A stretch of DNA of 64,000 nucleotides, taken from assembly GCF_041146345.1 (NCBI RefSeq), contig NW_027191406.1, positions 868,001 to 932,000 on the forward strand. The letters are read 5' to 3'. The position numbers and the translations under genes are program-made. Under the pieces are notes generated by a model that had not been told where the DNA came from, made no database searches, and saw only the letters and a program-made list of their open reading frames with translations. Positions 1 to 64,000 of the stretch are shown piece after piece. Positions within the stretch are counted from its first letter, which is position 1, and every line of letters starts with the position of its first letter. This stretch comes from Neodothiora populina. Lineage: Eukaryota.

Positions 1-1092
1 TTCTGTCTGTACGTCTCGAGTACAAGATGCTTATCGAAGTGGCGTGGTATAGCCAGTCAAGACTTCAGGACTGTTGATTGATATTCTTATTTCTGAGATA
101 CTTTGGCAAATATCCTTGTGACACAGTGACAAAGCAGTTCGATTCCTCGACTCCGCTCGACTATCGTGATAGCCTATGACAGAGATGCAAAGGCCGAAAG
201 AAAAGATCGTCCGTCCGCTCCAAAGCAACAATTCGTGAACCTCGCAACAACAGAGCCAACAATAAATCCGTGAACGAGGTCGTATAATAATGTGAATACC
301 ACAAACAGCGGTATTGTCAAATTCACGATTCGAGGAGAAAACAACAAGTTATGAGAACCAACGAACCGAAATGGCTACCAACATGGCAGCTTTTGTTCAT
401 CTCTTCGCCCAACACAAAACCGAGGAGGCTGGCTGGCTGGCTGGCGTAGGCGTGGCTGGGACGGGATTCGCGATCAGAGGAAAACCACACACTTACTGCC
501 ATTTCATTTCTTTTTGAAACAGGCCTACCGAAGCCAGTGTTGCCTGCTGCCTTGATTGCTACGATTATAGTACTGCTGCTCAGACGACGTGCCATCGGGT
601 AGGGATACATACCTTATCATACCGCTTATTTTTCTTGGTATCGCTTATGCGTTGTTATCGTTACAGCGAGCGGCGTTGCTGGTTCCCGCGTACCGTTTGT
701 CTTTGTACACACCGGGAAACGCGTCGATCCCCGCATATTCACATGGAGCTTGTTTGCAAGCATTCTGTCGATCCCTTGGCAGGCACGGGGATGGTCTATG
801 CGGCGCTTGTCATGGCATAAAATAGTGCAGATGAGATGTACTGCACTGTAGGATCACCTCATTATTTCAACTATATACTGTACTTGTATAGCATGCCATA
901 ATTTGCAATTCGCTCACACCGGTTGTGTTAAACATTCCCAATTTACTCATCAATCAGGTACCATATAAATGGACAATAGCGAAGGAGTACAGTACAGAAT
1001 GTATTATGCACTAAAGCAAGCTAGATAGGTTTACTGGGTTCCTACAAAACTTCCAAAACTAAACATTTATCTCGTTCTTATCTTCGTCATTC

Positions 1093-1736
1093 CTACTCTT
1101 TGACCGGGTCGTCCTTGCTGAAGTTCATGCTGACGCTGTTGACGCAGTGTCGCTCATCAGTCGGCGTAGGGTAACCCTCCCCCTTGAAGACGTGTCCAAG
1201 ATGACCTCCGCAGTTCGAGCAGACGATCTCGATTCTCTCCATACCGAAAGTACGATCAGAGTGTCGCGTCACGGCGCCGGGAAGTGCATCGAAGAATGCA
1301 GGCCATCCACATCCAGACTTGAACTTGTGTTGAGCCTTGTATAGCGGTGCGTTGCAGCCTGCACAGGTGTAGACGCCCTCGGTTGGCATATGCTTGTCGT
1401 ACTTGCCAACGAACGGCGCTTCGGTTCCCTTTTCTCTGAGTACTCGGAATTGCTCTGGCACGCTCTATCAGTACCAGACAAGACTTACAGCGCGTAGGAG
1501 AGAAGCTTACCAGGACTCAACTGAGCCTGCCATTCCTCGCTGTTCTTTGAAAGTGGATAGCTCATCGTGTTTGCAGTGGATGTCCCGAAAAATGCGCCCA
1601 GGAAGGGAATTGTTGGCATAGAACGAACCGCAGTGGCGCGAAGTGCTGGTCTGAACGGCGCTGGAGCTGCTCGGAAGGTTGTGTTGGAGAAAGCGTAGAG
1701 TGTGCGGACGAATTGAGGGAATGAAGGCAGACGCAT
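1093..1736 (-). CDS. msrB: Peptide-methionine (R)-S-oxide reductase MsrB; 2 exons (1736-1511, 1454-1093)
   Basis: SelR/MsrB motifs CAGC, KFKSGCGWPAF, CSNCGGHLGHVF and RHCVNS. Intron 1510-1455 (GTAAGC...CTGAT...CAG) joins LSP/EQFRVLR in frame. The N-terminus is Arg/Ala/Ser-rich and acid-free, like a presequence. Confidence 0.95.
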
Positions 1737-2672
1737 GAAGTATTATGTGACCTGTCTATTGACTTATGGACAAAGAAAGATAGATTTGCTAAATTAGGCA
1801 AGACAGAAGGTATACCACAGGGTAGATGTTTTGCCCCTCCATGATATATTATACGTCATCGAAACGTCCGCGGAGACTTCCGCTTTTACAAGGTTGTCCG
1901 CTCCGTATCGCGCAACGTTATGCTAAGGAGGTAGGCACTTCACCTTGCGGTTGGATAACTGCAGATATAGAGTAAATATACTGATCATTGCAAAGACCAT
2001 ACAGCTTCGCTGCTATCAAATGCAACGAGACTCGAGGGCTGACATGCTAACGAACTACTGAGTGCAAACGTCACGAACATTTCTGTGGAGCATCTACACA
2101 ATACGCTACGTTAGAACAGGCCCAGGATACCATCTTTTAATCTAGATCGTTCCTTCCTACCTTGATTGGTATCTGATGAAAATGAGGAAACCGTACCTCA
2201 AGTAAGGTATGTACGTCATATGAAAATCGGCAAATGCATGGTACCGTACCTATCTTTGGTAAAGCATTTTGCATCTATGGTAAGGTAAGCATGATCACCT
2301 TTCTTTGGCAGACCATGGTATACCTCAATCTGTCCTAAAAGTACCCCCATTACAATACCATTCGTTATTGAAAATACCTTGTTACCAAGTCTTGTATTTC
2401 TGTTCCCGACTCGCTTCAGACAAAATCAGTAGCTGAACAAGGTTTGGTACTGACACAACATCAATACATTTCTATACATGTTATAGTCCACAGCTCGTTT
2501 TGGAATAACGCAATCATTTCTTCCGATCGTTATGATGCCATCATACTCACATGGGCACACGTCCCGAGCCCAATCAGCAGAACGACACACCAACAATGCT
2601 AGGAACAACGATCCAACGTATCATCTGCGAATCTTGCAATAGAATGGTAACACTGATGTTCTTCTTGCCAAG

Positions 2673-4825
2673 ATGCTGGCAGTTCACGGCCTGAACCCAG
2701 ACTTCTTTTATGCAGACGACACTGATGGCCTGGTTGAAAACTCCGATACTGACCTTGAAGTCGTTGCGGAGAACACACAAGATGATACAGCTCATGAACC
2801 AGTGGAACGAGCAGCACATGCCCTTGGCTAGCAGTCCGATTTCGAAAGATAGTATGGGCGCACCGTCAGATTGCCACTCAACCAAGATAGAGCATAACGA
2901 TGAGGGGGTCATATCTCGTTCTTATTCTCAAGACATGCTGGTTATTGATGGTGATATGTCGAGTAGTATGAGATCTCTGCAGTCACCTGTCGTTCATCCC
3001 ACTCTGGACATTGTAGACAGCCCAGTGAAAACACCTGGACTCGAACGAGACATTGCCGAGTCAGCAGCGACAGTGTCTAGCAGGCTGCATATTTCGAGTA
3101 ACACTAGTGCGCATCGTCCGGCCAGAGGAAGCAGTGAAGTATACGACGTTCTCGATGGCGCTGCTAGTGTCCGTGATGACTACGCAGACAACGACTGCAA
3201 TGGGGATGAGCTATCCCAGAGCACCGACGGCAGTCCAGCATTAGCAGACGAAACACATGAGCATTCACATGCACCCGAAGGCATACATTGCCCGAAAGCC
3301 TTTTCCCATATCGAAGCCAACAACGGCCCTGATCAATCATGCGATGCTACTGAGGGCGACCACACTGCCGGAACTCAAATCACAGTCGACCAAACTTGGC
3401 CTGGGTTGTGCAAAGAAGTGTTGGGATCCTGTAAGCTATCGACTCATTTGCTGCACCTGCTCAATACCGATTCAGGCTAATGACGTCTTAGTGACAGACT
3501 GCTCACTTTATTCCGCTGCCGGCCTAGATGAACCGCTGAACAACCCAGAAGTAGAGAGCACGTTCTTCACCATATTGGCGAAGCAAGTTCGGGCAATTGC
3601 GAGCCGATCGATATTGACATTGGTGCCCAGAGTAGGCAATATAATTGTCAAGCGCATTCTCGCGGCTGACCATCATACTAGACCATCTCGAGCTTGACTA
3701 TCTTCAGTCGAACCGCGTCCATGATGGCTTCGTGATGACGCTGCAGCAATCCGGCTTGCAGATTGGCAGCCATGTGCCTTCCGATGGTATGAGACTTGTG
3801 GCACTTAGACAGCCGAGGCTGAACAAGTAATTACAGAAGTTACAGACGAGTTAACCAAAACCTATCTTGAAAATGACCTTAGGCCACAGCTCACATAGAC
3901 ATACCGTTCTGACATCATAACAGCATACTTTGCTTGCGCCATGGACTTCGGTGCAACAAAAGAACAAGTGCTTGCATTCATAGCTTCACGAAAGAAGCCG
4001 GTCTACACCTCTTGTATGCAAGACTGGCGCTCCTTTATCGGTACTGTTTACCATCACATGGAGGGAAACCTTTCTAACGGCAACCCAGAAACAATGAACA
4101 CAAATACAAGATGGCTCAGTCCGCCTGAAACAAAGTGTGACAGGTATTTGACCCTGTCATCATGATCATGGCTCATTCTAACCGGTTAGCAGTTGTGCCG
4201 AGACCTGTTATACGCTCAACAAACCTACGCTGAAGATCTGCCAAAGGTGTGCGACATACAGATACTGCTCGTCTTGCGCAAAAGAAGGTCTGGCACAGCA
4301 CAAAAAGGTGTGCAGTGTATCAGAATCACAAGTTGTACCACCAATTGCGCAAAACAACTGCCTTGAGAACTATTACTACACGCCTCTTTTCGACGGTGCT
4401 CAACTCCTTTATCACGAAGCATCATTGCAGGACTGCGTTCGCATCGAGATGGCCATTGCAGGAACGTACCTGCATTATGTACCTCGTGAGACCACATTTC
4501 GCATCATCATCGACTCCTTTCGTTTGAGGGAACAAGACAACGTGGTTATGGGAGAGACTGAAAATGGCCATCTGCAAACAAGATACAAAAGCTATCTTGA
4601 ACTTATAGAATTGCGAGAAGGTATGAACCCGAATGGTAGGACCTGAAGGCTCGCAATACTTGCTTTACCAAGGCGACCAAGCATGCTGGTAAGGTCGAAG
4701 GATCAAACATCAAGCGTCGTTACACCCAACCGTTGGTCATTGATGATTATCGAGACTTGAGTATGCCCTCAAAACTCAGAGCATTCGCAGCAAAGGTCTA
4801 CGGTTGGTCACCATGGGCGTCTTGA
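2673..4825 (+). pseudogene. Degenerate multi-exon gene: acidic low-complexity N-terminus and a MYND-like zinc finger
   Basis: Plausible introns at 3431-3491, about 3787-3835 and 4144-4189. Spliced peptide KCDSSCAETCYTLNKPTLKICQRCATYRYCSSCAKEGLAQHKKVC. In-frame TAG at 3896-3898, an apparent frame switch near 2830, and phase mismatches at other junctions. Boundaries are approximate. Confidence 0.5.
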
Positions 4826-5159
4826 ACTAAACAGACACATGGTAGTACCACAACACAAAAGTCTGACACAGGCTCATCAGATGTGTTGGTGATGTAACAC
4901 GTCTCGAAACCACTGTCTTGTAATTTCCCCCACGTCCACTCCCCTTGCATATGAACGGATCGGGGATAGGGGAGGAATGCAAATTTCCAGCACTGTTAAG
5001 CTTGTTGATGAACATTGACGGATTAGTCTCATGCCCGGAATGCGGTCCCTGATCCCGCCTACCATCCCGTCCGAGTCTTGAGATGGGGATGAATACTTCT
5101 CCTCTGCTCGGAACCCTTCGGAGTCCTCTTCCTCATCCCTCACAACATCCGCAATCATA

Positions 5160-6807
5160 ATGCAAACCCGATCGAAGGATAGAAAAACGCCAGAGATGGA
5201 GCCCGAGTCAGAAGCTGCTGACAGCAACGGTCATAATTCCGTTGTCGGGCCAGGCAAGGGAAATGGAAATTCTACTTCACCTGGGAAGAAGACAACATCA
5301 AAGGCCTCTCGGGACAAGAAGTCGGGAAAGCTTCCCAAGCAAGCCACGGTATCGGAATACATCAAAGATGAAGATGAGCCAGCCACCATCGGAACATCCG
5401 GAAAGACGGCTAGGCCGCCTCCAAAGAGTGCTTCATCAACGAAGGCCACTTCGTCGAAGACAACTAAAACGAGCAAAGCTACCTCTGCTGCAGCAAGAAA
5501 GGCCAAGGCAGCTGCTCAGCAACAGTCGGAAACTCAGAGCAGTCACGACAGTCCTGTATACACTGCTAAAGTGCCAACAAGACGGGTCAAGGAAGTTCAT
5601 GAAGCACCCGTCCAGAACATCTATGGCGAAATAGAAATGCCATCAAGCTGCGATCAGCGCCTGGAGCAAGCCATCATTTTCCTCTCTGATGAAGGTCCAG
5701 AGACTGACTCCAACTTCAAGCATAAGCTGCGTAAGCTTGAGCACGAGTTTGGAGTCGTCTGGCCTCGCAAGAAGAAACAGGGTGAGAAAGACTACGACTA
5801 CTCGGAGAATCTGCATCGTAAAGTCATGGCCATGATGGCTGTTCAGCGTGAGAGAGTCGATGCTGGCGCCAGACAGTGGTTCGAGGCGACCATGTTCCCC
5901 CAATACCCTGTCAATGAATCTGAGGAGGAGCGCGAATATCCTCCTGCTTCTAAGCCTAAGGTCATCGAGGTTGAGAAGAATAGCAAGGGGAAAGGCAAGG
6001 AAGCTGTTCGTCCGCAAGGTCAAGGCTCTGGAGCTACTGAGGATACAACAAAAGATGCAGGCGTTGGCGATACATCTATGCATGACGTCGGTGGACGTGT
6101 CATGACCGAAAAGGAGCTAAAGGAGTTTGCGAAAAATCCTTGGCCTATGACTCTGCCCGCAGATGAGATCTGGCACCGCAGAATGCCTAGCACGTTTCCG
6201 TTTGGCGATACGAACCTGGCGACATTTGAGATGAGCAAGAAGATCTCGCATGACTTGGGTGAAGGTAAGGCATTCTTTTCTATTTTCCATTTTACTTAAA
6301 ATCGTCCACCTGCTTTTACACCCTCGTCATTTGGGTATAGTAGATCAAATCCCTAATGAAGACCACACAGACAAAGAACCCCTCGGAGCATGGCTATCCA
6401 GAATCATGAGCAAGACCTACCAATTCCTCACCTTGAACAATTCCGCATCAGCAATGACCCAACGTCCCTGGGCTCTGCCAGAAGTCATTCCACAAGCCCT
6501 CAACGTCTTCATGGCCAGACACGACCAGAACGTCAAAGAGCTACAGAGGTGGACTACTGCTCAAGACGCAGCTGCGAAGAGAAACAAGCGCAGGGTTGCT
6601 AATGTTTCGCAGGACGGTGTGGGAGCTGGGGCTGGCCAAAATGACGGGCCTGCTGGACACCACCATCATCACCATCACCATGGTCGTGGCGGTGGTGGAG
6701 GTGGGCTGAGAGTCCCTGTGGCTAAGAGGAGTCGTGCGTGGAATACGCTGCCTCCTGCTGCTGCTGCGGCCGATGGGGACGTGGACATGGTCGATGCTGA
6801 TGGCTAG
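5160..6807 (+). CDS. Hypothetical protein (Lys/Ser/Thr-rich N-terminus, His8/Gly tract near the C-terminus); 2 exons
   Basis: The 379-aa ORF is joined to the 6250-6807 frame by intron 6265-6340/6343 (GTAAGG...TAGTAG, phase 1). No recognisable family motif. Confidence 0.7.
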
Positions 6808-7044
6808 ATCTCTCTGGCGATTAAACTGTCGAGAACTGTGTTTTATAATGCAGGTGAGGGGAGGTATGGATGAGCTGCTGACACTGGTAATAGGTTTTTT
6901 TTAGGTAATGAGGTTACGCGATGATTCGTAGAAAGCAGGAACAAATAACAATTCGGAAAGTACTGTTAAAGGCGTCTAGTAAGGCCATAATATGATTATT
7001 TAATTCACTGCTACAGATATCTGTATGCTACGTGACTACAAACA

Positions 7045-8733
7045 CTATTTCTCCATGATCTCGCTAGCGAACTTGCTCCGCGCTCTGATCCTCGGTCCAA
7101 AGATAAGCAGGACGAACGGGACGAGCGTCAGCAGCGCGCCCACGCCTCCAAGAAAAGATCCTGCTCCTTGAAAGGTCATCTTGTTGAACATCTGCGTCGT
7201 GACAAGCGGGAAGACACCGCCGAGCATGTTTCGACAAAAAGACTGAGCCGCAAGCGCAGACGAGGCGTAGCGGTGATACGTGTCCGCCAGATAATTGAAC
7301 ACGGCCAGATAGATGCTAAAGATTCCCATTGTTGCACATCCGATCGCCAGCGCAGGGACTATCCAGGGGACACTTGGGAAACTCGACCATCCGAACCAGA
7401 AGAGACCGACGGGCAGGAGAGCGGAGAGGCCGCAGGCGATATAGAGGCGTCCCTCGGGCGTCTCTGAGATCTTGGGGAAGCGTTTCTTCGTGAAGTTCTC
7501 GGCGACGATGGACAGGATTGTGGATATGATGGCGGCGATGCTGATGGCGGAAAAAACGGCGCCGGATTGCGAGAGGGTGAAGTTGTGGGAGCGGGTGAAG
7601 ACCAGAGGGATGGCGCCGAAGGTGAGGTAGAGAACGGCCCAGGCGAACGAGATCCAGAGGGAGAAGAAGAAGACGACGGGCTCGGTGAAGAGCATGTGGA
7701 ATGGTCGGTAGAGGGAGATGCCGATCGATCTGGAGAGACTGGCTCGCTCTTCGTCGGCCTTGACTTTCCAGCGGATTCTCATCGACTTCACCTTGCTTGG
7801 ATCTGATGGACTTGGCACATCGAGACAGTAGTACCCAGCCTCTTCGAGGGCGTCGTAATACTGATTTAGCTTCTTCGCTTTCCTTGATAGCAGGACTGAG
7901 CCACGCGTCTCCTTGAAGAATAAGACCACCACGGCTTGCACCACTCCACAGGAGATGATTTGCAGGTAGAATATCCACCTCCAGGTTGTATTCTCTGCTA
8001 TGAAGCAAGATACCAGTGGTCCCAGACCTGTTCCAAACAGTGCTGAGCCTGAGAAGAGGGCCATTGCAGTGTTGCGATCCTTGGCGTGATAGATGTCTGA
8101 TACAACACCGCCAACCATGGTGGAGAAAGTCGAAGAGAAACATCCCATCCAGAAGCGGGCGACCAGCATGCCGGGATAAGAGCGAGTGACAGCACAGCAG
8201 AGTTGCAGTATCACGTAAAGACAGCCTGTGATGACAAACATTGGTCTTCGTCCATTGATCTCACTAAAGGGTGCCAGGACCATGGGTGCGATGGCGAATC
8301 CAGTAGTAAACGTCGTCACTCCAACTGTGATGGCAACATGGGAGACACCCCAGTACTGTTGCATTTGAGCATCGCCGGCAGTGTATGAGCCTGCCGCATA
8401 GGCAGTGATCATTGTGGCAGCACAGGAAAGCCACGTTATGAACTGCTTCCTCCTTGGGCTCCAATTGAAGGGTGACTCATATTCCTTAAGGTTTGGTTCC
8501 TGTGGTGGTGGAGTTCCGTTGGGGGTCGGTTCTAGTATTCGTGACGGCCGTGGTAATGTCATTTCAAAAGTCAAGTATTTCCATTGTATCGGGTCATTGG
8601 AAGAGTCAGTCCATCCCTTTTCGGACTCAAAGGGGGACATCGGCTTTTTGCTGTCATCATTGAACTCTATGTTATCTCCATCCAATGTGTCATCGCTTGA
8701 TGGCCGTGACAACTCGATCTCTGGGTCTGCCAT
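7045..8733 (-). CDS. MFS drug:H+ antiporter, DHA1 family; intronless
   Basis: About 12 hydrophobic segments with motifs PFNWSPRRK, APFSEINGRRP, GGVVSDIY, LFTEPVV, PEGRL and YLADTYHRYASSALAA. First ATG is at 8733 (MADPEIEL). Confidence 0.93.
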   Translation of the reverse strand: MADPEIELSRPSSDDTLDGDNIEFNDDSKKPMSPFESEKGWTDSSNDPIQWKYLTFEMTLPRPSRILEPTPNGTPPPQEPNLKEYESPFNWSPRRKQFITWLSCAATMITAYAAGSYTAGDAQMQQYWGVSHVAITVGVTTFTTGFAIAPMVLAPFSEINGRRPMFVITGCLYVILQLCCAVTRSYPGMLVARFWMGCFSSTFSTMVGGVVSDIYHAKDRNTAMALFSGSALFGTGLGPLVSCFIAENTTWRWIFYLQIISCGVVQAVVVLFFKETRGSVLLSRKAKKLNQYYDALEEAGYYCLDVPSPSDPSKVKSMRIRWKVKADEERASLSRSIGISLYRPFHMLFTEPVVFFFSLWISFAWAVLYLTFGAIPLVFTRSHNFTLSQSGAVFSAISIAAIISTILSIVAENFTKKRFPKISETPEGRLYIACGLSALLPVGLFWFGWSSFPSVPWIVPALAIGCATMGIFSIYLAVFNYLADTYHRYASSALAAQSFCRNMLGGVFPLVTTQMFNKMTFQGAGSFLGGVGALLTLVPFVLLIFGPRIRARSKFASEIMEK

Positions 8734-10128
8734 TGCATCGATACCAGACAGTGCATATAGAAGAAGAATGTGAGAGAAGAAGGAGCAAGTGAGAAGAAGT
8801 TTGAGGTTTGAGAGGGAGGCGCTGGAGGCAGAGATCAACCTTACCCCATTTCTACCCGTGTATACTTCGCATTAAACAATGGCTTGCGAGGATAGTATGA
8901 GGGAATAGAGCGGGTTTAACGCTTTGAATACAAGTAGTGCGGGTGAAGATCTCGGGGTCAAGATAGTGGAGATATTTTGCGGAAACGTACCCCATTTGCC
9001 GCTGTGCATGTTCCGATACCCGGTTATAAGCTACTCCGTCTCAGAATTGACACTCGCTATCGCTCGTGTCGATGTCACCCTCTAGTGCCGAAGAAGCTCC
9101 TCATGGCAAGGGTGCAGCATACTACAGTACATAGGATCTCGCGTTTCTTGTCTGGCCATTCGCCCGGGGTCCAACCAGTGGCTGTCAAGCAACAAAGACT
9201 TACCTTACTCCTTTGCATGAGGAACTGTATGCAGCACATCAACGGCAACTCATTAATTCCTTTTCGGCAATGCGTCGGTGCTGGAGGTACTTCACAGCCA
9301 CCGAGCTGGGCTCGACGGGAACATCGACGGTCACAGGTCCGCGGAATATATAGTCAGCTCGATACTTCAGCGGGAGGAGGCATGCTCGACGTTGGAATTC
9401 CTGTCTGGCGCTATTGCTGAAAAGGCCACTGTCGGCATTGCTATCGATGCCCAGCTTAGAAGGTGCCCGTTTTGTATGATTGTGAACATACACCTATAGG
9501 ACCATAAGATACCTTAGGTTACCTCATGCACGGAGGTACAGCCCAGGGTCGTCACGTGCTATGACGTGCTACTTCCAGCCACCACCTTGAAGTTAAAGGC
9601 ACAATCACTCTGCTCCGACATACTGTAGCTCAGCACCTTGGTGGACCCACTTGTCCGCATTCAGCATGTGCGCCTCAGTAGCATGACACAGAATACTTGT
9701 ACGGCCAAAGGATGTGAGTCTTTACAGTAGTTTTCGAGTAGAGTATCTTAGGTTGCGAGATGACTAGACACCGAGGATCGAAGAACAAGCTCACGATGTT
9801 CTTGCCACTGCTCAACTTCCTGATGAGTTGATGCAGCACGTCGTGTGAACTACGGCGAAGGTTCATCCATCCACTACAGGTAGGTACTTTGTGCATGTCT
9901 AGACCAGCCCAAAAGGAAGTGTCCTGCCGGTAAAACCAGGGCGAGTCCCCCGTAACATATCCCGCGCTCTTGCGTGATCGCTGCCCAGCTGTATTCAGCA
10001 GCTTCCAAAATTTATGTTATTACCCCTCACCCCTCTACTGTATCTTGAACTTGTCTACACAGCTATTCCATCTCAAACAACACCACATTACCTATCTTCA
10101 TACTTTAATATCTCATATTCCATACAAA

Positions 10129-10879
10129 ATGTCTGCCGATCGCGCTGAGCCTCTCCGCCTGGGCAGCACCGCCCCCAACTTCGATGCTGAGACCACCAAC
10201 GGTCCCATCAACTTCCACGAGTTCATTGGCGACAACTGGGTCATCCTATTCTCCCACCCCGAGGACTACACTCCCGTGTGCACCACTGAGCTCGGTGCCT
10301 TCGCCAAGCTCGAGCCCGAGTTCACCAAGCGCGGTGTCAAGCTGATTGGTCTCTCCGCCAACACCATTGAGAGCCACGGTGGCTGGATCAAGGACATCGA
10401 TGAGATCTCCGGCAGCAGCCTCAAGTTCCCCATCATCGGAGACAAGGAGCGCAAGGTTGCCTTTGCCTACGACATGTAAGTATGACGGCGGAGAGCAGCA
10501 GCCCTCCGAATCCGAGGTGTTGCCACCATGAAACCCCATCTAACACGAATACAGGATCGACCACCAGGACACTACCAATGTCGACGCCAAGGGCATTGCA
10601 TTCACCATCCGCTCTGTCTTCATCATTGACCCCAAGAAGAAGATCCGAACCATCCTCTCTTACCCTGCTTCGACCGGTCGCAACTCGGCTGAGGTTCTCA
10701 GAATCATCGACTCCCTCCAGACTGTTGACAAGGTCTCCTGCGCAACTCCCATCAACTGGATCAAGGGTGACGATGTCATCGTTCCTCCCACCGTCTCCAC
10801 CGAGGACGCCAAGAAGAAGTTCCCTGACCTCAAGGTAGTGAAGCCCTACCTCAGATTCACTCCTCTTCCCAAGGAGTAA
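10129..10879 (+). CDS. PRX1: 1-Cys peroxiredoxin (Prx6/PRX1 family); 2 exons (10129-10475, 10555-10879)
   Basis: FSHPEDYTPVCTTE active site; exon 2 has RSVFIIDP, YPASTGRN and KPYLRFTP. Intron 10476-10554 (GTAAGT...CTAAC...CAG). Strong C-ending codon bias. Confidence 0.95.
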
Positions 10880-12405
10880 ACCAGCAGCACCCTTGAGATT
10901 ATTTGTCGCAAAAAGAGCGTTGCTATAGATCTTACGATACCTCAAACGCGGTTTAGACACATGCTCAGCTGTCCATGAGACAGACTTCTTGTGTATGCTG
11001 TGGACGAATCAAAAATAAATCACATTTTCCATAACATTTTACCTCAACTTGATTGCTCGATGTGTCTAGCATACTTTGTTTCTTAATTCTCAGGCTGCAG
11101 CTAGGTTGGCCATTCCAATCGCATGGGTGTGTTTGTGCCTGATCTTGAGGGATTCACTTCGAGTGATGATGACTATGCATTTCAATATCCATTTGTCTAA
11201 ATTCCGCAGGCTGTACCTGCATGCGAGGGCCATGTCACGGAAGAGGAGGACGAAAATGTACCAGTCCAAGGCGAAAATTGAACAAGATGAAACCTTTTGA
11301 TCTGTTCGAGACATCAAGAATCGGGGTCATGACTTCCATGTAGGAGATCATGCAACTAGACACAAGTAACAGATCGACGGCTGGGTCGCTATCACAATAC
11401 GAGTCGTCTCAAGACATGCAGCATGTTATTCTTCATATACTGCAGAACAGAAGAACGATAGGACAAAGAGTAGAGGTGGTGACTCATGTTGCGTTGGCTA
11501 CACGCCGGTTGCGTCCATTACCATTTAGTCGGATTCGGCAGGCAGGCACATCAAGATTGCTTGACAATACTACAAGTACATACCTACCTACAGCAAGAAC
11601 AGTTAAAGATCCCCTTATACTGATGTCCCTTTAGACCTAGTCAATAAGCTAGGTAAGGATTCCTTTGAGCTGCATGACTCTGGACTCACGCTAAGCGGGG
11701 GAAGCTCCGCAAGAAACGCTGTGTCGGAAACTCATCATTTTAGACGTAATTATTACCCCTTTGTATTCTCCGCCACCCCATAGAACGCCAAGGCCAAGTC
11801 CAAACGCTTCTTCCGAACTGTCAGGTACCGACAACCCGCAGCCGTGATTCCTGTTTGGCTATCTCGCCCAATTGCACGGAAATCGTCTGATCTAATTCAA
11901 TACATATCGCCGGGACGGGCGACACGCAATCATCTCGATTAGGGAATACACAGATAAGGACTGGACAGACACTGAGCAAACAAAACTGTGTGCGGTATGT
12001 TGATCTACTGTATCTCTGTTGACACGAGCTCGCGAGTCTGTAAATTTGTACATTATATGTAGTCTTCAAAGACTCGTAATCCGTTTGCCTAATTGAAATG
12101 TGTCATCTCGTTCGTTTGTCCTTGGAACTTCCAATCTTTGATGTCTACGAGTACAATTGAGATATCGGTACAATCAACTTCACTTGTGCGGAGCATGAAG
12201 CAACTCTACATGGGTTTGTGTGGGAAGACTTACGAAATGGCTCACCTCACCTTCACTTTGGAAAGAGCCATCATATGGCCAGAATTGGCCTAGGGAACTT
12301 CATCCTTCAAATCTCCTTCAACCCGTAGACAGACTCTGCTTTTCGATTTCAAATTTGTTCGGTATCGCTACTGCAGGACCTCGAGCGTTTGAGGAGGCTT
12401 TCGTG

Positions 12406-15400
12406 ATGGCTGCTAACATTTCGTCAACAACAGGTGAGATCGCAAATCAGAGCGCGCTCACTGCTCTATATCTGCACGAGGAACCACAGCCGTCTCAGGA
12501 CTCAGACACAACCGTTGCGGAGGAGAGTTACAAGGATACCAAAACTCCGCGGTTGAAACGTCTTCCAGCTCTACTAAAGCGTACCTTCTCTTCGAGATCT
12601 GCTAGACAGCGTGTATTCAGCGCACAGTCTACCGCGGTCAGAGAGATTTCCGTTGGCGATTTTACTGCAGTCTCTGCAAAACACGAAGACGCAGCTGAGC
12701 TTCGGCAAGTCGCGAGACAGGAGCCATCCCCAAAGCTTACGCCCCCGTCGTCGCCATGCGTGGATGAGCGCAGTGAATCCGAAACCGCATTGAGTGCCAG
12801 CATCGTCAACCCTAACAGTTCATCGGATCCGAAAGACTGTTCTACGGCACTTCAGTCTCCAAAAAGACCTCGTCTAAGGCACGTGGCGATAAGAATCCCT
12901 AGCTACGCGCACGCTACTTACAGCACTGCAGAATCTCTAGCAGACAGCTCTGTTCACACTCGTACGGCTCACTCACGTCCCAGTGAGGTTACCGCCATGT
13001 CTGTGTCTGCAGCTTCTAGTCGCACAAGCACACTTGATTCGGCGACTTCTGCGCCGTCACCAGCTCAGCTCTATACCAGGAAAGGCTCCAGTGCTCAGAT
13101 CTCTGCATACAGCAGTCAATCTAGCTTAGGCGGCCGTGATGACTATACTTCAGCATCGGAGCAAGAGTCCAACCATGGAGGCCATACCTCGACAATTCAG
13201 CAAGGGCGCTCGTTTGGTGCCTCGTCTGCAGCACCAAGCACGTCTAATCAATCTAATCTTTCCGGCCTTGTGTGCAATGTTCACAGGTCAACGGGTAAAG
13301 AGCCACCGCCGCTCGTAGGTGCCACGACTACAATCTTGGGGGATAAGCTATACGTCTTTGGCGGCCGTAGAGTTTCTCGATCGAGGCCATTCTTGACGTC
13401 TGATCTCTACGAGCTTGACTTGCTTCGCAGACACTGGACTCGCCTCGACGCGAAAGGCGACGTGCCACTTCCGCGCTATTTTCATAGTGTATGTGCTCTT
13501 GGAGACAGGAAGCTCGTGTGCTATGGCGGCATGTCCCCAGAAATGAACATTGGCGAGGGAGGACTCGCTGTTGGTGAGGAGCCTCAGGTCACTGTCATGT
13601 CCGACATACACATTTTCGATGTCCCCACTTGCACCTGGATGGAAGTGTCCTCGGCGACAAAAGCACCCCAAGGTCGTTACGCGCATTGCGCAGCAATCCT
13701 ACCATCTTCTGCGGTTTTCTCGTCTGCCAATGCCCCAGTTTCAGCAATACACCACAATCCTCCTGGAAATGACCCAAACTCAGGATCATTAGGCGTCCAA
13801 ATTGATGGTACTGGTGGTGCGGAGATGATTGTTGTAGGTGGTCAAGACAGCGCCAACCGGTACATTGAACAAATCAGTGTCTTCAATCTACGCAGTTTGA
13901 CATGGACATCCACCACCCCAATGTCTGGTCGTAGTTGCGGCGCATACAGAAGCGTCGTCACTCCCCTGACTACGATGAGTGCCTCGAAGATTGGTGCAGG
14001 ACCCGAAAGACCCGATGAAGAAGACCACGATGATGATGACGATTTGGGAGAGGTCGAACAGGGGGTTTCGGGCGCCCCTATGCTCGTCTACACGAACTAT
14101 AATTTCCTCGACGTCAAGTTGGAATTGCAGGTGCGACTTCCGGACGGCACACTCGTGGACAAGCCTATGCATGGAACAGTCTCGCCCCCAGGTCTCCGCT
14201 TTCCTAGTGGTGGTATCATCGACAACAATTTTGTTGTCGCTGGCACTTTCCTGACTTCATCGAAGCAGGAGTTTTCCTTGTGGTCGCTAGACCTTCGTAC
14301 CCTAATTTGGGCACGTATCGATGCTGGCAGTCCACTTTTCAGCCAAGGCAGCTGGAACAGAGGTGTTCTCTGGAACCGTCGTAACGCTTTCGTCATTCTG
14401 GGCCACCGTAAGCGTAATCTGGTCGATGACTACAACAATCGTCGCCTCAATTTCTCGAACATCTGCATCGTTCAGTTGGAAGCATTCGGTCTTTACGACA
14501 ATCCTCGCAAAATTGCGCCAACTTCGGACTTTGTGTCTGGCAGTGCGCCCTTGGTAAATTCTTTGAGTGTACCCGAAGCAGCAATGGGTGGACGCCAGTT
14601 GAGTATCGAGGCTGAAACGCTCGGAGAATTGTTTCTCTCGTCCCGCGATCTATCAGACATGGACTTCATGGCCATCGATGGCACGTGTATACCAGTCAAC
14701 TCACATCTCATCGCGCGACGCTGGGGCCCTTACTTCAATACTCTGCTACGCGAGGGAGCTTCCATCTCAGACTCAGGTGCTGAAACAGCAACTTTGCGTC
14801 CAGTAACATCTTTGCAGTCAAGGAACTCAAGTATAACCATCACACCCAGTCTTTCGTCTTCGAACGCCACGACATTGACATCTAACACAAACACCTCCAC
14901 AGAACCAGCTGATACACGAGCTGTACCGCCAAACACCAGACCAAGAACCCTGTATCTTCCTCACTCGGTTCCCACCATATATGCACTATTACATTACCTC
15001 TATACCTCCGCGGTTCCAGCGCCTCCCTCACCTCTAGCGACTCCATTGATCCTCTGCTCACTACTCCAAATCACGAGACCCTACAGAATCGATGGCATGC
15101 ACGAAGCAGTCGTCGAACGCCTCCACGAGATTATGGATGGCAGAAACGCAGCAGCTATATTCAACGCAGCAGCAATGGGAGCTGGAGGAGGAGGCGACGT
15201 CCATTTCGCCTCAACCACTCCAAGTGTAGGAGCCACTGCTTTCCATCCGACGCGCTCTGTCAGTCTCATCAGCGGTATGGAAGGCTTCAGCCTCGGCGGC
15301 AACGGCAGCAACGGAGGCGATGGCGGCAGCTCTGGAGCAGGAGGCGGCAAAGGCGCAGCTCTGCGCATCGACACCGACGTCGCGAACGGCAACAACGGCC

Positions 15401-15924
15401 GCAAGGGCAGCGTCGCAAGCCACAGAGTCCCCGCCACAACCATTGCGTCCACAGCCGCCGAAGCCGCAGCGGCAGCATCAGCAGCTAAAATGGCAGCGAG
15501 CAACAGCGGTCACGAAACAGACGACGACGACGACATGTCTGTGCCCAACTCCGCATCCACCACTCACAGCATGGCATCCTCGCAAGTCGATCTCCGGGAG
15601 CTGACGCCAGGAAACACACCCGTGACGTCCGCAGGTGGTGGTGCGGGCGGCATTGGAGGCAGCAGAAGCAGAAGCGGCACTCGACGCGAAGACCGCGAGA
15701 TCTGGACCGGGGAATGGAGCTCCGTCATCGGACTCCAGAAGCGAGGACTCAGGGGTTTGATGGAGAGCAGAGCAAGAGCCAGAGAGCATGGCGGTGGCCG
15801 CGTGGGTGGTGGCGGCACTCCCAGACTCGGAGGAGACGATACTCCTCCTGTTGGTGGAGGTGGTGGCGGCAGTGGCATGGGGCCTGGATCAGGCGAGACG
15901 AGAATCGGATTGGGCATCGCCTAG
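12406..15924 (+). CDS. ral2: Kelch-repeat + BTB-like protein of the Ral2/Mds3 family; intronless
   Basis: Kelch motifs LVGATTTILGDKLYVFGG, PRYFHS, GRYAH and VVGGQD; BTB-like segment IARRWGPYF...LYLPH...ALLHYLYT; C-terminus SVIGLQKRGLRGLME. The start is uncertain (first ATG 12406, alternative 12997). Confidence 0.85.
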   Translation: MAANISSTTGEIANQSALTALYLHEEPQPSQDSDTTVAEESYKDTKTPRLKRLPALLKRTFSSRSARQRVFSAQSTAVREISVGDFTAVSAKHEDAAELRQVARQEPSPKLTPPSSPCVDERSESETALSASIVNPNSSSDPKDCSTALQSPKRPRLRHVAIRIPSYAHATYSTAESLADSSVHTRTAHSRPSEVTAMSVSAASSRTSTLDSATSAPSPAQLYTRKGSSAQISAYSSQSSLGGRDDYTSASEQESNHGGHTSTIQQGRSFGASSAAPSTSNQSNLSGLVCNVHRSTGKEPPPLVGATTTILGDKLYVFGGRRVSRSRPFLTSDLYELDLLRRHWTRLDAKGDVPLPRYFHSVCALGDRKLVCYGGMSPEMNIGEGGLAVGEEPQVTVMSDIHIFDVPTCTWMEVSSATKAPQGRYAHCAAILPSSAVFSSANAPVSAIHHNPPGNDPNSGSLGVQIDGTGGAEMIVVGGQDSANRYIEQISVFNLRSLTWTSTTPMSGRSCGAYRSVVTPLTTMSASKIGAGPERPDEEDHDDDDDLGEVEQGVSGAPMLVYTNYNFLDVKLELQVRLPDGTLVDKPMHGTVSPPGLRFPSGGIIDNNFVVAGTFLTSSKQEFSLWSLDLRTLIWARIDAGSPLFSQGSWNRGVLWNRRNAFVILGHRKRNLVDDYNNRRLNFSNICIVQLEAFGLYDNPRKIAPTSDFVSGSAPLVNSLSVPEAAMGGRQLSIEAETLGELFLSSRDLSDMDFMAIDGTCIPVNSHLIARRWGPYFNTLLREGASISDSGAETATLRPVTSLQSRNSSITITPSLSSSNATTLTSNTNTSTEPADTRAVPPNTRPRTLYLPHSVPTIYALLHYLYTSAVPAPPSPLATPLILCSLLQITRPYRIDGMHEAVVERLHEIMDGRNAAAIFNAAAMGAGGGGDVHFASTTPSVGATAFHPTRSVSLISGMEGFSLGGNGSNGGDGGSSGAGGGKGAALRIDTDVANGNNGRKGSVASHRVPATTIASTAAEAAAAASAAKMAASNSGHETDDDDDMSVPNSASTTHSMASSQVDLRELTPGNTPVTSAGGGAGGIGGSRSRSGTRREDREIWTGEWSSVIGLQKRGLRGLMESRARAREHGGGRVGGGGTPRLGGDDTPPVGGGGGGSGMGPGSGETRIGLGIA

Positions 15925-16737
15925 GTGAACTGTTTTCTCTCGGTTTTAATCGCCTCGATGCAGTAGCGTCAGTCAGGTGTAGATCTGCAAGTCTGTAGTG
16001 CCGCAAGATCCTATCGCCAAGGGCCAGCATAGGAGAGAGAGACAGGAGAATCCCAACGCGACCAAAAGACAAAAAATAGAGACACATCAATAACCAAAAG
16101 CCAGGAAGAAGAGAATATGGTAGCATGTAGCACGAGTCATCAGCAACAAGCACCGATGCTTCTGCAATACGGGAGAAGGTCAAAGAAAAAACAGTAGAGC
16201 AGGGAAGGAGATCAAAATCATCATCATTCCCTTTATAGCGCCCTTCTACCAAGTAGACAGGAAAGAAAAGTTATCTTCAGATCCATTGCTTGCTTTCTCT
16301 TCTCGTATAGATGTTTCCTATAGAGACATGGATATCACAGTCTGTTCGAATATCAACCAAGGCATTCGAAGGGGCGGAGTCTTGGTAATGAATCTGTGGT
16401 TTTTGATTGTATTGCATGTAGCTATACGCTTCACTTGACTAGGCCGTCCTCTGGCCCCTCTTTTTAGGTCATGATTGACCAGCCCATCTCTCCTCCTCTC
16501 GCCGAATGGTCGCTTCTCTGCAGCAGCATGGCATCCACCATTCATGATGAGTGCGAAAGAAGAGGAGAAATAACGAATACGAGAAAAACGCCGGTGTAAC
16601 CTTGCCCATCGTCGCCATGATATCTCGGAGGACGTGAATATAAAACAAAGCAGAAAACAGAAAGTAAAGGGACTCGGGGAAAATAATTCGACGCAATCAT
16701 TCGTGCGTGCGTGCATGCATGCGTGACTCTCAAAACA

Positions 16738-19700
16738 TCAACCTCCGCCCTGAGCGATAAGTCGCAACACAATGCCCACGTAGTCCTTGAGGACGATATT
16801 GTGAGCCATGGCATGGAACAAGCGGTCCTTGCAGACCGGAGCGAAGACTTTACGCATCAGCGATCTCGGGCCGGTCTCTTCTCTTTCTGTTTCTGCCTCG
16901 TATGCTTCGTAGGCTGCTGCTTCTGCCTTGGCTTGTCGTCTGCGCTCGCGCTCGTCCTCGGATAAGTCTGCGTCGTCTTCGTCGTCTTCGTCGTTGTCGT
17001 CTTGGCGGGTTCCCAGGTGGAGGTGACCGTTCGTTGCGGCGGAGGAAGAGGTTGCGCCGCCTGTGGACTTTGTTGACGTAGATGCTGCTGCAGGGGCGAT
17101 CTTGGGGATTGCGCGGGCGATGTTCCGTAGGACGAGGGCGCAGCCTAGAGGCACACCTGCTGCGTCGTTGCGCTCATCCATGAGGGTGCGTTGCCAAACA
17201 TGCGAGGCTGAAGGCACCAGGGGCTTGGGAGCGACTCCGTCCGCAAGGGAAGTGTTATGGCGCTTTTTCCAGGCTGCGGAATCTGGAAGATGAGTCTCGA
17301 CGTGGCGGGCTAGTAGGGCAAGACCCAACGCGGCTGACGAGGATGAGGAAAAAGCCTGTTGCGCGGGGATGACATGAGTGCATGTGGCCCATTCGCATTG
17401 ACTCGTCAAAGTTGCACTTTGGGTAGCCGCTGCGGCGGCGCGTGCAAAGTCGAAGCCAGATGTCAGACCAGGCGTGCCTGAGGATGATGGTCGGGACAGA
17501 CTGGGGTCTGCCTGATCCATCGGAGATATGCTCTTTCTTGGGACGTTGAGATGGGTGGAAATGATGTGAGCGAGAACGGCGGCACTATTGCCGAACCAGC
17601 CACCGCATCCTTTGCCATCAGAGTAAGAAAAGATGGCACCGTAGTCGCGAACAATGTCGCTATTGTGCGAGCGCCACTGACAGCGCACGAGCTCTCTGCC
17701 TTTGTAGTCGACTGGAATCGCTCGGGGCTTGATGCCGCGAATGACATATTTGTTAGATCCTGCCACCTGAGCAGATGCGCCGCTGAACGTGTTAGAGACG
17801 TTCTTGATAAAATCGCCGGCGATCAGGTGCGGATGCGTTTGAGCATAAGGCAGGAAGGTTCCTTGGTATGACTGCCACAGATGGATCTGCGTCATTTCCG
17901 AATTTGGGTCATCTTGGAAGCACATGCGGAGCCTGTGAATCATGTCAGCGATACACCTCTGTCAGATGGCGCACAGGAAGGGCACGACTTACCAATGCGA
18001 GCTACGTTCAGGTTCCGAGAAACGCAGCAGTTGTTGGACGAGTTCAGGGGCCAATCGTGGCACTTGAGTGGGCGGCTCTTCTTTTTCTTGAGGCAGTTGC
18101 GGCTGGGGTCTTGGCGGGTCCGTTTTAGCTTGGAAGAATAACAGGGATGAAAGTTGACGGACGAGGCCCTCAACATCGGTATCGAGAACTAAAGTCTCGA
18201 CGTTGTCGGCGATGCTCGTGTATTGAAAGAGGAAGTCAAGGCAAGCAGTCCTCAGTTCCTCGTCTTCTACCATCATCCACCCGAAGAGACGCTCCAGCAC
18301 GGAGAGAGGAACTTGCTCGAGCCGCTTGTTGGTGGGGAAAAGCATTCCGATACGTGCGATAGCCTTGAGCGACGTGACAATCTTGCCACGGTCGCTGGTT
18401 TCCAGTTGCGACAGTAATGATCGATACAGCACGTCTTTCGAGTCGAGATCGAAATATTTGGTGAGTTGTTCGGCAGTGTCGAGAGCGTAGTTCTGCAGCT
18501 CGACAACGGCAGGGTGTGGTCTGAGGTTTAGCACGATGCAGACGTAGTCGCGGATCAGGGGTAGTCTCGACAAGTATTGCGCGTTCTCCTCAAGCATGAC
18601 CATGTTGCGGATGACCAGGGCTGCTTCGGCGATACGGCCAAGCTCCAGCGAGAATTGCGCGGTGTGGACGTGGTCGTCTGTGTCGAGAGGGACGCGCGAC
18701 TTTAGTTTCTTGAGAACGTCGGCAGTGCCGTGCACTCCATCAAGGTAAGTGGATTGACCGGGAATCGCATCGTCGTCTTCGTAGGAAATAGACCAGTCGA
18801 CATCATAGAAAAGAGAGCTGATCTGAAGGACTTTTGCGACAAGTGCTTCTGCCAAACCTGCAAATTGATCGAAGCGGTATTTGTCGCCTCGTTCGTGGGA
18901 GATTTTGACGAGATGATGCAGGGCATATTGCTCTTCTTCGGGGATGCCTGATTGCAGGGCGAGCTGAGCGCGAACATAGATGTTCGGGCCGATGAAACCC
19001 GTACCTGGCAGCATCAGGCCCTTGTACTTTTTGGCGACCTTGCTGGCAGCAGCGTCTTGTTGTTGCTTGCGCTTTAGTCTGTAGTGCTCTGGGTTATTGG
19101 CCGGTGTGGTGACTGGTTTCAGAGAAAGAGGGTACTGTTGGCGTGGCTCGTAGTTTGCAAGGGTGGTCGAAGGGTTGTGCGGGGGGTACGAGGCATGGTT
19201 CAGGCCGTTCGCCATCGCCGTGGCAGGACTCGGCGAGGGGACGTGGTTGTGATTCGAGTTGGAATTGTTGCGCGCTTGACGTGCGGGCTGCGTGTCTGGA
19301 TTGAACAGCACACGCTGTGGCGGGGCTTGACGGAGGCCTCTGGACGAGCGACCAGTCGCGCTGCCTGGTAAGTCGTCGACTTCCACCTTCTCCTGCTTTG
19401 GCGTTCCTTCCCCGTTCTCGTCGTCGCTCGAGTCGCCGTTGGCCAGGTTCTCCTCTTCACGCGTGTGAGGGCGCTGGTAACTCTCCAGGGTGCGGCCCAT
19501 GACATTTCCGCCCTTTGCTGTGACTTCCTCCAGGATCTCCTTTGGCGGCGGCTCCTTCTTCCAATGCGTCGAAATCTCATATGCCACGAGGTTCTTGTAA
19601 TATGCGCTCTTGACCATGAACGCTTGCGCTGCCAGATGAGGACTCTTGCCCAGGAATTCTTCGGCCACCTTCCTCCACATCAATGGCTTCGCTTTCGTAT

Positions 19701-19983
19701 CCGACACGAGATCATATCCTCCCTCTGCGACAACGCGTTCATACAGTTTGTGAAGATCCAGATGGCGCAGGCCGACTTTTGGCGTCGCTTCGAACATCGT
19801 CCTGTTCTATCTGTTACTTATTTTCCTTCGCAACTTTCGTTGGTTCTGCATCATTCATTCTACGCACCCTCGCTTCTCATGGTATTTTGCTAATTCCTCA
19901 ATGAATGCATCGTACTCAGGAGTGTGTTCGACCGAAGGCTCGCGCTTGAAAGGCTGGTTGATCTTACTCCCCTTGGGCGGCAT
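16738..19983 (-). CDS. RSC9: RSC chromatin-remodelling subunit Rsc9 (ARID + ARM-like + RFX-like); 3 exons (19983-19868, 19801-17993, 17932-16738)
   Basis: ARID domain LDLHKLYERVVAEGGYDLVS...KSAYYKNL; GPNIYVRAQLALQSG; QIHLWQSYQ...FIKNVSNTF. Introns 19867-19802 and 17992-17933 keep the frame. Confidence 0.92.
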
Positions 19984-20354
19984 CTTCGGCCTCACGCGAC
20001 TCTGACTATAACGGTGTGAAGGGTAGATATGCGCGTGTGAGAGGCATCAGATAATAAATGTCATGTGCTTGGGATTGGTCGCATTAAAGCTCGAGTGAAG
20101 TCCTGCAGACAGACACAGACACAGACGCGTCTCTAGTTCAAGCCTTTGGCTGTCGACCCTGGCCGTCTTGCCGGCGTTCTCCCAGCCCTGGGGAGGGCCT
20201 TCCGTCCCGACGCTAAACTCTATCGTGTCTCGCTTGCCGTACCTTACCTTGTTGGATACTGCGACTTCCTCCTTCTACAGTAAAGTAAGGTGCAATAGGC
20301 ATTACAGGATCAGTCTGTCTCCATTCTCTTGATTGCAATATCACAAAATTCGCA

Positions 20355-22086
20355 ATGTCGATCCGACAACCTTCTGCACCATATGGCCGCACTGTCATGT
20401 GTCTTCCTTTGGTCAAGTATTCCTTTGCAACAGTCACTCCAAACATGACATCCGTACCGTGGTCTCACAAGCAAGCTGTTGACCTGGATGTTCTGGTTGA
20501 ACATGTTGGTATTGCAACCGACACAAGCTTACAACTTCGGGTCGTTCAAGCCTCAGAAACATTGGTTCGTCTTCAACAGACGATCCTCGCTGTCCTTGTT
20601 GGTTCTTACACACGGCTCTCCGATTGACTATAGTCTAGGAATGCATACCTCTTACCAGACTTGTCAGTGCTGCGTCGAGCATACAGAAAGCTCTCGAAGC
20701 AACTTCTGGCCCTTTCGCAAAAATCGAAAACCTCCCAATCTTTGCCATGTTCAAGGACAAGGCTCTGGCCATCAGGTACAACAAGCCTACGGGCGAGGTA
20801 AGTGTTCAGAGATCACACCTTGCTGCCTCATGCCCTGATCTTATCATCTGCACGCAGTCCCGACGGACCCAGATGAACTTTGGTGAGAATGGCCATCTCA
20901 GGCAGCTTCTTAGTATGCTTCAGGGTATGGGCATGGCCACTACCGAAATCAAACCTAAAGGATTGTCTCGGCTATCGAACATTTCTCCTGCTCTTACCCC
21001 TGTTCCTGTAGCACAGGCGGCTCAGGACCAGCCTCGTGGTAGGTCCTCTGATGATACTCCGTGACTTGTAAACTTATTGGCTTCGAAGACCAGACGCCAA
21101 CCGTGACCTATTCCTCCTCGCCTGAGAGATCCAGCACTCCTACTGAGTCACCATGTCCCACTTCTTCCACCTTCTCGGCTAGTCGTTCGCAAAGCGAACC
21201 ACAGCGTCAACCCCATGACTTCCAAACAGACCGGGTCTACTTCGAAGGACAACGACCTACCCAGGTTCCAGTCCACCGAGTTGACCATGCAACCGAGGCC
21301 ACTCGCTATAGGAACGCAGCCTCCTCTGAACACCACGAGACTGATTGTCGATCTGGACAACCACACGGGGAGTATGTGTCGATAGATATGCCCATGATAT
21401 TCACATCTCAGCATGACACTCCACATCATGATCACACCAGAACCTCAGTGTCTGAACCCCCACTTACGCTTCAAGATGTGCTACCACCGCGTCGCATACT
21501 GCCTTTCGCGAAGTCGGCCTCAAAGTCGCCCGCGTGTTCTGGTGATCTAGCTCCCCTGCCAAAGCCGAGATTCATTGAGGATCAAAATAACCCGGAAGTG
21601 TACGGGGCCAATCGTCCTCGATCAAGCGCCGTAGTAGGAGGATATGAAGATACATATGTTCTATCTTCACGCTCATCACACACACCCACTCTCTCGACAT
21701 CCAACGATATTCCAGCGGCGTTACCTACTCATAGTGAGCCCCGCCAGTCATCCATAGACCGCAGCCAGCATTCCAGGTTCGATGAATCGATGTCCTATGG
21801 TAAAAAATCGGCTGCACCGTCGCGTCACTACAATTCAGACTCGGTGCAGACAGCCAACAGCAACGAAGTTGACCGCATCTTCGCAAACCCTAGCCTTGTC
21901 AGTGACCTTGACGGAGCGAGGCCGCGTCAACAAGCAGCCGGTTACGCAGCACAGTCGTATGAAGAGAAGATGAAGGTGCTGAACATGATGATATGTGAAA
22001 GTCTCGAAGATGAGAACTTTCGTGCTCTCTGCTCGGATCTTGACCACATATGGAGATGGAGGGTCATCGGTGAAAAGGAAAGATAG
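20355..22086 (+). CDS. REC114: Rec114-like meiotic double-strand-break accessory protein; 4 exons (20355-20564, 20639-20797, 20858-21038, 21089-22086)
   Basis: PH-like N-terminus (LPLVKYS...W.H...LRVVQ...LAIRY...RRTQMNF), disordered Ser/Pro-rich middle, and C-terminal helix YAAQSYEEKMKVLNMMICESLEDENFRALCSDLDHIW. This matches the recalled Rec114 layout. Three GT-AG introns keep the frame. Confidence 0.7.
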
Positions 22087-22954
22087 TGTTTCGTTCTTGA
22101 GGACAGATGCATCAGGGTATGTAGAAAGACGATAACACGTGATCACGGTGGTCGATGGAGGACTGTCTCTGAAAACCGCTTAGAGCATAGAGATGCTAGC
22201 AAGCAGTAACAATCTCTAGTGGCAACTAAAAGCTCTATATTCTGAGCCCGCTCTAAAAAATTGACTGCAATGACAGTGAAATGAGCTTGCTTGTATGGTC
22301 CACCGACGGGTGAACCCACATGGCTAAATGATCTTGTTACTACAAAACATGAAGCAGTGACCTTTTCGGTCACATATCGAAGACCTCAAACTAGACAACA
22401 GAACAAGGGAACGTGATACAGATCCATCGGAGAACACTTTCGCACATGCGATGTCTACCCCATTGGATGGGACAGGGTCGCTCTCAGAACGAGGATCCCA
22501 CTCGCGCCAGGCGAAACAGTAGAACAACAGAGTGAAACTTCACCAAGCATACATGAGTGACCAGAAGTGAGGGAAGTAGAAAGTTGAGAGTAAATTTTTG
22601 GAGATGGAGTGAAACCTACATACACACATGGACGCGGATATATATGTGGATGAAATTAGTCTACATGTAGATATAGGCGGGTTTTGCGCGCCTCGCGGGC
22701 ATACAATACATTTTCTTTTTCTGTTTTGTTCCTTCCCATCTACTCCCGTTCGTGAGCACTCGCACGCGGTCTGGTCTGATGAAGGGTTTACGAGCGTGTG
22801 TCATGCACACGACGTCCTTCTCAGCCCTTGCCTTGCCATTTCGTCGTCGTAATCGTCTTTCGTCTTTCGTCTTTTTCACTTTTTTTTTTATGTCTCGTTC
22901 CTCTACATTGCTTGCCGAAGCGAGCAGGGCGCACCGATATAGCAAGAAGAAAAC

Positions 22955-25604
22955 TCAGTCCACGTTAAACATACCCTGCCCCAGCGCAGTGAGGTATCCG
23001 TATCGCGTGAGCATAGTAGGATCAAACCCGCTGCCCGATTTCGTCAACCTCGCCTCGCCCGTGGCGCTCACATTGCCACCTGCACTGCTTTCGCCTGCGG
23101 GCGGCGCGGGTGTCGCTCTGGCGCCTCGACTGTTGTCTTCGTTCTCGGCCAGTCTGGCTTTCTTCTTGAGCACGAGCTCCCTGATCGCAGAGTCCCAACC
23201 TGTACTGTGTTCGTGGCCGGCGAAACCCCGTCCCAGACCCAAGGCTTCGGCGATTTGTTCGATGCCCTTGATGGCTTCTTGTCTGGTGCGAGGCACGTCG
23301 GCGAGCTCACACAGCGTCATGGCGGAGAGGGCGGCGAAATGGTGGTTCAGCGGGGTGATGGGCGTCTGGCGCTGGTTCAGGACATGGGCGACTTTTGACG
23401 CGTGGCCGATGAGCTCGGTCGGTTCCGTCGTGGGGTTGAGGCGTTTGATGAGCAGGTGACAGTGATGATAGCATAGATGCACGAGATTCAGGCTGCCCCA
23501 GACACTCTCGACGCTTTCACGGAAGCGGTCGATCTCGCCGGCGAGAGTCAGACCCAACAGAGCAGAGGCGGGGTTCGAGGGCGCCATGACGTTTGTTTCG
23601 GGGGTTTTGGTCGTGGTCAGGATGGCGGCCAGGTGGCCAATGATAAAAGACAAACGCGCGAGGTGGTAGGTCGACTCGCCCAGGAGGATCTGGTCTTCGG
23701 GAAGCAGCACGACGCTGTTCTCCGGAAGTTTGAGCAGATCGGCGGTGGAAGAGGCGTGCCACCTGTCCAGAATAAACAAAACCCACCATACGCGACGAGA
23801 CAGACGTTCTTCGCTGTCGGGATCGCCCTCGGTGGCGAAGCGTTCGCGCGGTCGGACGAGATTGATTTCGAGCTGACCTGCGACCCCCGCTGCCCTGCCT
23901 AGCCATTCCGAGCGCGAAGGTCCTGCTTGGCCTCGGATCGTGGCGGGGCCGTGGTTGTCACTCTCGAGCGCCATCAACAGCAGGGTCTGGAGGTAGAGGA
24001 GATTGGTGGCATTTGTGTGAGTAGATGGGTTGTCAAAGGGGTAGCCTGCCAGCAACTCTGCAGCGCGCTTCATCATCGGCGCGTAAGAACTGTTGGCGCG
24101 TAGCGTCGAGGTTGGAGAAGGAAAAGTACGCATTGTGCATTCCAAGGCGATCAGGAAAGCTTCACGCAGGCTGACCGAGCAGTCTGCCAGTCGTCGTCGG
24201 AGGTTGTTCTTCGAGTGGGGCAGCAACGGAAAGGTCTGATGAATGATGCGATAGTATTCGTCAATGACTTCTTCGTTCCAGTCAATGAGATTGTTGGCGC
24301 CCGAGCTGGGCTCGTTGGTGTCATAAGGCGTGCTGACGCTCTCTCTGCGGCCCGTGTCGCCGCCGTACTTGAAGAATGGCTGTAGACCCCCAGTGGGCGG
24401 GTTGTATTGTCTCTGGTCTGGCGGCGGTTGCATGGAAGCGGTGGGTGCCAAGGCTGCCTGCGGAGCCGGCGGAGCTTGAGGCGGAGGCAATGTAGCCATG
24501 CTCGGGTATGGACTATGGCGCAGATTGTCCGCATACGTGTTGCCATAGGGCGGAGGTCTGGCAGACTGAGAAGGTGTAGTGTCTAGGAATCCCTCGGACT
24601 GAGAGTGAGTGCGCTTCCGACCGCGTTGATCGGGCGAGTCCAGTTCGAGCTCTCGACGCGGCGCGCCAGCGGCAGCCTCGGCGAGCGACTGCTGCAGATA
24701 GTGCAATTCAGCAGTGGTTTGTGATCCATGGTGTGGGTGGATCTGTCCCTCGAGCGCGTTCAGACGTTCAGCCAGTTCCTTGATGTATCCTTTGCTCGGA
24801 CCGCGCTTCATCGGCTGTCGACTGAACGCGCACGGCGCCCCGGTCCTTCTGCAACTCGAGCAGGGTGTTGCTCCTGACTCGTCTGGCGCGTCGCATCGAA
24901 TCTGCAGATCGATTAGTATCCAACTGAGTCTTCGGACAAGCACGTGGGCCGCGCACCTTCTTCCTTCTACACTCATCACACGCCCTCGACACCTTCGATC
25001 GCCTGTCCTTTTGTCCAGGGGTCTCGGGTCCGGTCTGCATCATCTGCCCGGCCTGAGCATCTTGTCCTCTCATGAGAGACTGCGCGGCAAGCACCTCATT
25101 GGAGGGCGTCATCATCTGGCCATTATAGCTATGCTGTTGCTGTGGATGATGATGTTGTTGTTGTTGTTGTTGTTGTTGATGTAGCTGCTGCTGCTGCTGC
25201 TGCTGTTGCGCGCGTAAGCCGTCGCCGTTTCGCGCGTCTGCCTCGTGATCGCGAGGGATGGGCGATGACTGGGTGAGCATTGGAGCCATCTGGCGGGTCA
25301 ATTCGTCTCTGAGACGCGCATCGGCTGCCAGATCCTGGCCCGAAGCTGTCGTACTAATCGGCGCATCTTCTTGATCTTGCGGTCCTTGCTGTGACGACAA
25401 CGGCGGCGGCAGCTGGTGCTGTTGTTGTTGTTGTTGTTGTTGTTGCTGCTGCTGCGGTCGTGATGATTGCGACGGGGGCTGCTCCGGTTGCAATGGCTGC
25501 TGCTGTGGTTGCTGTTGTTGCTGTGACGCGCCGTAGAAGGGACCGTAGGCTGGCGACGCGTGCTGCTGTGTTGGCGAAGGGTAATTCACCGGTGCAGACG
25601 CCAT
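22955..25604 (-). CDS. Zn(II)2Cys6 transcription factor, Rgt1/Eds1-like; 2 exons (25604-24957, 24901-22955)
   Basis: RSKVSRACDECRRKK/IRCDAPDESGATPCSSCRRTGAPCAFSRQPMKRGPSKGYIKEL resembles the yeast Rgt1 DNA-binding domain. Middle-homology region YYRIIHQTFPLLP and RRVWWVLFILDRWH. Intron 24956-24902. Poly-Q N-terminus. Confidence 0.9.
25147..25208. repeat. Coding CAA/CAG microsatellite (poly-Gln) in the Rgt1-like gene; a second tract lies at about 25415-25455
   Basis: (TTG)n and (CTG)n runs on the + strand. Confidence 0.85.
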
Positions 25605-26761
25605 TTGTTCGTCCGGTCGAGTGATGGTTTATAGAAGTCTCCACAGGGATATTTGAATTCAAATGTGGTCGATCAAGTGTCGGTACGACCAACTTGCGGG
25701 GCTAATTTTGGTTGCTCAGGGCGGAGACGACGTCGAGTGTTGCATACTGTGACGCGGTTGCGGGCGCGTTGTTGGTGGGTGATGAAGATAGAGAGAAGGT
25801 AAAAGAAAGGATCAAGGACAAGTCGACGACGCTGGGAAGACAATACAGAGAGACGTCTGTTCTTCGACACTTGGCTCGCTACTGCTGCGACGGAGCCTGT
25901 GGCTCGTCACCAAGTCTCCCATCGTCATCAATATAATCTATACTTCTGTATAACAAGTCTCGGATGATTTTGCATGTCTTTGTCTGAATCCCATCGGCTT
26001 CGTGTTCGAAGAGCTGAAAGGGTTATGACCGAGCCATGTGTGAATCGATCAAGGTTGCTGCTGGTTCGTCGGAACGGGACATCATTCTTCCTACAATTCT
26101 TTACACCTTCTCCAGTACCTTGTCCAACTTGACCTTTCAGAATTATTGACGTATCTCTACTGGAGGTAAACCTCCGCCTCATCTTCTGTGGAAAGAATTG
26201 CTCGGCGTCTCGCCATTGCTGCCTCCGGTCTAATCCAGGCAGGCGCTATTCATTTTATGCTCACATATCCAGGGCCAATGTTGACCACAATTTCCCATGT
26301 GGATCAGTCACATCTCGAACACATGAGGTAACGTTCCCTTGTCTAGGTAAACATTGCTCTGATCGCTTAGTCTGCGGGGAGGAAAAAAAATACAGGACGG
26401 CGAAAGCTACTTGTATTTTGGAGATATGCGCATGGGAAGACTTGACATTTCGAGTGGACTGTAAACAGATCTATACAGCGAACCACCAAAAAAAAATCAC
26501 ACGCTTTCCTCCCTTTGCATGCATGACAAACAGGGATGAATGATCCACAACGATGATATCCTGATCATCCACAGAAGGATAACCACACTCCCCGGTGGCT
26601 TATCCAGAGACACACCAAACAGAGTGTGGTTCCTCTTGGTTTTTTTTGTACTTTTTCTAAAAATGTTGGTAAATTTTCTAAGTCATAAGTCGTCAACTCC
26701 ATCGATTGACCAATCGTGGGTGCTAGCTGTACTTGTCGCTGCTTGAGCCGTTCGCCCGCTG

Positions 26762-28652
26762 TTAGCTCCAGGGAGCGTCAAAGGAGCTGCTAGACCAGTT
26801 GGTGTCCATGTTATATGAGTTGACGAAGTCTTGATCCGCCGGCATCGACATGCCATCATCCCATTGCATCGTCCTGTAGCTGTTGTTGAAGTCTTCCAAG
26901 CCAGTGTTGCTTGGCATGCTGCATGCTTGTTGTTCGCCTACCATGGACTGCTGCGAAGAGTCGCCAGCGCCGAAGTCCATGCCGTGGTTTGAGCCGTCAT
27001 TGCTGCTGACAAGACCGCTGCTGAAGTCGGGCATCAGTGCTTCCCAATTGTAGCTGTGTATGCCAGAAGTCTTGTCTTGCTGGAACATGTTGGGCGGGCT
27101 CTGCTCCAGGGGAGACTGGGAATGCACCGACTCGCCGACATTGGACATCATGGGCTGCGTCTGGAAGAGTGGCTGAGACACGCCGAAATCATGCAGGGAC
27201 ATGTCTTTGGTCGACGAATTTGAAGACTCGGTCGGAAGTACCATCATCGTATTCTCCTGCGACGAGAACACGGGCATGCTCCAGCGATTCGGCGAGCTGG
27301 TATTCGTGTCGAAGGTCGCGCCGAATGCATTGTTGTCAGCAGCAAAGTCGTTACCATAGTCGAAGCCTGTCAGTGGCGCTTGGCTGTCCATCGAGTACTG
27401 GGCATCGAAGCCGCTCAAGTCATCGACACGAGGGAGGTCGTCGATTTCAGATATGGTGCCGGAGGAAGCGTTCGTGAGGGCGGGCTGGGCGTCCAGACTG
27501 CCCGGATCAAGTCTATTCCAGTCCATGCTGGCCCAAAAGTCCGTCGTCTTAGTGTTGTCAAAGTCCATGGCAGACGTAGGTACAGAGCCAGGCAGGGAGA
27601 AGGCTGACGGGTCCGTGGAAGATGTTGCAATGGACATTCCACTCTGAGCACTAGGAAAGCCAAACTCTTGATACATGGTCGAATTGCTGGCGACACTTGT
27701 AGAGGCTTCCGACGACATGTACGAGGAGCTCTCGATGGGCATATTGATATCGAACGGAGACTGATGGCTCATCGATTGATCCAGAGTTGGCGATGATTGC
27801 TTTGACTGGATTTTCACAGGCTCGACGGGTGTCGGCTGAACAGCGGCAGCTGTCAGAGATAAAGGTTGCCAGGTCATGGAAGACTTGGCCCTCAGAGACG
27901 CCAGACTGTCTACAGAGCGGCGGGAGATGTTCTGACCGCTATGGGCGGTGTGAGAGCGGGGCAGCTTGTATGGAGCACCGCTTTCGTGAGCGGCGTTGTT
28001 GTGGCGATGAGCAGGCTTGTGATGACCATTCGAGTACATGGCAAGGTGGCCTTCGGACGAGCGGGTGGTCAGACGAGGTTTTGACTTGGGAATGGTCGAT
28101 ATGGCTTTAGTAGGACTTTCGCCGCGAGGTTCAGGAGACTCTGTACTGTGGGAGGCACAGGTGCACTTGCCGCCATGAGGACAACAGCAGTGATGATGGT
28201 CGGCAGAAGTCTCTTCGGGAACAGGGCCCAGTTCATGTACCGAGGCATGAATCTCGTCCGTGTCAGGAGTGCTACTGCCGGGAGGGGTGGTCGAGCCAGT
28301 GCAGCCATTGGCAGCGACACCGGCGGCTTTGGCCTCTGCTTCGCGCAGGTGGATGCACTTTTCCTTGGGGTGCGGCTTCTCGCCACAATCGCACTTGACG
28401 TGAGCCGATCTCTTCTTGCGCTCGGAGCGACAATGAGGGCACTGTGTTACCGGTCGGCCCTTCTTGGGCACAAAGGTGAGTTCTCGGTCTGTAGATTTGG
28501 AAGAATTAGTTTTGTGAAGTGATGCGGACTCGACAGAACAAGAGTAAGCTTGTTGCAGAAAGCTACTCACCAACATGGGTACATCCGCTCACGCGGTGTC
28601 CCTTGAGGCACGAGGCGCATGCCCATTTTGTGCCATCTTCTTTGACTACCAT
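26762..28652 (-). CDS. Copper-fist transcription factor (Ace1/Haa1/Cuf1-like); 2 exons (28652-28571, 28488-26762)
   Basis: Spliced N-terminus MVVKEDGTKWACASCLKGHRVSGCTHV/DRELTFVPKKGRPVTQCPHCR...HVKCDCG is a copper-fist domain; second Cys/His cluster HHHCCCPHGGKCTC; acidic C-terminus. Intron 28570-28489 (GTGAGT...CTAAT...CAG). Confidence 0.93.
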
Positions 28653-31600
28653 GCCGGGAAGGAGGACAGATCAACGCGATGAGTGGGCGCGCGGGCGATT
28701 CTTTTACCGGGTAATGAAAATAGGCTGGTTTCGGGCTTATACCAGCAAAGCGGTCTGGTTTTTGTTGTTGTTGTTGTTGTTGTTGTTTCTTCTGGTGAGA
28801 GAAACAAGAGTGATTGGAAAAGAGAAGATGTGGACTGTATTCTACAATCGCAGTGGGTATCTTTGATGCACCAAAATATATATGAGGATTCCGTTTTAAC
28901 GCCAGAGTATAATGGGTTTTGGTATGGTGGTGATGGTGATGAGGATGATGACGGTGATGTTGGGAACGAGGCGACGAGAGTGACAAGACTGACAAGACGA
29001 AACTTGACAATAGCAGAAAGCGTAGAGCGTAGAGCGAGCGGGCCTGGCACAGCGAATGCTGGCCTTTCGATGGCCGTATGAACTAAATTTGGCCAACCAA
29101 AACAGTGACTATCCCTTCTCTCCCAGGTTGATGTAGAGAAGTGGGAAGGAGGAGAAAGAATGCGAATGCGGCGGGACATGCGGTTGCCAATATGGACTTG
29201 CCCGCCAGTACAAAGTTAGTGTGCTCGTGCTTGCCGGATCGAGGCACGGACTTTTGTTCACGACCTCGACCTGATGCGATTGGCCGACGCTTAATTGGCT
29301 TGACCTTGAAGAGGTCTCCTCGGATTCGTCTACACTCTCCGTTCTCCTACCACTACGGAGGTACTACTGATGATACTGTATCTTCCGAGGTCACGTTTAG
29401 CCTCAACCCACAACACGGTACTGATAATGCAAATGGTGCATCTCTCGTCGCAACCCATAGCAGTGTACTGTACTGCAGCGACTGTATGTACTCCATCACA
29501 AGTACTGACCGTACAATACAATACAATCCTCGGACGGCTCTTCCGACTTCTTGCCGAGACATGTCAGAAGCAAAGCAGAGAAACACATCATAGCCAGTCT
29601 TTACATGTACTGTACTGTACAAAATGCAGTCAAAGCAAGCATTTATCCATGCATATACAATTAGTTCATTGTCATTCATGTATTCGTCGCTGATTGAACA
29701 GACCCGTAAACGTAATGCACCGTTAATCGCCAATGAGGGGGCTCAAAATAAGGTACTGTACTGTGCAGTAATGTACACGCCCGCGTAAAGACCAGAAGCG
29801 TACATAACGTGTGCTGTGACCACGTTTTGGCAGCACTTGCATGGAGATCCGGACGGGCTTGCGCGCCTGTGTAAGGTGTGTTGTTTACCTTACGGTGGGG
29901 GTTCGACGAGATACGATGCTCATTTGTACAGGAAGGTACTGTATGTACTGACTGTACTTCGAAGAGGCGCAGTGCATGCGCATGCAATGCTGTCGCATCA
30001 ATCGATCTCGTGCGATTCGACTTCAATCAACTCTACTCTGACAATTACCTACACTCTAAATCCATCCCGTACGCACACATTGCCCCAGCTTGGTTAGGCA
30101 TATCAACGCTCACACCGGTGGTCGTGTACACAAACTAGATTGTGCCCCAGACTTTTTGCGGTTTACGGCCAGGCACAACAGCTTCCCAATCCGAAATCGT
30201 CATTTTGTCACTAACAGAGCACACCGCCAGAAATTCCGATTCAGACAACTCCAAGGGTCCTGCTGCGGCAGTGCCACAATCACCTCTCCTGGAAGGACCC
30301 TCTTCCTCGTCATTTTAATATCCCACCATTAATCTACCGGGCTGAGACTCTCGTCATATCCTGTATTTCGATCAGCCAGGAGTTGATGGGAAAGAGAGGC
30401 ACAAGCCCATTGAAGCGCTGACCAAATAGTCACTGGGTTTCCAGTCCTTCCTCGAAAGAGCAATTGTTCACATGCACACAAAGAGGCTCGTGCATTGGAT
30501 TGTGCTTTCTGCCTTTCACCTCACAAGAGAACGTCGTTCATGCTCGACACTGCTCTTGGCATCTTGTCGATCTCGCCCTTCCCACATCTGCTGCAGCACT
30601 CGTCATTCGCAGGAATCGAACCAACGCTAAAGTAAGCAAGAAATAATAATGCAGTATGATGTTGACTTTTTGGCATCGTTTATCCCATCATTGAACTCCG
30701 GCTGCCCCGATCAAAACAAAGATGCGCTTAGTCCAGTCGTCGTCGCCGCCTCCACCTATGGAAACTCACATAAGGATAATATTACGCTTAGGCAAACCCC
30801 ACTCTTGTAAGCGACCACTAACGAAGTCGAGATTAGCCCTGATATAATCGGAGATCTGTTTTCCCTCCCCTTACGAGCCCCGATTTTTCTTCTTAGTCGT
30901 CTCGCTTTCGTAAGTCCAAACACGACAGGTCAGGAGTTCGCTTTCGCAGAGGGGGGCGTGTCGGGCATGATACAAGGGGCTTCGCCACCAGTGTTTGGTA
31001 AGATAGGCATGCCACAAAATGCAATTTATCCGTAGAGACAGACCCTTATGCCGGATCCCACGGATCTGCATGGTTATAGTGCACTTGTAGGTCGAGTAGT
31101 AAACAAAGCAACGAACGAGGTGCAAAACCGGGAAAAGCACAACAGTCTCATTACTCTTGTCCACACCCCCCTCGGTCCAGACCGGTCCTCTGCCCACTTG
31201 TTCGGGTGCACGCTCAAATTTGATAGATTGTTTTGTTTGATCTCCATTACCTTTTTCTTGGGGAGACATTGGAGAGCTGGGGTAGAGCAAGATCCGAAAT
31301 GTGCAATGCAGTGTCTCGACGTGCTCTGATCACTCGTTTAGGCATCTACTGTAGAGCAGTGCAAGATAGGTAAATACGCAGCGTGAACCCCCGGAGACAC
31401 TCTTCGTATCTCGGACCCCACACCGTAGCCTCCTCAATAACAACAACAGACTGTAGGTAATCCGTCCACCCTCAACAGTACAGCTCTGTCGACGTGTCAT
31501 ACATGCCTAGCCTGCAAACTTGTTGTGCTAATTCCTTCATCTGCAAAGACGATGTCTATGAACGGGTTTTGAGCCGCGATTCTGCCCCTCTTGCCCCCTC

Positions 31601-32045
31601 TCCGCCGGCATCCGGGGGGCCTACTATGCATTATGGTGGCTATCTAAGGATTGCCTTCTTCTGTAACGGCGTGCGCCTCCGCAGGCTACTATAGTAGGAT
31701 CATCCCAAGTGTCACTCATGTGATGCGTGAAAACGATCACGGTGGTCATCTTTCCTTAGTGCAAGCAGGCTTCGTATAGGTGCTATCTATTCCTGATGTG
31801 GGTGATGGTGTTGAGCCTTGCTGTCTAGTGTGTTCTTGATGGGCAGTGCTATTCAGATTGGACGTCGGAGTTCCAATATTCACTGTCTTGTTGTTCTATG
31901 CCAATGTGGTACCGTTTTGTCAAGACATGGTATATTCATAGGTTTTATGATATTATACAGGTGTTTCCCTTCACCTAGCTTTTACAAACGGCTTTTTGTT
32001 TTGTTTCCGTCGAGTTCTATTCCTAGAGCGAGCTGATTATCAGTC

Positions 32046-32594
32046 TCATGCAGGCTTGACACCCTTGTAGATGGCAGCAATGCCATTAGTCAAATCCTCC
32101 TCGCCTTGCAATCCTGCGTGTTGGAGTTAACGTCGGAAATGGTGACGTACGTGTTGCGGTCATAGTTAATGTTTATATAGCGTAGTCGAGCATGCGAAAG
32201 GCAATGTCGCCGCTACCGCCTACGATGTCGAGGTACAAAGTAGTCTATCTAAAGATGAGGTGGTGTATGCCGAGGGACATAAGGTCGTTCATTAAGGTAT
32301 GTCGTAGGAACTAGCGATTAAGGAGAAGACGCCGGCGGCTAGAGAAGAGAAGAGCAGGTTAAACACAGGCCTAGCTTACTTTTCGCTTGCTATGTTGAGT
32401 GTTACCTTTAGACTTTTCTAAGAACTTGTTAAGCGTCTCGAAGCCGGAATGTGTCGTCTTTTTATGCTGCCTGTATTACTCTATCTTATCTTATGGCCAC
32501 TGCTGCTCCGCTAGACACCAAAAGGTCGTGAATCTACATCTTAGATGAGAGACAGGAGGTGACAGCCTGAATCACTTGGTAAGAAGGTGGCTAT
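32046..32594 (-). pseudogene. COQ5: Relic of the ubiquinone-biosynthesis C-methyltransferase gene COQ5 (UbiE family), with stops, frameshifts and internal deletions
   Basis: Collinear blocks: KTTHSGFETL (32460-32431), intron 32405-32339, AGVFSLIASSYD, MNDLMSLGIHHL (32292-32257), LDIVGGSGDIAFRMLDYA (32232-32179), VTISDVN, and DLTNGIAAIYKGVKPA* (32096-32046). These correspond to fungal Coq5 TTHFGF, VFSSVA.SYD.MNDLMSLGIHRLWK, LDIAGGTGDIAFR and NLTGGIAAIHKG.K. Confidence 0.9.
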
Positions 32595-32913
32595 TTGTGT
32601 GTAGAGGGAGGCGTGTTTCAAGTATTTCAAGTATTATAGGCGGCGAGAAGATCAAGCAGATCACCGCCGAACTTTACTTTGGCAGAACCTTGACGCCAAG
32701 CATCTTCCTATGCAAGATTGAGTTACGGGTAGATCTTGCTTGACTCGCGCTACTGGCACTGGCTTAGACCGACGCTACCCGTCTACTCCGCCTGGGGTGA
32801 ATGGTCGATCCCTCGGTTGGTATTGTACCTTGTACACAGAACTCATGTATGACCTGCATCTTAGGTGTGTTATGTTTGATGAGGTGTTTCCCTCTCTTCT
32901 GAATCATGTAATC

Positions 32914-34448
32914 ATGTCCTCGTTTACGCTGTCGAGGCTGACAACTAAGTCACTGCGGCGTACAAATGCGTACTTATACTATTGCCGACGATGGAACTCG
33001 GTATCACAGCGTCCAGGTTCAGATCGGTATTTCTACCTACCTATGATACCGATAACATTGACTGATCCAGACAGAGTCCATTTCCCAGGAGCGGTGAACA
33101 GCAAATTCACCAGGAACCTCGACTTTATCCGACCGGATGAGAAGTCGGCGCTGCCCACCTATCGCATTCTCGACCAAGATGGTGTCGTCGTCGATAAGAT
33201 CAGGGAGCCGCCTGACATTAGTGATGGAGAAGTACTGAAGATGTATAAAGACATGATCACAGGTATTGTATTCTATGTTGATCGGATGCTATTCATCTCG
33301 CTGATTTGATCCACAGTCAGTATTATGGACTTGATCATGTTCGATGCTCAGAGGCAAGGCAGGATCAGCTTCTACATGGTAAGTCTCTCCTCTCACCAAC
33401 GATATCACATCACCAGTCAAAGTGTTTCACGAACTAATATCTGTAGGTTTCTGCAGGCGAGGAAGGCATAGCTATAGGTTCAGCATCCGCCCTCGGCTCG
33501 GACGACCCAATCTTCGCGCAGTACCGTGAAGCAGGAATCTTCCAATACAGAGGCTACACGCCTTCGGACTTCATGAACCAGCTGTACGCGAACAAGCACG
33601 ATCCAGGTCTAGGACGCAACATGCCAGTGCACTACGGAAGCAGCAAACTGCACATCCACACCATCAGCTCACCTCTCGCCACCCAGATCCCGCAAGCGAG
33701 CGGCGCCGCCTACGCCGTCAAGATGCAAAACGCCCTCGACGCGTCCAGCAGAGAGCCCAGGTGTGTAGCTTGCTATTTCGGCGAGGGAGCCGCGAGCGAA
33801 GGCGATTTCCACGCCGCGCTCAACATCGCCGCCACGCGCTCGTGTCCTGTCATCTTCATCTGTCGCAATAACGGGTATGCCATCTCGACGCCGACGCTGG
33901 AGCAGTATCGCGGTGACGGAATAGCGTCTCGTGGTATTGGATACGGGATCGAGACGATTCGTGTCGATGGCAATGATGTGTTGGCAGTGCGTGAAGTCAC
34001 CAAGAAAGCGAGAGAGATGTGCTTGCGGAATGGTGGCAAGCCCGTGCTCATCGAAGCTATGAGCTATCGAGTCTCGCACCACAGTACGTCGGATGACTCG
34101 TTCGCTTATCGCGCAAAGGTCGAGGTGGAAGACTGGAAGCGTAGGGATAATCCCATCACGCGCCTGAGGAAGTGGATGGAGACGAAAGGGTTGTGGAACG
34201 AGGACAAGGAAAAGGAGCTGAGGAGTAGTGTCAGGAAGGAAGTACTAGAAGCGTTCAGGACTGCCGAGAAAGGAAAAAGGCCGTCGTTGAGATACATGAT
34301 GGAAGGGGTCTACGAGGAAATGACTGAAGAGCAACGAGAACAGATGAAGGAACTCCGAGAGACCATGGAGAGATACCCCAGCGAGTACGACGTCAGCGAA
34401 TTTGAGGATGGACTTGACGGGCTCAAGGATAGTTCATACAACAAGTAG
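32914..34448 (+). CDS. BCKDHA: Branched-chain 2-oxo-acid dehydrogenase E1 alpha subunit, mitochondrial; 4 exons (32914-33026, 33075-33262, 33317-33378, 33447-34448)
   Basis: AQRQGRISFYM/VSAGEEG, GRNMPVHYGS, TPP-binding motif FGEGAASEGDFHAALN...CRNNGYAISTP, and YRVSHHSTSDDS. Arg-rich presequence. Confidence 0.95.
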
Positions 34449-34520
34449 ACCATCCACCAGCAGTATATGAAAGACAAGTGCAAAATCCACTTTGCAATTG
34501 CGAAACTCCTATGAATTTTT

Positions 34521-37038
34521 CTAATCCTCCATTCCAAAATCATTGACTGCACCCAAGAACTCCCCACGAACTCCGCCCTCTTGCGCCAATAACTCATCGA
34601 CGTCGATGCCTCCAGAGGTAAGATAACGCTCGCTGACGCCGACATTGATCCTCTGCTTCAACAGATCATTGAGCTCCCATCGAAGCGCCTTGGTCTCATC
34701 TTTAGTCATAGACCTGGCCTCGACCTCCTTCCTCTTCCTGCCTGCTCCACGACCCCTCTTACCAGGCGCCTCCTGCTGAAACTCCTCGGAGTCATAGTCG
34801 ACGCCCAAATCCTCGGCCGCTTCCCGGAGGAAATCGTTCTCGCTGTTCTTCTTCTCCTTTGCGATCGTCGTGTCCGCCAGCTTCTTAGCCAGCGTGGCTC
34901 TGGGCTTCAAACGGCCGACGACGCGGCGGTCGATGTCCAGGGTGCGGATAAAGAAGCCATTCTTGCCCTTTTCGCCTGTCTCCGCTGCTGTCGCTGCGGC
35001 GGACGTTGCGTGGACTTTGGCGACCAAGCGCCTGGTTCCGGCGACTTCCTCGGGTCCACAGATGAGGATTGAAGAGCCTTTGGTTCCTGCACGCGCAGTA
35101 CGTCCTGAGCGATGCACATAGGAGTCTGCGGTACGGGGTAGATGATAATGAACGACGAGTTGGACATTGGGAATGTCGAGACCGCGGGCGGCGACATCGG
35201 TGGCGATCAGGATGTTACTTGCGTTGGCTGTGCCCTTTGCTGCTGTGAAGCGCTCTATCGACCGCATGCGTGCCTTTTGCGCCATCTGTGAGTGCAGAGG
35301 GAGCACAGGTAGCTGCAGGTTCTGGAGGAACGGGGTCAGGCGGCGAACCGCTGAGATGGAATTGACAAAGACAAGGGCCTTCTGGTTTGCGTGTAGTAGC
35401 AGAAGCGCGTAGAGGAATAGATCCTGCAATGACGGTCAATTCGAAATGCTTTTGTGACTTTTCAGACAATGTTCTTACCTTTTCGGTTCCTGCACATTCA
35501 ACAAGTCCCTCCCTGAGGTTCGAGGCCATCTGGCTCAGAGGGTTGACATCCACAAATTTGGGCTTCTCCTCACGGAAGTTGAGCTTCTTCAAAAGATACT
35601 CCATGCTCTGCTTCTCATCCATAAGGCCGCTACCAAACTTTTGCTTGCCTGCCAGCTTCTGTTGTAGTCCTTTATGGAATGTCGCAGAGAAGACGAGCGT
35701 TTGTCTCTGCCTGATCTCCTCTTCGGTGATTTCGAATTCCTCCTCGTCGGCATCGGCGCCCAGTACTTGATCTTTGCGATCGAGAACATTGATGATCTCT
35801 TCAACCTCCTTGAAGTGACCCTGACTCAAAAGTCTATCCGCCTCATCGATGACAAGAAATTGAATCTGCTTCAGCCACTTCAAGATACCGTGTCCACCGC
35901 TGATGACTTCCCAAAGACGTCCAGGAGTGCCAATGACGATATCTGCCGTCTGCAACAGTCTTTGTTGCTTGAGGATCGAGAGACCGCCAGTTAGGCATGC
36001 AATAGATGGCCCTTGACCACCAAGTCTAGAACATACTTCATTCATGTGCGCTGTGATCTGGTGGGCAAGTTCTCGTGTAGGCGAGAGAATGAGAGCCAGA
36101 GCTGGAGTCCGGGTCTTTTCCTCCTCGGTCGCTGGCTTTTTGGCGTTCTTACGGATTGCCTGCAACTCGAGAAATCTCTCAATCACAGGGATACCAAAAG
36201 CGAGCGTTTTTCCAGAACCAGTGCTGGCCTTGCCAATTACATCATGTCCAGCAAGAACCTCTGGTATGGCAGCTCGCTGAATAGGTGTAGGATTCGCAAA
36301 CTGAAGTTTCGACAAAGAAGAAAGAGTTTCGTCTGATAAGTTCAAAGGACGCCATGCGCTGATGTCGGCACCTTCTTCCTCGTCATCCTCGAGCAGGTCT
36401 CCGATCGCAGCAAAAGACATTCCATTCTCAGCTTGAGCATTAGAGGCCTTTTTAGTCTCGGCTTTAGCATCTTTCTTGGGCTCCTTCTTAGCTTTTGGTT
36501 CTTTCTTTTCTTTCTTTTCCTTCTTCTCCTTCTGTTTCTTCTCCGGCTTCTTCACTTCCTTGGCTTGCTCGGGATCATATTCTCTAGCAGGATGAGGCGT
36601 GACAGTCTCCACCTCCAACGTAGATTTGGTTTCTACTGGGGTCGCCACTTCATCACTTGCTTCCTCATCACCAAATCCAGACCATTCCTCTGCGTCAGAG
36701 TTTGCGCCCTCGCCATCAGGATCGAAAGGGTCCTTTGACTTTGAGTCACCTTCGCCGGCTTTCTTCAATCTGTCACCAGTTGCACGGTACGAGATCTTGC
36801 CACCATCTTTGACAATTTCAACATCATCGATTTCTTCCAATCCATAGAAGCCCTCGAAGTCGTCCAAGCGATCTGGCATTTGAACTTCCTTCCATGCCAA
36901 TTCTTCAAGTCGCACATTTTTGGGTGCGACTGGTGAAGCTCCTGCCGCTTTATCTGTATGTTCTACCTTACGGCGCTTGCTGCCTTCTGTCGCAGCACCC
37001 TTGGTTGGCAACGCTCTTTTCTTCTGAGATGCAGCCAT
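34521..37038 (-). CDS. MAK5: DEAD-box RNA helicase Mak5 (DDX24); 2 exons (37038-35479, 35423-34521)
   Basis: PTPIQ, ASTGSGKTLAF, PTRELA, GTPGRL, DEADRLL, SAT, TDVAARGLDIP and YVHRSGRTARAG; N-terminal GFYGLEEID motif. Intron 35478-35424. Confidence 0.93.
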
Positions 37039-37246
37039 GCTTATTGTTTGAATTACAGAATGGATATGCAGATTTCTTGACGGCGAAGTCGAAACGCGGA
37101 TAGCAGAATAAAAAAGTTCAAGGGTCCAGCTCTGGGGCGGATTAACTTCGGCGTGTGGACGGGGCTACAGTAGAGCCTCTTTTCTTTAGATCTATGCGAA
37201 TTGTCACAATACTAGCACTGATCTTGAATATACGTTTGCCACAAGT
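37039..37246. promoter_or_regulatory. Putative bidirectional promoter for MAK5 and TRM7
   Basis: 208 nt between divergent ATGs; contains AAAAAAGTTCA (RRPE-like) at about 37110-37120 and TACAGTA at 37166. Confidence 0.5.
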
Positions 37247-38371
37247 ATGGGAAAATCATCCAAGGACAAACGAGACGCTTACTATCGCCTCGCCAAAGAG
37301 CAAGGGTGGCGTGCTCGTAGTGCATTCAAATTGCTACAGCTTGACGAAGAATTCAATCTTTTCGAGGATGTCACCAGAGTAGTGGATCTCTGCGCTGCGC
37401 CTGGAAGTTGGAGTCAAGTTCTATCTAGAGTCTTGATCAAGGGCGAGAAGATTGGTCGCGCAGGCTGGGAAGACAAGCAGGCCAGGGAGAAGCTTGCTCT
37501 GCACGGACGAGCCCAAGACTCGGATATCACAAACGATATGGCTACTGTTGAAATCAGTGAACAAGAAGCCAAGCCGAGGAAAGATGTGAGAATTGTTTCT
37601 ATCGATCTGCAACCAATGTCTCCTTTAGAAGGCATTGTAACAATGCGAGCCGACATCACTCATCCATCAACTATCCCACGACTACTTCAAGCCCTGGACC
37701 CGGACACTTACGATCCAGCAGCGGTCACAGCCTCGCACCCAGTTGACCTTGTTATCTCAGATGGAGCACCGGACGTCACTGGTCTCCATGACTTGGACAC
37801 GTATGTTCAATCTCAGCTCATCTGGGCAGCACTAAACCTTGCTCTGTGTGTGCTCAAGCCTGGTGGCAAGTTCGTGGCCAAGATCTTCCGTGGCAAGGAT
37901 GTCGACCTGCTCTATGCGCAACTCAAGATTGTCTTTGAACGGGTACGAGTCGCCAAACCTCGTAGCAGTCGTGCCAGTAGTGTCGAAGCTTTTGTTGTGT
38001 GCACAGGCTTCTGTCCCCCCAAGGGATTTAAGGCCAGCCTGGACAACCCTCTGGGCGCCGGGGCTAAGCTTCAGCCTGCACCGGGAACACAGGCGAACAA
38101 GGCAGCGCCGGTGCGTGTCGTACGTCCCGACGGTATCACCGAGCTCGATATGGGATCAGATGATGAGTATGACATTGAGGAACAGCGCTGGATTGCCCCC
38201 TTTCTAGCTTGCGGAGACCTGTCTGCTTACGACGCAGACGCCTCGTATCATCTCCCGAAGGACCACGTGGTGTTAGATCCTGTGCAGCCACCAACGGCTC
38301 CTCCCTACAAGAAGGCTTTGGAGAATCGGAAAGCAGCAGGTGGTGCGTACGGCAAGACCAAGCTAGGCTGA
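37247..38371 (+). CDS. TRM7: tRNA (C32/G34) 2'-O-ribose methyltransferase Trm7 (FtsJ family); intronless
   Basis: [83 protein letters not shown] and [10 protein letters not shown]. Confidence 0.96.
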
Positions 38372-40495
38372 AGCCTAATCGTACTCCGCAGAAAAAAAAG
38401 ATCTGTCGTTTCATGCAGCTTATTGCAGTTTTATATCAAAAACCTAAGTAGCGCTCGAGAGTTCGGTACCCACCAAGCCGCTTCGAACGTAAGACAGAGT
38501 AGCGGCTACCTTAATCCGCTGGCACTATCGAAGCCTGACTAGTCTGACGCCATTGGGGTTGTCTCGAACGATCCTGCTTGTGGTCAATTGATGCCTGTAC
38601 TACCATCCAGACAGCCGCAGAAATAGACTTCCGCAGGGCGGTTTGTAACACAATAACGCGCGCTTCAAAGTACTACATACCGCGATGCGGCACCGAAGCG
38701 CGATGTGTAGACTGAAGCCTTCGCTGGCGACCTCACCACAAGTACGATGCCGCACAAACATCGATTGACATGACCTGTTCACAAGCTTCACTTGGCTGTG
38801 AGTATCTGGCTTGGAGAAGCAGGGATTACAAACACCTCAGACCGCTGGTTCTAGAGCAAGGGAGGAGCAGGCGGAGAACTACCCGCGCATAGCGGCGGCA
38901 TTGCGCAACTCAAGATTCCAGATCCTCCCGAACCCACGGTACACCATCCGCACCTATCGTCTGATGTGCATACGAACGACAGAAAACTGGCCACTTCATG
39001 CCACGTGAAGACAAGATCGAGGAGAAGGGGCGAATTCGACACGTTAATACCTCTACTTCACAATCTCATCACAGAAGTTTGGACAGGCAAAGCACAACAG
39101 CAGGAATATAAGTCGGATTGTACTTGTACGCTTCTCCCACGTAGAGCAGACAGATCTCGCATATACCTTGCTATCCCGACACGCCCTAACCTAAAAGTAA
39201 CTTGCTTTACCTTATTTTACTCCCGTTTGTCTTATCAACAAGTACCTGAGCCACAGCACCTTACTTGACTTGACCTTATCAACAAAGTACCCACCTAGCT
39301 ACCTAATGTACATTAGCTCACCAGACCACGAGGTACCGCTCCCTTGCCTGCCTTATACAAGTACAAAGTCACCGTGCTATACAGAGCATTTCTCCCCAGA
39401 CTAACGGGAACCCCGCCAGTTAGTCACTTTCGTAAGCCCACCAGTTCAGCCAGCCTGCAAGCCAGCCAAACGAGTAAACCAAGAAAAAAACGCTTGTATA
39501 TTGAACTTCCTTCACCCTTCGTAGACGGAAAAGAAACGAAATATGAAATCAAAAAGCTTGGCGCTCCAGCTTGCTTCACACATCTACGATGTGGCGCAGG
39601 AGGGACGTGTACAGATACCAATTATTGCTGCTGTGCATATGTGTATGCGTGCACGCATGAAGACGCATTGCTAGTAGTAGTGATAGAAGCAGCAGCAGCA
39701 GCAGCAGCAGGTCGGCGAATCCCGTGCGTGCTGCTTCTGCCTCTACTGCTTCTGCTTCTGCTTTTGCGTCTCTTCATGCACACGATAGCATGACGCATGC
39801 ATGCATGCACCATGTCTTCACGTCCATCTATCGTGCATGTAATCGCGCTTGTGAACGCACCGTATGACTCCCATTTGTCAGGTGCTCCGCAGAAGCAGAA
39901 GAGATAGAGAGAGATATGTTGCTTTTCAGCGCACACGTCTTTCGTTGCTGTTCTGATATTGTATGTAGCTCGCTTTGGCTTGGCTTAGGTGGGGTGGGGT
40001 TGGGCTAGATTGTTGTGTGCTGTACGAGTGGTGTTTGATGTATATTAATTCTACAATTTTTTGATTCTCTTTCTGTAAAATATACTGTATGTATGTACTG
40101 TAGGCATTCGTGTTCACTGCTTCCGTTGATCAATTGATCAATCCGTTTATTGAATCAATCAATTCTCGTCATATCGGAAATAAAGGTAAAGATTGAGACT
40201 CTTGATTGCTTCAGAGTACAGTTTCTATTGGAGTATACTAGGTAACTATCTAGCTATGCTGGTTCTGTTTTCCTTCTCCGTGATCGATCTTATCTTTCCT
40301 TCCTTTTTGTCTGGGTAATCTGTGTAATCTGGGTATGGTAATAATAACATCATCTCTTTTCTCGTCCATCGTGATCAATACATTTTCTTTGCATTCTTCT
40401 CCTCTGTGTCTCGTCCAGCGGAGATCAGGAGGGCTGTTTGGGTGGGTATCAGATTTCGGCCGTTGTAATCGTTATATGAACAAAAGAAAAATAAA

Positions 40496-41524
40496 TCAAA
40501 TGTGATAGTTTTGGCGAAGTTTCTCGGGCTTGCGAGTCTCGGTTCTGTATTTCTTCTCTCCATTAAAAGGCACCGAAGCGCCGCCTCTGCGCGGTTCGAC
40601 CTCGACGATGGCGACTTCGTCTCCGCTGCCGCTCCTGCGGTGATGATGGTGCGAGTGGTGGTGGGATGAGCGTCGCTGTTGCTCTTCTTTGGAGTAGCGC
40701 TCTTCGTAGTGGCGGTGGTGCTGCACCACTTCGTCACGAGAGGAGCGGACGGGCAGAGAGGTCTTCTCTTCGTGGCGGTAGATTGCTTTTCTGGGCTCTT
40801 CGGTTGCAGTGCTCGTGTGTTCGGCAGAGTGTCTGTGGCGTCTGCGGCGGGACTCGTGGAGCTCTGTTGATGCGGTGCGTGGGGTGGCGCTTATGACGAC
40901 TTCTGCTCGATCCGATGGACGGCGGGTTGTGCGGTCGTGGTGCTTGCTGTCTTCGTAGCGGGTGCGCTCACTGTGGTAGCGGCCTTCCCTGCGTTTGTTG
41001 TCGTCGCTGTCACGGCTGCTGCGTCGATCTGACTCGCGTGGCTGCTGCTGCTCGATGACGGGGGTTTGCGAACGACGATGTGATTTGCGGGAGTGTTGCC
41101 TGCTCGTCATCTTCTCAACTACTCGGAGCTGGGCTCTCATGTTGGCGTAGGCGTGAGGGACCTCGACTCTGTCTGGTCCGACGTGGCAATGAGGAACTCG
41201 CTCGAAGATCTCGCCCTCGCGCATGTAGACGTAAAAGGACACATTGTGCGCGAGCAATTCGCCCTTGGAACATAGTTGGTCGCCACGCTTGTAGACTGCG
41301 TGTGGGTCTCGACATGCTGCGCACTGTCGGCAGTGCATCTCGAAGTAGTAGAATGCCCATGCTTCTTCTGGGGTGCGCTCCCGAGACACCTTGATCAGCG
41401 CCTTGTCCGCGGGAAAATGGACTTCCTTTGGGGGCGAGCCAACTGGCTGGACGGCGGGAGCAATAGTCTTTGTTTTGATAGTAGATGCCAGGGGCACATC
41501 GATAGGACGAACAAGAGCTGGCAT
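40496..41524 (-). CDS. Hypothetical protein with a Cys/His cluster and an Arg/His/Ser-rich C-terminal half
   Basis: ATG at 41524 (MPALVRPID) follows a C/A-rich leader. Globular segment FEMHCRQCAACRDP...LCSKGELLAHNVSFYVY. Coding-like composition. Confidence 0.75.
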   Translation of the reverse strand: MPALVRPIDVPLASTIKTKTIAPAVQPVGSPPKEVHFPADKALIKVSRERTPEEAWAFYYFEMHCRQCAACRDPHAVYKRGDQLCSKGELLAHNVSFYVYMREGEIFERVPHCHVGPDRVEVPHAYANMRAQLRVVEKMTSRQHSRKSHRRSQTPVIEQQQPRESDRRSSRDSDDNKRREGRYHSERTRYEDSKHHDRTTRRPSDRAEVVISATPRTASTELHESRRRRHRHSAEHTSTATEEPRKAIYRHEEKTSLPVRSSRDEVVQHHRHYEERYSKEEQQRRSSHHHSHHHHRRSGSGDEVAIVEVEPRRGGASVPFNGEKKYRTETRKPEKLRQNYHI

Positions 41525-43477
41525 CAGTGTTGTTTTGTGATTGGAAGTCTTGCGAATTGGTAGTATCGTGATGTTTAGAGGGTATATTATTTTCTTGAAG
41601 TGATTGTGGGTTTGCTTGTTGATATTGTTTGCAGAGTGCTTTGTGTGGAGGGATTGTTTGAGGCAAGGTGATGTGAGTGTTTTATGTGTTGGACTTGAGA
41701 CAATTGTTGCTTGATATGAGAATAGATATCCCAAAGGAGGGGAGGGCGGGAAGACATAGTTATACCTTGACCTGCCTCAGTACATCTACAAAGTAGTATA
41801 TGCAGAATATGTCCACCTGAAGGATGATACGCAATGGTTGCACACCATCCTCAAAACAGACGCCGCGCATGTCGGCACAAGGATAGTACACGCATCCACA
41901 TGAAACGACCCCGGCTAGATCGATACGCTAATATGCAATCACCCACCTGCTTCGGGACTGCTTTCATCTGTGTAGCTTTTTCTGGACTGACATATGCATG
42001 GTTTGCAGAGGAAACCAAGAGCACAGGGCTTCGTGAGTCGCTCTGAGCCGCTGCATCGTGAGTTGAATGGTGGGGGGCACGTCACATCTGGAAACGCTAA
42101 CGCAAGCGCCAGATGATTACATGCGCCGAGACAAGAGCTACTATGATACTATTGTGATACCTGGCCGCAAATGAACTGCGGTCTCTCATCCGCAGCGCCA
42201 TTGCTGCTGACACCGGTGGCAGAAGTGGCAGTGTTCACGAGGTGCGAGCTCGTTCGAAGCTTTGGCAATGGGGCGGGCGTCGAATGTTCCTTGGCGAGTC
42301 ATCCGCGCCACGAATCAGCACTGCAGAAGCCTTGACCGGTAGTGGACCCCGCAATACTCCTTGCATGGAACGATTCAAACACCGTTTCGTCGTTCAATCT
42401 ATCCGACATATCTTGACCGGTGGACAGCTTTACAAAATGACATCTCCTTGACTCTTCCAGAATTTCGAAGCCGGTACCCGACGGAGACCCACCAGATCAA
42501 CGGGATCCGGCACGGAGAGTTGACCGGTTTGCAGATGAGTCACAATCCTGCTTTACGTGTTGTGTATCGCTTCAAGAAATCTATAGAGTATAGCCGAGGC
42601 AAGTGTTTCTCCGAAAAACCAATGACTGCGATGAATTGAGGCTCGAGCTACAAGTGTAGATTGACCCACGTGCCTGCATCAATGAGAGCCTGATGGTGAG
42701 AAAGGTTTCGCCGTGTACATCGTCAGTGTCGTGTTGAGCATTTACGATCAGCAATACGGTCCATGACCATGGTCACGGAAACCGCAGCGTGCACGGTTAG
42801 CCTCATGGTGCGAACTTGATGGTTGGGAACAGATCATGGCTGCTCACTCTGTTGCCCCATGCCTCAACTGCAACGTCTTCGTCCATCGTCAACAGCCGGT
42901 CACGGGCAGGCAGCAGGAGGCAGGGAGCAGAATGAGCATTTGCGCCTTGCTGCCTTCCAGCAATAGACGTAAAGCACGGTTTCACCGGTAGCAGGTACCA
43001 AGCTATAGATTGGCCTAGGCAATTGGCTGGTCCGCAAAGATGTGCGTGTGACCCGGGGATCTCGACGTAGGATGAGACCTGTTTTTTTGGGCATTCGCGC
43101 ATCGTCTGAATAGCCTTGTGATTCTGGGAATCCGAGGAAGATCTTCAGGAACGTGCGACATCTCGCCGTGTCTTGTATTGTGTCCCAAAAATGTCGCTTG
43201 TTGGTTGCTCATGCGGTGTCTGCTCGCCTTTCGTGCCCTTGTGCATCTGCGACGTGGATGGGAGTATCTCCCGGCGCAGCATGTCGGACGCGAACATGAC
43301 AGAATGTCAACTAGGTAGAGTGTCGGACCACTCTTGCGTCTCACTCTGTGGGATCAGCAGACGTAGATCAATACAAGTGAGAGGCCCGGGAGAAACTTGA
43401 TCAAACTTCATTTTCGCAAGGTCACGTGTATGGACTTTGGGTCGAATGTAAGGTAGGGTTCTGATATTGAAAGCCTG

Positions 43478-45370
43478 TTACTGAAACTTTTTTTCGTCAT
43501 TGATGGTTCGTCCCTTCATCACCTTGGCTTTTACTGCCGCAATTTTTGCCTTCACAGTCTCCTTGATAGTGACTAGGTTGGACGCAGGCACTTCGTCGGC
43601 CGCCACGAACCTCCTGACAATGAGATTGAAGACACTTCCGAATGCCATGGCAATGACCGTACTGGTCAAGATGATGACATTGTACGGCATGCTAAAATCA
43701 GGCGTCGGCAGAGGTAGGAGCAGGGAGGTTGTTCGCAAGTACATAGACTCCCCGCCTTCGACAGAAGGAAGCACACGTATAGTAGCGGGGGCAACATCGA
43801 AACCCCTATTCGCGTCTGGTGGGTACTCAGTGTATCTCAAAATAGCCTTATCGAAATCATAAGTCAACGTCACCGTTGATGCTGCCGGAATAGTGATGCG
43901 TAGCTCCAGGTGAGTGCCACGGCGCCTATCAACCGCCGGGCGGTAAACTACCTCCTTGATCGGGTTGCCGCTTTCTCCCGTGGAGACGACAGCGCGTAAA
44001 GTATGCAAGTAGGGTTTCATGAACCAGGGCAAAGACTCCAAGTAGACTAGCTGCACAGACTCAGAAGGCGATGGGTTGGTCAGCACCGTACGAACACCGC
44101 CACGCTCTTGGCCATAGCCTACGAAAGTCCTCTCCGCGTACAAACGAGGCTTCTCAAGCGATTGTGGCGAGATAAGTGACTGTTCCGCCAGGGACATGTC
44201 AAAGGTTCCGGATGAAGGCAGCTGATAATACCTCAGCATACCATCTTCGGACTGACGTTGACTGTAGGTGTTGGCAGCAGTAATGTTGATCTCAGCACTC
44301 GAGCTAGTCTCAAGAGTGATAGTCTCAGCGTTACCACTGAGGGGGCATGCGCCTCTGATGGGGCGACCGAAAACTTGACTGAGACTCCAGGGGCGTTCGG
44401 TCGTTCTGTCGACTGGGAGGCATGTATCATGGTTCATGTATGGTTTCGAGGTGTCACACTCGATGCTCTCCAGAGGTGGTGGTCTGGGCAACGGATCGTC
44501 TTCTGGTAGTCAGTCGATTGCGCTGGTGTAGTGAAAACAAGAGGGAAACATACCAAGTGGTCTCATGGACCTCTCGATGTCGAGAACCATGTCGACAGTC
44601 TGCTCAATCTGCAGAATGCATTGGCTCCCATCCTCTGGACACAAAGGTCGCACATCTATAGCCATTGACTGCCACGAGGCATCGAACAATTTGTGTCCAT
44701 CTAGTAAAGTAGATATGCCCGCCTTGCCTTTGCACGGCAGTAGCTTGAGGAAGGGGGTGAGATTCTCAGTGCAGACCACTTCGTGAGGCAATGCGCCATG
44801 GAGGAGATGGAGATTGGAAGAGGAAGCATTATGCAGACTGCCCTCTGACTGGAAAGTGGACACGGGTCGGATTGTTTTGGTGGCGTCGATGAAGTTGAGT
44901 GAAGCGCAGAACAGACCGGAGAGGGAGTTGCTCAAAGACAGCCATCTCGCATTCGCCCTGAGTTCTCGAGTCAGCCATCATTTCGCTCATTGACATGAAA
45001 CAAGCAGAGCCTACTCTTCATCTGTACTGGCTTCAATCCACGCCCATAACTCGACACCAGTTCCACCCTCTCTTCTGCCTCCGCGTGGTCTGGCTCCCCA
45101 AACAGGAGAGTCCCAGCGGCCGAGACTAAACCTCAGGTGTAGCTCTTTTGTGCGAGTGTGTTGCAGGATCTGGCCCAGAGAGCGGGGAAAGAATCTAAAG
45201 TTCTGCTCTTCGAATGCAGACAAGGTGGTGTTGCTCCTGAAGTCGAATGCGGCCAGTAGAGCGGAATTGGGGAGAGGTTTCAGGGAGAGATTCTCCTGAT
45301 ACTCAGCTGCCTCAGCCCATGACGACGACAAGGCGAGCCAGAAGATGATGAAAAGAAAAGAGAAGAGCAT
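43478..45370 (-). CDS. GPI16: GPI transamidase subunit Gpi16/PIG-T; 3 exons (45370-45015, 44957-44554, 44502-43478)
   Basis: Signal peptide; ELHLRFSLGRW, GTGVELWAW, LSGLFCASLNFID, LPHEVVCTENLTPFLKLLPCKGKAG, YTEYPPDANRGFD and LPTPDFSMPYNVI; C-terminal KKxx. Confidence 0.96.
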
Positions 45371-45667
45371 TGCGGCCTCATGCCGCGAACCAAAGGTGGA
45401 ACGTTCAAAGCATGTATTATTGAAGTGAGTATAATGAAGTAGATGGAATGATATTAATGCGACCTGCTTCGGATAAACAATCGCGCCAAGAGTTTTGAGA
45501 TGCGGAGGTGAGGCAGTCGCGCCGCATTTTACTCTACTTTAGCTGTGTACTTTACCTGTATATCATTCACGGGAAAGACACAAGCAAAACCAGAGAGATC
45601 AACGACACAAACAAGCGGAGCATATAAATCCTGCTCATCGCCACTTGTGGATCCAGTTCTACGCCCA

Positions 45668-45730
45668 AAGAAGAAGAAGAAGAAGAAGAAGAAGAAGAAG
45701 AAGAAGAAGAAGAAGAAGAAGAAGAAGAAG
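45668..45730 (+). repeat. Perfect (AAG)21 microsatellite ending 19 nt upstream of the LUC7 ATG
   Basis: 63-nt uninterrupted AAG run. Confidence 0.97.
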
Positions 45731-45749
45731 ACTCGCGCCTCCCCTCACT

Positions 45750-46715
45750 ATGGCTGCCGAGCAGAGAAAGCTGCTCGAGCAGCTCATGGGCGAGAACCTC
45801 ATGGTCGCTCCCGGCACAGCTCGTGGCCCGTCAATCACCATCACAGACCCGAAAGCCTGCAAGTCATATATTGTTGGAACCTGTCCACACGACCTGTTTA
45901 CCAATACCAAACAGGATCTCGGTCCTTGTCCAAAAGTGCACAATGAAGCCTTGAAGGAGGAATATGAGAATGCCGACGATCAGCAAAAGCGGAAATGGGG
46001 GTTCGAGTTCGACTACATGCGCGACATGCAGCGCTACATCGATGACTGCAACCGGAGGATCGATCAGGCGCAGAGGAGGCTGGAAAAGACGCCAGACGAG
46101 ATCAAGCAGACGAACGCCATGGTGAGTCAGAGTCATCAGCAACACGCTCTCGCTGCCTTCTTCACTTGATGCTGACTTTGACAACAGCTAAAACAAATCA
46201 ACGAACTGTCTCGGAGCATCGAGAATGCACTGCTCGAGATTCAGATCCTGGGCGAGCTAGGCAGCGTCAACACCGCGGTCACGGAATATTTCAAGGTCAG
46301 GCAGCTCAAACAGCTCAAGGAAGACCGCGAGAGAGAGCTCAAGGCCTTGTCAGACACATCGGGACCGTCGGGTCACCAGAAGCTGCAAGTGTGCGATGTC
46401 TGCGGCGCCTACCTCAGTCGACTGGACAACGATCGCCGTCTCGCCGACCATTTCTTTGGCAAAATGCATTTGGGTTACGCACAGATGAGAAAGACATACG
46501 CTCAATTACAAAAGGACCTACAAGGCCGACCTCCGCCGATCAGAGACGAGCCTCAGGCTGGCTCTAGGGGAGGATATGACGACGGTGGTTACGGCGGCGG
46601 AGGCTACGGCGGCGGCCGAGGGGGCTATGGAAGGTCCGGCGGCTACGGAGGTGGTGGGGGTGGAGGTGGTGGAGGCTTCAGAGGCAGAGGTCGTGGAGGG
46701 CACGGTAGATGGTAA
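45750..46715 (+). CDS. LUC7: U1 snRNP protein Luc7; 2 exons (45750-46121, 46188-46715)
   Basis: MAAEQRKLLEQLMG; zinc finger 1 CKSYIVGTCPHDLFTNTKQDLGPCPKVH; zinc finger 2 QKLQVCDVCGAYLSRLDNDRRLADHFFGKMHLGY; RGG tail. Confidence 0.96.
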
Positions 46716-47257
46716 CTCAACTCATGATATCCTTGGCGTTTTGCAGGCAATGTTCAAATGGATGGAGCGTGGCGTTGGTCAAGGCAAGGCTGGCATCATC
46801 GAAAGACAGACAGAATGGGTGATGGTCTCGAGGCGTTGTATTACAAGTATGAAGCTGCTGCGAAAAGTGCCTTACAATGATTGAATTGTCTTGAATGTTG
46901 TAAGCATCATGCTCCAGGTACCGTTAGCAAGGTTCATCTTGGAGAGCGGCTCCTGAGATCTACAAATAAGCTTTGGCTCAAGCGTCATTGGGCGTGGCCG
47001 AATCCCCGTCTCGTTACGGCCTGAGGTGTCTGTTTCATCGCTTTGTCCCTCGATTGCTGAGGGGTTCTCGATTCCGCTGCTATTATATCATTCCAGTTGC
47101 AGCACATAACATCCATTCAGGATAAATCTCACAAGACACACGCTGGCAGCCCTCGACACGACCCGGTCGACCCCGGAGGTTCTCTAGCCTTTCTGTCAAC
47201 CCACGTCGCTCCCCGACAGCTACCCTGAACACTACGACACATTTCACAGCGGACAAC

Positions 47258-49347
47258 ATGTCGCGACGAATGAACCCCGGTGCGGATCGGGCGGCGCAGA
47301 ACCAACAGACACTCAAGACGCTGGTCAAGCTGGAAACAAACAAGAGCTGTGCCGATTGCAAGAAGAACAAACGTATGTTGGACCGTTGATACCACAACAA
47401 GCAATGGTCTTGCTGACTGGACACATTGCAGACCCGAGATGGGCCAGCTGGAATCTAGGCATCTTCATATGCATCAGGTGCGACTTGTAACAGAGTGCTG
47501 TAGTCTTGACTAAAAGAAGCTGACTCTCCATGTGACAAAGGTGCTCTGGTATCCACCGTGGAATGGGAACCCACATCAGTCGCGTCAAATCCGTCGACTT
47601 GGACTCCTGGACCGATGAACAACTGCAGAGCATGCTGAGATGGGGCAACTCCAGAGCGAACAAGTGCGTCAATTATAAAACCACAAGCCTCACAATCCAA
47701 TACTCATCCTAATTCCTCACAGATACTGGGAAGCCAAATTGGCCCCTGGACACGTTCCTGCCGATTCGTAAGTCTGGCGCATGCTTCCTTCCCTCTTTTG
47801 GCTACTCACACTGACCATTCTGCCACACAGCAAAATGGAGAACTTCATACGCACAAAATACGACTCGAAGAGATGGGTCATGGACGGGCCCATGCCAGAT
47901 CCTGCTACTTTGGGCGGCGAAGGCGACGACGATGTTGTGCGTGTACATGCGCACCCTCTGAAATGATAGATTCCAGACTGACCATTCTCTGTCACAGCCA
48001 CTGAATGTCGTGCAAGAAAAGGCCAAGTTGGAGAGGTCGGCCTCACAGAGAAACGGCAGCGCAGGACGAGCCACACCCCCTGCTGCCGCATTGAGAAGCC
48101 CGCCTCCTCCCAGAGCAGCCCCCATCGACCTCTTCGGAGATGAACCCGCCGCTCCTCGATCTCGTCCAAGCACAACCGAACCCGCAATCTCGGCGAGACC
48201 ACCACCACCTAGAGCCCCAGTCGCAGCGCCAAAGCAGACCAAGCCTGGCGATTCCCTCCTTGGTCTGGATTTCTTCGGCAGTGCCCAGAGTGCACCTCCA
48301 CAACGTCCTGCGAGCGTGACTGCAGGCTCGAGCACTTCTGGTACATCTCAACGCACAGACCTGAAGCAGTCCATCTTGTCTCTATACGCCTCAGCCCCCA
48401 AGCCTGCTGCGCAGCCACAACAGAGCAACGCCTTTGGCGGTCTGGCATCGCCGACACAGCACGCACCACACCACTCGAATTCACAGTCACTCGCAAGCCT
48501 CGGGGACGCATTTGGAGGGTTGAACTTTTCATCGCCGCCTATACAGCAGCAGCAGGCTGCCAAAGCCTCGCCTTTGGCCAGTTTGGCTTCGCCGCGGTCG
48601 TCCGTCTCGTCTCCGTCGGCCTCTATCTTGAGTGGAGGTGGCTTCTTTGACAGCAAGCCACAGCCGCCGGCAAAGACCAACCCACCGCCACCACCAAAGC
48701 CCGCAACGCAACGCATGTCCAGTGGCTTCGGTGACTTTGGCGACTTCACCTCAGCTGCGCCCTCGGCCAAGTCTCCAGCTCCGCGCGCCGCCTCGACGTC
48801 GATGGGAGATCTCTTCGACCTGGCTTCTCCAACCCTCTCCTCAGCGCCTGCTCCGACACCGGCACCCAAGCCTGCTCCGTCATACAACACCTCGGCGTTC
48901 AACCTTTCACAGCCGACTCCAGCTCCCAAGCCAGCACCCAACCCGCCCGCAGTCACCTCGAGCGCATTTAGCGGGCTAGGCAACATGGACGCATGGGGTA
49001 GCAACGACGCATGGGGAACCCCTGACCCGGCCCCTGCACCCGCACCAGCGGCGGCGGCGGCAGCAGCAGCACCAAAGCCATCATTCTCCGCAGCTCCGGT
49101 CACTTCGACCTACAAGGCACCCGCCACAACATCGTTGAGCGACGATTTCGGCGGATGGGGTAGCAACGATGGCATCACGTCGAGCAGCAGCACGACTGCG
49201 GCCGCGCCCAAAGCAACAGTCGCAGACGACGATGATTTTGGTGGGTGGAGCAGTGCCGAGCCAGTCTCTGCCCCCAGCGGCGGTGCGCAGTCACAGAAGC
49301 CATTCTCGGGTAACTCTGACGATCTGTTCGGCAACGTGTGGGGTTAG
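47258..49347 (+). CDS. ArfGAP of the SMAP/Age2 type; 6 exons (47258-47372, 47432-47477, 47541-47663, 47723-47767, 47831-47936, 47998-49347)
   Basis: Spliced ArfGAP zinc finger [50 protein letters not shown]...[13 protein letters not shown]. Low-complexity tail with IDLF, LLGLDF and DDFGGW adaptor/clathrin-type motifs. Confidence 0.92.
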
Positions 49348-49880
49348 TCTTGTGACGGGGAGTTGTTCGGAGGCCTCTCTTTTGATAGAGTCGAGAACAT
49401 AACAAAGATGACGTTGGTGACGAGAGCGAGTGGGGGAGGCGGATGCCTAGCGCATACCAGGAGGATCTTTCCATTCTCTTTCTTGTCTTACACATATTAA
49501 TGAAAGCAAAAGGCGCAACCTAGCCGGCTGTACAATTGGTAGTGCGCGCGTATGTGTGTCTGAGAGATAGAACAGAAGAAATCAATAAAGGATCCAGAAA
49601 ATCAACAGGGGCCCCCCATTTGTGACTGTGCTTTTCCCCAAACGCCTGTCAACTCCATGCTATGTGCTGTGAATATTCCCCCTTTGCCCGCGGTTCGCGA
49701 TGACGGAAAGCGCAGGCGATGGACGAGGTCAACCTCTATAGTCCTTGACTTGAACTCTTCTCTCGGCCTTTCGCCTTTACGCCTTCCCTTCTGCTCTCCC
49801 AGCCAATCCCACAGTCCGTCCTCTCGAGTCTGCTTCGTATCTCATACCCCAGCATCGCGAGGTAAGCCTCAGCCTCCCCC

Positions 49881-50192
49881 TCACGCCTTCCCCTTGCCCC
49901 CAAAAATCCAAGAAAGCAGATACCACAGCACAAAGAACGCACCCACAAGCATCGCAGCCAGTTTAAGAATCGCGACTTTGTTCCCCTGGCCCGCCATGCG
50001 GCCCAGTCGTCCAGCACTGCCTTTCAGGGATGTCGTCATATTCGAAAAGGCGTCCGAGGACGAGTCGATGACGGTCTGGTCGCGCGCTGAGTCGTAGATG
50101 TCGATTGTCACGCCGCGGAGTGCGGACACTTTGCTGCTTAGTGCGGAGAGCCGCTCGTTGTTTTGCGATTCGCGGTCGTAGGAGGCGGACAT
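49881..50192 (-). CDS. SFT1: Small Golgi Qc-SNARE (Sft1/Bet1-like), tail-anchored
   Basis: ESQNNERLSALSSKVSALRGVTIDIY SNARE heptads followed by one C-terminal transmembrane segment; 103 aa. Confidence 0.85.
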   Translation of the reverse strand: MSASYDRESQNNERLSALSSKVSALRGVTIDIYDSARDQTVIDSSSDAFSNMTTSLKGSAGRLGRMAGQGNKVAILKLAAMLVGAFFVLWYLLSWIFGGKGKA

Positions 50193-51176
50193 CTTTTCCT
50201 TTTTTTATTCCCTTTTCTTCCCCTCTTTCTGTTTAGGGGGAGAGGTTGTTGGGTGGGAGGGTGGGTGAGGTAAAGTACTTTGGGCAGGTGCTGGCGCTGG
50301 CGTTGGCGTTGTTGTGTGTGCAGGCAGGCTGTGGAAGTTCACTTTGCTTTGATATATTGCACGTCTGATTCCGATGCAATCGTCGTCGTTGCTTCTTGGG
50401 GGTGTCGTGATGCAGTATGGTAGGCATGATACGTAAGGCACTACTACCACACACCAAGGTACCTTAATCACTGTACTTGTATACTTGATCGGCTACAGCG
50501 GACCCTATATCAATCCGATTCCCGACTTCCACTCAAGACTCCCTCTGGGGTTTTCCTTTCCTCCCTTCGGCTTCTTCGGACCGATCGCCTTTCTCCAATT
50601 CCTTGGCTCCAAGCGACTCCCAAGACTTTCTATAATTGCGAGGTCCACGGCCAAGTGCGGCCCGGCTTCGACATCCGACTTGCGGCAAGTGGGAACTGGG
50701 CGACAGATAGATCCAAGGGACAGTGACTAACTGTATCTTGGGTTTTAGGCGGAGCTAAGGCCAAGGTTTCCGTTTACCTCTAAAGAAAGTGGTGGTGTGA
50801 AAGTCAAGAAGTACAGAGTACAGTAATACAGCCAAGTACTGTAAGTCATATGTCATCGCTGCCTGCCTGTTTCCCCCCAATTCCCGCACCTTTACTTTCA
50901 TCGGAACAACGTCCCAAGCAAGTGATTACAGTACTTGTGCCAGAGTGTCTGACCTCACTCTTCCGCTGCCTGTATAGCTACCCATTACTGCTGTTATAAT
51001 ACTCCCGACCGCGAGAACCTGCTGCGCCTTCTCTCTTGTAGCCACGCAATCACAGCGCCTCGTTTTCTCTAATCACTTGCCACACTCGCTCCCACTATAT
51101 CCGATTGCACACGTTATATAACACATCACGAAGAGTCACGCACAGTCCGACCCCCGCTGTCGCGTCTCACACAATC

Positions 51177-52702
51177 ATGGGCTTCCTAAACAACCCTCTG
51201 CCCTCGTCCATGTCGAGTGAGTGATACGATCGCCTGCTCGATGACAAACAACTAAAACTCCCACCAGGCGAGTGCAAGAAGTGTGGAAAGATCCTTGCTT
51301 CGTTCGTAGATCCCCGCCAATCTTTCGGTCCTGACAAGATCATCCCGCCAAACATCCTGGCCAATGCAAAGGTGTGTTCGTGTCACAATTGTGTCTCCGT
51401 TTGATTCCGTAGTCTTGTCTGGTTTCAGAAACTCACACTCACACCAATGCGCATAGGGTCTAGCTATCATCACCGTCTTCAAGGCCGGTTTCCTGGGCAG
51501 TGGCCGTTTCGGATCGGGCCTCGTCGTCGCCAGATTGGCTGATGGATCATGGTACTACTCTATCAAGCACATGGCAAACCCCATGCGAGTGGCCAGTCAC
51601 TGACTCTTGTTTGCAGGTCTGCGCCTTCAGGCATTGGTACCGTCGGTGGTGGTTTCGGTGGTCAGATCGGTTTCGAGCTCACTGATTTCGTCTTCATCCT
51701 CAATGACTACTCCGCCGTTCGATCGTTCGCCCAGGCTGGTTCCATCACTCTCGGAGGAAACGTCTCCCTCGCCGCTGGTCCCGTGGGTCGCAACGCAGAA
51801 GCCGCCGGCGCTGCTTCTCTGAAAGGTGTCGCTGGTATTTTCGCGTACAGTAAGACAAAGGGACTGTTCGCCGGTGTCAGCTTGGAGGGTAGCGTTCTCA
51901 TCGAGAGACGAGACGCAAACGAGAAGATGTACAACCGCCGACTCACGGCGCGCGACCTGCTGGAGGGTGGAGTCCCCGTTCCGCCTCAGGCAGAGCCTCT
52001 CATGCGCGTCCTCAACAGCCGCATCTTTGCCGGTGTTGGCGGTACCGCTGGAGACACCATGTACAACGATATTCCTGTTTACGGCGAGGAAGACAGGGAT
52101 GTATGGCAAGGCAAGCAGGGTGGTGCCTATGGCGAAGGCGTGCGCACAGATCGAACAGGTACCAACGACTTCGACCCACCCCAGAGAGCAAACACCTGGC
52201 AAGACGACGTGTACGACCGACCAAACTACAACTCGCGCGCGAATCCCAACGAGACGTTTGACAGGATCGGAAGCGGAAACAGAAACCGCAGCAACAGCGC
52301 TTACGCCGACCAAAGCGACTACGTGTACAGCGACAAGAAACCGTCGAGACCTACGGCGCCCAAGCCTTCTTTCGCGTCGAAACCCTCGTTCAACTCCAAG
52401 CCGTCTTTCGCATCAACAGCCAGCCCTGGCATACCCACCCCACAGCCCGGTCAAGCCATTGCCAAATTCACCTTTGACCCCGATCAGCCTGGCGATCTCG
52501 GCTTCAAGAAGGGCGACATCATCACCGTGGTCAAGAGAACGGACAATGCTGCAGATTGGTGGACTGGAAGGATAGGTGGGCGCGAGGGCATATTCCCCAG
52601 GTGAGTTCTTTTTTTTTTTTTTGACTTGGTCTCCCGTCTTGCAACCACAACAAGCATTTTCACTGACCTGGTCGATATAGCAACTACGTCGAGCTGGTGT
52701 GA
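51177..52702 (+). CDS. YSC84: SYLF + SH3 actin/endocytosis protein Ysc84/Lsb3; 5 exons (51177-51216, 51268-51371, 51457-51551, 51617-52600, 52681-52702)
   Basis: NNPLPSSMSSECKKCGKIL, KAGFLGSGRFGSG, WSAPS, GGQIGFELTDFVFILN and YSKTKGLFAGVSLEGS; SH3 domain DLGFKKGDII...WWTG...GIFPSNYV. Confidence 0.95.
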
Positions 52703-53214
52703 AAACCGTCGTTGTGGAACGGAAGGACTTGTTGTGGAAATTAATTCTTTTTCTGTTTAGAGCTATCATGCAAAGTATATACCAGAATTCGGGAAATGAC
52801 ATAATGATGGAGAAGATGGAGAGGGGAAGAAGTGCAGAGGTGTTCCGTCTTCGAGTTCGTGCAACCAGCCAGCCATAGACTATTGCCTCGCCACTGTTGT
52901 GTGTCCTGCTTATATAGCCAAGGTAGGTCAGTAAGCTCGTGAGAGAGCTCTTTCGACACTATTGTGAGATCGCCGCATTCTTTTCTCTCCCGCTGCTGGA
53001 CATGTATACACACGGGGGGTCATATAATTCCCCTCTAGTCTCTGCCACTCCCCCTTTCCAATCAGGCTTCAAAAACGACGGACAATCCCAAGGCCAAAGC
53101 ACAGTCGAGACAGAAAGTGAAACCGCACTGTAGCCTCTCAAGAAAGCAAAACCCCACCCGTCGAAAGTTCGTAGAGCTGTGGAAACGATGCGTAGACAGC
53201 GGTCTGAACTGATC

Positions 53215-53246
53215 AGGTAGGTAGGTAGGTAGGTAGGTAGGTAGGT
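53215..53246. repeat. (AGGT)8 tetranucleotide microsatellite between convergent genes
   Basis: Perfect 32-nt run. Confidence 0.95.
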
Positions 53247-53670
53247 CTTCTTGGGTTTGTTTATTTTCTGTGTTGCCTGGCCTGGTGTTAGTTTTCAGTA
53301 GCTCTTGCTCTTTGGTTCTGTCGTGTTTTTCGCTCTGCATCTCAGCTGGTGGGCCTGGACACGAAATCCACCTCAATTATCACTGATGGGCAATATTACT
53401 CGTCTTCGCGGGACCACTCTGGTTCTACAAGTGGCACATTATCGCCGATATTTGTTTTTTGGTTTCGTTATTGGATTTTCCATCTAGCTGGCAACTCTGG
53501 TGGTGCTTGTGACTAGAAACGTAAAATAACCGACTGACAGTGGGAAAGCTCGCCAGATCCACCGAGTCAAAAAGAAAGAATAAGAAGAAAAAGGTATATC
53601 TGCGGGCTGAACCAACTCGACGGCCATAATCAAAGTAAACAGTGAAAGCAATGAGCAGCACTTCCAGACT

Positions 53671-56600
53671 TTACGCCTCCCCAGTCTTCTCGCCCTTGGC
53701 TTCCTTCCTCTTGAAGAGTCCCTTGAACGCGCCCAGCAACTTGCCCAGCCCGCCGAACAAGGCACCGAAGCCGAAACTCCATCCCTTGATTCTGACAGTG
53801 TAAATAAAGAAATACACCAGCAGCCAGTTCGTGATGACGAACATGAGGAAGATGCCAAAGTCTCTCCACTTGTCGCTGGCGTCGATGTTCAGCGTCGCGA
53901 GGAACTGGTTGCCCACCGTGTAAGGGCAGTATTGGCAGTCTGATGTCGCGTCCGGGTTGAGTAGGCGGCCACCGGCGGACGTTGCGAATGCGCCGGCATA
54001 CGATTGACATGTCTGGCCTGCGGGTACGTTGAACTGCGCCGTCTCGCTGATGTCGCATTCGATGGGGATGCCGTCGAGCGTTGCCGCTAGCACGCCTCCA
54101 ATCCAGTACGTCGAAGGGTTGACGTAGTACATCCAGTAGCGCCAGAAGACGGGCAGCTCAGAGTATGGTCTGACGACTCCGTTGAACAGCGAAAAGGTGA
54201 CGAAGAAGAATGGAAGCACATTGGAGATGACGGTGAACGAAGGTGCAAAAGCACAGATCCATTGACCCCAGCTGTTCATGAAGAAGTAAAACAGCAGAGT
54301 CATTAGATAGACATAGCCTGCTGTCGACGAGTCGGTTGGCAGACCGGTAGGGTAGTACCAGATGAGCCAGTAGACAACGGAGCAGACAATGGCCATCGGG
54401 ATCTCACACACGACCTGGGCGGTCACGAATGCAAACCAGCCGTAGATTCGGGAGGGGTGCTCACGTGCTTGCCACAAAGCCATGTTTTGATAGAACTTTG
54501 GAACAACGGCGTTGACTGCTGTTGGTGGAACAGTGAGGATCAAGAAAGCTGTGAACATTCTGTTCTGCATATCCTGGATGGAGTTGCCGAGCTGCCAGAA
54601 AGTAAATCCGTTGAAGATGCCTACAATAACGGCAGTGAAGAGCTTTCCATAGAGATATGATGGGCTTCGCCAGTGTTGGATGAAAGTGCGCTTCGTGAGC
54701 ATGACACATTGTTCCCAGACAGGAGCGGCGAATTCGGTGCCCTGGTCATGCGGGCCTACAGAGAACTGACTGCGTTGGCGCTTGAGTCCATCAATTTCTT
54801 CGACCACTGCTTCAGCTTCTGGACTGTTGGCCCATTCTTGGTTCCAGTTGACTTTGCTGCCGTCTGCCCGTCTCATTGGCTTGGCTGCGGTCTCTAGAAC
54901 AAATTCTGCAACGTTCTTTTCCGGAGGACAGTGGGCTCCACGGTCTCCGAAGTATTTGATAATGTCCTTGCCATTATGACCAATAGGTCCAAAATAGAAG
55001 GTGTTACCACCGGGATTCAGGGCAAGGACCATGTCAAATTGCTGGATCAAGACGGACGAAGGCTGATGGATAGTACAGACAATCGCTTGTCCAGCGGATG
55101 CAAGCTTCTTCAGGAAACGAACGATGCTGAAAGCGCTTTGACTGTCGAGACCAGACGTCGGTTCGTCCAAGAACAATAGAAGTGATGGCTTGGCTGCAAG
55201 TTCAACACCGATGGTCAGACGTTTGCGCTGTTCGACGCCGAGACTGCCCACAATCGCGTCTTGAATATCGTTAAGCTCCAGCAAGTCAATGACAGTGTCG
55301 ACATAAGCGATTTTTTCCGCTCGAGGTACGTCACGGTCCTGACGGAGGATTGCAGAGAACTCGAGTGCTTCCCTAATGGTAGCTGTGCCATCGTGGAGAT
55401 CCATCTGTTCGCAAAAGCCAGTGTTGCGTGCAAATTCTCTACCCAGTGGTTGACCGTCGACAAACATCTCGCCCTTGACGACACCCATCTTCTGGCGCTG
55501 ACTCAACGTGTTCAACAAGGTTGTCTTACCTGCGCCAGATGCGCCCATAAGCGCAACCATGCAGCCAGGCTTTGCGTAACCATTTACGTGGTTCAACAGC
55601 TTACGCTCGCCGCCTTGGTAGGGCACAGTGTATTCAACGTTTCTCCAGGTAAAGATGCTGTCGCTCTTCGCGATCTGTGTCAAAGCTTGATCTTGAGACT
55701 GCTCCTTAGTGAGGGTGTGTCCGATAGCTGTATCGTCGCTGCTGCTTGCACCACTGTCGTCCGCCTTTTCTGCATCGGAAGGTGCGGCTGCTGCACGAAG
55801 CTGTTTCTTGGCCTTCTTTGATTTCTTGAAAACCAGCGCTCCTCCACCAGAGCCAGCGAAAGAGAATAGCTCCGTGGCGATGACAGTAACGATGAGGTAC
55901 AGGAAGAAAAATGCAATGACGACACCAAAGTTGCGCCACAAGTGCGATCGTGTGTATGAGAAGGCAGATTGGAGATAGCCTGCGCCAGGAACAGTGTTGG
56001 AGTTGACGGCACCTCCCTTCACAGCACAGCCTTGGAACGCAGGATCAATACCGGGACCTTGAGGTACCAGCTGAGAAGGTGCGCAATCCATGATGCGGTT
56101 TGAGAATTCATTCGTGAGAACAGCCTCGAATGAGTAAGCGATGGGATTGAGATAGTAAAGCCAGCCGAACCAAATGTAGTCTCCCAGAAGTTGTGTCTTG
56201 GGAATAACATAGCCGGTGTAGATGACGAGCAAGTTCAATGCAATACCGGAAAATCGTACTGCAGTATCAATTTCTGGGCTGACAGACGCGAACATGCGGT
56301 AAAGTGCTGTTATGCAGAAAGTGGTCGTGTATACAAATAGCAAGTAAATCCAAAATTTCGAGACATCGACGTCGAGGTTTGTCATGAAATACATGATAAT
56401 CGAGAAGAGGCAGACTTGGACGAAAATCACCGGGATATCAGCCACGACCCTTCCGAGTGACACGGCGGAAGGTCGATAAAAAGCATAGTCTTTCTGGCGA
56501 GCAACTACGTTGCGGCCAGTGACAGCCTTCATGAGTTCGGTGAGTTGGAGCCAACCTAGGAAAAGGATAGAGAAGAACAGCGAACCACCTCTGGAAAAGG

Positions 56601-58323
56601 TTCCGGACGTGTCGAGGGATTGACCATAAAACAACGAACCAACGATAAGACCGTTAGAGATGATGACAAAGATTTTAGTCCAGAGTGTGGTTGTGTCGCC
56701 GAACAGGAGCCAGAATTCACGCTGAGTGGTGGCCTTGACCTGGCTGAAGAAGCTAACAGTGTAGGGTGACTTCTTGCGAACGGCTTTGGACTTGCCCTCC
56801 TGGACGGCGTCCTCAAACTCCTTCGCGTCATGGAACTGCGTTTCGTGTAGATAATGCTCGTAAGTCTCGACGTCTTGCAATGTTCGAGTATAGTAGGGTG
56901 ATTCTCTGTAGGCACGCTCAAGCTCATCAGGAGACTTTGGTGTGCTAGCTTCACATCCCTCTCTGAATTGACGTTCAACCGGGTCGGTGACTGCTGTCAG
57001 GAAATCGGCAGTAGTTTGTCTTTCAGGACAGAAAAAACCAAGGTCGATGAAGTATTGACGGGCCTCACTAGCGGGGCCTTGGAAGATGCATCGGCCTTGA
57101 TCAATGACAAGAACCTTATCCATGAGTTCATAGATACCTTCACCAGCTTGATAAAGAGTGACCAGCGTGGTTCGGTTGCTAACATCAGTCATAACACGCA
57201 ATGATTTGGCATAATCCAAAGCAGTAGATGCATCAAGACCTCTTGTTGAATTGTCCCAACATACAACCGTACTTTTGGATGCAAGTGTCTCCGCAATAGA
57301 GACACGTTTTCGCTCACCTCCGGATACACCGCGAGTGTATTCGTCGCCGACCAGGGTGTACTTGGTATGGGAGATGCCAAACATCCTCATAAGAGCATCA
57401 GCGATGACTGGAATGTTGGCTTTTGCGGTTTTGTTGGTTTTGGTCTTCAAGGCGAAGAGGAAGGTTTGCCACACAGTGAGAGTTGGCATGTGCACGTCGT
57501 CTTCCATGTTGTAATTGACTTCGCCACGGTACATCTTTGCCTGCTTATCTGCAGGTATGCCGCCATACGAAACCTCACCGAGAACGGCAGCATAATCCTC
57601 ACGCTTGTTTGCCACAGTCTTGAGGAATGTAGAGCATCCAGCACCCGGTCTTCCAAGGACAAGCATCATCTCGCCATCTCTCACAACTCCAGTGAAATCA
57701 TTGAGAAGGGTACGGGTTTCGCCACCGCCGAACCTCAAGAACGGGACGAACCGACATACAATGTGATAGAGATCCGGGCCAAATGTTCCAATGATGGCAT
57801 CCGGAAGAGTCCTTACAGTGGTCGCTGTTGAATTGACACCTTTCACCGTGAGGTTCTTGTAAACAACTCCGACCTTCTTCGCAGAACGTCCGTTTTTGCG
57901 CTTCTCAAAATGGCCCTCACCAAGAAACGAGTCGAGCGAGAAATCATCCTCCTCCTTGGAATCAGGGGAGCCTTCCGTCCTGCCCGCATGAGATTCGTCA
58001 TCTCGAGACTTCCTGCTCTGGGTTCGTGAGAGCGTGTGGATTGATTTCTGTGTAAATGATCTTGGAGTGGTTGGTCTCTGTGTTAATTGTGCGCGAAGAT
58101 GTTCGTAGTCTTCCATAGCCATAGTAGTAGACATATGACCCGCATCGCTCTCTCCCCAGGTACCATCTCGATCTTTGTCGTCAGACCCGGACGACGAGCC
58201 TGGACGCTCATTGACATGTTGCTGTGTTGCCGCTGAGTCGCCAGGATTGTGCAATGTGTTGTATTGTTGATGGCTATGAGTCCGCGACATCTGCGCGTCG
58301 TCGGGGACGCTGGTACCCCACAT
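53671..58323 (-). CDS. Full-size ABCG/PDR multidrug transporter (NBD-TMD)2, AtrF-like; intronless
   Basis: NBD1 GRPGAGCST, VSGGERKRVSIAE and CWDNSTRGLD; NBD2 GASGAGKTT, LGVEQRKRLTIGVEL and FLDEPTSGLD; PDR/CDR extracellular Cys motifs. First ATG is at 58323. Confidence 0.95.
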   Translation of the reverse strand: MWGTSVPDDAQMSRTHSHQQYNTLHNPGDSAATQQHVNERPGSSSGSDDKDRDGTWGESDAGHMSTTMAMEDYEHLRAQLTQRPTTPRSFTQKSIHTLSRTQSRKSRDDESHAGRTEGSPDSKEEDDFSLDSFLGEGHFEKRKNGRSAKKVGVVYKNLTVKGVNSTATTVRTLPDAIIGTFGPDLYHIVCRFVPFLRFGGGETRTLLNDFTGVVRDGEMMLVLGRPGAGCSTFLKTVANKREDYAAVLGEVSYGGIPADKQAKMYRGEVNYNMEDDVHMPTLTVWQTFLFALKTKTNKTAKANIPVIADALMRMFGISHTKYTLVGDEYTRGVSGGERKRVSIAETLASKSTVVCWDNSTRGLDASTALDYAKSLRVMTDVSNRTTLVTLYQAGEGIYELMDKVLVIDQGRCIFQGPASEARQYFIDLGFFCPERQTTADFLTAVTDPVERQFREGCEASTPKSPDELERAYRESPYYTRTLQDVETYEHYLHETQFHDAKEFEDAVQEGKSKAVRKKSPYTVSFFSQVKATTQREFWLLFGDTTTLWTKIFVIISNGLIVGSLFYGQSLDTSGTFSRGGSLFFSILFLGWLQLTELMKAVTGRNVVARQKDYAFYRPSAVSLGRVVADIPVIFVQVCLFSIIMYFMTNLDVDVSKFWIYLLFVYTTTFCITALYRMFASVSPEIDTAVRFSGIALNLLVIYTGYVIPKTQLLGDYIWFGWLYYLNPIAYSFEAVLTNEFSNRIMDCAPSQLVPQGPGIDPAFQGCAVKGGAVNSNTVPGAGYLQSAFSYTRSHLWRNFGVVIAFFFLYLIVTVIATELFSFAGSGGGALVFKKSKKAKKQLRAAAAPSDAEKADDSGASSSDDTAIGHTLTKEQSQDQALTQIAKSDSIFTWRNVEYTVPYQGGERKLLNHVNGYAKPGCMVALMGASGAGKTTLLNTLSQRQKMGVVKGEMFVDGQPLGREFARNTGFCEQMDLHDGTATIREALEFSAILRQDRDVPRAEKIAYVDTVIDLLELNDIQDAIVGSLGVEQRKRLTIGVELAAKPSLLLFLDEPTSGLDSQSAFSIVRFLKKLASAGQAIVCTIHQPSSVLIQQFDMVLALNPGGNTFYFGPIGHNGKDIIKYFGDRGAHCPPEKNVAEFVLETAAKPMRRADGSKVNWNQEWANSPEAEAVVEEIDGLKRQRSQFSVGPHDQGTEFAAPVWEQCVMLTKRTFIQHWRSPSYLYGKLFTAVIVGIFNGFTFWQLGNSIQDMQNRMFTAFLILTVPPTAVNAVVPKFYQNMALWQAREHPSRIYGWFAFVTAQVVCEIPMAIVCSVVYWLIWYYPTGLPTDSSTAGYVYLMTLLFYFFMNSWGQWICAFAPSFTVISNVLPFFFVTFSLFNGVVRPYSELPVFWRYWMYYVNPSTYWIGGVLAATLDGIPIECDISETAQFNVPAGQTCQSYAGAFATSAGGRLLNPDATSDCQYCPYTVGNQFLATLNIDASDKWRDFGIFLMFVITNWLLVYFFIYTVRIKGWSFGFGALFGGLGKLLGAFKGLFKRKEAKGEKTGEA

Positions 58324-60882
58324 GTTGACGGGATTACTTTCGAAGAGAAGATCAATCCCGAGGAACAGAGGTCTGGAAAGAGGAACGAGTAATTCGCAGA
58401 TAAGTGAAATTGTTTGCGAGATGAGCGAACATTGAAATGAAAGAACGTGGCACTGAGCAAGCACCAGTCACCCACCTGTAACTAGATCGGCACTTACGGA
58501 GTTTAGCTTTTCAATGCATATCGAGCCATCTAATTTCTAAGCGGCACCTATTGGGAAGTTTGATGTTTACGTCACTTCGGGAGGATTGAATTCACGACAG
58601 TTGGGTTTCGTCCTCCCACGGAAATGGATCCCCACTACGCACCAGCCTGATGTTGAGCATGGCGTGTCGATCTCTCGAACTCTAACCACACGGCACACTC
58701 ATCTTGACTCATCTTGACTGGTCTCGGGTAAGCTTTCCATCACCGCATACAGAAAACTAGACACCGCACATAACACGATACTGTTCTGTCACATTCCTCA
58801 TTAATCTATACATGCCAACATATGAAATACGCATGCCACATCGCTCAAGCATGACCGGCAGAATTGGCCAGCAGTCTGCCAGTGCATTCCGTGAGTCAGT
58901 CGAACGGATGTACGGCGCTAATCCCCTGTGCACCTGCATCTGACTACCTAGATAAGGTACTGTATATCTCCACAGATGGCCTTAACGCAAGTCAATATGC
59001 CTATCTCCGCTTTACCTCCTCTAAACTCCCCAGTAAAAATTGATTGGGGTGAAGAGGCTGAAAGGACTTATTTCCACTACGGGTACGCTCCACACCTGCG
59101 AATATTTCACTCTATCTCGCCAAGTAGTTTGCGCGTGTCCACACTTGGCTGCACAGATGCCCTGTTGCTGGAGGTGTATTTATAATCAAGTTGTGCTACA
59201 TAAGATACCTTACAGTAGTACTTTGCACATAGCTTCGCTAGCACATGATAAGTAAGCTATTGTGTGATCCTGCGCTGTATAAGGCCAAGCGATATAAGCG
59301 ACTTCTTCTCATTTGACGAGCGAAGACCTTATGTCGGCATGGGTGCGCAACAATTGTTGCCTTTCCCTCATATGGTGAAGTAGCACTCGTATACTTATGC
59401 CATTACTGTGAGACAGTGAAGAATGTTTTTAGGCAGCATCATTGTACGCATCTCCAGGAGAAGGTCACACTGAATTATCCTTGGTCTACCAGTGTTGAGC
59501 GCATTTGAAACACGAATGAGCATAAATATGGCAGGTTGCCAATAGCCGGGGCTTCAACAGAATTTTCGACATATTTTCTGCATTGTCCGTTCGTGGACCC
59601 ACACAGAGGTGGGCCCATCGTGCTCAAACCACATCTGTAGTGGGTACAGGTTGCACTATCTCTTTCTCTCAGTGGGGCATCTAACATTGCGTGAGTAATG
59701 CGAAAGCTGAATGCCTCCCGATATGATTCACAGACTTTACTCCACAGCTCGGTTGTTCTGGCTTCTATTATACAGTATGCAGCACATAAAGCTTCGGCTC
59801 AGTAAGGTTTGCTATTATTCATATCAATTACCTTAGTCGGTACAGCGTCTTCACGAGCTTCGTGAGTGTAACGAACATCATGGTAAGACGGTGCGCCATG
59901 CACGCTGTGCAGTCCGCGGCATAAGAGTGTATCTTACTCAAGGTACTAGGGAATATATCCTACTCTTCTTCGTGCGAATGGACTACCTTGGCAGCCAGGA
60001 TGCGACTCCCTCTCCCTGCATTAAATTTCGAAATCGCGAAAGTGACTTGGCAGAACATAGCCGCGACACTCCTAATGGATATGCTGTATGCAGAAAGGAA
60101 TCCTCTGCACCAAGTAAAATGGAAAGATATCGTTCTGTAAGTGCCCAGAGCTCCACCAATGGAGCTACGACCATGTGACATTTCCTGCAGTCGGATCATC
60201 TTCTGCCCGTGTTTGTGATGGACGATTTCCCAATCTACAATTACTAATCGTAAGTGTGAGCCTCAAAGCTTGAATGAAGCACGCTGCATGTGAGGACCCT
60301 TACCATGGCTTATTACCCATGTCGGCAATTACAGCCACGAGCAGTAGCAGAAGTTGATGTGCATCCGGGCCGAGGTGTGGTGTCTAATCTCATTGTACGT
60401 GTAGCCTGTTCTGCGTCTGTAAAATGACAGCGGCTCTCCTGCATGCGAAGGCAGTGTTATCAGAGGACGGTTTTAGGTCACCGGTGGCACACGAAACACA
60501 GTAGAGGGTCGGCGTTTTTCGACAGGTCGTGCTCCTCGGACCTTCCCTGTTAACACCGCATGTTCTCGGGTCACGAAAAAATCAAGGTCCTTGTGCTTTG
60601 CAATCTTTCCACCAACGTCTTACTGAATGCGTCTCGAACTTCGTCTCAAGTCATTCAAAGACCCAGAATTGTACTGATTTCCATTAACAGTCCACACACC
60701 TCCAATCCTCGGTGGACGTTGCGATTCGTCATCGCTCGAGATCTACTTGAGGTGACATTTAGGACATACATAGTACATAGCAGGGGCATCTTGTACCCAA
60801 TACTGATACACCGTGTAAGTTCCATGCCTTAGTCTCTGAACACGGTGTTCTGCGTCTTTGCAGGACATCATCATGTGCTGCG

Positions 60883-62333
60883 TTAATCGAACGTGACCTT
60901 TTTACCCTGGTACGATGCCGTGACCTTTGCCTCTTTGGCCTTTTTGGCAGCTTCCCATGAAGGATGAAGTGGACCAGAGTCGTCTCTATGTTTCTTCGGA
61001 GGGAGTTTGCCAACGTCCTTGGCTTCGAATGTTCTCGGAGCACTTCTGCCAGATCTAGGCTGCAAGCCTCGCTTTCGAGGGCCCGAACCGTCAGTGGCGC
61101 CTCTCTTCGGATCCCATCCTTGATTCCTGTCGTTCTTGCCTGCCGCAGCTTGCTTCTGCAAATGTTTCGCGTTCTTGCCATATTTCTTTTCCAGAATAGC
61201 CTGGCGAGCACGCTGACCTCTTCTGTTCTTTCTCGGCGCAACATCCACGTCGTCTTCTGGTTCAGACTCGGAACCAGACCAGTAGCCACCCATTGTAAGA
61301 GATGGAATGAATGCTGATTTTGTCGGCTTGGCGCTCGATTTAGAGAGCCGAGTAGGTTCCGGAGATGCTGATGGAGAAACATCCGCTGTGGTAGACCGCA
61401 GAGGTCGCGCGCGCAAGGCCTTGCCCTTCTCTGGCTCTGAGCTGAGTTCTTCGTCATCTTCGTCTTCGTCCGAGGAAGCTGCTATTCTACTGTCGAATTT
61501 CGCAAAGTCGTCCGAGTCATATTCAGCTCCCAGGTCACTTTGCGCATCTTGTTCGTTCTCACTATCGCTAAAGTCATCCTCGTTGTCAGAGTGGGGACGC
61601 CTCGCCATTCTGAGTGCAGGCGTTGGATCGTCGTTGTCCGCATCGTCCTCGGACTCTTCGTCGGAGACTGAAGCTGCGCGTTGTTTGCTCTTCGCACTAA
61701 TTTTAGTTGCCTTTTGCGCATCTTCAAAATCCTTTGCGCGCAGTCGCTTCTTGCCGTTCAGCGTGGTCTCAGGGATCTTCACGCCCAAGGCTAGGTTTAT
61801 CTCCTTGAGTACCGACGGCAAAGCTTCCTTCACGGGATTCGAGTTGCACAGGCGTGCTATGACATTTGCAGTAGCGGTGTTAGGCATGGGGGCCGGAGGC
61901 CTTGATACAACCTTGGGAAGATCGGGAGATTCAGCAATAGCCTTGAATTTGAGAAGCGATTTATGTAGATAGTTCTTGGCCGCAGCTGCAAAGTCCAGAG
62001 TCTGCATGAGGGATTGTCTGTCAGCAACACGATCGCCGTCACCAGACTTCGGATCTACTTCATGGAGATGCGACGCCCACAACACACCTTGATCGCCTCG
62101 GTCTCGGCATCGATACGCTGCACATCTTTGCTATCGCCCTTCTCACAAGCCGTTTTGCGCCTCCGTCCCAGCTTCTGCCTCTCGAAGCCCTTCGCAGTCT
62201 TGAAAGCCCTGTTGAGCAGCTTGTAGCCTTGCTCCAACTTGTGTTCCACTCGGCGCTGTCGCATGCTCTTGCCCTGCTCCTCACCGCTCTCTGCGGCGGG
62301 GCTCTCAGCTCCGTCTCTCTTGCGTTTGGGCAT
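60883..62333 (-). CDS. BUD22: Ribosome-biogenesis protein Bud22; 2 exons (62333-62088, 62001-60883)
   Basis: AKGFERQKLGRR, FIPSLTMGGYWSGSES, RKNRRGQRARQAILEKKYG and LHPSWEAAKKAKE...GKKVTFD. Intron 62087-62002. Confidence 0.93.
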
Positions 62334-63597
62334 GACAAAGAATGCGATCCGGTGGTCGCCGCTCGTGATCGATATACCGGCGGAGAAAAGTCAGAATGTG
62401 CGTGTACTGTCCGATTACCTCAGGTACTGCAAATCCAAGTACTTTAGTCTTCTGGTAGAAAATCGCATTTAAGTTTTGACGCTTTGGCGGCATGCGCGTC
62501 GGCCCGCCGGAGTGGTCAAGGCGGGGCCCGAGTATTTCCATAAGTTCGCCGAAGCTGTGTCGATTGGACCACATGCCTCCCCAGTCAAGTACACTATACT
62601 CACTGGTCGCAAATTCTACTCACGCCCGTAGAGCCCGTCGAGCCCGTCGCATACGTTGCTTTCCACATGTCCCACCTCGCTCAGGGGTGCACTGGGACCC
62701 CATGTTGGGTGCGAGATGGAGCTCTCGACGACTCGATTGGCTGCGCTGCGTGACCCCGGCCCTCGTAGGCGCGTAGGGTATCCCAGTACTGGGCCTTCAC
62801 TCGAACTTCACTCGTCCCCCGCCGGAGACGATGCCGTTCATCGTCCACCAGGGAAATCAAATCCGACGTCAAAGGCTTCCTTTTGCCAGTAGAACGTCTG
62901 AAGAAACACTGACGCAAGGTTCGGTGTGATTGTGCAAATGTGCAAAAGCAGGTGCACGATGCAACCATCCATGTTCTGCATGTCTTGTTGCCCCTGACAT
63001 GTCATGAAACCTGTGATTCCAACGGGCGTCAGCAGACAAAGAAGTCAGAGAAACATCAATCTTGCTAGAAGGTTTTGTGTTGTCATCAAAACCTCGAAAT
63101 TGCCCCCGGTTGGAGGTGTAGCAGGTTCGACTTGCTACGTCCCTCTCGGTATCTCCGCACTACGCTAAGTCACAAGGCCGGGGCCTGGTCATTAAGCCAG
63201 GAGTGCTGAGCTGCGAAAGAGGTAACGGTAGTAGATCTAGTAATACCTTAAAACACCGAAGGAATTACTCCTTCCTCTATCATTCTGTGGACTGGCAGGG
63301 ACGCCACGTGCGACGCCTCAAACAGCAGGTAGACAAACGACTTAGCGTCCACAGTGTCCGCGCTTTCCTCCTGACCTTCGTCCCCCATCTTACTCCACCT
63401 GTCACTTCTCACGTACCTCATGAAACATCTTTTCCTTTCCTTCCCTACGTAGCATTCCTCTTTGATATAAAAGCTGCCACCACGATCCTTGAACGTCCAA
63501 ACCACACTCCTTTGACTTGCCCCTGACATTCCTTCCCTCCATCCAATTCTCACTCCTTCCTTCTTATAATCTTTTTTCTACCACGTCTTCTGTGAAG

Positions 63598-64000
63598 ATG
63601 TACGCCTCATCTTTTCTCCTGGCTTTTTGCCTCGCCCTTGGTCTGGTCCAGGCGACCGTCTACAGCCTTGAGGATGACTACACCGATGACTTCTTCGGTA
63701 ACTTTGACTTCTTCACCGGCCCCGATCCCACCGAGGGTTGGGTCGACTTTCTCTCGTATGACGATGCGTCTGCTAGCGGGCTCATCAAGAGTACAAACCC
63801 CCCTTCTTGGGGCGTTGACAACAACAACGTCATCAGCCCAGACAACTCCGCAGGTCGTCCTTCAGTTCGTCTCACCAGCAAGAAGACCTACAACCAAGGC
63901 CTGTTCATCCTGGATCTTGCCCACATGCCTCACTCCGCGTGTGGAGTCTGGCCTGCATTCTGGACTTTCAGTCAGACTGCCCAATGGCCCGCTGGAGGTG
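63598..64000 (+). CDS. Secreted GH16 endo-1,3(4)-beta-glucanase (fungal Lam16A type), 5' part only; runs off the window
   Basis: Signal peptide MYASSFLLAFCLALGLVQA, then FFGNFDFFTGPDPTEGWVDF, GRPSVRLTSKKTYNQGLFILDLAHMP and CGVWPAFWT...WPAGG, ending just before the expected EIDIIE motif. Confidence 0.92.
   Translation, partial: MYASSFLLAFCLALGLVQATVYSLEDDYTDDFFGNFDFFTGPDPTEGWVDFLSYDDASASGLIKSTNPPSWGVDNNNVISPDNSAGRPSVRLTSKKTYNQGLFILDLAHMPHSACGVWPAFWTFSQTAQWPAGG

Follow-up and report, generated by a model that had tools for sequence, protein, structure and literature searches.

A wrecked COQ5 gene beside BCKDHA in Neodothiora populina, probably the ancestral copy of a duplicated gene, is still transcribed and spliced

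The remains of a COQ5 gene lie on the minus strand of an apparently empty intergenic stretch in Neodothiora populina, head-to-head with a gene for a BCKDHA-type E1 subunit, and they raise the question of what became of COQ5 in this fungus and of why its traces are found in this place. The locus was analysed within a window of 64,000 nucleotides, by which the whole stretch of DNA is meant. The reading that we favour, with a probability of roughly 0.8, is that the original COQ5 stood at its ancestral place beside the BCKDHA-type E1 gene and was duplicated, and that the relic is this old copy, now dead and still transcribed and spliced.

The minus strand between 32046 and 32594 is confirmed as a wrecked fungal COQ5 gene (UbiE-family C-methyltransferase) with all of its parts in order. 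When a single frame of the relic was searched with its stops read as X, the Pfam family PF01209 matched with an E-value of 5.2e-4 and 19.9 bits, which just misses the curated cut-off of 20.1, and the yeast Coq5 structure 4obw_A matched the same frame at 2.3e-5, so that similarity is seen both to the family profile and to a solved member of the family. Four fungal Coq5 proteins were also run against the 64-kb window by tblastn and gave colinear pieces spanning 32469–32052. P0004, the Coq5 of Talaromyces atroroseus, matched the relic at 2.9e-9 and 5.2e-4 and P0003 matched it at 1.6e-8, and none of the four proteins had a comparable match outside the relic within the window. Neither another COQ5-like sequence nor an internal repeat of the relic segment was seen in the window. 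On the DNA level, the relic matched orthologue COQ5 DNA in blastn at 4e-14. A piece of 45 residues around the relic motif retrieved 126 UbiE/Coq5 proteins at E≤10, P0004 among them, and PF01209 was present in 120 of the 120 matches listed. SAM-binding motif I is itself preserved as LDIVGGSGD at 32232–32206, aligned to LDIAGGTGD of 11 orthologues. Such similarity far exceeds what chance would give, and the COQ5 identity put forward in the preliminary description of this DNA is borne out by the PF01209, 4obw_A and tblastn matches.

Orthologues for comparison were taken from COQ5 loci on metagenome contigs, which had been found by means of an alignment of six fungal proteins. Fourteen of these loci (L001–L014) were of fungal type, being 58–81% identical to P0004 and mostly intron-bearing, and 66 others were 42–51% identical. 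Set against such sequences, the features that the preliminary description had listed are found on the minus strand where it had placed them, and they can be followed from a decayed start, ATA at 32594–32592, to a retained stop, TGA at 32048–32046. The ATA stands in a Kozak-like context, acacaaATAgcc, 137 nt ahead of the TTH block; in the nine orthologues examined the start codon lies about 40–55 codons ahead of that block, and the start was presumably lost by an ATG>ATA change. A presequence remnant on the minus strand, RCRFTTFWCLAEQQ, has its counterpart in the orthologues as YRCFSCSLRLAQEQ, and two in-frame TAA stops (32493–32491 and 32478–32476) lie between this remnant and the TTHSGF block. 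TTHSGFETL is read on the minus strand from 32457 onward, within an exon-1 block TTHSGFETLNKFLEKSK (32407–32457) that corresponds to TTHFGFETVPESAKESK in the orthologues. An intron of 67 nt with GT..AG ends occupies 32339–32405 at a position that is conserved in most orthologues, 10 of the 14 orthologue loci having an intron there as judged by a split match or an in-frame read-through insert. Directly after the intron comes AAGVFSLIASSYD, where exon 2 begins as (A)AGVFSLIASSYD (32301–32338), and the frame is continuous with that of exon 1 in the spliced form.

Downstream of the intron the blocks AAGVFSLIASSYD, MNDLMSLGIHHL, LDIVGGSGDIAFRMLDYA, NINYDRNTYVTISDVN and GEEDLTNGIAAIYKGVKPA extend up to the stop at 32048–32046. 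They are interrupted by a frameshifting +5 insertion within 32293–32300 (about 32294–32298), of which 3 letters at 32294 and 2 at 32298 are missing from the second copy of the gene that is described below. The stretch 32234–32292 holds MNDLMSLGIHHL, another +5 insertion and then IDYFV preceded by a stop; the stop is a TGG>TAG change at 32250, in place of Trp at a site at least 80% conserved in 11 orthologues, and a CAC>TAC change lies at 32242. Past a junction at which about 21 codons have been deleted stands the SAM-binding motif I block LDIVGGSGDIAFRMLDYAI (32176–32233), with GCA>GTA at 32222 and CAC>TAC at 32184. This is followed by a +1 insertion and by NINYDRNTYVTISDVNSN (32120–32175), which ends at the junction of a large deletion where about 131 codons, corresponding to P0004 residues 162–292, are missing. 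The C-terminal block AGL/QGEEDLTNGIAAIYKGVKPA (32049–32117), with a deletion of 4 codons between AGL and QGEEDLTNGIAAIYKGVKPA, carries CAC>TAC at 32069, where the second copy keeps C. The three His>Tyr changes (32242, 32184 and 32069) and the GCA>GTA change at 32222, which had been picked out beforehand against the Coq5 consensus, proved to be true departures at sites at least 80% conserved among 11 orthologues.

Taken together, the relic has lost its start, has gained stops and frameshifting indels and has had about 460 nt deleted, with no counterpart remaining for P0004 residues 104–124, 162–292 and 296–299. Compared with Saccharomyces cerevisiae Coq5 (PDB 4OBW/4OBX), which belongs to the PF01209 family, the blocks of the N-terminal half, the C-terminus and motif I (LDxxGGxGD) are recognisable, whereas the relic is without a start codon, contains stops and frameshifts and is short of about 131 core codons and about 25 others. 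Having neither a complete ORF nor the full methyltransferase core, it is a pseudogene of the UbiE/COQ5 family, without functional membership.

A second, longer copy of COQ5 exists. Three sequencing runs, X1, X2 and X3, were compared with 31200–34500 at 80% likeness. In X1, the probable source run, positions 1053–2344 of a second contig (record 2) are homologous to 31759–32747 on the minus strand. Five pieces of this record are colinear with the relic and its flanks and are about 86–94% alike, namely 31759–31797 (4 of 39 letters differ), 32039–32100 (9 of 62), 32262–32347 (10 of 86, together with 5 gap letters), 32484–32533 (7 of 50) and 32715–32747 (2 of 33). Beyond the gene itself, the shared unit takes in about 150 nt on the upstream side and about 290 nt on the downstream side, and it measures about 1.29 kb in record 2. 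The interval 32100–32262 is 625 nt long in the second copy vs 161 in the relic, and the 464-nt excess equals the relic deletions minus the insertions there, as deduced from the orthologues. The second copy is also free of the first +5 frameshift and has C, giving a His codon, at position 32069, where the relic has T, giving Tyr; only 4 of the differences between the copies were listed individually. Its DNA contig matches 9 nt into the 3' end of the intron, and across the intron and exon 1 it has 125 letters vs 136 in the relic.

The intron and non-coding flanks are accordingly common to both copies, as in an unprocessed duplicate. The proposal that the relic arose as a DNA-level copy and not as a retrocopy, which had been made on the retained intron, is strengthened both by the intron lying at the usual orthologue position and by the homology that runs into the non-coding flanks. 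Within the aligned pieces the likeness of the two copies is about 87%, whereas the identity of the relic to any orthologue is 0.55–0.735 over 321 aligned nt, and pairs of orthologues have a median identity of 0.72. Judged by these identities the duplication is lineage-specific, because the two copies are far more alike than the relic and any orthologue. The second copy is presumably intact and working, as suggested by its length, the lack of the +5 frameshift, the His codon and its presence in a cDNA-like run. As for its product, a protein search with the 144-residue relic frame had no match at E≤0.01, none of the matches listed for the 45-residue piece was close enough (the best was P0004, with 70 of 118 block residues identical), and a search with the C-terminal piece gave no candidate with three shared words. 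Of the two explanations that the preliminary description had offered for the dead gene, death after duplication or relocation agrees with the presence of a longer second copy in X1. The other, by which the lineage would have lost or replaced COQ5, is rejected because of that same copy.

The kind of mutation that the relic suffered was then considered, since RIP had been suggested as the cause. RIP requires a duplicated partner of sufficient length, and the relic has one, homologous over 31759–32747 and extending over about 1.29 kb in its own contig. A codon-anchored alignment was made of 321 relic nt with 11 orthologues, L007, L010 and L011 being dropped as near-duplicates of L006 and L002, and changes were counted at the 191 sites at which at least 80% of the orthologues agree. 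Relic-specific changes at these conserved sites numbered 29, made up of nine C>T, seven G>A, two T>C, two A>G and nine transversions. The 16 GC>AT transitions (C>T or G>A) among the 29 amount to an excess of the kind looked for under RIP, and they affect 15.7% of conserved G/C sites vs 4.5% of A/T sites for AT>GC transitions. C>T changes were found at 6 of 10 CpA sites vs 3 of the 37 C sites in other contexts (Fisher p=0.0013). The three His>Tyr changes named above are among these six, and the second copy confirms the change at 32069. No enrichment of G>A at TpG was found at the 80% threshold (1 of 8 vs 6 of 47, p=1). When CpA and TpG were pooled, p rose from 0.007 under the 80% threshold to 0.13 under 70%, and at 70% the CpA effect was itself weaker (6 of 14 vs 8 of 55, p=0.029).

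Dinucleotide indices gave a similarly divided picture. For the relic (32046–32594), TpA/ApT is 1.30, (CpA+TpG)/(ApC+GpT) is 0.96 and the composite is +0.35, vs 0.66, 1.23 and −0.57 for the whole window, and the three highest composite values among 631 sliding 989-nt windows all overlap the relic. By the stringent RIPper set of product >1.15, substrate ≤0.75 and composite >0, as quoted in PMC7882544, the product and composite of the relic pass and its substrate index of 0.96 fails. The GC content of the relic is 0.45–0.47 vs 0.49 in adjacent non-coding DNA. RIP can account neither for the nine transversions nor for the indels, of which there are six or more.

The same history of duplication followed by death may therefore be told without RIP, the changes then reflecting the ordinary GC>AT bias of relaxed sequence, and this is the alternative that survives best, falling somewhat short of an even chance. 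It draws on the single G>A among the eight TpG sites, on the missed substrate limit, on a GC content that is hardly lowered, on the nine transversions and many indels and on the small sample of only 16 GC>AT changes. What it leaves unexplained is that C>T is specific to CpA, that the composite index is positive and at the top of the 64-kb window and that a duplicated partner of about 1.3 kb is present, as RIP needs. RIP is described in PMC12543289 as targeting duplicated DNA in a CpA/TpG context that is its hallmark, and as being regarded as a cost to gene duplication. The same text, on RIP-hit duplicated genes of Neurospora crassa and other Pezizomycotina (PMC12543289), offers further points of likeness, in that a segment of about 1.3 kb is duplicated here too and the relic has an excess of C>T/G>A, a preference for CpA, TAG/TAA stops and positive product and composite indices. 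Unlike the RIP-hit duplicates covered there, the signature in the relic is light and one-sided, its C>T changes being limited to the coding strand, and it misses the stringent substrate index. What stands of the RIP proposal, which is moderately supported, is the GC>AT excess, the CpA>TpA preference on the coding strand and product and composite indices that are the highest in the window; TpG>TpA changes are not enriched, and the substrate limit, the barely lowered GC content, the transversions and several indels weigh against it. Light RIP probably contributed, at about even odds, with ordinary decay following.

Death by mutation did not silence the relic. Run X2 comes from the same sample as X1. 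Its record reads 'DNA?', and it is the joints in its contigs that suggest cDNA. Three GT..AG introns of BCKDHA (33026–33073, 33258–33311 and 33378–33445) are removed from its BCKDHA contig, and one loose end in the run resembles what we take to be a nanopore adapter. A relic transcript on the minus strand, 31589–32591, is represented in this cDNA-like run by two relic-exact contigs. Record 4, a minus-strand contig of 293 nt that matches the relic without a difference, has 32591–32406 joined to 32338–32232, and the joint 32338/32406 corresponds to removal of the 67-nt intron, whose ends on that strand are GT..AG. Record 3, of 640 nt and likewise without a difference, covers 32228–31589. Both contigs differ from the second copy and are therefore derived from the relic itself. 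They are shallow, at a depth of 2.3–2.7 in one sample, and depths were not used for ranking expression. In keeping with cDNA, X2 has no cover over the intergenic promoter at 32643–32864 or over 31200–31532; uncovered parts in X2 and X3 were not taken alone as evidence of silence. For the second copy, the match of the X2 contig ends at 32337, which is an exon boundary, and the X1 DNA contig continues to 32347, inside the intron; this fits with the transcript of the second copy being spliced as well. X3, from another study and under another organism label, contains 31886–32113 without any difference, so the relic did not arise from an assembly error in a single data set. No RNA runs containing window sequence were listed in the run search.

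The relic is thus still transcribed and spliced, as observed in one sample at shallow depth and in a run whose kind is deduced from joints. Relic-specific RNA-derived sequence, the mark of a transcribed pseudogene, is present, and like other transcribed pseudogenes the relic has its own exact spliced contigs in the cDNA-like run. This transcription and splicing had not been foreseen in the preliminary description. Most simply, expression of the relic is a by-product of the divergent promoter that it shares with BCKDHA. One may ask if the relic instead persists because its RNA, though non-coding, has a function, such as tuning the second COQ5 copy or the divergent promoter of BCKDHA, given that it is transcribed and correctly spliced and that an identical piece recurs in X3, the run of a second study. 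This is improbable, as transcription is expected from a promoter that selection keeps for BCKDHA, as the sequence has decayed without constraint, with 29 changes at 191 otherwise conserved sites in addition to the indels, and as the spliced relic RNA contains 16–22 stops per frame, its longest Met-initiated ORF being 41 aa. Little credence is likewise given to a combined account by which light RIP on the 1.3-kb duplication killed the ancestral copy and moved COQ5, with the relic being kept as a regulatory spliced non-coding RNA from the divergent promoter of BCKDHA.

The duplication presupposes that the second contig is a paralogue in this genome. It might also be the COQ5 of a contaminant, of another haplotype or of a co-sampled relative, since Logan contigs derive from a run and not from a curated genome and since depth is no copy number. 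This is very unlikely. Only two records in X1 fall on the 3.3-kb stretch 31200–34500, namely the window's own contig and record 2, which is 8825 nt long, and their contig depths are similar (34.9 for record 2 vs 32.2 for the window contig). A relative with a flank match of 90–94% should match BCKDHA too, and none did. The homology breaks off sharply at 31759 and 32747, with unlike sequence beyond both ends, and the 28 million letters of X1 are the size of one fungal genome.

Which of the two copies stands in the original place was approached through the neighbouring gene. This divergent neighbour, on the plus strand at 32914–34448 with a probable ATG at 32914, encodes a BCKDHA-type E1 alpha subunit of a 2-oxoacid dehydrogenase (PF00676 E1_dh, E 7e-84), and about 320 nt separate its probable ATG from the ATA of the relic. 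Window ORFs from 18–48 kb were compared with the COQ5 loci, and a locus was counted as informative if it had at least 2 kb upstream of COQ5, which held for 11 of the 14 fungal loci; L008, L009 and L010, with 590, 94 and 1 nt, were excluded. An intact COQ5 was found head-to-head with a BCKDHA homologue in 6 of the 11 informative loci (L001, L003, L004, L005, L013 and L014), and the last BCKDHA match in these six lay about 220–540 nt from the COQ5 ATG, vs about 320 nt in the window. L006 and L007, which look like one lineage, have the BCKDHA homologue about 8.6 kb upstream of COQ5. No BCKDHA near COQ5 was seen in L002 and L011, which look like one lineage that is closest to T. atroroseus, or in L012. 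Between the window and L003, the nearest orthologue locus, BCKDHA is 74% identical on the DNA level.

The head-to-head BCKDHA–COQ5 arrangement is common and presumably ancestral, and the relic occupies the place of COQ5 in it; on the six of 11 head-to-head loci the dead copy would sit at the ancestral syntenic position. The suggestion that this might be the ancestral locus, made on the short spacing to another mitochondrial gene, gains support from the synteny at these fungal loci. That the relic is a derived copy inserted beside BCKDHA and the other copy the original can practically be dismissed, adjacency not being universal, as L002/L011 and L012 attest, but the same spacing and orientation recurring in six separate loci and a chance insertion of a 1.3-kb copy at that exact position and orientation being very unlikely.

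The history that would account for these observations, in which COQ5 was duplicated away from its ancestral place beside BCKDHA, may be outlined as follows. A DNA segment of about 1.3 kb would have been copied elsewhere in the genome, carrying along with the gene and its intron a promoter part of about 150 nt and, on the 3' side, a flank of about 290 nt, and this duplication would have left the old copy redundant. The old copy would then have died through the ATG>ATA change, the gain of stops and two +5 insertions and one +1 insertion, and would have been shortened by about 460 nt, with most of the methyltransferase core gone. The C>T/G>A bias and the preference for CpA suggest light RIP on the duplicated pair, possibly in one or a few rounds, after which neutral decay would have set in. 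Since the splice signals would have survived, as would the promoter that also serves BCKDHA, the relic would still be transcribed and its intron spliced. The identity, the lesions, the synteny, the second copy with its flank homology and the spliced relic contig are observed directly, while the death of the old copy in favour of a working new one, the intactness of the second copy and RIP as the cause are inferred.

Unprocessed pseudogenes, relocation, RIP-like bias and retained transcription are all known phenomena, and no new process is invoked here. The relic resembles unprocessed pseudogenes and genes relocated by duplication with later loss of the ancestral copy (compare PMC11628664, on duplication and relocation in Neurospora), in that its intron and flanks went along in the copying and that synteny identifies the older copy, which is dead. 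It differs from RIP-hit duplicates (PMC12543289) in that one copy of the essential gene is evidently usable here, resulting in relocation and not in loss. From usual unprocessed pseudogenes it differs in that the gene is a mitochondrial housekeeping gene that is normally single-copy and in that its dead copy is still driven by an active promoter and spliced. No relevant report of a fungal COQ5 pseudogene was found in a limited literature search, by which absence from print is not established.

Knowledge of ubiquinone synthesis is unchanged by these results, and their value lies in how genes move and die. The locus provides a clean natural example of a single-copy housekeeping gene changing its chromosomal address, in which the conserved BCKDHA synteny distinguishes the old copy from the new and in which the killing mutations can be read directly by aligning the copies, since both are in one genome. 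RIP is regarded as a heavy penalty on gene duplication in the fungi that have it (PMC12543289), and an essential gene that was duplicated and kept one surviving copy therefore offers a useful case in which to test what becomes of such pairs. For annotation, support from RNA-seq is no proof of a coding gene, and more generally a dead gene can retain its promoter and splicing for long if a live gene next to it uses the same promoter.

The neighbourhood of the BCKDHA-COQ5 pair was evaluated by comparing positions 32914–38371 of the window with the fungal COQ5 loci L001, L006/L007 (which look like one lineage) and L014, all from metagenome contigs. In the window, as in L006/L007, a block composed of a DEAD-box helicase gene (34521–37164) and an FtsJ-type methyltransferase gene (37247–38371; PF01728) comes after BCKDHA, and the orientation of this block in the window is the inverse of that in L006. 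In L001 the same block comes after COQ5. The surrounding genes have been reshuffled, with the BCKDHA-COQ5 pair as the stable element.

The BCKDHA gene model was obtained from a contig of X2, a cDNA-like run of the same sample as the probable source run X1, and spans 32938–34500 on the plus strand with three short introns (33026–33073, 33258–33311 and 33378–33445). The probable ATG, at 32914, lies before the point where the contig begins, so the contig is probably incomplete at its 5′ end, and a 1-letter gap in it at 33202 is probably a read error. On the other side of the pair, the 3′ flank of the COQ5 relic (31797–32039) comprises 241 nt versus 74 letters in the second, longer COQ5 copy found in X1, and the difference of roughly 167 nt reflects either an insertion in the relic flank or a deletion in the second copy.

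Directly after the FtsJ-type gene, the stretch 38300–39800 ranked second within the window for the RIP composite index, with a maximum of +0.49 at 38900–39499, where TpA/ApT was 1.41. A search within the window for an internal repeat of this stretch found none. Elsewhere, a 604-aa ORF at 26762–28576 matched no Pfam family at E≤1e-5 and has homologues in L001, L005 and L014. It is adjoined by open frames on the minus strand (28567–29215) that carry a His-rich segment and nine consecutive Gln residues.

COQ5 was also located in L002 (8081–9102) and L011 (9168–10189), a lineage nearest to the Coq5 of Talaromyces atroroseus (81% identity). No homologues of window genes, BCKDHA included, were found within 8–10 kb of COQ5 in these two loci, and COQ5 may therefore have left its place beside BCKDHA in other fungi too, as an independent event.
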